DNA from: Candidatus Micrarchaeota archaeon | GTDB lineage: Archaea; Micrarchaeota; Micrarchaeia; Micrarchaeales; CABMGC01 | Assembly (NCBI GenBank): GCA_021796295.1 | Contig: JAJYIA010000003.1 | Location: forward strand, 1-35,421 | Length of the DNA stretch: 35,421 nt | Direction: 5' to 3' | Shown here: positions 1-35,421 of the stretch, one piece after another | Layout: each line of letters starts with the position of its first letter | Numbering within the stretch: position 1 is the stretch's first letter | Notes under the pieces: model-generated | Seen by the model: only the letters and a program-made list of their open reading frames with translations | The model's database searches: none | What the model was told of the DNA's origin: nothing | Made by a program: the position numbers and the translations under genes

Positions 1-25
1 GATTATTTGCAATTACAACTTAAAC

Positions 26-48
26 ATAATCGTTAATTTAACGATTAT
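26..48. promoter_or_regulatory. Perfect 11-1-11 palindrome ATAATCGTTAA-T-TTAACGATTAT, candidate protein-binding site
   Basis: Exact inverted repeat in AT-rich non-coding DNA; regulated gene not visible. Confidence 0.35.
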
Positions 49-228
49 CAAACGTTCACAAACATATTGAATTCTCTCGTATTGGCTGCATAATCGCTAA
101 ATTCTATTCGGAGTTAAGGTTTATATGCTATAGTAAACAGCAGGGAATGCCGACAGATAAGTAGTACAGTAGCATACAGCTATATATCCCTCTGCCTGCA
201 TCTCTTACTGCAATGGTTTATCATGTTT

Positions 229-300
229 GGGCTCGTAGTCGAATGGTAAGACGCCTCCTTCACACGGAGGAAATCCGGAGTCCGATTCTCCGCGGGCCCA
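229..300 (+). tRNA. tRNA-Val (anticodon CAC)
   Basis: Cloverleaf: acceptor GGGCTCG/CGGGCCC-A, anticodon arm CCTCC-TT-CAC-AC-GGAGG (CAC at 261-263), T arm CGGAG-TCCGATT-CTCCG; no encoded CCA. Confidence 0.92.
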
Positions 301-320
301 TTTTAAGAAGATCTCACGTA

Positions 321-728
321 TTAGCATATGTGTATCTTCTTGCAGCAACAGTTATAGAATTTATGATACAGTGAAAAATACGACGACAAAACACAAGTTC
401 CTAAATTCCCGAATTTTTGGGCACTACAACATCTAAATCCCCTCACTCTGCTCCCTGTAAATGGGTGTCTTCCGTATGCAACCGGAAACTTCTTCCTTCT
501 TGCCATGTATCGCTTCTTGGCTGCCATAGCGTTCCTTGCCGCCGCTCCTGGCACTCCAATATTTTCGATTTTCTGACGTATCCCTTTGTAGAATATCCAT
601 AGATACAAGAATATAATTCCTCCGAAGACCAATATTCCTATCGTCAAAAACGTGAAGAAAATAAGCCCTACGATAATCGCCAACACTACGATTATCTTTA
701 TCTTGTCATTCCTGTGCAGTTCTGTCAT
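321..728 (-). CDS. Hypothetical membrane protein
   Basis: ATG ORF with long N-terminal hydrophobic stretch then basic segment; C-terminal part may be non-native. Confidence 0.5.
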   Translation of the reverse strand: MTELHRNDKIKIIVVLAIIVGLIFFTFLTIGILVFGGIIFLYLWIFYKGIRQKIENIGVPGAAARNAMAAKKRYMARRKKFPVAYGRHPFTGSRVRGFRCCSAQKFGNLGTCVLSSYFSLYHKFYNCCCKKIHIC

Positions 729-860
729 GATTTCTTAGCTTCGCAAGCCCTTATATTCATTTCTGTATTCAACTTCAGTTTAAACGTAGCCTCAATTTCA
801 ATTTCGCTCTCTCATATTGTTATTATTGAGATTCCTACTCCCTTCGTTCCTATACCTTCA

Positions 861-1844
861 CTATGACATCATCGGCAGTCTTTCTGCAAACATTAAACCA
901 TTCGTCATCTTGAATCTCTTTGCGTAACAGTTTATGCTTTTTCGTGGGCCATTATGCCACACCTTAAAACCTGCTGCCCTCAACCTCTTTTGAAGATTTA
1001 AGTAGCCATAGTGATACTCCAATATTATGCTTTCAAAGCTTCTAAGTGTCTTGTTCTTTGATTTTAGTATGATACCATATTCATACCCTTCACAATCTAA
1101 TTTCAGTACTGCGTCTCTAAGTTCCAATTTTTTAACTATATTATCAAGGGTTTCAATTTTGATGCGAGTTCCACGTTCGAAGTTTTTTAAGTTACTGCCT
1201 CCTGTACTACTATATTTTGGATCTAAAATTATATTGCCATTTCGTCCTCCACAAGCTTCATTATAAACAGTAATTTTCTCTTTCAAATTATTTAATCCTA
1301 TATTCCTTTTTGCTAATCTATACGAATAAGGATACGGTTCGAAACAATAGACATGATAAGCGTCTTTTAATGCAAAATAAATTCCTGTATCGCCAATATG
1401 CGCTCCAATATCCAAAACGACTTTGTTATTTACTTCTAACCATCCATATTCATTTTTTAAAAATGTGGATTTAATTGCAGAGATAGCTCCGAGCAGTTGC
1501 TCCTCTTTTTTGTAATAAAAATTAATATACCGGCCACCACAGTTAAATGTTACTCTGTTTTTCCCTATCTTGATAGGAACTTTAAGTGATTTAATAAGGT
1601 CTTTCTGTACTTCTCCATGCTCAAAGATTGTAAGCAAATCATTTAATTTTGTAATCTTAGTTTCATATCCGCTCCTGAATTTGAGTGTGAACTGATTTTT
1701 ACATCCTCCAAAATAAAAAATAAGGACATCATACCAATTCTGCACTACAGAAAAGAATTGCGGTGCATCTTCAGTTAGTCTAGCTATTGAAGTCACCTTA
1801 TCAAAAGTAGTTATGTTTTTAGCTACATTAGGTAATCTTTCCAT
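861..1844 (-). CDS. FkbM-family SAM-dependent methyltransferase
   Basis: VVLDIGAHIG, YCFEP, VLKLDCEGYEY and ILEYH motifs; AT-rich codon usage. Confidence 0.9.
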   Translation of the reverse strand: MERLPNVAKNITTFDKVTSIARLTEDAPQFFSVVQNWYDVLIFYFGGCKNQFTLKFRSGYETKITKLNDLLTIFEHGEVQKDLIKSLKVPIKIGKNRVTFNCGGRYINFYYKKEEQLLGAISAIKSTFLKNEYGWLEVNNKVVLDIGAHIGDTGIYFALKDAYHVYCFEPYPYSYRLAKRNIGLNNLKEKITVYNEACGGRNGNIILDPKYSSTGGSNLKNFERGTRIKIETLDNIVKKLELRDAVLKLDCEGYEYGIILKSKNKTLRSFESIILEYHYGYLNLQKRLRAAGFKVWHNGPRKSINCYAKRFKMTNGLMFAERLPMMS

Positions 1845-1882
1845 ACCCTGTATATTAAAAGAATAGTTTTATATTCACATCT

Positions 1883-2200
1883 TTAATCTTTAATTCCGAG
1901 TGCCTCCTTTAAATTGTGCCAAAATCCATTTCTCTTGACTCTTGGGTGTTCTCCCCCTCTTTTTATGTCCTCAGCAAGCTCTGCCTCTGCCTTCCTCACC
2001 TTCTCTCCTTCTACTTCTCGTTTCACTCTCCTTTCTTGGTCTTTTTGCAATTCATTTCTTATTCTGTCCAGCTCTTCCTTATTTTCCTTATCTTCTATTT
2101 TCCTTCTATTAAAACCGAATCCGGTGTCTATATAAATTCTGGGAGGATAATAGCTACTGAAAATCGGGGTTCGAATGCAACAAAATACGTTTAATCGGGG
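1883..2200 (-). pseudogene. Startless reading frame for a charged coiled-coil C-terminal fragment
   Basis: Stop-to-stop open frame without ATG: ...IDTGFGFNRRKIEDKENKEELDRIRNELQKDQERRVKREVEGEKVRKAEAELAEDIKRGGEHPRVKRNGFWHNLKEALGIKD*; purine-rich coding-like bias. Confidence 0.45.
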
Positions 2201-2290
2201 TTACTATGGCTAAGACAAATACGCAACGAAATTCGTTGGTTTCTGCTTCGGGTTTAGAAATTCACCATTTTAAAAAATGCCTGCCCAATA

Positions 2291-2322
2291 AGCAAAAGGT
2301 TTAAATAAACATATTGTTTATT
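2291..2322 (+). promoter_or_regulatory. BRE/TATA promoter of abiEi with overlapping 8-3-8 inverted repeat (candidate operator)
   Basis: AAAAGG-TTTAAATA (TATA 2300-2307) about 24 nt before ATG 2331; AATAAACA-TAT-TGTTTATT at 2304-2322. Confidence 0.6.
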
Positions 2323-2330
2323 ATCTACTT

Positions 2331-2936
2331 ATGGATAACAGAACAGAAAGGCTGGTGAGAGCGATCCAGAATTCACCAGAAGGCATCGCCGCGCTTGAAA
2401 CACTGGAGGGCCTACGCCTTTGCGATAAATTTACCCTGAGGACAACGCTGAGCAGGCTAAGCAAGTCTGGCAGGATCATTCGCCTGAAGCGTGGGGTATA
2501 CTCGGAGAATCCGATTAGAGACGCGTTCACAGCTGCGCAGTACACATACGGCGGATACCTTGGCTTTTCCAGCGCTTTATATTTGCACAAACTGATCACC
2601 GAACTCCCATTCACTATAACCGTAGTAACACCGCACAAGTCCGCATCAAAAACCATCGGAGCATATGAACTAAGGGCCGTCGCCATGAAAGAAAAGGCCA
2701 TCGGATTCGAAAATGTCGGGACCCTGACGGTTTCAACCAGAGCAAAGACTATATTCGACTGCATTTATCTTGAAAAGTATTCAATCGCGAAGGATAAACT
2801 TATCGAGGCTTATAGGGATGCGCCGCTAAATGCCCGAGAACTGAAGGAGTTCGATTCATATGTGAAACGTTTCATTCCAAGTAGAATGCGCAATAAGTTT
2901 GTCGAAGTAAAGAAAGAGATGGAAGAAGAGGGTTGA
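2331..2936 (+). CDS. AbiEi-family type IV TA antitoxin / wHTH transcriptional regulator
   Basis: TLSRLSKSGRIIRLKRGVY wHTH, GYLGFSSALYLHKLITE, KTIFDC; coupled to AbiEii gene. Confidence 0.88.
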   Translation: MDNRTERLVRAIQNSPEGIAALETLEGLRLCDKFTLRTTLSRLSKSGRIIRLKRGVYSENPIRDAFTAAQYTYGGYLGFSSALYLHKLITELPFTITVVTPHKSASKTIGAYELRAVAMKEKAIGFENVGTLTVSTRAKTIFDCIYLEKYSIAKDKLIEAYRDAPLNARELKEFDSYVKRFIPSRMRNKFVEVKKEMEEEG

Positions 2937-3733
2937 ATTCTATGGAACTGGACTTAGAAATATGCAGGGCGATCGCTATCCGCTACGGACTCCCCCTTCA
3001 ATTCGTATTCAAAGAGTTTCATCTTATGGATGTGATGTCACAAATAGCTGCACTTACGATTTCAGAACCAAACAATTTGGTATTCAAGGGCGGCACGGCT
3101 CTGAATAAAGTATACCTCCAAAAAACGCAGAGGTTCTCAGAGGATGCGGACTTTGATTTGGTGACTGAAAATGCTAAAAAAGAGCTACGTTTATTTAGCG
3201 AGAAACTTGCGGGCGGACTCAAAGATTACAGAATCAGAGAGTTCAGAATGGTGCGTTCTACAGTACAGTTTTATTGCGTATATGAAACACCCATGGGGGG
3301 CACTGATCACGTCAGAATCGACATCGCGCCCAAAAAGCTCCTCACAGCAAACCCATTGGAAAATCGCCAGATAGTTTCTGAATTCGCCCACGCATCCATA
3401 AGTGGCATTAGGATATATTCGATAGAAGATCTTACCGCTCGCAAGCTGAATGCGCTTGCAGCACGTGCGGAGGGCAAGGACCTGTATGACGTCTATATGG
3501 CATTGCCAATGTGCTCCAAGCATGTGCTAAAGGCCGCGATAGGGTTAATGCTGGAATCGGAAGGCATTGACGAGGCGGTAGATGTGTTCATACAGAAAGC
3601 AGCCATCCGCCTCAAAAAGAGCGATCCAAACAAAATGGGCAATCTTACAAATCCCTTCATTCCAGCAGCAAACAGACCAAAGAGTTGGGAGGAGCTGAAA
3701 AATGATCTATCAGCAAAGCTTGAAGATCTATAG
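2933..3733 (+). CDS. AbiEii/AbiGii-family nucleotidyltransferase toxin
   Basis: LVFKGGTAL, RFSEDADF, KLNALAARAEGKDLYD motifs; start may be ATG 2942. Confidence 0.9.
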   Translation: MNSMELDLEICRAIAIRYGLPLQFVFKEFHLMDVMSQIAALTISEPNNLVFKGGTALNKVYLQKTQRFSEDADFDLVTENAKKELRLFSEKLAGGLKDYRIREFRMVRSTVQFYCVYETPMGGTDHVRIDIAPKKLLTANPLENRQIVSEFAHASISGIRIYSIEDLTARKLNALAARAEGKDLYDVYMALPMCSKHVLKAAIGLMLESEGIDEAVDVFIQKAAIRLKKSDPNKMGNLTNPFIPAANRPKSWEELKNDLSAKLEDL

Positions 3734-3808
3734 TCAATGACATAAATAATGACCTATATCTAAGCTAAACTTCTTGGTCATGTAGTATTTCGTAACGGCC
3801 TTCTTGAC
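3734..3808 (-). pseudogene. Extreme C-terminus of an IS630-like transposase
   Basis: VKKAVTKYYMTKKFSLDIGHYLCH* runs into the TIR; resembles archaeal IS630 C-termini (recognition, not searched). Confidence 0.5.
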
Positions 3809-3811
3809 AAA

Positions 3812-4135
3812 GTGCTGAGGACGTATCCAGATATAAGAGAGATTTGGATTTATCTCGACAACGGACCAGTACATAGGTCGAGACGCGTGAAACTGTGGTT
3901 GGCGCTACACCCAAAATTGAAATTCCGGTGGCTGCCGCCATATTCGCCTGACTTGAACCCACAGGAGTTGGAATGGGGTCACGATAGACGGAAATTCCTG
4001 AACAACCACGAGTTTGTCAATGGGAAACAACTCGCAATGAAATTGAGTTGGTTTGTACGCCGATTAGAACCAAAGGCTGTCAGAAGCGTTTGTTCGCTGA
4101 TTCCGATAGAAGCGCTCTTAAGCTTTCAGGTCTAA
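3812..4135 (+). pseudogene. IS630-family DDE transposase, C-terminal fragment
   Basis: IYLDNGPVH and WLPPYSPDLNPQELEW motifs; N-terminal HTH and first Asp missing. Confidence 0.88.
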
Positions 4136-4224
4136 TTACTTTTGTGGTTGGCTATAAGGTGCTAGAATGAAGCTAGAAAAACGAAGACAAGAGGGCAAAG
4201 ACGCTAGCCTTACATGCTTGAGAT

Positions 4225-4248
4225 CGGAGTCCGACTCTCCGAGGCCCA
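4225..4248 (+). repeat. attR-like degenerate copy of tRNA-Val 3' end
   Basis: CGGAGTCCGACTCTCCGAGGCCCA vs CGGAGTCCGATTCTCCGCGGGCCCA (276-300). Confidence 0.75.
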
Positions 4249-4338
4249 TGTCTAAAGTTTTTCACGAAGTATAGTTGAAAAAGAATATATGAGTTACTTT
4301 TGCTGGCTTAATACCACTTGGTAAATGTAAGGATTTTT

Positions 4339-5064
4339 ATGAAAATATCTGCGAAGGAGCTGGGCGTACTTGATATGGAAGGATTCTGCCCTAGATGCTT
4401 CTGGATAAAGAGGCACGACAGAAAGCTGCCTTACCAGACGCCGTTTGCAGGCATATTCTCATCGATAGACGCATTCACGAAAAATGTGGTGGAAAGGTAC
4501 TTTGAGAGGACAGGAAAGCTGCCGGTATGGCTTGAAAGTGTTGGGCAGGTGGAAAGGCTGATTCCCGTAAAGATAAATGAATTTGTAGCCGAGAAAGACG
4601 GCGTAGCGCTGAATGGCATGCCTGACCTGCTCTTCCAGAGACCAGACAAAAGCTACGGGCTGCTTGATTATAAGACGGCAAGATATACTGGTACCCAGGA
4701 CGCCCTTATGCCCATATATGAGGTGCAGCTAAACGGCTATGCCTACATCGCCGAAGCCATAGGCATGAAGCTGCTCAACGACCTTTATCTAGTATACTTT
4801 GAGCCTCCGAAGAGGGAGGCATTTGACAAGGAATCAGCTCTGCACACCCGCAATGAAGGCTTTGAAATGCCGTTCAGACCCGTTGTGCACAAGCTGAGGA
4901 AGAATACTAGACATATAGAGGAGCTGCTTAAGAAGGCAGAGGCTGTCTACAGTGAGGAGAAGGTGCCTGCAGGCATCCCAAACTGTGAGGAGTGCGCAAG
5001 GCTCGACACGCTGCTGAAACTGGTTTATGGTGATAGCATCATTCCTGAGCGCAAAGGCATATAA
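4339..5064 (+). CDS. PD-(D/E)XK (RecB/Cas4-like) nuclease
   Basis: GMPDLL...LLDYKT...QLNGYA nuclease motifs; CPRC near N-terminus, CEEC near C-terminus; ATG 4339 preferred over TTG 4318. Confidence 0.8.
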   Translation: MKISAKELGVLDMEGFCPRCFWIKRHDRKLPYQTPFAGIFSSIDAFTKNVVERYFERTGKLPVWLESVGQVERLIPVKINEFVAEKDGVALNGMPDLLFQRPDKSYGLLDYKTARYTGTQDALMPIYEVQLNGYAYIAEAIGMKLLNDLYLVYFEPPKREAFDKESALHTRNEGFEMPFRPVVHKLRKNTRHIEELLKKAEAVYSEEKVPAGIPNCEECARLDTLLKLVYGDSIIPERKGI

Positions 5065-5118
5065 ACCGTCATTGAGATAGTAATCTAGCACTTTGCTCAA
5101 ACTTAGACGGTGTGTTTT

Positions 5119-5682
5119 ATGGATCTCATATATATCTATGGACCTCCGGGTGTAGGCAAGTACACAGTGGCTAAAGAGCTGTCAAGGCTTACAGGATACA
5201 GGCTTTTCCACAATCAGCTCAGCATAGAGTTTGTGAGGTCCGTATTTGAATTCGGGAGCGAGCCCTTTAACAGGCTTGTCCTTGGTTTCAGGGCCGAGGT
5301 TATAGAGGAAGCTGCAAGGAGCGGGATGTCCCTTATATTTACATCTGCTTATGCGAAAGGCGTCAATGATAGCATAATAAAGGACATAATGGACAGGGTC
5401 GAGTCGAATGGAGGCAGGTTCTGCCCTGTGCAGCTGCATTGCGAAGAGCACGAGCTCATGAGGCGCGTGGAGCTGCCGTCGAGGAACGATTTTTACAAGA
5501 TAAGGAAGCGCGGCGACCTTGATGCGCTTCTCAAAAAGTACAACCATACGTCAGCACTTCAGTTTGTTAAAAGCCTTTACATAGACAACACATCAGTGGC
5601 TCCGGCCGCTGCGGCTATGGCGATCATGGAGCATTACGGCATTCCGGCTGCAGAGACTCTGGCACAGACTTCAGGGCAATGA
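5119..5682 (+). CDS. P-loop kinase / AAA-family ATPase (shikimate/nucleoside kinase-like)
   Basis: LIYIYGPPGVGKYT Walker A, ELMRRV lid region, IDNT. Confidence 0.8.
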   Translation: MDLIYIYGPPGVGKYTVAKELSRLTGYRLFHNQLSIEFVRSVFEFGSEPFNRLVLGFRAEVIEEAARSGMSLIFTSAYAKGVNDSIIKDIMDRVESNGGRFCPVQLHCEEHELMRRVELPSRNDFYKIRKRGDLDALLKKYNHTSALQFVKSLYIDNTSVAPAAAAMAIMEHYGIPAAETLAQTSGQ

Positions 5683-5727
5683 TACCTGCGCATTCTGCTT
5701 TTTATACTTTGGCAGAGAAAGGAGTTC

Positions 5728-8118
5728 ATGGAAGCTGAGGACTTTGGGAAGCTAGGCATCAGGGAAGCACTCAGCAAGCTTCATGCGGGCACAGGCGGGC
5801 TTTCAGACAGGGAGGCACGTGAGCGCCTTGCAAGATTCGGATACAATGAAGTAATAAGGAAAAGGGAGAACAGGGCCCTTCTTCTGCTGAAAAAATTCTA
5901 CGGGCCTGTGCAGCTGCTCATAATTCTCGTTGCGGCGTTGTCCTATGTGCAGGGACATATGGCGGATTTTTATATAGTCGTGGCGCTCCTTTTTGTGAAT
6001 GTATTTGTAAGCTTTGCTGAGGAATATAGGGCAGATAGGGCGATAGAGGCGCTAAGGAAGAGGCTTAGCGGCAGGCCCAGGGTGCTCAGGTCAGGCAGCT
6101 GGAAAAGCCTTGAGACGAGAGAGCTTGTGCCGGGCGACATAATACGTTTAAGGGCAGGCGACATTGTGCCTGCGGACTGCAAGGCCCTGCGCTGCGAGGT
6201 CCTTGAGGCTGACGAATCGGCCATAACAGGGGAGTCGCTGCCGATAGTTAAGGAGCAGAACAGCATACTCTACGAGGGCTCAAGCATAAAAAGGGGCGAG
6301 GCCACATGTGTTGTCTTCGGCACAGGCCCTGATACAACCTACGGAAGGATAGAGAAGCTCGTTTCAGAGGCAAAGCCTAAGTCGCACCTCCAGGAAATTA
6401 TACTCCGCATAGTCAGGTATCTGGTCGTTGCAGATGCAGTGGTTATAGTGCTTATGCTTGCATACGGCATGCTTTACCTGCACGAAACTGCGCTGGCAAT
6501 GCTCCCTCTGCTGCTGGTAGTCTTCATAGCAAGCGTGCCTGTGGCTCTTGCACCAGCCTTCACAGTGTCTATGGCGCTAGGCATAGAAAGGCTCTTGAGG
6601 AAATCGATACTCGTGAGCAGGATGGACAGCATGGAGGATACTGCCACCATGGATGTGCTTTGCGTAGATAAGACAGGAACGCTCACGCAGAACAGGATAA
6701 ACGTGGAAGAGGCGAAGCCTCTGGCATGCAGCGAAGCCGAACTGCTTAGGTACGCGGCCGAAGCCTCGAGGAAGGAAGATAATGACCCTATAGACAACGC
6801 TGTGCTTGACTATGCAGCAGCGAAGAAAGTAAGGCGTTGCAGGCAGCTAGAGTTTACGCCTTTTGACCCTTCGACAAAGAGGACGGAGGCCATTATAGAG
6901 GATGGACTGTCAAGATACAGGGTCGTGAAGGGCTCTGTCAAGGTCGTATCGGCAATGTGCAGCGCTGAGAAGGCAATTAGGAAAGAGCTTGAGAAGACAA
7001 CCTCGATCTTCGCGTCCAAGGGCCTCAGGAGCATTGTTGTGGCAAAAGGCAGCGTATCAGGCAGGCTGAAGCTCATGGGCATCATAGCACTATATGATGC
7101 GCCGAGAAAAGATGCAGCTGCGCTTATAGGTGAATTGAAGGGGATGGGCGTTGCGATTAAGATGCTTACTGGGGACAACGAGCAGACTGCCGAGAACATA
7201 GCAGGCAAGTTAGGCATTGGAAATCATATCATTGACGTGAAAAAAGCAAGCGAAAGAGAGATATACAGGAAAATAGACAGTTCTGACGGATTTGCCGACA
7301 TATACCCTGAAGACAAATATTTAATAGTCAAGGCTCTGCAGAAGGAAGGCCATACTACTGGCATGACAGGCGACGGAATAAACGATGCGCCTGCGCTTAA
7401 GCAGGCAGAGGTGGGCATTGCCGTAGAGAGCGCTACAGACATAGCGAAAAGCTCAGCCTCGCTTGTACTGACAAAAAACGGCATAGAGGTAATAATCGAG
7501 GCGGTAAAAGAGAGCAGGAGAATCTTTGAGAGAATGACTATATATACAATGGCAAAGGTATCGAAGGCCATACAGATCATAGCCTTTGTGGGCATACTCT
7601 TCGTGCTGCTTAAAGGGGCCTTCCCGATCACGCCCTTCCTGCTTATACTGCTCATATTTACGAATGACATAGTGAATATTTCAATATCTACAGACACTGT
7701 GAGCTATTCGAAAAAACCCGACATATGGAATGTGAAGGGTATAGTCTACACCTCTGCGGTGATAGGCATGCTTATGCTTATACAGACGCTGCTTCTGGTA
7801 GGCATAGTGAAGTGGAGCCTTGGCGCCGGCCTTGCCGAGATGCAGACGGCCGCCTTCCTCTTCCTTAATGTCTCTGACAAGTTCACCGTACTTAATATAC
7901 GCGAGAAAAGGCCGTTCTGGAAATCAAGACCAAGCAACGCACTCATAATATCTGCGGTTGCAGGCATACTTGTAGGGGTCATCTTATCATATTACGGCAT
8001 ATTCATAGCAAGGATAGGTCTTCTTTCGATAGCTGCTGTCTTCGGCATAGCTGTAGCGTCGCTCTTCGTGAACGACGCAGCAAAGCTGCTGCTCTTCAAA
8101 CACTTTGAAATTGGGTAA
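5728..8118 (+). CDS. P-type H+-exporting ATPase (P3A)
   Basis: TGES, DKTGTLT, TGDN, GDGINDAPAL; TM4 VPVALAPAFTVSMALG and TM6 IFTND typical of P3A proton pumps. Confidence 0.88.
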   Translation: MEAEDFGKLGIREALSKLHAGTGGLSDREARERLARFGYNEVIRKRENRALLLLKKFYGPVQLLIILVAALSYVQGHMADFYIVVALLFVNVFVSFAEEYRADRAIEALRKRLSGRPRVLRSGSWKSLETRELVPGDIIRLRAGDIVPADCKALRCEVLEADESAITGESLPIVKEQNSILYEGSSIKRGEATCVVFGTGPDTTYGRIEKLVSEAKPKSHLQEIILRIVRYLVVADAVVIVLMLAYGMLYLHETALAMLPLLLVVFIASVPVALAPAFTVSMALGIERLLRKSILVSRMDSMEDTATMDVLCVDKTGTLTQNRINVEEAKPLACSEAELLRYAAEASRKEDNDPIDNAVLDYAAAKKVRRCRQLEFTPFDPSTKRTEAIIEDGLSRYRVVKGSVKVVSAMCSAEKAIRKELEKTTSIFASKGLRSIVVAKGSVSGRLKLMGIIALYDAPRKDAAALIGELKGMGVAIKMLTGDNEQTAENIAGKLGIGNHIIDVKKASEREIYRKIDSSDGFADIYPEDKYLIVKALQKEGHTTGMTGDGINDAPALKQAEVGIAVESATDIAKSSASLVLTKNGIEVIIEAVKESRRIFERMTIYTMAKVSKAIQIIAFVGILFVLLKGAFPITPFLLILLIFTNDIVNISISTDTVSYSKKPDIWNVKGIVYTSAVIGMLMLIQTLLLVGIVKWSLGAGLAEMQTAAFLFLNVSDKFTVLNIREKRPFWKSRPSNALIISAVAGILVGVILSYYGIFIARIGLLSIAAVFGIAVASLFVNDAAKLLLFKHFEIG

Positions 8119-8428
8119 GGGATAAGATGCTGATGTGCCCTAAAGTCCATAACATACGCAAAACTGCAAGAACATTTATTGTAGGCAACAGAAAAGTAGG
8201 CAAGGAACTCGAGAACAGCCTTGATTATTACCTCTCCGCATTTGATACACTGCTTAGGCTTAGGGTCCCTGCAGGTTATGGGTTTTAAGGCAGTGCTGCA
8301 AAAAAGGAGATGTATGCGCATGCAAAGGCCCTCTTGCCAAAATGTTCGGAAATCGTCTCTGCGTGCAAAGAAACGATAAATAGGGCAATGCATAAAAGAT
8401 AGGAATGAGAATATATTGTGGAGATTGA

Positions 8429-9085
8429 ATGGATGTGAAATTTCTAAAGTGGACAGGACATGCTGGGTTCATGCTTGAGAGTGAGGGAAAGCACATATAC
8501 ATAGACCCGTTTAACATAGGCGAGGCCTCTAAAAGGGCCGATGCGATACTCATAACGCATCCTCATTTTGACCATATGAGCCAGAAGGATATAGAGGCCA
8601 TTGCCGATGACGAAACAGAGATTCTGCTTCCGAAGGACAGCGTGGAAAAACTTCAGCGCGGCAGGAAGACAGGCGTAGAGCCCGATAAGGAGTACACCGC
8701 AGCAGGCATAAAGGTGGAGACGATACCGGCTTACAATGTGGTAAGGGAGCGGCTAAACAACCATCCGAAGGAGAAGAAATGGGTAGGATACATTGTAGAG
8801 GCTGAAGGCCTGCGGATATACCATGCAGGCGACACTGATTTTATACCTGAGATGAAAGGCCTGGAGGTTGATCTCGCGCTGATTCCTATAGGCGGCACAT
8901 ACTGTATGGGCCTTGACGAGGCCATAGAGGCCGCGAAGGCGATGCATGCCAAGAGCATTGCGCCGATGCACTACAAGGCCCTTCTGGGAAAGGAAGGCAG
9001 CAAAGAGGCGGAGGAAAGGTTCAGAAAAGAAGTGAAGAACAGCATGATACTGAAGGAAATTGCTGGGCCGAGATACTCTTTTTAG
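8429..9085 (+). CDS. MBL-fold metallo-hydrolase
   Basis: GHAGF, YIDPF, THPHFDH, YHAGDTD, PMHY. Confidence 0.9.
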   Translation: MDVKFLKWTGHAGFMLESEGKHIYIDPFNIGEASKRADAILITHPHFDHMSQKDIEAIADDETEILLPKDSVEKLQRGRKTGVEPDKEYTAAGIKVETIPAYNVVRERLNNHPKEKKWVGYIVEAEGLRIYHAGDTDFIPEMKGLEVDLALIPIGGTYCMGLDEAIEAAKAMHAKSIAPMHYKALLGKEGSKEAEERFRKEVKNSMILKEIAGPRYSF

Positions 9086-9128
9086 GTAGGAAAACTGGAG
9101 TTGCACGCTTTATTGGCTCGGTGATAAA

Positions 9129-9518
9129 GTGGAGAAAACTAGAGCTGCAATATTAGCTGCGCCTATCGCTTTGGCGATGTTGCTTATGGTAGGCACAGGC
9201 TCTGCGCACGCAGAGCCGGTCTACGTGACATTCGTGAATGCAGGCAGTGTTCCGCAGGGTTCAAAGTTGGTTTTGAACATAACATATAATGTAACCACTG
9301 ATGAGGACTCTGGGTTTGTGGGATGCTGGGCCTTGGACACATACACAAAGCACGTGCAGACCTGGGAGGAGACGAATGGCAACTTTTATGTAGTCACGAG
9401 ATACGACGGTACATTCAGCACGTTTGCCGAAGCGCTTAGCCCTTAAGGCGGGGTCACTGGAAGCAGCGACGCCACAGGCACTTTCTCTGGAGGCTATGTA
9501 GACACATTTAGCGGTACT
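9129..9518 (+). pseudogene. Secreted protein pseudogene (internal TAA, truncated by IS-derived repeat)
   Basis: Signal peptide ending SAHA; frame continues past TAA 9444-9446 as GGVTGSSDATGTFSGGYVDTFSGT and is cut at the repeat junction. Confidence 0.7.
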
Positions 9519-9520
9519 TG

Positions 9521-9752
9521 CCAACACCGTGCGCCGAAGGCGCAGCGCCGATTTTCACAAAGCTGTCGCTATTCATGGTATCACGTCTGTGGCAGTTCCA
9601 AGCCGTGTTAAAACCGCGGCTCCACTGCCACTACGAAAAGATGTTGCAAGAAAACGTTTACGTTAGATGCGGCGACTGCGCTGCAGGGTGCAATTCGTCC
9701 GGACGCCCTGAAGGGCGTGGCTTACTTGCACCTCCAGACCACCCAATCAGTT
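9521..9752. repeat. Copy 1 of 232-bp direct repeat (truncated IS200-like end with tnpA 5' stub)
   Basis: Identical to 12089-12320 except 9601 A vs 12169 G. Confidence 0.95.
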
Positions 9753-9778
9753 TAATATCTTTTCTGGTTTATTAGATT

Positions 9779-10231
9779 ATGGAAGAATGCGTATTCTGTA
9801 AGATTGTTAAAGGAGATATTCCTTCGTATAAGATATACGGAGATACACGATTTATGGCGTTTCTTGACATATTTCCGAACATAAAAGGACAATCTTTGGT
9901 TATACCAAAGGCGCATTATGATAGTTATGTTTTTGATCTTGATGACAAGGCTTTGACTGATTTCATTGTAGCTACAAAGAAAGTCGCAAGAATTCTTGAG
10001 AAAGGACTTGAGGTAGGCAGGGTGCATATGGTTCTTGAAGGCACAGGAGTGAACCATCTGTACGCAAAATTATATCCAGCAATAGGGATGGGAAAAGGTT
10101 TCAAAGAATTTATAGCTGAAGAAAAAGTGCATTTCGACTCTTACAGAGGTTATGTCACGACTTTAATGGGACCTAAAGCAGAGGATAAAGACTTAAGGGA
10201 AGTCCTTGAGAAGGTAACCAAAAGGAGATAA
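9779..10231 (+). CDS. HIT-family hydrolase with degenerate histidine triad
   Basis: CVFCKIVKGDIP, AFLDIFP, GQSLVIPKAH; triad reads NHLYAK. Confidence 0.85.
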   Translation: MEECVFCKIVKGDIPSYKIYGDTRFMAFLDIFPNIKGQSLVIPKAHYDSYVFDLDDKALTDFIVATKKVARILEKGLEVGRVHMVLEGTGVNHLYAKLYPAIGMGKGFKEFIAEEKVHFDSYRGYVTTLMGPKAEDKDLREVLEKVTKRR

Positions 10232-10234
10232 GGC

Positions 10235-11602
10235 ATGACAATAGTATCTATCAATCCTGCAAACGAACAGGTGAACAAGGAATTCGAACCAATTACTCCT
10301 GATCAGGCGCTTGAAATATGTAAATCGGTAAAGGAAGCATTCTACAAATGGAAAGATACTAATATTGATGACAGAACTGCGCTTCTTAGAAGGTTTGGAA
10401 CTGTTCTTGAAGGCAAGAAAGCAGAATATGCAAGGCTAATGGGAATAGAGATGGGCAGGACTTATACCCAAGCTTTAGCGGAAATAGACACATGCATAAA
10501 AATATGCAATTATTTCACCGACAACAGCAAAACCTGGCTTCAAGATGAAGCTATAAAGACAGAATACGCCAAGAGCTATGTGTGCTTTGAGCCTTTAGGC
10601 GTTGTTCTTGCTATAATGCCGTGGAATTATCCATTTACACAAGTTATAAGATGTGCTGCGCCTGCTCTTGCTGCAGGTAATGTAGTAGTACTAAAGCATT
10701 CTAATGTCGTTCCTATGTGCGCTGTTGCCTTAGAAGAAGCATTCAAAGCTGCTGGCTTTCCTGATAAAGTTTTCAGAACCATAATAACAACGCATACTGC
10801 ATTACCTAAACTGATAAAAAGCAAATACATTGATGCGATATCTTTAACAGGAGGCACTGACGCAGGCAAAGCAGTGGCAAAGCTTGCAGCTTCAAACATA
10901 AAGAAGGTAGTGCTGGAGCTTGGCGGATCTAATGCTTTTGTAGTTTTGGCAGATGCAGATGTTGAATTGGCAGCAAAGAAAGCTGTAGAAACAAGAATTG
11001 CCTCTACAGGTCAGAGCTGTTCAGCTTCAAAGAGATTTATTGTAGTTCCAGAGGTAGCTGACGAATTTTCAAGAAGGGTAGTTGAGATAACGAAAAGCTT
11101 GGTAGTTGGAGATCAACTTGATCCAAAAACGCAGATAGGACCTCTTGCAAATAATGAACAGTTGCAGAAACTTGATGAACAGGTGAAAGATGCCATAGCA
11201 AAAGGAGCCGAATTAGAATGCGGCGGCATTAGAGTTGGCAACAAAGGCTTCATATATCAACCTACTGTACTCACAGGAGTTAAAAAGAACATGAAAGTTA
11301 TGAAAGAAGAAGTCTTTGGTCCGGTCATACCAATAATAAAGGTTAGGAATGAGGAAGAAGCAATAAAGCTTGCAAACAGCACTGATTACGGCCTGGGTGC
11401 AAGCATATGGACACGCGATGTCAAGCGCGGCGAAGAGATTGCAAAGAAGATGGAATCAGGAATGGCCTGCGTTAATAGAGGCGCGAATTCAGACTTCAGG
11501 ATGCCATTCGGAGGAGTAAAGAAAAGCGGAATAGGCAGGGAGTTTTCACGCTTCAGTCTATTCGAATTCGTTAATATAAAAACAGTAATAGTCTCTAGCT
11601 AA
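10235..11602 (+). CDS. NAD(P)-dependent aldehyde dehydrogenase (succinate-semialdehyde dehydrogenase-like)
   Basis: IMPWNYP, LELGGS, catalytic GQSC, EEVFGP, PFGGVKKSGIGRE. Confidence 0.92.
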   Translation: MTIVSINPANEQVNKEFEPITPDQALEICKSVKEAFYKWKDTNIDDRTALLRRFGTVLEGKKAEYARLMGIEMGRTYTQALAEIDTCIKICNYFTDNSKTWLQDEAIKTEYAKSYVCFEPLGVVLAIMPWNYPFTQVIRCAAPALAAGNVVVLKHSNVVPMCAVALEEAFKAAGFPDKVFRTIITTHTALPKLIKSKYIDAISLTGGTDAGKAVAKLAASNIKKVVLELGGSNAFVVLADADVELAAKKAVETRIASTGQSCSASKRFIVVPEVADEFSRRVVEITKSLVVGDQLDPKTQIGPLANNEQLQKLDEQVKDAIAKGAELECGGIRVGNKGFIYQPTVLTGVKKNMKVMKEEVFGPVIPIIKVRNEEEAIKLANSTDYGLGASIWTRDVKRGEEIAKKMESGMACVNRGANSDFRMPFGGVKKSGIGREFSRFSLFEFVNIKTVIVSS

Positions 11603-11639
11603 ATATGAATGATGATAAGGGGCTACGCTCCTTATGAAC

Positions 11640-12317
11640 CCTTTGCACGAGCGACTCGGAAGCCACGCCCTTTGGGCGTGGAGGGAGTAGCTAGATCACA
11701 TCGCGCTGACCAACGTTCGTTGCCTGTGATCCTGTGCCTTGACGTATCTCCTTGTTGTCTCTATATCAACATCCCCGACGCTCCTGTAGAATTTCCCTGG
11801 ACTCTAGGAATCACCGTGTGGGTATCTCAGCCTGAACTTTGGCTCGAACCGGAAAAGTTCGTAGGAACTTCTGCCTTTGAGCTGATGAAACACACCACTT
11901 ACGGAAAGAGTCGGCTTTAGTCCTATCACCAGATGGACGTGGTCGTCCTTTATCTCCATCTCGATGATTTTGCAACCAGGTTTCCTTGACTCTTCCTCCA
12001 CGTACCGGCAAGGAAATCCTTAAACCTTTCCTGCCTTGACATATTGTACAGGTATTTCGGGCACCACTCAAAGTGGAAAACAATCTGCCCAACACCGTGC
12101 GCCGAAGGCGCAGCGCCGATTTTCACAAAGCTGTCGCTATTCATGGTATCACGTCTGTGGCAGTTCCAGGCCGTGTTAAAACCGCGGCTCCACTGCCACT
12201 ACGAAAAGATGTTGCAAGAAAACGTTTACGTTAGATGCGGCGACTGCGCTGCAGGGTGCAATTCGTCCGGACGCCCTGAAGGGCGTGGCTTACTTGCACC
12301 TCCAGACCACCCAATCA
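11640..12317 (-). mobile_element. IS200/IS605-family element, tnpA only, ends approximate
   Basis: tnpA pseudogene flanked by palindromes CCACGCCC-TTT-GGGCGTGG (11663-11681) and ACGCCC-TGAA-GGGCGT (12271-12286); no tnpB. Confidence 0.8.
11696..12144 (-). pseudogene. tnpA: Y1 (HUH) transposase TnpA, one frameshift and one nonsense codon
   Basis: FHFEWCPKY (frame 1), DHVH and LKGRSS (frame 2), then after TAG SPGKFYRSVGDVDIETTRRYVKAQ with catalytic Tyr; GTGAT SD upstream of ATG. Confidence 0.9.
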
Positions 12318-12320
12318 GTT
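12089..12320. repeat. Copy 2 of 232-bp direct repeat
   Basis: 231/232 identity with 9521-9752. Confidence 0.95.
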
Positions 12321-13091
12321 AGATTCCTTCACGATTTGCCTTGCGATAGTGAGAAGCCTTTCGGGGCTTATCTTGAAAACTCTCTCGTCAGGGGTTGCCA
12401 CTGCAGAGGCAAGAGCAGCAGCAGAGTTCCTTTCAATCCCTAAAGAAAGCCTTGAGTCCTCTATGGCATTTTTCAGCCTTTTCTTCTTGTGCTGCATAAG
12501 GCATGAAATGGCATTTTCCTCCGCGCGGCTTATATTTAGTGTCTTGGGCCTTATGTATACGACTTCGGAATCCACCCTGGGCACAGGAAAGAAGTAGGAC
12601 CTGGGCACAGGCATTATCTCGGTAACGGAAAGCCTGAGAGCTGAGATGACGCTTAGCTTTGAGTACTTCCGCGTTCCGGGCCCTGCAAGCATGTGCTCGA
12701 CAAACTCTTTCTGCATGCATAGCACGGCCTCCTTGCCCTTTTCAATGATCCAGCCTACGGTCTTGCTCGATAGATTGTAAGGAATATTGGCTATGAGAAT
12801 GTCTATGCCATCTAAGTCGAGCTCTGTGTCGCTGAGCCTGAAGAAATCGGCATTGAGAAGCCTTAGATTCCCGCTTTTCAGGGTAAGCCAGAGGTAATCA
12901 TACAGCCTCTTGTCCTTCTCTACAGCAACAACGCTCTTCGCATTTCTGCATAGCTCTCTGGTAAGAATGCCGCGGCCTGGTCCTATTTCGAGGACGCGTT
13001 TGCCATGGGCGTGCTCTGCCTCAGCCCGGGCCACATGCGCATTGGCAAGGAAGACCTGGCCCAGCTTTTTTGACATGCGCAATGAAGCCAC
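12315..13091 (-). CDS. rsmA: 16S rRNA adenine dimethyltransferase RsmA/KsgA
   Basis: KKLGQVFL, VLEIGPGRG, ANIPYNLSS, YSKLSV, FFPVPRVDS. Confidence 0.93.
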   Translation of the reverse strand: MASLRMSKKLGQVFLANAHVARAEAEHAHGKRVLEIGPGRGILTRELCRNAKSVVAVEKDKRLYDYLWLTLKSGNLRLLNADFFRLSDTELDLDGIDILIANIPYNLSSKTVGWIIEKGKEAVLCMQKEFVEHMLAGPGTRKYSKLSVISALRLSVTEIMPVPRSYFFPVPRVDSEVVYIRPKTLNISRAEENAISCLMQHKKKRLKNAIEDSRLSLGIERNSAAALASAVATPDERVFKISPERLLTIARQIVKESN

Positions 13092-13095
13092 CCCG

Positions 13096-13389
13096 TTATG
13101 CCTTGCTTGCTTTGACCCTCTTAAGCCTTTTCTCCACCTCTGCGCTTATACTGTTGCCGAGCAGGAGTATGAATATGCCGACGGCGAGGGTTATCGCACC
13201 AGTATAGAGGTCGCCGTTCTTCGGCGCGCAGCACTGGATGGCTGCTGTGCTGCCCTCAGGTATGTTAGGGCAGTTGCAGATCCTAGCGTTATTCAGCACA
13301 TACCATACCGAAATGGAGACGATTCCGGCTATAATCCAGCCCAAGCCTGCGGCCAGCACCTCTTTTCTCATCGATTCATCCAGGAGCAT
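13096..13389 (-). CDS. Small two-TM membrane protein with Cys-rich loop
   Basis: Two hydrophobic helices flanking CNCP...CC loop; 4 bp from rsmA start. Confidence 0.7.
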   Translation of the reverse strand: MLLDESMRKEVLAAGLGWIIAGIVSISVWYVLNNARICNCPNIPEGSTAAIQCCAPKNGDLYTGAITLAVGIFILLLGNSISAEVEKRLKRVKASKA

Positions 13390-13422
13390 CGGCTTTCTAT
13401 TAGCTCAAGAACCTATTCGGTG

Positions 13423-13437
13423 CGAAAAGTATAAAAA
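13423..13437 (+). promoter_or_regulatory. BRE-TATA promoter of the Cys-rich micro-ORF
   Basis: CGAAAAG-TATAAAAA ending 28 nt before ATG 13466. Confidence 0.6.
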
Positions 13438-13465
13438 GTTGCATATGCCAATATAATACGGTTAT

Positions 13466-13570
13466 ATGTGCCAAACATGCGGATGCGCTCCGTGCATGAA
13501 GTGCGGTGCAGAGATAAAAAATAGGGTTTGCGCAGGCTGCAGCAAGCCTTCCAAGTCGTGCACATGCTAG
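13466..13570 (+). CDS. Metallothionein-like 34-aa Cys-rich peptide MCQTCGCAPCMKCGAEIKNRVCAGCSKPSKSCTC
   Basis: ATG..TAG; 9 Cys (all TGC) in CxxCxCxxCxxC / CxxC / CxC; no aromatic residues; upstream TATA; not in the supplied ORF track. Confidence 0.75.
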   Translation: MCQTCGCAPCMKCGAEIKNRVCAGCSKPSKSCTC

Positions 13571-13819
13571 GAGCAGGGACAATAGGCTGCACCAGCAGCA
13601 TGCAAAAGTTAGCCGAGATAGCTTATGCTGTAGTGTGGTAAACTGTTTTTTACATAATGTTAATGTGGGATTCTGCATTAATGCCTAATGCGCTGGTCTA
13701 GGCATATGCTTTTATACCTATCTGCCCTCTTATGCCATATGGAATGTGTGCAGATGTGATAATACACCTTTCCGATTCACATTAATGGCACGGCTTAAGC
13801 AGTATTTGCTTATGCTTTC

Positions 13820-15070
13820 ATGGATCTATCAACCTCATACCGGGGCGATAACTTGATATCCAGGGAGCTTAAGTGGTATTATGCCTCATTCAATCTCTTT
13901 GTGTTCTCCCAGGGGCTTATCGGAGCATTCCTGAACCTCTTCTTCTTTGCCAATGACTCATACGTGAGCGTGCTTTATTTCCAGCTCTTTGTAATTATAG
14001 GGGTAACTCTCGCGTTTATAGGCTCGGGTTACCTTCTCAGAAGTATAAAACCAAAGGACCTCTACGCAGCAGGTGAGATCGCCAGAGTTGTGATACTCAT
14101 ATCGCTTGTAGCCGCAGCCGGCTTCATATCCAACCTTTTCTTCTTCGGCATACTGTACGGCATATCAGGGGGCCTCTTCTGGTCGGGTAACAATATTATA
14201 ACGTATGACGTAACAGAGAAGATGGACAGGAACGCCTTTATCTCGTTTAACAACATAGCCAGCGGCGTTGCTACATTTGCGGCACCGTTCATGGCTGGAG
14301 TGCTCATACAGTTCTCATTGCTGAGGGGACCGCTGAGATTCCTCTGGGACTTCGCCGCAGCAGGCGCAATACTGGGGCTCTCCGCAGTAACAATACGCAG
14401 GATAGGCAGAGCAGACGGCGAGGTGCTGCCGTCATTCTCGTTTAGAGACACAATTATAAAGGGTAGGAGCATGTACCAGAAATTCAAGGCCTATTTCTTC
14501 CTGAGCCAGATCTTCGCAATACCTTTCCTGATCATACTGCCGATATATGTCTTTCAGATTACAGGCAGCTACCTCATTGCAGGCATCTTCACGAGCTATA
14601 TGGTATTGGCCTCTGTGGCATCAAACTTCATATTCAGGAACGGGGCCAGAAGATGGGATCTCTTCATGAGAATTGCAGTGCTGGCAATCATGCTCTCTTC
14701 GATTACACTCCTCATGCCCAAAATAATACAGCCTCCGTGGAATGCCTTCCTATTTACAGGATTATACACCTTCTTCTCTACTCCGCTTAACAACAAGGCC
14801 GCGTTAAACTTCTACAAGCTGATTGACTCGAACCGCGACATAAACCGCGTCTTCTTCTGGATAAACAGAGAGTATTACATCAATATAGCAAGGGCTCTTG
14901 TTGTCCTGCTTATGTTTGCGCTTCTTTTTGTGTTCAGGGTAAGCAGCCTGGGCCTTTTGCTGATGCTGCCTTTCCTCACGCCTTACGCGCTCATATTCCT
15001 GAAGGTTTCGCATGACGGAATTCCAATGAAGGGAATTAGTCTTATCAGAGGCATAGTGCAGAAATACTGA
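13820..15070 (+). CDS. MFS transporter
   Basis: 416 aa, about 12 hydrophobic segments in two halves; GISGGLFW, APFMAGVLI. Confidence 0.8.
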   Translation: MDLSTSYRGDNLISRELKWYYASFNLFVFSQGLIGAFLNLFFFANDSYVSVLYFQLFVIIGVTLAFIGSGYLLRSIKPKDLYAAGEIARVVILISLVAAAGFISNLFFFGILYGISGGLFWSGNNIITYDVTEKMDRNAFISFNNIASGVATFAAPFMAGVLIQFSLLRGPLRFLWDFAAAGAILGLSAVTIRRIGRADGEVLPSFSFRDTIIKGRSMYQKFKAYFFLSQIFAIPFLIILPIYVFQITGSYLIAGIFTSYMVLASVASNFIFRNGARRWDLFMRIAVLAIMLSSITLLMPKIIQPPWNAFLFTGLYTFFSTPLNNKAALNFYKLIDSNRDINRVFFWINREYYINIARALVVLLMFALLFVFRVSSLGLLLMLPFLTPYALIFLKVSHDGIPMKGISLIRGIVQKY

Positions 15071-15100
15071 AGGCTTTACTCAGAAATGACATATTCCTGC

Positions 15101-15565
15101 CTATAGGCGGGCCAGGACGCCACTCTTATCTATTCTGCCTTTTGCTATCTCAGAAGAGGATATAGGGATGCCGTTCTCTGCCATGACCCTCCTTACCATC
15201 ACTATGCGCAGTGCTTTGAGGCCTTTTTTCCTGCGTATCGTGTTTATCTCCTTAGCTGCAGCAAGAGTTTCAGACGTTACGACAATCACATCAAAGTCAT
15301 TGCTTAGTGAGGGGCCGTACCTGTCGCTTATGGGCATTATGAAAAAGGGCTTGCCGAACCCCCTCAGCCTTTTTATTAGAACATTCTTTCTTTTTGCATA
15401 GGGCTCAGCATAGCCTGGCTTGTGCTTCCTTACATAGGCATCTGTTGTAAGGCCCACATATACCTCATCGCCTGATGCAAAGGCCTTTTTCAGGAATGCA
15501 AGGTGGCCTTTATGCAGATGCGAAAAGGTGCCGCCTATTACAACCCTTCTCATGTTTCTCTGCAT
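15101..15565 (-). CDS. coaD: Archaeal phosphopantetheine adenylyltransferase
   Basis: GGTFSHLHKGH, VGLTTD, DRYGP, IVVTSET, PISSSEI. Confidence 0.88.
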   Translation of the reverse strand: MQRNMRRVVIGGTFSHLHKGHLAFLKKAFASGDEVYVGLTTDAYVRKHKPGYAEPYAKRKNVLIKRLRGFGKPFFIMPISDRYGPSLSNDFDVIVVTSETLAAAKEINTIRRKKGLKALRIVMVRRVMAENGIPISSSEIAKGRIDKSGVLARL

Positions 15566-15580
15566 AAATACACCATTGAA

Positions 15581-16891
15581 TTATTTGAATGGTGGCCTGC
15601 GCTTTACGCCAGATACGTATATGATGATGAGCAGGATCGCGACTGCACCCCCTGCCAGAAGGGAGTAGACGGAAAGGCCGTAGAGGAATAGGACGAGCGC
15701 TGCTATTGTTATCAGGGAAAGGAAGGTCCCGAAAGGCATCCTGAACGTGCCGCGCCTTCCATGCCTTATGAAATGAAGCAGGGCGAGACTCATCATCAGG
15801 TACGTAAAAAGAAGGCCGAAGTTTGCTATCGAGGCTATTACATAGATGTTTCCCAACAGCAGAAGCATGAGCATACCTATCACGGCAGAGAGTATCGTGG
15901 CATTTGAAGCGACGTCGCGTTTCCTGTCATATACGCTTAAGCTTCTAGGTATGAGACCATCTGCGCCTATCTGGTACATGACTCTCGAAGCCGTAAGCAG
16001 CCATGAAAGAGTTGCCGATGCTGTTGCGACAAGCGCGCCTATGCCCACTGCGATGAGAAGCAGGGAGGGCGCAGCTGCATTCTTCAGTGCGAACGCAAGC
16101 GGGTCTGCCATGCCCACAGTGTAGCTCGAGGCCGGAGCGAGAAGCAGCAGTGCAACAACAACCATCACGTATACGAGCATGCTTATGGCCACCGAGAGTA
16201 TGATGGCCCTTGCTGCGCCCTTAGCTCCGCCCTTTATTTTGGATGTGAATGTGCTTATTGACTGGAAGCCAGTATATGCGAAGAAGAGGGTTATGCCTGC
16301 TGCAAGAAGGTTGCCAGTGCTGCCGCCTGAGGCTGAGCTGACAGAGAAGAAGTTGGAAGGTCCTTTTGAATAGGCATAGAAAGCGGCAAAGGCGGCGAAT
16401 GCTATTAGTATGCATATTTTGACAAGCACTAGCAGGAAGTCCAGGCCTGCCGCCTTCTTTATGCCGAGCAGGTTTACAATGGCAAGCGCAAGCACAAGGA
16501 TTATTCCCAACACTGCAGGGTAGAAGCCTGATGCAAGGCCCAGCATGCCCGCGAGATATGAACCAAAGCCCAATGCTATCACAGCCACGCCTGCAGAGTA
16601 GCTGAAGTACATCATCAGGCCCGTCACGAAGCCTGCGCCTTTTCCGAAGGCGTTATATACATAGGAATATGAGGACCCAGTGGAATTAGGGAATATCGAG
16701 CCGAGCTCTCCGAGCTCGAGCGCCACAAGCATGGCTATGATGCCTACAAGCACGAATGCGGATATGGAGAGCCAGGCCGAGCCTGCCAGTGCTATGACGC
16801 TGCCGCTGAGCACGAAGATGCCTGCGCCAACTATTGCGCCTATGCCTACGCCTGTTGCCACGGCCACGCTAACGCGCTTCCTGCCAGCCAT
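15581..16891 (-). CDS. APC-family amino acid permease
   Basis: IGAIVGAGIF, FFAYTGF, SRVMYQIGADG; start moved to MAGRKR to avoid overlap with dph2. Confidence 0.88.
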   Translation of the reverse strand: MAGRKRVSVAVATGVGIGAIVGAGIFVLSGSVIALAGSAWLSISAFVLVGIIAMLVALELGELGSIFPNSTGSSYSYVYNAFGKGAGFVTGLMMYFSYSAGVAVIALGFGSYLAGMLGLASGFYPAVLGIILVLALAIVNLLGIKKAAGLDFLLVLVKICILIAFAAFAAFYAYSKGPSNFFSVSSASGGSTGNLLAAGITLFFAYTGFQSISTFTSKIKGGAKGAARAIILSVAISMLVYVMVVVALLLLAPASSYTVGMADPLAFALKNAAAPSLLLIAVGIGALVATASATLSWLLTASRVMYQIGADGLIPRSLSVYDRKRDVASNATILSAVIGMLMLLLLGNIYVIASIANFGLLFTYLMMSLALLHFIRHGRRGTFRMPFGTFLSLITIAALVLFLYGLSVYSLLAGGAVAILLIIIYVSGVKRRPPFK

Positions 16892-16987
16892 GATTCTCTT
16901 TGCATAATGAGCCTTATAGCAGTTTCGCTGCACATGTTCGCTGTAGGATTTATAAAGGAGAAGCGGCCATAACAGTATGTGGTTTTG

Positions 16988-17911
16988 ATGCGTATTCTTC
17001 TGCAGTTTCCGGAGGGCCTTAAGCAGAAGGCTCTTGAGCATGCGGCTGCGCTTGAGAAGGAGGGCCATGAGGTTTTTATATCAGCATCGCAAACGTTCGG
17101 AGCATGCGACCTTGCGATAGACGAGGCAAAGGCACTGAAGGCAGACAAGATAGTGCACTTCGGGCATAATGAATTTCATAAGACGGATTTCAATGTGGAG
17201 TATGTGCCTTACAGGATAGATGCGCAGCTCGGCATACTCAGGGATACACTGAAATATCTAAAGGCATTTTCAAAGATAGGCATAGTCACTACAGTGCAGC
17301 ATATTCACCAACTCGGTGAGATTCAGGACTTCTATGAAGGCAACGGAAAGGAGGTGCATATAGGGAAGCCTTATGGCTTTGCAAAGGAAAGGGGCCAGGT
17401 GCTCGGCTGCGATATAGGCAGCGCAGCCTCAATAGATAAGGAGGTAGAGGCCTTTGTTTACTTCGGCGGGGGCATATTCCATCCTATAGGTGCACTGCTC
17501 AGCACTACAAAGCCCTTCCTTGCCGCAGACCCGTTTAACAACAGGGTTGAGTTTATAGACAGGTACAGGGAGCAGGAACGAAAAAGGCAGAGAGGACGCA
17601 TTGCGGCAGCGCTTTCTGCAAAGGCATTCGGCATACTGGTAAGCACGAAGAACGGCCAGCACAATATAGAACTAGCAAGGCTTCTTAAAGGCGTAATAGA
17701 AAGCAAAGGCATGAAGGCAGCTATACTGGTATCGAACAGCATAGACTTCGAGGCCCTTGACAACATGCTTGAATTCGACGCTTTTGTGAACACAGCGTGC
17801 CCAAGGATAGCCATTGATGATAATGCAAGGATAAGAAGGCCATTACTGAGCGCAAACGAGCTCATGGATGTCATAAGGATAAGGGCTTGTGGAGAAGAAG
17901 GCAGAAGGTAG
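16988..17911 (+). CDS. dph2: Diphthamide biosynthesis enzyme Dph2
   Basis: LQFPEGLK, FGACD, VHFGH, GQVLGC, NTACPRI (three Fe-S Cys). Confidence 0.93.
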   Translation: MRILLQFPEGLKQKALEHAAALEKEGHEVFISASQTFGACDLAIDEAKALKADKIVHFGHNEFHKTDFNVEYVPYRIDAQLGILRDTLKYLKAFSKIGIVTTVQHIHQLGEIQDFYEGNGKEVHIGKPYGFAKERGQVLGCDIGSAASIDKEVEAFVYFGGGIFHPIGALLSTTKPFLAADPFNNRVEFIDRYREQERKRQRGRIAAALSAKAFGILVSTKNGQHNIELARLLKGVIESKGMKAAILVSNSIDFEALDNMLEFDAFVNTACPRIAIDDNARIRRPLLSANELMDVIRIRACGEEGRR

Positions 17912-18010
17912 GAAAAAGGAAGCCGGGAAGTAAGAAAGCAAAGGCATGAGGATATGTAGTGCGGCATTCGTTCTAAATGAGTTAGATTTACGCCACCTAA
18001 ACAAAGTGGC

Positions 18011-18049
18011 AAAAAAATAAAGAAAAGCCATCTGCCACGCAGATGGCTT
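18011..18049 (-). terminator. Hairpin + U-tract terminator after pilin gene
   Basis: 11-bp stem AAGCCATCTGC/GCAGATGGCTT (18025-18049) followed on - strand by TTCTTTATTTTTTT. Confidence 0.65.
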
Positions 18050-18067
18050 AGAGCCTATTCCTGAACT

Positions 18068-18571
18068 CTAGGACGCCTTCGCAGTCACTGTTGCAACCTG
18101 TGAATACAGCTGCTGGCCGCTTTCAGTATAGGTTGCCCAGATATAGCCGCTGATTGCTGTGCCTATGGTTGTAGAAGCTGGAGAGACAGGCAGACTTATC
18201 TGCTTTGTTTCTCCTGATACAAAGGCTGTTGATCCTGTAACTACCTGGTTGCTTGGCAATGACAGTGCAGACGGACCACCTGCCTGCATCGTAGCCACCG
18301 TAGTCTGGTTTACGAAATAGGCATTAACAGCAGTCCATGTAGCACCAGTGTTCTGGCCGAATGTTATTATAAGGTTGCCAGTTGTGTGCAAGTAAACAGG
18401 ACCCTGGCATGTGTAACCTGAAGATGCTACGCATGACGTTCCGAGCAGCGCAGCTCCGTTGAAGACACCCAGTGAGAAGAGTGCTCCGAGAACTACAGCG
18501 ATTATGAGTATCGCCCACCCATATGTCATCAGGTATTCCATAGCGCTTTGCAACTTAAATTTCCTTTTCAT
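18068..18571 (-). CDS. Archaeal type IV pilin-like protein (class III signal peptide)
   Basis: MKRKFKLQSAMEYLMTYGWAILIIAVV; Ser/Thr/Gly-rich body with CxxxxGyxC. Confidence 0.88.
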   Translation of the reverse strand: MKRKFKLQSAMEYLMTYGWAILIIAVVLGALFSLGVFNGAALLGTSCVASSGYTCQGPVYLHTTGNLIITFGQNTGATWTAVNAYFVNQTTVATMQAGGPSALSLPSNQVVTGSTAFVSGETKQISLPVSPASTTIGTAISGYIWATYTESGQQLYSQVATVTAKAS

Positions 18572-18718
18572 GTTATCAAATCCTCCTCAAATTCTAACAT
18601 AATAACAATAGAAATATATTTAAAGCTTGCTGTGATTTCTTGCTTCTAAGGTGCAACGCCTTTTTCCAGTTTTAAAGGTAAGGGTTAGGCTCTGTCGGGG
18701 CAATTCCAGGATAATGGC

Positions 18719-19285
18719 TTATGCACCGCTTTTCCTGAACGAGAGGAGCGCGCTTGCTGTGCCTTCTATTTGGATCCTTGCGGTATCCTGCTTGCGCCTC
18801 AGGTCAGGCAATATTGAGTTGGCAAACCTCATGTGGAGCAATGAATCATAAATCTCAACCATTGTCTCGTAGTAGTGCTCTGCCTTATCTGCGTTGCCGT
18901 GCCTCAGCTCCTCGTACGCCTCGCGCTTAAGCTCTCCGACAACGTCAAGAACCCCGAGAAGATACGCGGCTTCGCCTACGCCTGTCCTCCTTATGCCGGG
19001 AATGCCTTTTCCTGTTAGTATATTATATAGTATACATGCCTCTGCGTATTCCTGGTTGGCCTGCAGCGCATAGAACTCATGGCCTTTCTCAATGTTTTTG
19101 AGCCTTGCTGCCATGGCCTTCAGCCTTCCCAGCAGGCGCGCTGCCTCACCTCTTCTGCGCGCATGCATGAGCGTTATTGACTTAGCAGACATCCTTATCA
19201 TTTCCCTTGATAAGGCCATTACGCTGTCGCGCCCTTTCTGCAGGCCTAAAAGCCTTCTCTCTATGCTGTTTGAATCTTTTATCAC
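18719..19285 (-). CDS. Translin/Trax-family RNA-binding protein
   Basis: QEYAEA, YLLGVLDVVGELKR, LRRKQDTAR. Confidence 0.85.
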   Translation of the reverse strand: MIKDSNSIERRLLGLQKGRDSVMALSREMIRMSAKSITLMHARRRGEAARLLGRLKAMAARLKNIEKGHEFYALQANQEYAEACILYNILTGKGIPGIRRTGVGEAAYLLGVLDVVGELKREAYEELRHGNADKAEHYYETMVEIYDSLLHMRFANSILPDLRRKQDTARIQIEGTASALLSFRKSGA

Positions 19286-20190
19286 TTGGATGCACCTATA
19301 CCCCTTAGCCTTCCATATGTATATATGTATTCATGCGCATAGCCCGCAAGGCCTTTCCACCTTGACCTTGCAAAGGCGCGGATTTCACGCATACTGCTCC
19401 TTCTGCTGTTCAGATATCTCTTCTCCATGACCCTCTTCACCCATACGTCTATGGGAAAGGCCTCGTACCTCTTGTAGCCGAAGAGGAGTATGCAGTCTGC
19501 GACCTTCTCCCCTACGCCATCTAACCCCATCAGATGACTCTTTGCAGATTCGTAATCCATGCCCTGCACATCATCGAGCCATCCTTCAGAGCACTTTATG
19601 GCTGCGTTCCTTATGTAACGCGACCTGAATCCTGCGCCGCACGCACTGAGCTCTTCAAGCCCGGCCTTGGCTAGAGACTTCGGCAAAGGAAAGAGGCTTG
19701 CAGCATAATCCCCGGTGTTTAGAACCTCCCCGTACCGTTTGCGCAGATTCTGCACTATGCCCCTTATGCGCTTTATGTTGTTGAACTGGGATATGATGAA
19801 GCACAGGGTTGTTTCCCAGGGATCGTTCTGCGTTACCCTGAGCCCGTACAGGCTTGATATGGCCTCGGATATGAAGGCGTCGGTCTCTATGCCCTTGTAT
19901 ATGCTATGCATGTCCTCGTCTATGCCGAACCTTAGCCTTATCTCTTTCAGGGCTTTGGCTCTTGTATATGCACCGGAATAGCCGTAGCGCAGCGACATTG
20001 CCCTCTCGTCACCCGTGCCCTCCAAAAATATGACGCCTTTGCTTGTCGCGTATTCCAGCGTTTCCTTTCCGTTGCCTTTGGAATACTCGGCATGGAATGT
20101 GAGGGGCTGGCCGCTCATGAACGTAGACTTTATGCTGAATGCATTGGCACTGATGCCTGTTCTCAGGCGCGGAATAGCCTTCTTATGCAT
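19282..20190 (-). CDS. ogg: 8-oxoguanine DNA glycosylase (OGG1-type, HhH-GPD)
   Basis: DPWETTLCFIISQFNNIKRI, GAGFR, GVGEKVADCILLF, AFPIDVW. Confidence 0.9.
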   Translation of the reverse strand: MHKKAIPRLRTGISANAFSIKSTFMSGQPLTFHAEYSKGNGKETLEYATSKGVIFLEGTGDERAMSLRYGYSGAYTRAKALKEIRLRFGIDEDMHSIYKGIETDAFISEAISSLYGLRVTQNDPWETTLCFIISQFNNIKRIRGIVQNLRKRYGEVLNTGDYAASLFPLPKSLAKAGLEELSACGAGFRSRYIRNAAIKCSEGWLDDVQGMDYESAKSHLMGLDGVGEKVADCILLFGYKRYEAFPIDVWVKRVMEKRYLNSRRSSMREIRAFARSRWKGLAGYAHEYIYTYGRLRGIGASK

Positions 20191-20204
20191 TATAGCACCC
20201 TGCC

Positions 20205-21677
20205 CTATACAATGCTGCCTATGGGCTTTCTCTCCTGTTTTGTAGTGTCCCTGTTTCTTACAGTAACGGTATCATCCTCAAGGGTCTGATAATCGCAGGT
20301 TATTGCGTAGGGTATGCCTATCTCGTCGGATTTGGCATACCTCTTGCCTATGCTGCCTGATTCCGAGTAATATACAGGCATGGACTTCTCCGCCATAAGC
20401 CTGTAGAGCCCCCTTGACTTGAGAAGAAGCCTTTCATCCTTCTGAAGCGGAAAGAGGGCATTCCTGTAAGGCGCAATGTCCTCCTTAAGCCTTAGCCAGG
20501 CCCAGCCGCGATCCTCTCCAGGCTGCACACTGTTTTCAAGAAGGCTCAGGAGAAGCCTGTCAAGGCCTATACTGGATTCTACTACATGGGGCACGATGCT
20601 CCTCCCGTTATCAGATATCTTTATCTCCTTGCCTGAAAGCTTGGAATGCTGTGAAAGGTCGTAATCTGCACGGTAGGCATTGCCTGCAACCTCTATGTAG
20701 CCATACTGGGTTTTTATCTCAAGGTCAGCGTTGCCCTTCGAATAATGCGGCAGTTCCTCTTTTTCAAGGGCCCTGAATCTGTAAAGGCTTTCGTCTATGC
20801 CTATTTTGTCAAGGAAGGCCTTTTCCATGTAAAGGAAGAGGGCAAAATACCGGTTTGGTATGCTGCCGTTTTCAAGAAGGTCTGCAAGTTTATTCCTTCG
20901 CGTTATGTTCTCTCCTCTTCCAATAAAATTTATCTCTGTGCCGAGCAGTTTCTCTATCTCGAAAATGCCAAGGCTATCCTGCACTGCGGCGCTGTCAAAG
21001 AAGAGCTCGCTCTCCATCTGCGTGAACTCGCGCATACGCACAAGCTGCTGCCTCGGCGAAATCTCATTCCTGTAGGCCTTGCCTGCCTGGCATATCACTG
21101 CAGGCAGCCTGATGCCGTAGGTCTTTGCAAGCCTCCTGAAGCCCACGAAAATGCCCTGGGCGGTTTCAGGCCTCAGATATGCAGCCTCGTTGCCGTGGCC
21201 TGCCTGCGTCCTGAACATAAGGTTGAAGTCCTCGATGCCGTCAAGCTTGTTGCCGCACCTCTCGCAGCGGAGCCCTTCCGCCTTGAGCCTTTCTGCAAGC
21301 CCGCTCTTGCCAAGCCTTTTCACTGCAGCAAGCTCCTTCTCGTCGCCCTTCTTTGCATAGAAGTCTTCCAGAAGCTTGTCTGCGCGGTATGCTGACCCGC
21401 ATGTGCCGCATCGTGTTATGGGATCTGTGAATGTAGCGAGATGGCCGCTTGCCTTTAGCACAATCTCAGGTGTCACCGTAGAGGTCTCGGCCTCTAGTGA
21501 GCCCAGCTTATCTACAAAGAGGCTCCGCCATTCGCGCTCTATGTTCTTTTTTATTCTGAGGCCTATGTTGCCGTAATCGTAGAAGCCGCTTATGCCTTCG
21601 TATATGTCGAAGGCAGGGTAATAAAGGCCGCGCCTCTCTATTATCGAAGAGGCATCTGCTTTTTCATCTGGCATCAA
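20205..21677 (-). CDS. glyS: Glycyl-tRNA synthetase (alpha2 type)
   Basis: ASGHLATFTDP, LRPETAQGIF, YRNEISPR, REFTQME, SGSIGKRY anticodon domain. Confidence 0.95.
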   Translation of the reverse strand: MMPDEKADASSIIERRGLYYPAFDIYEGISGFYDYGNIGLRIKKNIEREWRSLFVDKLGSLEAETSTVTPEIVLKASGHLATFTDPITRCGTCGSAYRADKLLEDFYAKKGDEKELAAVKRLGKSGLAERLKAEGLRCERCGNKLDGIEDFNLMFRTQAGHGNEAAYLRPETAQGIFVGFRRLAKTYGIRLPAVICQAGKAYRNEISPRQQLVRMREFTQMESELFFDSAAVQDSLGIFEIEKLLGTEINFIGRGENITRRNKLADLLENGSIPNRYFALFLYMEKAFLDKIGIDESLYRFRALEKEELPHYSKGNADLEIKTQYGYIEVAGNAYRADYDLSQHSKLSGKEIKISDNGRSIVPHVVESSIGLDRLLLSLLENSVQPGEDRGWAWLRLKEDIAPYRNALFPLQKDERLLLKSRGLYRLMAEKSMPVYYSESGSIGKRYAKSDEIGIPYAITCDYQTLEDDTVTVRNRDTTKQERKPIGSIV

Positions 21678-21837
21678 ACCACAGCTAAACGCCTATGCCC
21701 AATACACCATGCATAAGGTGTTTGCTAACATTTCTACGCACAGGTATAAAATATCATCGCCTTGGCGCAGGGCCTTCGAAGGCAACATTATTATACGTAA
21801 ATGTATACATGACCACAGTATGCTGTGGTGGGTGAGG

Positions 21838-22281
21838 ATGTCTGCGATATACAGAAAGGAGATAGCGAGGATAAGGAAGCAGTTCGGAAAGTATACGCTA
21901 AAGCAGTATATCAAGGAATACGTTTACAAAGGATGCGGTAGGGAATTTCCACTTAGGGAGGCAAGCATCGGAGGAAGGGCTTGCCTGACCGGCAACTGCA
22001 GGTACCATTCATGCAGATATTATGGCAGCAAGAAGTTTGTTGTAGAAATAGAAGACATACAGGCAGCCTTGAGTAGAGGAGATCTTCATGACACTCTCTT
22101 TGTGTTCTTCTACAAGCTGTGGGGACTTGCGGGCATTGAGGTCATGGGCGGCTTCAACCAGGTAGAATACCTTGCAGCTTTTAAGGAAAGGCTTATAGAG
22201 CTTTTCGCTCAGATAGGAAACAGGGAAGGATGTCACTTCAGGCGGCAGGCTCGACTACGGCAAGGTGCCCGATGCACTTGA
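21838..22281 (+). CDS. Hypothetical protein with Cys/His cluster
   Basis: GGTGAGG SD before ATG 21838; host-like codons; C..CLTGNCRYHSC. Confidence 0.6.
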   Translation: MSAIYRKEIARIRKQFGKYTLKQYIKEYVYKGCGREFPLREASIGGRACLTGNCRYHSCRYYGSKKFVVEIEDIQAALSRGDLHDTLFVFFYKLWGLAGIEVMGGFNQVEYLAAFKERLIELFAQIGNREGCHFRRQARLRQGARCT

Positions 22282-22316
22282 AAAGAACGGCTTATGGCTT
22301 ATAAGAGGCTGAGTTT

Positions 22317-23435
22317 TTGGACATTGAAAGCTATTCAATAAGGTTCAGATTTGAAGAGCCGCTTTCCATATCATTCCAGACGTTTGATTACAGCGAGCAT
22401 ATTATGCTTCTGCTTAAGGACATGGATAGCGGCATAGAGGGCTACGGAGAATCGGCTGCATTCGAACCCATTACAAAAGACACCAAAGAGGACAATATAT
22501 CATACTTCAGAATGCTTAAGAGGCTGGACGACATACCTTTGGAGAGGATAGGCGTAGAGGACATACCCGATTACATACCAGAATCATATTCGCAGACGTC
22601 TAAGGCCGGCTTGGACATTGCAATGCATGACATAATAGGCAAGCGGGAGGGAAAGCCTGTGTCAAGGCTTTATTCAACATCGATCAACAGGGTCCCTAAT
22701 ACTGTTACAATCTTCATAAGGAATGCACACGATACCTCTGAGAAGGCCACTGAGATACTCTCGGCATACAAGGGAATAAAGGCCATAAAGATAAAACTGC
22801 AGGGCAACGAAGATGATTTTGAAAGGGTAAGGGGCGTTGTTGACCTGTGCCCTAGAGGAACGAAATTTATACTCGATGCGAACAGGGGCTTCAAAAATAA
22901 GGAGCTCGCAATAGATGTCGTGAACAGGATACTTGATTATACGAAGGGGGTTGTGCTCCTTGAAGAGCCGTGCGACTGCCTCACTCTGAAGGACATGAAG
23001 GACATAAAGGACAACATATCGGTGCCTCTTTTTGCTGATGATTCGGTAAGAACCATGGAGGATGCGGAAATGCTTGTTGAGGCAGAGGCCATAGGCGGCA
23101 TAAACATAAAGATCCAGAAGATGGGAGGCATAGCGGCAAGCACGAGAATGGCCGAGTTTGCTGCAGAAAACAACATCATGCTCATGGTGGGCTGCATGTT
23201 TGAAACTCCGGTATCCATATCAGCAGGCGTTCATTTTGCCGCAGCGACGAAGAACGTGATCATAACCGACCTTGACTACGATCTTGAGCTGCCGGATTAT
23301 TTTGAGGGCAGGCCTAAATTTGAAAACGGCTACAGGGTGCCGAACACGAAACCGGGGCTTGGGGTAGGGCCTTACTTGGAAAAGCTGAAGGGCCTTGCAG
23401 ACGGAAGAAAAATGATGCTGACGCAGCTCATCTAG
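22317..23435 (+). CDS. Dipeptide epimerase (L-Ala-D/L-Glu epimerase-like, enolase superfamily)
   Basis: GYGE, KIK, DAN, EEP, ADDS, NIK, GCMFE and DLD motifs. Confidence 0.85.
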   Translation: MDIESYSIRFRFEEPLSISFQTFDYSEHIMLLLKDMDSGIEGYGESAAFEPITKDTKEDNISYFRMLKRLDDIPLERIGVEDIPDYIPESYSQTSKAGLDIAMHDIIGKREGKPVSRLYSTSINRVPNTVTIFIRNAHDTSEKATEILSAYKGIKAIKIKLQGNEDDFERVRGVVDLCPRGTKFILDANRGFKNKELAIDVVNRILDYTKGVVLLEEPCDCLTLKDMKDIKDNISVPLFADDSVRTMEDAEMLVEAEAIGGINIKIQKMGGIAASTRMAEFAAENNIMLMVGCMFETPVSISAGVHFAAATKNVIITDLDYDLELPDYFEGRPKFENGYRVPNTKPGLGVGPYLEKLKGLADGRKMMLTQLI

Positions 23436-23678
23436 CATATCCCTCTCTGAAATTATATTTTCCTCTTTGTCATAGGCTTTCATATATCTCTTTCTGCCGT
23501 TTTGGGTCAGGATATACCCCGAATTTATATGCTCTTATACACTCCATAAACTTATATTTGCATATATCTTTATATATTTTTATCCTTGCATTGAGAGTTC
23601 AATTCATTCATGCCTTGAAAAGCATGGTTTCCTTGAACCCTCAAACTCCCCTCTCTAAATGGCAATCACAGCAAGGTA

Positions 23679-23723
23679 TTTAAATGTTTTGAACCTATAA
23701 TTATCTTATATAACTTAGTTATA
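23679..23723 (+). promoter_or_regulatory. TATA box and 7-1-7 palindromic candidate operator of regulator-suf operon
   Basis: TTTAAATG at 23679-23686; TATAACT-T-AGTTATA at 23709-23723 over the expected start site. Confidence 0.55.
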
Positions 23724-23766
23724 GATGATGCTTATCGGCTGTTGAATGGCAATATTTTGAGAGAGT

Positions 23767-24123
23767 GTGGATATGGAGAATGGATATGAGAGAGCGGCAA
23801 GAGAGGTTGTGCCTGCGGTCAGGTATGTGCTTATAAAAAGGCTTAAGAATAAGTACAACATGCGCGAGGAGGAGATTGCAAGGCACCTGGGCATAACGCA
23901 GGCTGCAACAAGCAAATACGTGAGCGGCAAGCGCTCGACAAGGATAAAGAGAACAGCAGGCAAGATAGACACGGATATCATAGAAAAATATACCGAGAGC
24001 ATAAAAGACGACGGCGAACATGCGGTGAAGATGTGCTTATGCGCAGTATGCAATACACTCAATGATTTTGGCTGCAGGTTCTCATACTTTAAGAACTGCG
24101 GCGCAGAAGGTGCGCAGTGTTAG
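23767..24123 (+). CDS. HTH transcriptional regulator with Cys-rich C-terminus
   Basis: AAREVVPAVR...EEEIARHLGITQAATSKYVSGKR HTH; CLCAVC-x8-C-x7-C-x6-C tail; 1 bp from sufB ATG. Confidence 0.82.
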   Translation: MDMENGYERAAREVVPAVRYVLIKRLKNKYNMREEEIARHLGITQAATSKYVSGKRSTRIKRTAGKIDTDIIEKYTESIKDDGEHAVKMCLCAVCNTLNDFGCRFSYFKNCGAEGAQC

Positions 24124-24124
24124 C

Positions 24125-25537
24125 ATGGTGGATGAAAAGCTGGACAGTATAGTCGAGTCTGCCGGCTACATGGAGCAGTATGGGTTTAAGGAAGAGATTG
24201 ATTACGAGGATTTTGAAAAGGGCCTTTCCGAAGAAGTGGTGCGCAGGATCTCTGCGATAAAGAAAGAGCCGGAGTGGATGCTGCAGAAAAGGCTTTTGGG
24301 ATTATCAGTATTCGGAAGCAAGCCCCTCCCAAAGTGGGGCGCTGACCTGAGCGCAATAGACTTCGATGACATCTATTACTATAAGAGCCCGAAGGCCAAG
24401 GAATCAAACAGATGGGAGGATGTGCCGGCAGATATAAAGCGCACATTCGACAAGCTGGGGGTACCTGAGGCGGAGCAGAAGTTCTTTGCAGGGGCAGAGG
24501 CCCAGTTTGATTCTTCGGTGGTATATTCGCATGTAAATAAGGAGCTTAAAAGGCTAGGCATAATATTCGTAGATACAGATACTGCCGTAAGAAAATACCC
24601 TGAGCTGGTTAAGAAATACTTTGCAACAGTGATACCGCCCAATGACAACAAGTTTGCAGCCCTGAATACGGCATGCTGGTCAGGAGGCAGTTTTATTTAC
24701 GTGCCAAAAGGCGCAAAGGTTCCAATGCCGCTCAATGCATACTTCAGGATAAATGCGGAGAAGGCAGGGCAGTTCGAAAGAACCTTAATAATAGCAGATG
24801 AGGGAGCTGAAGTGGTATATATAGAGGGTTGCACTGCCCCAGTATATGCAACAAATTCACTGCACGCTGCGGTTGTTGAGCTCATAGCCATGAAAAACGC
24901 GCATATAAGATATGTCACAGTGCAGAACTGGTCAAAGAACGTTTACAACCTCGTGACACAGAGGGCGCAGGCGCATGAAGGGGCAAGGGTCGAGTGGATA
25001 GACGCGAATATAGGCAGCAGGGTGAACATGAAATATCCCTCTATATACCTTATGGGAAAGAGGGCAAGCGGTGAGGTGCTCTCGATAGCGGTAGCCGGAG
25101 ACGGTCAGATACAGGACTCAGGGGGCAAGATCTACCACCTTGCACCCAATACAACCTCAAAGATGATATCGAAGAGCATTTCAAAAGGCAGCGGAGTGAC
25201 GACATTCCGCGGCCTGATGCATGTTGCAAAGAATGCGGAAGGCGCAAAGGCGCATGTCTCGTGCGACGCGTTGCTGCTCGACGGCTTGGCAAAGACAAAT
25301 ACATTCCCGTACAACCAGATAAACAGGAGCGACGCCATGATAAGCCACGAGGCGAAGGTGGGCAAGATAAGCGATGAGCAGATATTCTACCTTATGAGCC
25401 GTGGCATAAGCGAGGAAGACGCAGTGGCGCTCATAGTGCTGGGTTTCATAGACGACCTTGCAAAGGTGCTGCCCATGGAATACTCGCTTGAGCTCAAGAG
25501 GCTCATAAAGCTGGATACAAGCGGCGGTGTGGGCTGA
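24125..25537 (+). CDS. sufB: Fe-S cluster assembly protein SufB
   Basis: DNKFAALN, GQFERTLII, YIEGCTAP, TVQNWS, MKYPS, CDALL, HEAKVGKI, FYLMSRG. Confidence 0.95.
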   Translation: MVDEKLDSIVESAGYMEQYGFKEEIDYEDFEKGLSEEVVRRISAIKKEPEWMLQKRLLGLSVFGSKPLPKWGADLSAIDFDDIYYYKSPKAKESNRWEDVPADIKRTFDKLGVPEAEQKFFAGAEAQFDSSVVYSHVNKELKRLGIIFVDTDTAVRKYPELVKKYFATVIPPNDNKFAALNTACWSGGSFIYVPKGAKVPMPLNAYFRINAEKAGQFERTLIIADEGAEVVYIEGCTAPVYATNSLHAAVVELIAMKNAHIRYVTVQNWSKNVYNLVTQRAQAHEGARVEWIDANIGSRVNMKYPSIYLMGKRASGEVLSIAVAGDGQIQDSGGKIYHLAPNTTSKMISKSISKGSGVTTFRGLMHVAKNAEGAKAHVSCDALLLDGLAKTNTFPYNQINRSDAMISHEAKVGKISDEQIFYLMSRGISEEDAVALIVLGFIDDLAKVLPMEYSLELKRLIKLDTSGGVG

Positions 25538-25549
25538 TGGTGTGGTCGT

Positions 25550-26767
25550 ATGGAAGCGAAAATGCCGGATTATTACAGCTACCTGCCTTACGAGACGGCT
25601 GAGCTCTACAAGCGCTACAGCATTGATATAGAGTTGCCAAGACTTGATGCTGAAGGAGCCGCAGATGTCAGCTCGCATATGAAAAAGGCAGAGGAGACGG
25701 CCGCGAGCGCAGGCTCAGGCATCACGGATTTTGATATTCGGGTAACGAACAGCGGGGCGAGAAGCATGAGGAGAGAGGTCTCGATAAAAAAAGGCGCCCC
25801 GAAAATAGGCATGTATGAAAGCCGAGGCGGCATAGGCGATTTCACTTCAAGCGCAAACCACCATATAGAGATAAACATAGGCAGGGAGAGGCAGAGCAGG
25901 ATTAAGATGCTTGTGGTAAACAGCATGCATATTTCTCTGCCTATACATATAAACGTGGGGGAGGGCGCTGACTTGAGCCTTATGGAGTTTTACACCTCGG
26001 TCTCGGAGCATAGGTCGGTTGTGGTGCCTACGCACGAAATAAGCGCAGGCAAAGGCTCTCATGTAGAAATAAGCATAATACACAACGGCAACGAGAGATC
26101 TGAGCTTCTGGGCCTAATGAACGGCTATGCCGCAGGGAAGGCAAGGCTGAAGGTCAATACAGTATACAGCGGCTCTTCGAAGAGCAAATCAATAAGCATA
26201 CTCAGAGCGCAGGAATCAGGGCACGTTGAGGCTAACGAGATAGTCTACGGCACAGGCCTGCAGCAGTTCGACATCAACACCTTCATAATAAACGAAGGGC
26301 AGAACAGCACAGCAAGACTTGAATCCTCTGCTGTGCTTGACGGCAGCGCAAGGTGCGTATTCAAGGGCTTTGCAAAGATCAACAAATGGGCAAAGGGCGC
26401 GAAGTCGAAGGTCAGCGAAAGGGGCATGCTGCTTAGCAAGGATGCAAGGATGGATGCGCTGCCTGACATGTCCATAGATTACAGCGACGGCGTATCAGCA
26501 ACGCACAGCGCGGCGACGGCGCCACCTGACAGCGAGCAGATGTTTTACCTCATGAGCCGTGGCATAAGCAGTGAAGAGGCGAGGCGCCTCTCTATAATGG
26601 CATTCATGTCAAAGCACCTCTCAGGCATAGATAACCCATTCGCAAATGAAACAGCCTCTACGCTGATGCTCAGAAGGATAAGGGGGGAGGCCTTTGAGAA
26701 CATTCCACGGATAACTTCAAGAGACATATGGCACACGAAGGCTGAGCCGTGGAACGGAACGGCGTGA
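25550..26767 (+). CDS. sufD: Fe-S cluster assembly protein SufD
   Basis: SufBD beta-helix; DALPDMSI, ATHSAAT, QMFYLMSRGI; operon context. Confidence 0.88.
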   Translation: MEAKMPDYYSYLPYETAELYKRYSIDIELPRLDAEGAADVSSHMKKAEETAASAGSGITDFDIRVTNSGARSMRREVSIKKGAPKIGMYESRGGIGDFTSSANHHIEINIGRERQSRIKMLVVNSMHISLPIHINVGEGADLSLMEFYTSVSEHRSVVVPTHEISAGKGSHVEISIIHNGNERSELLGLMNGYAAGKARLKVNTVYSGSSKSKSISILRAQESGHVEANEIVYGTGLQQFDINTFIINEGQNSTARLESSAVLDGSARCVFKGFAKINKWAKGAKSKVSERGMLLSKDARMDALPDMSIDYSDGVSATHSAATAPPDSEQMFYLMSRGISSEEARRLSIMAFMSKHLSGIDNPFANETASTLMLRRIRGEAFENIPRITSRDIWHTKAEPWNGTA

Positions 26768-26771
26768 TTTA

Positions 26772-27494
26772 ATGAGGCTTGAAATAGAAAACCTGCACAT
26801 AAATGCGGATGAAAAGGAGATAGTAAAGGGCGTGAGCCTGAAAATAGGAGAGGGTGAACTCCATGTGCTCATGGGCCCGAACGGCTCAGGAAAGAGCACC
26901 CTTGCGAAGGCGGTCATGGGCCATCCCCTCCTCAGCGTGACCTCAGGTGATATAAGAATAGACGGCAAAAGCATAAGGAATGCGAGGCCTGATGAGAGGG
27001 CAAGGCTCGGCCTCTTTCTCGAATTCCAGAACCCTGCGGAGATAGAGGGCCTCGGCATTATCAGCTTCCTCAACACTGCAAGAGGCTCGCTTGGAAACAG
27101 CATGCACTTCAGGGACTTTATGAAGGAGGTGAAGGAGAGGTCGGCAGGCCTTGCGCTTAAGGAAGAGCTTATAGGAAGGTCGCTTAACCACGGCTTCTCC
27201 GGGGGCGAGAAGAAGAAGGTCGAGGTGCTCCAGATGGCAGTGCTGAAGCCGAAGATAGCAATACTTGACGAGCCTGATTCTGGCCTGGACGTTGACTCAG
27301 TAAGGGTCATAGCCGAGAACATAAACAGGCTGAGGAAAGAAACCAGCATGGGCATACTCCTTATAACGCACTACAGCAGAATCCTGAATTACATGGAGCC
27401 CGGGTTCATACACGTCATGAAAGACGGCAGGATAGTGAAGGAGGGCGGCAGAGAGCTTATAAAGGAAATAGAAGAAAGAGGATATAGCGAATAG
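26772..27494 (+). CDS. sufC: Fe-S assembly ABC ATPase SufC
   Basis: MGPNGSGKST, FQNPAEI, GFSGGEKKK, ILDEPDSGLD, LITHY. Confidence 0.95.
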   Translation: MRLEIENLHINADEKEIVKGVSLKIGEGELHVLMGPNGSGKSTLAKAVMGHPLLSVTSGDIRIDGKSIRNARPDERARLGLFLEFQNPAEIEGLGIISFLNTARGSLGNSMHFRDFMKEVKERSAGLALKEELIGRSLNHGFSGGEKKKVEVLQMAVLKPKIAILDEPDSGLDVDSVRVIAENINRLRKETSMGILLITHYSRILNYMEPGFIHVMKDGRIVKEGGRELIKEIEERGYSE

Positions 27495-27510
27495 CAGCAG
27501 GGGCGGGGAT

Positions 27511-28749
27511 ATGGCAGGCTTCGACGTTGAAAGGGTAAGGGCAGACTTTCCGATATTAGGCAAGACCTCAAACGGCAAAAGGCTAGCATATCTCGACAGC
27601 GCGGCGACGGCGCAGAAGCCAAAGCGCGTGATAGATGCTGTTTCGGATTATTACAGGGGCTACAACGCAAACATACACAGGGGCATGTACGACATCTCGG
27701 TAAGGGCCACAAACGCCTATACAGAGTCAAAGGAGCTTATTGCAAGGTTCATAAACGCGCCATCTTATAGGGACATAGTGTACTGCAGAAACACCACAGA
27801 AGCAATAAACCTTGTTGCGCTCTCGTGGGCAGAGAGGCATGTGAAGAAAGGGGACAGCATCTTAATAACAGAGATGGAGCACCACAGCAATATAGTGCCG
27901 TGGCAGATGCTCGCAAGAAGGAAAGGCGCAAAGCTCGAATATACAAAACTTACAAAGGACTTAGGCATAGACATGGAGCATTACAAGGCAATGCTTGAGC
28001 ACGGCCCAAAGCTTGTCGCGTTCACGCACGTCTCAAACGTGCTTGGCGTTATCAATGATGCAAAGGAGATGACAAGGCTTGCGCACAGCCATGGTGCAAC
28101 AGTTCTTCTTGATGGAGCGCAGTCGGTGCCACACACGAGAGTGGACGTAGGGGATATAGGCTGCGACTTTATGGCCTTCTCCGGGCACAAGATGCTGGGG
28201 CCTGCAGGCGTAGGCGTGCTTTACGGAAGGGAGGACCTTCTCGAAGAGATGGAGCCGGTATACGGGGGGGGCGACATGATAAGGAGCGTTTCATTCGAGT
28301 CATGCGAGTGGAATGAGCTGCCGTGGAAGTTTGAGGCCGGAACCCAGAACATAGAGGGCGCTATAGGGCTTGGCGAGGCTGTAAAATACATCAATAGCAT
28401 AGGCATGGGCAGTATGCAGAGGCACGAGAAGGGCCTGCTAGAATATGCACTGGGCGTATTTGAGGGCATTGATGACGTAAGGCTTTACAATAAGGCAGGG
28501 GCCGGGAAACGATCGGCAATAATACCGTTCAATGTTGACGGGATTCATGCGCATGACGTTTCCGCTGTCTTCGATTCGGAGGGCATAGCCATACGCGCAG
28601 GGCACCACTGCGCCATGCCCCTTGTGAACAGCGTGATGCATGAGGACTCTGTGGCGCGCATAAGCCTTTACCTTTACAATACAAGGGATGAGATAGACAG
28701 GGCGGCAGCTGCAATGGAGAAGGCAAGGGCTCTATTCCTGAGAAGGTAG
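27511..28749 (+). CDS. sufS: SufS-type cysteine desulfurase
   Basis: YLDSAATAQKP, MEHHSN, DGAQ, SGHKMLGP, RAGHHCAMP. Confidence 0.95.
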   Translation: MAGFDVERVRADFPILGKTSNGKRLAYLDSAATAQKPKRVIDAVSDYYRGYNANIHRGMYDISVRATNAYTESKELIARFINAPSYRDIVYCRNTTEAINLVALSWAERHVKKGDSILITEMEHHSNIVPWQMLARRKGAKLEYTKLTKDLGIDMEHYKAMLEHGPKLVAFTHVSNVLGVINDAKEMTRLAHSHGATVLLDGAQSVPHTRVDVGDIGCDFMAFSGHKMLGPAGVGVLYGREDLLEEMEPVYGGGDMIRSVSFESCEWNELPWKFEAGTQNIEGAIGLGEAVKYINSIGMGSMQRHEKGLLEYALGVFEGIDDVRLYNKAGAGKRSAIIPFNVDGIHAHDVSAVFDSEGIAIRAGHHCAMPLVNSVMHEDSVARISLYLYNTRDEIDRAAAAMEKARALFLRR

Positions 28750-28753
28750 AAGA

Positions 28754-30052
28754 CTATTTCTGCATGAACTTGGACAGGTTCCTCCTAACATTCCTGTCGT
28801 TCTTGAAGAGCTCGTAGAACTTCTTCATCTTGTTGAAATCGCTCAGAAGGGTCCTGACATCTTTCTCAGTTGTGCCGCTGCCTGCGGCTATGCGCCTTAC
28901 CCTGCCCCGGTCCCTTACAAGCCTTTCGCTTCTTCGCTCCTCCTTTGTCATGGAGCCTATTATGGCCTTGTAAAGCTTTAGCTTCTGCTCCCCCTGCTCA
29001 ACCATGTCCTTGGGCACGTCGGCAAGGCCCATCATGCCCAGCATGCCTTTCATGGGGCCCATCTTTGACATGGCCTTGAGCTGCGTGTAGAATGTCTCGA
29101 AGTTGAGCTCAGTGCCCACCTCCTCGGGATTTATGTTGGCCTCTTTTATTGCCGTGTTGACGTGCTCGAGAAGGGTCTCGAGGTCTGGCATCCCAAGCAG
29201 CCTGCCCACAAACTTCTTTGAGTCGTATAATTCAAGCGCATTGAGCTTCTCCCCTGTGCCTATGAACGTCACGTTTACGTTAGATGCGGAGACTGCGCTG
29301 AGCGCTCCGCCTCCCTTGCCCGAGCCGTCCATCTTTGTTACTATGACGCCGGTTATGCCTATTGCACTGTCGAATTCGCGTGCCTGCCGGCCTGCAACCT
29401 GGCCCGTATCCGCATTTATGACAAGCAGCTTCTCTTCGGGCCTGAATGCGCCTGCGATGCCCTTGAGCTCGCTTATAAGCTCCGGGTCAAGTGCGCTCCT
29501 GCCGCTTGAGTCGCATATGAGCACCTTCTTTGACCTGAGCTCGTCCATGGCCTTTTCAACTATCTTCCTGGGATTTTTCTCGCCCTTTATGCCGAAAAAG
29601 GCCACATTCGCATCCTTTGCAAGTGTCTCGAGCTGCTCGAATGCCGCTGGTCTTGCTACGTCGCAGCAGATGAGCCCTGCGCTCAGTCCGCGCTCCTGGT
29701 AGTACCTGGCAAGCTTGGCTGCAGTTGTAGTCTTGCCTGAGCCGTACATGCCTGCAAGGAGTATGCGCTTAGGCTTCATCTCAGGCGCATAGGACCTGCC
29801 CATGAGCCTCACAAGCTCCTCATAGACCATATTCGTTATGTAATCCCTAGGCGCCACGCCTTCCGGGATTTTCTCGTGAAGCGCTGCGTCCTCTATGCGC
29901 TTTGTAATTGCAGAGACAAGGCTAAGCTCAACATCGGCAGAGATAAGAGCCCTCTGCAGCTCTCTGTTGAATTCGCGTATGGTTCTGACATCTATTATGG
30001 TGGCTCCTGAAAGCCTCGCTATGGCCTTTCTGAGCCCTTCGCCTAAATCCAT
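28754..30052 (-). CDS. srp54: Signal recognition particle protein SRP54
   Basis: ALISADV, GSGKTTT, RPAAFEQL, TKMDGSGKGGGALS, M domain RIAAGSGT. Confidence 0.95.
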   Translation of the reverse strand: MDLGEGLRKAIARLSGATIIDVRTIREFNRELQRALISADVELSLVSAITKRIEDAALHEKIPEGVAPRDYITNMVYEELVRLMGRSYAPEMKPKRILLAGMYGSGKTTTAAKLARYYQERGLSAGLICCDVARPAAFEQLETLAKDANVAFFGIKGEKNPRKIVEKAMDELRSKKVLICDSSGRSALDPELISELKGIAGAFRPEEKLLVINADTGQVAGRQAREFDSAIGITGVIVTKMDGSGKGGGALSAVSASNVNVTFIGTGEKLNALELYDSKKFVGRLLGMPDLETLLEHVNTAIKEANINPEEVGTELNFETFYTQLKAMSKMGPMKGMLGMMGLADVPKDMVEQGEQKLKLYKAIIGSMTKEERRSERLVRDRGRVRRIAAGSGTTEKDVRTLLSDFNKMKKFYELFKNDRNVRRNLSKFMQK

Positions 30053-30157
30053 GCGTATCGCTTTACCTGTTTTTTAGCATAATAATGCGCCGGCCTTTAT
30101 GCATTATGCCATATCTTATATCTTATTAAACGTTTTCGGTATATAAATATGTAAGAT

Positions 30158-30255
30158 GGGCTCGTAGCTCAGCCTGGTCAGAGCGGCGGTCTTATAATAA
30201 TTTATAGGGATTAGAAGAGAGCCGTAGGTCGTGAGTTCAAATCTCACCGGGCCCA
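30158..30255 (+). tRNA. tRNA-Ile (anticodon TAT) with 23-nt intron at 37/38 (30197-30219)
   Basis: Acceptor GGGCTCG/CGGGCCC-A, D stem GCTC/GAGC, loop CT-TAT-A, T arm GTGAG-TTCAAAT-CTCAC; intron forms BHB-like motif. Confidence 0.85.
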
Positions 30256-30318
30256 TGCAGCAGCTGCATGAAAAGCAGTTCAAACGCCACATTATAGAAA
30301 ATTTAGCAGGCATTCATT

Positions 30319-30921
30319 ATGACAATCTTTTTGGTTTCTTTGTCTTCGCTCCTAAACGGAGCGTCAGGGCTTATAAATGCCTACGGCCTGCCTGCCATAT
30401 TCCTGCTTATGGTTCTAGAATCTGCATCGCTGCCTATACCAAGCGAGGTGGTGATCCCGCTCACCGGCCTGCTTGCAGCAAAGGGGCTTTTCAGCCCATA
30501 CCTTGCCCTCGCTGTTCTTCTTGCAGCAGGCATAATAGGAATGACAATAGATTATTATCTTGCATATTTTGTTGAGAAGGATATAGTTTACAGGCACCTG
30601 CGTGCCTTCCGCATAAAGAAGGAGCATCTTGACACCTTTGATAGGTGGTTCGAGAGAAACGGAAGGTTCGCAGTTTTCATAGGCAGGATGCTTCCTGAAG
30701 TGAGGGGCCTTGTGAGCCTGCCTGCAGGATTTACCAAGATGCCAAAAAGGGACTTCTACCTTTATTCCATAGCCGGTACGATAATCTGGGACGTGGCATT
30801 GCTTTCATTCGGCTACTATGCACTTAATGCGAACAATGTCTATGTTGCGATGGTTGCGGTTGCCATATTTGCAACAGTCATATATGTACTGTACAAACTT
30901 ACAGTGAAGAAACAACATTAG
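30319..30921 (+). CDS. DedA-family membrane protein
   Basis: LMVLESASLPIPSEVV, WFERNG, FIGRMLPEVRGLVSLPAG. Confidence 0.92.
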   Translation: MTIFLVSLSSLLNGASGLINAYGLPAIFLLMVLESASLPIPSEVVIPLTGLLAAKGLFSPYLALAVLLAAGIIGMTIDYYLAYFVEKDIVYRHLRAFRIKKEHLDTFDRWFERNGRFAVFIGRMLPEVRGLVSLPAGFTKMPKRDFYLYSIAGTIIWDVALLSFGYYALNANNVYVAMVAVAIFATVIYVLYKLTVKKQH

Positions 30922-31119
30922 CAGGTGTCGGGGAGGTTTTCTGAAATCAATGCATGCTTATAAAGCTTAGCCTGCCATAATTCTGTCCAGAGTCATGGTT
31001 TGGCTTACGGCCTGTTCGGAAGGGATTTTATGGAAATTGAAGGCAGCGAGAGAACGCAGAAGGGCAGAGGCCGAGAGCCGCATGCACATCCGGATCTCAC
31101 CCGGAATGCAGGAGATGAC

Positions 31120-31485
31120 ATGATACGCGACTCTGAAGCTACAATCAGCCAGCTAAAGGGCATGGTCAAAAGATTCAACGATGAAAGGGATTGGGACCAG
31201 TTCCATAATGCGAAGGATCTGGCGATGGCCATATCTGCCGAGGCTGCAGAGGTCCTCGAGCATTTTATATATAAATCAAACGACGAGGCCGATGAAATAC
31301 TACGGGGCAGGAAAAGGGAGGATGTTGAAGATGAACTTGCAGATGTGCTGTGGACGGTTTTGATGTTCGCAGAGAGGTATGACGTAGACATTTCAGCTGC
31401 GCTCAGAAATAAAATGAATAAGTCAGCAAAGAAATACCCTATAGAAAAGGCAAGAGGCTCAAACAGAAAATATAATGAGCTGTAA
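31120..31485 (+). CDS. MazG-like nucleotide pyrophosphohydrolase (dCTPase-like)
   Basis: ERDWDQFHNAKDLAMAISAEAAE, DELADV, KYP; ATG 31120 preferred. Confidence 0.88.
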   Translation: MIRDSEATISQLKGMVKRFNDERDWDQFHNAKDLAMAISAEAAEVLEHFIYKSNDEADEILRGRKREDVEDELADVLWTVLMFAERYDVDISAALRNKMNKSAKKYPIEKARGSNRKYNEL

Positions 31486-31503
31486 TGCGCGTGCATCGGG
31501 ATT

Positions 31504-31945
31504 TTGCCAGCGTATGCACTTGAACTGGAAGTTGTGTCTATGAATGCAAAGATAGAGCGGCCTGACCTTTACATAGACAAATTTGCAGACGCAGGGGCAG
31601 ATATTGCAACCGTACATGCTGAATCAAAATGCGGGATTCGCAAAGCGCTGGAGCATACGAAAGGCATAGGCCTGAAAGCAGGTATAGCGGTGAATCCTGA
31701 AACCGCTCCGGAAAGGTTTGCGGAATACCTGCAGGATGCGGATGAGCTTCTCATTATGTGTGTGCATCCGGGTTTTTCAGGGCAGGAATTTATCCCGAGA
31801 CGGAGGCGTAAACATATCAAATGTGCGCAAAATTGCTGAGGCAGGTGCAGATACGATAGTTGCTTCCAGCGCCATCTTCGGGTCAGGAAGCGTCAGGGAT
31901 GCGATAGCGCAGCTTAGGATGCGCGGGGATGCGGATTCCAGGTAG
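31504..31945 (+). pseudogene. rpe: Ribulose-phosphate 3-epimerase pseudogene
   Basis: AGADIATVHAE, NPET, MCVHPGFSGQEFIP in one frame; DGGVN...AGADTIVASSAIF in another; N-terminus and intervening helix missing. Confidence 0.85.
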
Positions 31946-31959
31946 AAGGCTATTCCGGC

Positions 31960-33051
31960 TTATTGGGGCAGCGCAGTCACATATGACTCGTTTACACTTC
32001 TGCCTATGCCTGTTTCGCGCATGCTGAGCTGCAGGCGCATGCTCGTGTTTGGCAGCATTGCGCCCGTACCGTGACCTGTTACATTCATTGTCATGTTGTA
32101 TGACAGCATGAGCGGCAGGTAATATTCCTCTGAAAGGCATTCTTCATGGGTTATGTGGAATAGAATATTGGTAGAGTCATTCGCATGAATTGCAGTTCTG
32201 TAGGCTGTGACGTTTGTAGCGTCGCTTCCTTTGGTAAGGTAACACTGCTGGCCATTTAGGGAGTTTATGCCCAGGAACACGGTCTTTATGCTGTAGCCTG
32301 CAGAAACAGAGGAGATTCTGCCGCTCAGGTTCTCCTGCTCAAGCAGCGAGGTAATGTTTGCTGCAAGGCCCTTTTTAAGCCCGGCCTCGAGAGATGAAAT
32401 GCTTGCATTGTAACTGCTGCTTGGCAGGCACTCCGGGCTGCCGTTTAACGAGGAATAGAGCCCTTTGCCGAGATTCAGGCAGAGGTAATCAATGCCATTG
32501 CTGAGCAGTATGCCAACCATGTCTATATTGCCTCTCGAGGGCACATTGCTTGCATTCAGCAATATTCTTAGATTATTGCCGTATTTGAATAAGGTGACAT
32601 TGAATGGCACTGCGAAGGAGACTCTGCCGCTGCCATTGCCGTATATCGATATTGAGGCATTGCCGGAATAGCTTATGTTTAGTCTTTGCATGCCGTTGAG
32701 CTTGTTAAGTATGACCAGGGTAAGGTTTGTTGCGTTTATGGGGTTCTGCACAAGGACTCTGTACAGTGGATCTGTGGAATTGGCAGGCGTTTCATACGCA
32801 GAGGAGGCATGCCTGTAATACAGAACAGCTGCAAGTACAACCACAACAAGAACAAGAGCCAGCTGAAATGCAATCCTTGATTTGTTGCTTGCATTCGGAT
32901 TTTGATCCGTTTTAGACATAGGTGGTGTTGCAGGTGCTTCTGGCTGCGGTTGCGGCTGAGGCTGTTGGATCTCGCCTTCCTGAGGCTGCACAGGCTGCTG
33001 CCTCTCTTCACCTTCTTCCGCAGAAAGTAATGAAAAGAGTATGTATGCCAT
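31960..33051 (-). CDS. Membrane-anchored surface glycoprotein, unknown function
   Basis: Q/P-rich N-terminal region, single TM helix, many N-x-S/T sequons, paired Cys. Confidence 0.75.
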   Translation of the reverse strand: MAYILFSLLSAEEGEERQQPVQPQEGEIQQPQPQPQPEAPATPPMSKTDQNPNASNKSRIAFQLALVLVVVVLAAVLYYRHASSAYETPANSTDPLYRVLVQNPINATNLTLVILNKLNGMQRLNISYSGNASISIYGNGSGRVSFAVPFNVTLFKYGNNLRILLNASNVPSRGNIDMVGILLSNGIDYLCLNLGKGLYSSLNGSPECLPSSSYNASISSLEAGLKKGLAANITSLLEQENLSGRISSVSAGYSIKTVFLGINSLNGQQCYLTKGSDATNVTAYRTAIHANDSTNILFHITHEECLSEEYYLPLMLSYNMTMNVTGHGTGAMLPNTSMRLQLSMRETGIGRSVNESYVTALPQ

Positions 33052-33060
33052 CGTCTCATA

Positions 33061-33927
33061 TCATTTGACATTGGTTGGTAAAAGCCTGTCAAAATATTCG
33101 CCTGCACGATAGGAGCTCCTTACGAAAGGCCCTGCAGCCACGTATCTGAATCCCATGCCTATGCCAGCATCACGCAATGCATCGAAGCGCTCCGGCTTTA
33201 CGTATTCCTTCACTTCTATATGATGTATGCTGGGCCTCAGGTACTGGCCGAGCGCAAGGAAGTCGACATCTGCATTTCTGAGATCCGCCATGACCTTCAG
33301 CACCTCGCTGCCGCTTTCGCCCAGGCCGAGCATCATTGCAGATTTTGTGTATCTTGCACCGGATGCTTTTGCATTAGCCAGCACAGCAAGAGACTGCGAA
33401 TATGATGCGCGCCTGTCCCTTACTGCGGGGCTCAGCCTTTCGACGGTTTCTATGTTGTGCCCTACAACATCAGGCCCTGAGTCAATCACGCGCTTAAGGC
33501 AGTCTATGTCGCCCCTGAAATCAGGTATAAGCACCTCTATTTTTGTTGAAGGGTTGAGGTGCTTTGCCTCTCGCACGCATTGTGCAAAATGCGCTGAACC
33601 TTGGTCTGGAAGGTCGTCCCTGCATACCGAGGTTACGACAGCGTACCTGAGTCCCCACTTTACTATGGTCTTTGCGAGCCTTGCAGGCTCTTCTGGATCA
33701 AGGGCATTGCCATGTAAGCTTTTTGGCACTGAGCAGAACCTGCAGCCCCGCGTGCAGAGATTCCCCAAAACCATAAATGTAGCTGTACCTCCGCTCCAGC
33801 ACTCGGTGATGTTCGGGCAGTGGGCCTCGGCGCACACTGTGTTGAGTGCAGCATTGCCAAGCTCCTCCTTTATGCGTTTATACTCGCACATTGCAGGCCT
33901 TACAGTGAGCCATTCGGCAAGGGCCAT
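33061..33927 (-). CDS. lipA: Lipoyl synthase
   Basis: CAEAHCPNITEC auxiliary cluster motif, CTRGCRFC radical SAM motif, RSSY. Confidence 0.95.
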   Translation of the reverse strand: MALAEWLTVRPAMCEYKRIKEELGNAALNTVCAEAHCPNITECWSGGTATFMVLGNLCTRGCRFCSVPKSLHGNALDPEEPARLAKTIVKWGLRYAVVTSVCRDDLPDQGSAHFAQCVREAKHLNPSTKIEVLIPDFRGDIDCLKRVIDSGPDVVGHNIETVERLSPAVRDRRASYSQSLAVLANAKASGARYTKSAMMLGLGESGSEVLKVMADLRNADVDFLALGQYLRPSIHHIEVKEYVKPERFDALRDAGIGMGFRYVAAGPFVRSSYRAGEYFDRLLPTNVK

Positions 33928-33929
33928 AC

Positions 33930-35421
33930 TTACACCGGAGCTGTGCCCAGGCCTATCATCTGCCAGGCGTTGCCTATGCCTGAGGGCGAGGCGAGACCGG
34001 GAAGCACATAGTTTCCACTAAGCGGCACATATGTAGCATTGGCTGACTCTACGCAGTTGTTGCCGTTGCCGCTGTAGTCGTTGCAGTTGCCGCTGAGGGG
34101 CATCCAGAGCGAGAGTCCTGCATTGTTAAGGGGTATACCAGCTATGCCCTCTTTGTAGACTTGTATAATCTGGTTTGAGGTGAGGGTTGTATTGTATATC
34201 TGAATGTTGCTGAGGTAGCCGTTGAAATATGATGGCACACCGCTGAGGCCGGCATCAGGCGTATATGTGGTAAAATAGTTTCTTGAATGCGGCACATATT
34301 GGCTGGAAGAAGTTCCGACCTGAGTGCTGTTTACATAGAAGGCTTCGGCTCCTGACTTTTGATTGTAGGTTATAGCAGCAAAATACCATCTGTTTAATGA
34401 GCCGGTATATGAAAATGTATCTCCAAGCCCATATATAGTTCCTATGTTGTTTACTCCAAGCAAATCTATGTCGGATGTGGATCCTGTGCACGTGGGATAG
34501 CTGCATATGCCCACTATAGGGCCTCCAGGAGAAGCAACGCCGCTTGGTGCATAGAACCATGCCAGTGCTGTTATGTTGCTCTTGCTTGACTCCAGCCAGT
34601 TGCCTACTGGAGCAAGAACGTAGCTGCCTGTGCCGTTGAGACTAAGAACCTGGGGATAGGCGTTGCCTATGGCAAGAGGCTCTCCTCCCAAGTATATGCC
34701 AGGAGCTGATGAGTTGTAGCAATTGAAGAGGTTTGTACATGAGAGAACTCCAGGCAGCGGGTAGACACGGCCTACAGAAGGGTCCTCTGTGGCGCTGTCT
34801 CTTGCTGAGCCCGGCACGTTTACGAATATGGTATTGTATGCAGTGCTGTACGGCGTGCCTGCAGATGCAACCCAGCTCTGGTCATTGACATCGCCATTAA
34901 GAGACCACCATCCCACGAGGCCATTGTATTCGAGGGGTGCGCCTGAAATACCTGCGTGATACAGCTGCAGTATATCAGAATAGCCCAATGTTGAACTATA
35001 AATCTGGAGGTTTGCAACTGTAACATTAGAATAAGGGCTTAACACTGTAGGTTCACCTGCACCTACAACAAGGCTGCCTGTGCCGCTGGTAGCTGAGGTG
35101 CCCGGAGTAAAGGAGGCAGCATATTGGTTGCCATTTAGGTAGTAATAGGCCTTTTCTGCGGCGTAATCGTATGTGAAGCATGCAAAATACCACCTGTTGG
35201 GTATGGGAGGCCCTGGCATAGAATAATTGGATATGTTTGCACCTGAGCTTGTCCAGACAGTGAAGCCCTGCTTCTGCCCCTTCTGGTCTAAGGTATATTC
35301 CCAGGCTGTGCCTGTGCCGCTCGGAAGGACATCACCCTTCAAAAGCACGCCGTAGTAGTTTGCCAGAGAATGCACATTGTACCATGTGCATAATGTCATC
35401 TTGCCGTTGGATCCTGCCTCG
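33930..35421 (-). CDS. Multi-LamG (concanavalin A-like) surface protein, 5'-partial
   Basis: Two repeats NRWYFA..TY...YxN...NxQIY...Y..GI.G.P...L..W..L.G; frame open to window edge. Confidence 0.85.
   Translation of the reverse strand, partial: EAGSNGKMTLCTWYNVHSLANYYGVLLKGDVLPSGTGTAWEYTLDQKGQKQGFTVWTSSGANISNYSMPGPPIPNRWYFACFTYDYAAEKAYYYLNGNQYAASFTPGTSATSGTGSLVVGAGEPTVLSPYSNVTVANLQIYSSTLGYSDILQLYHAGISGAPLEYNGLVGWWSLNGDVNDQSWVASAGTPYSTAYNTIFVNVPGSARDSATEDPSVGRVYPLPGVLSCTNLFNCYNSSAPGIYLGGEPLAIGNAYPQVLSLNGTGSYVLAPVGNWLESSKSNITALAWFYAPSGVASPGGPIVGICSYPTCTGSTSDIDLLGVNNIGTIYGLGDTFSYTGSLNRWYFAAITYNQKSGAEAFYVNSTQVGTSSSQYVPHSRNYFTTYTPDAGLSGVPSYFNGYLSNIQIYNTTLTSNQIIQVYKEGIAGIPLNNAGLSLWMPLSGNCNDYSGNGNNCVESANATYVPLSGNYVLPGLASPSGIGNAWQMIGLGTAPV

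Follow-up and report, generated by a model that had tools for sequence, protein, structure and literature searches.

Between positions 13,423 and 13,570 of a 35,421-nucleotide stretch of DNA from a Candidatus Micrarchaeota archaeon (the window, by which we mean the whole of the analyzed stretch) lies an apparently empty gap that raises two questions: does it hold a gene, and what might the product do with its nine cysteines? A sequence-only reading had proposed an unlisted archaeal metallothionein-like microprotein with its own promoter, too short for standard gene callers. The reading frame that it described is borne out by direct reading of the forward strand, from ATG13466 to the TAG at 13568-13570. 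The translation, MCQTCGCAPCMKCGAEIKNRVCAGCSKPSKSCTC, is 34 amino acids long, with cysteines at positions 2, 5, 7, 10, 13, 22, 25, 32 and 34 in the layout claimed, CxxCxCxxCxxC-x8-CxxC-x6-CxC, and His, Trp, Tyr and Phe are all absent. Because the frame is closed by a TAA 4 codons upstream of ATG13466, that ATG is the sole possible start. The features of the locus are collected in Table 1.

Table 1. Coordinates in the window of the microprotein gene, its cysteine motifs and the candidate signals that flank it.
Feature	Positions	Strand	Basis
Purine-rich BRE-like heptamer CGAAAAG, abutting the TATA-like box	13423..13429	+	Sequence read; putative function
TATA-like A/T octamer TATAAAAA, first base 36 nt ahead of the ATG	13430..13437	+	Candidate archaeal promoter
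Microprotein coding sequence (34 aa, nine Cys), including the TAG stop	13466..13570	+	ORF read, G001 orthologue, 77 related loci
Codons 2-7, C-Q-T-C-G-C, CxxCGC motif right after the initiator Met	13469..13486	+	Invariant columns, HypB match
Codons 10-25, C-x2-C-G ... C-x2-C, predicted zinc-ribbon-like knuckle pair around a beta-hairpin	13493..13540	+	AlphaFold2, weak profiles
Codons 32-34, C-T-C, C-terminal CxC pair	13559..13567	+	Invariant in 78/78 sequences
T6 run 76 nt past the TAG, candidate oligo-T terminator of the archaeal type	13646..13651	+	Proposed from the sequence

Cysteine content alone is within chance, given that the host genome holds 46 ATG-initiated ORFs of 25-60 amino acids with at least 7 Cys. 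A second nine-Cys ORF in the window (36 amino acids, 32394-32504) was set aside as a mere shadow, antisense to a 363-aa gene. The microprotein ORF stands above chance because of its dN/dS of about 0.03 against a same-genus orthologue, together with 75 intact homologues. The orthologue, in genome G001, is 91% identical and lies in the same synteny (ksgA and a small membrane protein); its codons differ from those of the host by 14 synonymous and 3 non-synonymous changes, the latter conservative and of the Ala/Ser type (dN/dS 0.027). The alignment of the two genomes is lost in the flanks of the gene, and the neighboring proteins are less conserved than the microprotein, with 69% identity for KsgA and 61% for the membrane protein. 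Across family members, a median of 52% of the codons for identical residues use a different codon, so that the conservation reflects selection and not recent spread. Scans of the locus for Rfam families and tRNAs were negative. As the sequence-only reading had anticipated, the exact protein sequence has no entry in a collection of 15 billion proteins, and the homologues that it had called for, with conserved cysteines and synonymous variation, were found at 77 loci, with all nine Cys invariant and with differing codons. Thus supported by comparative evidence, the ORF at 13466-13570 is almost certainly a genuine gene that gene callers overlooked, and it has been under strong long-term purifying selection.

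Both parts of the proposed BRE-TATA signal are present, and an A/T octamer lies upstream of 3/3 intact archaeal copies of the gene: in the G001 orthologue it is TAATAAAA, starting at -31, and in the orthologue from genome G357 it is TTTTAAAA, starting at -28. Counterparts of the CGAAAAG heptamer, in the form of purine-rich stretches, likewise occur in these two copies. Counted genome-wide upstream of 728 long ORFs, all-A/T octamers are commonest at -32 to -25, where 4-nt bins contain 125 and 109 of them versus a background of about 50, and this is the region in which the octamers of the archaeal copies lie. The octamer at 13430-13437 is thus a candidate promoter of the archaeal type, which would belong to the microprotein gene itself and give a leaderless or near-leaderless mRNA. 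Among sequencing runs, no RNA run was listed as containing the window; positions 13000-14000 were covered by run X1, which may be the source sample, but neither by DNA run X2 nor by the contigs of the one RNA run of the same study (X3), a result without bearing on expression. The candidate T6 terminator has no alignable conservation, the downstream flanks of the host genome (G000) and G001 being unalignable.

The 77 related loci come from a species-genome collection; 75 are intact and 76 are bacterial. In the archaeal phylum of the host, 3 intact copies and 1 pseudogene were found among 401 genomes. The archaeal specificity that had been supposed therefore does not hold. In one congener of G357 the copy has decayed, from which it follows that the gene is dispensable. 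In samples from two bacterial phyla about 3% of genomes have the gene, and its distribution among archaea is patchy. No relatives were found in viral contigs and no match among plasmids. A search of 1.84 billion sequences gave 20 representatives at E<=1e-3, of which the 19 retrieved (all except P0008) are small proteins; family members range from 34 to 69 amino acids. Weaker matches in relatives (E 0.003-0.9) were discarded as zinc-finger pieces of proteins of about 970-1190 amino acids or as unrecognizable. Where members are annotated at all, they are labeled 'hypothetical protein', and matches in the ESM Atlas fall in unnamed clusters only (scores of about 0.8). Hmmscan against Pfam-A at E<=1 gave 0 matching families, and NCBIfam at E<=10 gave no family match, the sole output being two NuoE rows at E of about 0.8-0.9. 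A literature search confined to the articles themselves returned no paper containing MCQTCGC, none describing the family and no match for 'archaeal metallothionein'. The microprotein thus belongs to a family without a name, mainly bacterial and not an archaeal invention, in which the gene behaves as an accessory trait.

Over 78 aligned sequences, 11 columns are invariant, namely M1, C2, C5, G6, C7, C10, C13, C22, C25, C32 and C34, and Q3, P9, G14, I17, V21 and G24 are conserved in at least 90%. Identity between the archaeal microprotein and those of at least six bacterial phyla is 59-79%. The 75 distinct family cores contain 26.5% Cys, no His, Trp or Tyr, and 0.0% Phe after rounding. Most tails are basic (net +1 to +5), and some are strongly acidic (to net -25). 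The cysteine pattern varies in two places: a subfamily (P0013, P0014) has CxC in place of the C10-x2-C13 knuckle, and a distant 61-aa relative in genome G082 is devoid of the N-terminal triad and keeps the C-terminal CxC. Of 69 distinct upstream regions from bacteria, 57 have a Shine-Dalgarno-like motif ahead of the ATG; in a control window, 10 of the 69 have one. The conservation of surface residues across domains of life could reflect a macromolecular partner, which would speak against a simple metal holder.

At the N-terminus of the peptide, M1, C2, C5, G6 and C7 are invariant in 78/78 sequences, and MCxxCGC occurs a single time in the six-frame translation of the whole host genome. The N-terminus of Escherichia coli HypB, MCTTCGCG, has the same M-C-x-x-C-G-C pattern in the same position, and five planctomycete HypBs begin with MCxxCGC in the same extreme N-terminal layout; the match spans seven residues only. 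The initiator Met is removed when the second residue is small, and we assume this for the microprotein, in which Cys2 would then offer the N-terminal amine. In HypB, Ni(II) is reported to be held by the N-terminal amine and by Cys2, Cys5 and Cys7 with picomolar affinity, the heptad by itself being sufficient; the same source describes a peptide model of this site that binds Zn(II) too (PMC12284835). The CxxCGC motif is also said to define HypB subgroups (PMC13202556). The new observation here is that the microprotein N-terminus matches this Ni(II) site in pattern and position, with CxxCGC placed right after the initiator Met.

In the host genome, which is 84% complete, no [NiFe]-hydrogenase was found, the sole PF00374 match being NuoD, the 49-kDa subunit of complex I; no convincing HypB was found, a marginal partial PF02492 match falling in a 479-aa ORF without a Pfam family; and neither LarA nor NicO nor CbiM was found. 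Hence, neither a client for nickel nor an importer of it is apparent in the host. HypB is present in 3 of the 5 bacterial hosts examined. In a sample of 301 planctomycete genomes, its co-occurrence with the peptide was not significant (4/9 peptide-bearing versus 63/292 other genomes; Fisher p = 0.12). We also considered whether the microprotein supplies in trans a motif missing from HypB: HypB is without CxxCGC in 6/6 peptide-bearing genomes and also in 32/37 peptide-free genomes, which makes the comparison uninformative.

For the remainder of the chain, the AlphaFold2 model has a mean pLDDT of 83.2, with predicted strands at residues 17-18 and 21-22 that would form a beta-hairpin flanked by two knuckles, C10-M-K-C13-G14 and C22-A-G-C25, both CxxCG in the family consensus. 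Weak profile alignments (E 0.12-1.9) place the four Cys on zinc ribbons of L37e, RecR, Fpg and the HDAC6 zinc finger; the best PDB matches, the HDAC6 zinc finger and L37e, have E of 0.12-0.4. Foldseek gave no significant match (best E 2.6), the top rows being mostly zinc modules, among them RING domains, RanBP2/ZRANB2-type zinc fingers, rubrerythrin and Spt4. The peptide is too short for either method. Prediction of a homodimer with Zn gave no answer (score 0.02). On these predictions, residues 10-25 resemble a Cys4 zinc ribbon, and the cysteines would group as described judging from their spacing and secondary structure alone. The C-terminal CxC may complete or bridge a metal site.

Genomic neighborhoods are diverse. 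Among 73-75 loci, no metal-sensing regulator or metal transporter recurs as a neighbor, and in an all-against-all comparison of 76 loci no conserved partner gene emerged, the top neighbor cluster being only an antisense shadow ORF. Synteny is clade-specific: in the Sedimentisphaerales/Phycisphaerae type, PheT lies downstream in 10 loci and a PDZ protease upstream in 9. By crude calls, and as raw counts, the nearest neighbors include FMN reductase/flavodoxin-like proteins (5/73 upstream, 2/75 downstream), superoxide dismutase (3/75) and AhpC/Redoxin (2/75). In the window, the microprotein gene is followed after 250 bp, on the same strand, by an MFS transporter gene; this neighbor is missing in G357 and in bacterial loci. 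The divergent 97-aa membrane neighbor was dismissed as a partner, given that it occurs in 14/41 relatives, mostly in peptide-free genomes and other contexts.

Our preferred explanation is that the microprotein is a 34-residue cytoplasmic peptide built of three cysteine modules. The first, Met-Cys2-x-x-Cys5-Gly6-Cys7, would be HypB-like, its equivalent in HypB coordinating a single Ni(II) in square-planar fashion by the free N-terminal amine and three thiolates; the second would be a zinc-ribbon-like Cys4 pair, Cys10/13 and Cys22/25, around the hairpin; and the third, Cys32-x-Cys34, would fold back so as to complete a site or bridge it. So arranged, the peptide would bind two or three ions of soft metals very tightly, with nickel and/or zinc the likeliest, and would hold or buffer them at high affinity and possibly donate them. 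Its task as well as its composition would resemble those of a metallothionein, but its form would be a defined mini-domain and not a plastic cluster. Metal binding, the identity and stoichiometry of the metals and the cellular role are what we infer from these comparisons. Binding of metal through the cysteines is very probable, and the three-module reading as a whole has about an even chance of being right; a role as holder or buffer, and not as scaffold for a partner, seems to us about as plausible as its contrary. A bolder version is unlikely: a free-standing nickel class in which a zinc ribbon that bears a HypB-type Ni(II) site forms a portable holder or donor exchanged almost unchanged between anaerobic bacteria and DPANN archaea.

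The holder has to be weighed against other readings of the same cysteines. A classical metallothionein, with a single M3Cys9-type cluster of nine Cys sequestering Cu, Zn or Cd in metal-rich water, would explain why nine cysteines, and not merely eight, are invariant, why 34 amino acids with CxC and CxxC motifs are free of aromatics and His across 75 cores, and why P0013 and P0014 could exchange a knuckle for CxC, a swap that clusters tolerate. Zn3Cys9 clusters are described for mammalian beta-domains (PMC10243857), and the sequencing run in which the window DNA occurs is labeled mine drainage metagenome. Yet the AlphaFold2 mini-fold is confident and ordered, no Pfam or NCBIfam family matches, a metal regulator or efflux gene is never a recurrent neighbor, and the strong identity between archaeal and bacterial proteins extends to non-Cys residues. 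Such conservation is atypical of metallothioneins. Since Q3, G6, P9, G14, I17, V21 and G24 are conserved across domains, a defined fold with specific sites is likelier than a plastic M3Cys9 cluster. The mine drainage label does fit the metal-rich acidophile setting that had been suggested for the host; the homologues, however, come by genome label mostly from groundwater, peat and sediment and not from metal-rich sites, and adaptation to metal-rich water therefore fails to explain the family. A classical metallothionein is, in our view, quite improbable. We are also rather doubtful of a structural two-zinc adaptor, a RING-like or zinc-ribbon mini-fold that would act as a regulator by binding a conserved protein or nucleic-acid partner, in the manner of many small zinc-finger proteins of archaea. 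The two CxxCG knuckles of the consensus, the very strong cross-domain conservation at non-ligand positions, the mostly basic tails and the RING domains, zinc fingers or ribbons among the top Foldseek rows all suit it, as do the dozens of Haloferax volcanii proteins of <70 amino acids with two C(P)XCG motifs, reported as predicted zinc fingers (PMC11241148). On the other side, no conserved partner gene is adjacent, acidic tails are at odds with one nucleic-acid target, a two-zinc scaffold would have no need of a ninth invariant Cys or of a CxxCGC kept strictly at the N-terminus, and a gene so rare and patchy implies that no universal partner requires the microprotein.

A redox or iron protein of anaerobes, with a rubredoxin-like Fe site at the central CxxCG...CxxC, or an Fe-S cluster on several Cys, serving as electron shuttle or oxidant sensor, is very unlikely. 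Judging by record titles, the host groups are presumably mostly anaerobic, redox enzymes are among the nearest neighbors and rubrerythrin is among the Foldseek rows; but these neighbors are a minority amid very diverse contexts, the aromatic core residues are absent, the Cys spacing differs from the ferredoxin motif, and no rubredoxin or ferredoxin family matches. Scarcely credible is a RiPP precursor, a secreted peptide or a disulfide-rich toxin. Such products can be suspected in a small peptide rich in Cys, Ser and Thr with an MFS transporter gene nearby, but that gene is not common to the G357 or bacterial loci, no maturase or radical-SAM neighbor recurs among 75 loci, a signal peptide and a hydrophobic stretch are both absent, the number of Cys is odd, and the conserved core starts at residue 2, leaving neither the leader nor the modifying enzyme that define a RiPP.

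The metal holder reading would have consequences beyond this locus. Cross-domain identity of 59-79% with saturated synonymous sites amounts to unusually strong constraint for a protein unnamed in databases, and the locus is a clear example of a conserved gene overlooked by standard gene callers. If nickel or zinc is bound as proposed, the family would represent a kind of small metal holder that is both new and widespread, carried also by genome-reduced DPANN archaea from acid mine drainage. Should the free-standing nickel reading be true, no smaller protein dedicated to nickel would be known, and none of this kind would have been known before from an archaeon that lacks hydrogenase. A 34-mer is within reach of chemical synthesis, and its metal chemistry is thus directly testable.

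How does the microprotein compare with known systems? Metallothioneins are defined operationally by low mass, very high Cys content, CxC and CxxC motifs, no aromatics, no His and a multi-metal thiolate cluster. In size, Cys content (26.5%) and motifs, and in the absence of aromatics and His, which holds in the 75 distinct family cores, the microprotein conforms. This composition is what stands of the earlier metallothionein claim; membership does not, as no metallothionein family in Pfam, including that of SmtA/BmtA (PF02069), gave a profile match by hmmscan at E<=1. The microprotein thus is metallothionein-like in composition and a member of no metallothionein family. Like SmtA/BmtA, it is small and Cys-rich, with predicted metal binding. 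SmtA, of about 55 amino acids, has nine Cys and two His ligands; in SmtA/BmtA the His ligands complete the cluster, and a repressor of the SmtB/ArsR type is encoded adjacently. The 34-aa microprotein, unlike SmtA, belongs to a family without His and aromatics, and an SmtB/ArsR-type regulator is absent from the 25 most frequent neighbor Pfam families at 73-75 loci and from beside the window gene. A zinc-finger fold embedded in the metal cluster is reported for SmtA (PMC10612145). The vertebrate beta-domain, a Zn3Cys9 cluster in mammals (PMC10243857), is alike in having nine Cys in about 30 residues, CxC and CxxC motifs and no aromatics or His; it differs in Cys spacing, and in the microprotein the non-Cys residues are strongly conserved and the prediction is of an ordered fold that includes a hairpin.

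The C(P)XCG proteins of Haloferax volcanii, among them HVO_2753 and HVO_0758, are described as <70 amino acids long, with two knuckles and a short hairpin, often unannotated and with their own promoters (PMC11241148, PMC10716476). They use four Cys per finger, whereas the microprotein has nine invariant Cys in 34 amino acids (26%); its family is mainly bacterial as opposed to archaeal, and none of its sequence or fold matches reached significance. The likeness to GTPase-type HypB, as in E. coli HypB and HypB subgroups 2 and 3, is confined to the N-terminus. In HypB the motif is carried on a G3E GTPase; in the microprotein it is free-standing on a chain that ends at residue 34, without a G3E domain and without a His-rich stretch, and six further invariant cysteines follow CxxCGC instead.

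The sequence-only reading had proposed a metallothionein-like archaeal microprotein with a promoter of its own. Translation of the window recovers the ORF just as that reading had it, from ATG13466 to TAG13570, encoding MCQTCGCAPCMKCGAEIKNRVCAGCSKPSKSCTC, a 34-aa peptide that lacks His and aromatic residues and has nine Cys (positions 2, 5, 7, 10, 13, 22, 25, 32 and 34); an in-frame TAA four codons 5' of the ATG fixes the start. Cys richness is weak evidence by itself, because the 793-kb genome (G000) contains 46 ATG-initiated ORFs of 25-60 aa with at least seven Cys (base-shuffled sequence gives far fewer), and a nine-Cys ORF elsewhere in the window is merely antisense. This second ORF, of 36 aa and within a 363-aa gene, is most likely a chance ORF and acts as a negative control for Cys counting. 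The exact sequence of the microprotein is absent from a 15-billion-protein collection.

Evidence for a genuine gene comes from G001, the one available genome of the same genus, where a 37-aa orthologue, 91% identical, occurs in the same order (ksgA, a minus-strand gene for a small membrane protein, the microprotein gene). The 34 shared codons differ by 14 synonymous and 3 non-synonymous (Ala/Ser-type) changes (Nei-Gojobori dN 0.05, dS 1.9, dN/dS 0.027), and the intergenic flanks contain indels or cannot be aligned. Identity between the two genomes is higher for the microprotein than for KsgA (69%) or the membrane protein (61%). Rfam and tRNA scans found no RNA family or tRNA overlapping the locus. 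The sequence-only reading had proposed looking for Cys-conserving, synonymously varying homologues, and G001 supplies one; the microprotein gene is real and under strong constraint.

Features of the window, with related sites in other archaeal genomes
Feature	Location	Strand	Remark
Nine-Cys microprotein ORF	13466-13570	+	stop codon TAG13568-13570
Purine-rich CGAAAAG	13423-13429	+	5' of microprotein gene
A/T octamer TATAAAAA	13430-13437	+	starts -36 from ATG
A/T octamer TAATAAAA	-31		start position, G001 copy
A/T octamer TTTTAAAA	-28		start position, G357 copy
Decayed microprotein copy (L091)	G263:C9, 34068-34175	-	homologous to intact G357 site
97-aa protein	13096-13389	-	two predicted membrane helices, loop with CxCP...CC; divergent from microprotein gene
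P-type ATPase (E1-E2)	5728-8118	+	Cation_ATPase_N/C type (proton or alkaline-earth pump), not heavy-metal
Second nine-Cys ORF	32394-32504	+	antisense
363-aa gene	31960-33051	-	contains the antisense ORF
Two overlapping short ORFs	11804-12144	-	transposase-like by eye
AbiEi-like and AbiEii genes	2331-3733	+	
98-nt tRNA	30158-30255	+	Rfam match 58 bits

Both promoter elements named by the sequence-only reading, a BRE-like purine-rich stretch and a TATA-like octamer, are present where it placed them, and each of the three intact archaeal copies has an all-A/T octamer on its 5' side, with purine-rich sequence before it. Tallied over the upstream regions of 728 long ORFs in G000, such octamers peak at -32 to -25 (125 and 109 per 4-nt bin versus a background of about 50), a peak that fits leaderless or near-leaderless transcription in this genome. 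Given the genome-wide peak and the three octamers, a dedicated promoter of a kind typical of G000 is a plausible candidate.

A scan of 185,579 species, each represented by one genome, confirmed 77 loci of the family; because it relied on exact matches to MCQTCGC[AS] and PCMKCGAE, it is biased towards the N-terminus of the microprotein. By source label, 39 loci are of Planctomycetota type (Phycisphaerae, Sedimentisphaerales, Pirellulales, Brocadiia/Kuenenia and similar), 22 of Deltaproteobacteria/Desulfobacterota type (including two Deferrimicrobium and one Oligoflexia), five Nitrospirae/Nitrospirota, three Omnitrophota, two Patescibacteria, one Dehalococcoidales and one Micrarchaeota (G001), with four labelled 'bacterium' only. 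Intact peptides of 34-48 aa are encoded at 75 loci, and the remaining two comprise a decayed copy and one truncated where its contig ends. When 1.84 billion cluster representatives were searched with a profile, an unbiased approach, 20 proteins scored E<=1e-3. Among these, P0008 (609 aa, 11 matched stretches) is regarded as a Cys repeat unrelated to the family; the remaining 19, all examined, are small proteins in which positions 3, 4 and 8 vary and the Cys pattern is kept except in three defective entries.

Across 78 aligned sequences, M1, C2, C5, G6, C7, C10, C13, C22, C25, C32 and C34 are invariant, with conservation of 90% or more at Q3, P9, G14, I17, V21 and G24. The 34-residue core (75 distinct sequences) contains no His, Trp or Tyr and has Cys at 26.5%, Gly at 12.4% and Lys at 12.3%; most C-terminal tails are basic, and those of a few members are strongly acidic. 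Of 69 distinct bacterial upstream regions, 57 have a Shine-Dalgarno-like motif 4-22 nt 5' of the ATG, compared with 10/69 for a control window placed 100 nt farther upstream. Identical residues are encoded by different codons between family members in a median of 52% of cases, which indicates long-term purifying selection rather than recent spread. Members that carry any source name are called 'hypothetical protein', Pfam contains no family matching the microprotein at E<=1, an NCBIfam search gave NuoE noise only, and no description of the family was found in the literature searched, supplementary files aside.

The family is rare and patchy. In the archaeal phylum, 6/401 genomes match at E<=1e-3, namely G000, G001, G357, G263, G082 and G232. 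The G357 copy, from another family of the same order as G000, is intact and lies in a different gene context, and at the homologous site its congener G263 carries a pseudogene with three Cys replaced and an internal TGA stop. This decayed copy shows ongoing loss of the gene within one archaeal genus. The matches in G082 and G232 are weak and partial, that in G082 being a 61-aa protein with the C10-C34 part of the family only (E 1e-4). Three ORFs adjoin this relative (L092, 1396-2897): an 84-aa ORF without a Pfam match whose sequence looks by eye like the C-terminal end of a heavy-metal P-type ATPase, a Cupredoxin_1-domain protein whose tail is rich in Cys and Gly, and a weakly thioredoxin-like one; the group may be a metal-handling cluster.

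Centre genomes included, carriers number 9/301 in the phylum of a Phycisphaerales-labelled genome, 8/251 in that of a Desulfuromonadales-labelled genome and 1/251 (the centre only) in that of a Patescibacteria-labelled genome. Three bacterial genomes hold two copies each (L017/L039, L044/L079 and L065/L078, the last pair confirmed as two in G403). In the planctomycete-type pairs L044/L079 and L065/L078, a copy with an acidic core adjoins pheT and a basic copy lies elsewhere; both copies of L017/L039 are basic. Viral contigs and plasmids yielded no member of the family. The copies of the two archaeal families share 26-27 of 34 residues with each other and 26-27 with the best bacterial match, and 34 residues are too few to resolve the direction or number of transfers.

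Neighbours, crudely taken to be the closest ORFs that do not overlap and span 70 aa or more, are diverse and many are singletons. In one planctomycete clade, 10 loci have PheT downstream and nine have a PDZ protease upstream. Other neighbours include DUF378 (8 loci), FMN reductase or flavodoxin-like genes (7), dienelactone hydrolase (3-4), superoxide dismutase (3) and AhpC (2), giving a faint redox/stress flavour; no recurrent regulator, transporter or maturase was found among them. The window's own copy neighbours ksgA, an MFS transporter gene and the gene for the 97-aa membrane protein with two helices. The membrane protein matches no Pfam family and is conserved in 14/41 relatives, in varied contexts and often without the microprotein.

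Elsewhere in the window, the region at 11.6-12.3 kb lacks a long ORF and holds what by eye look like frameshift-split pieces of an IS200/IS605-type Y1 transposase (translations include ...HVHLVIGLKP... and ...HFEWCPKY...); G001 has no such insert between the metallo-beta-lactamase-fold gene and ksgA. An AbiEi-like antitoxin and AbiEii nucleotidyltransferase toxin form a type IV toxin-antitoxin or abortive-infection module, and the 98-nt tRNA, absent from ARAGORN output, probably carries an intron.

With M-C-x-x-C-G-C as its invariant start, the family carries the CxxCGC motif known from HypB, the GTPase-type [NiFe]-hydrogenase maturation protein, and PMC13202556 uses the presence of the motif for classifying GTPase-type HypBs. 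A six-frame translation of the whole of G000 contains MCxxCGC once, in the microprotein gene, and CxxCGC six times. Among 40 planctomycete HypB N-termini, five begin with MCxxCGC (L110, L112, L118, L119 and L121), four of them followed by a long His-rich run of 12-28 His, and 35 have no N-terminal extension bearing the motif.

A nickel or hydrogenase role for the microprotein is not supported by tests of hydrogenases, HypB, nickel genes or co-occurrence. G000 (84% complete, from a mine-drainage sample) yielded no [NiFe]-hydrogenase, a weak PF00374 match being rejected as the complex I 49-kDa subunit; no convincing HypB, the one marginal partial PF02492 match lying in a 479-aa ORF without a Pfam family; no LarA, NicO or CbiM; and no P-type ATPase, P1B-type included, besides the one in the window. 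HypB occurs in three of five bacterial carriers checked and, in the planctomycete sample, in 4/9 carriers versus 63/292 non-carriers (Fisher p = 0.12). None of the six carriers examined has a HypB with a CxxCGC of its own; since 32/37 non-carriers lack it too, these counts lend no support to the microprotein supplying the motif 'in trans'.

In the AlphaFold2 model predicted from the 78-sequence alignment (mean pLDDT 83.2, pTM 0.49), residues 2-5 form a helical turn, residues 17-22 a hairpin and residues 29-31 a turn. Sequence and fold searches of the PDB gave no significant match; in non-significant alignments, C10, C13, C22 and C25 line up with Cys4 zinc ribbons (those of L37e, RecR, Fpg and the HDAC6 zinc finger), and zinc modules make up most of the top Foldseek rows, none of them significant. 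We infer the grouping of metal ligands among the Cys: the microprotein reads best as a HypB-type N-terminal site, a Cys4 ribbon and a C-terminal CxC pair in one peptide, modules that together would hold two or three metal ions, which the peptide may buffer, store or donate or around which it may simply fold. The label 'metallothionein-like' suits the Cys-rich composition, is not borne out as family membership, there being no Pfam match, and probably does not describe the architecture.

According to PMC12284835, the HypB CxxCGC motif binds Ni(II) with picomolar affinity, the complex being diamagnetic and square-planar and its ligands the N-terminal amine plus the Cys2, Cys5 and Cys7 thiolates, and a peptide model of it binds Zn(II) too; a passage of PMC7055735 gives a sub-picomolar Kd. 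A strict Met-Cys start is what a site with a free N-terminal amine would need, whereas a generic thiolate cluster would not. The translation of E. coli K-12 hypB begins MCTTCGCG, the same pattern as the N-terminus of the family.
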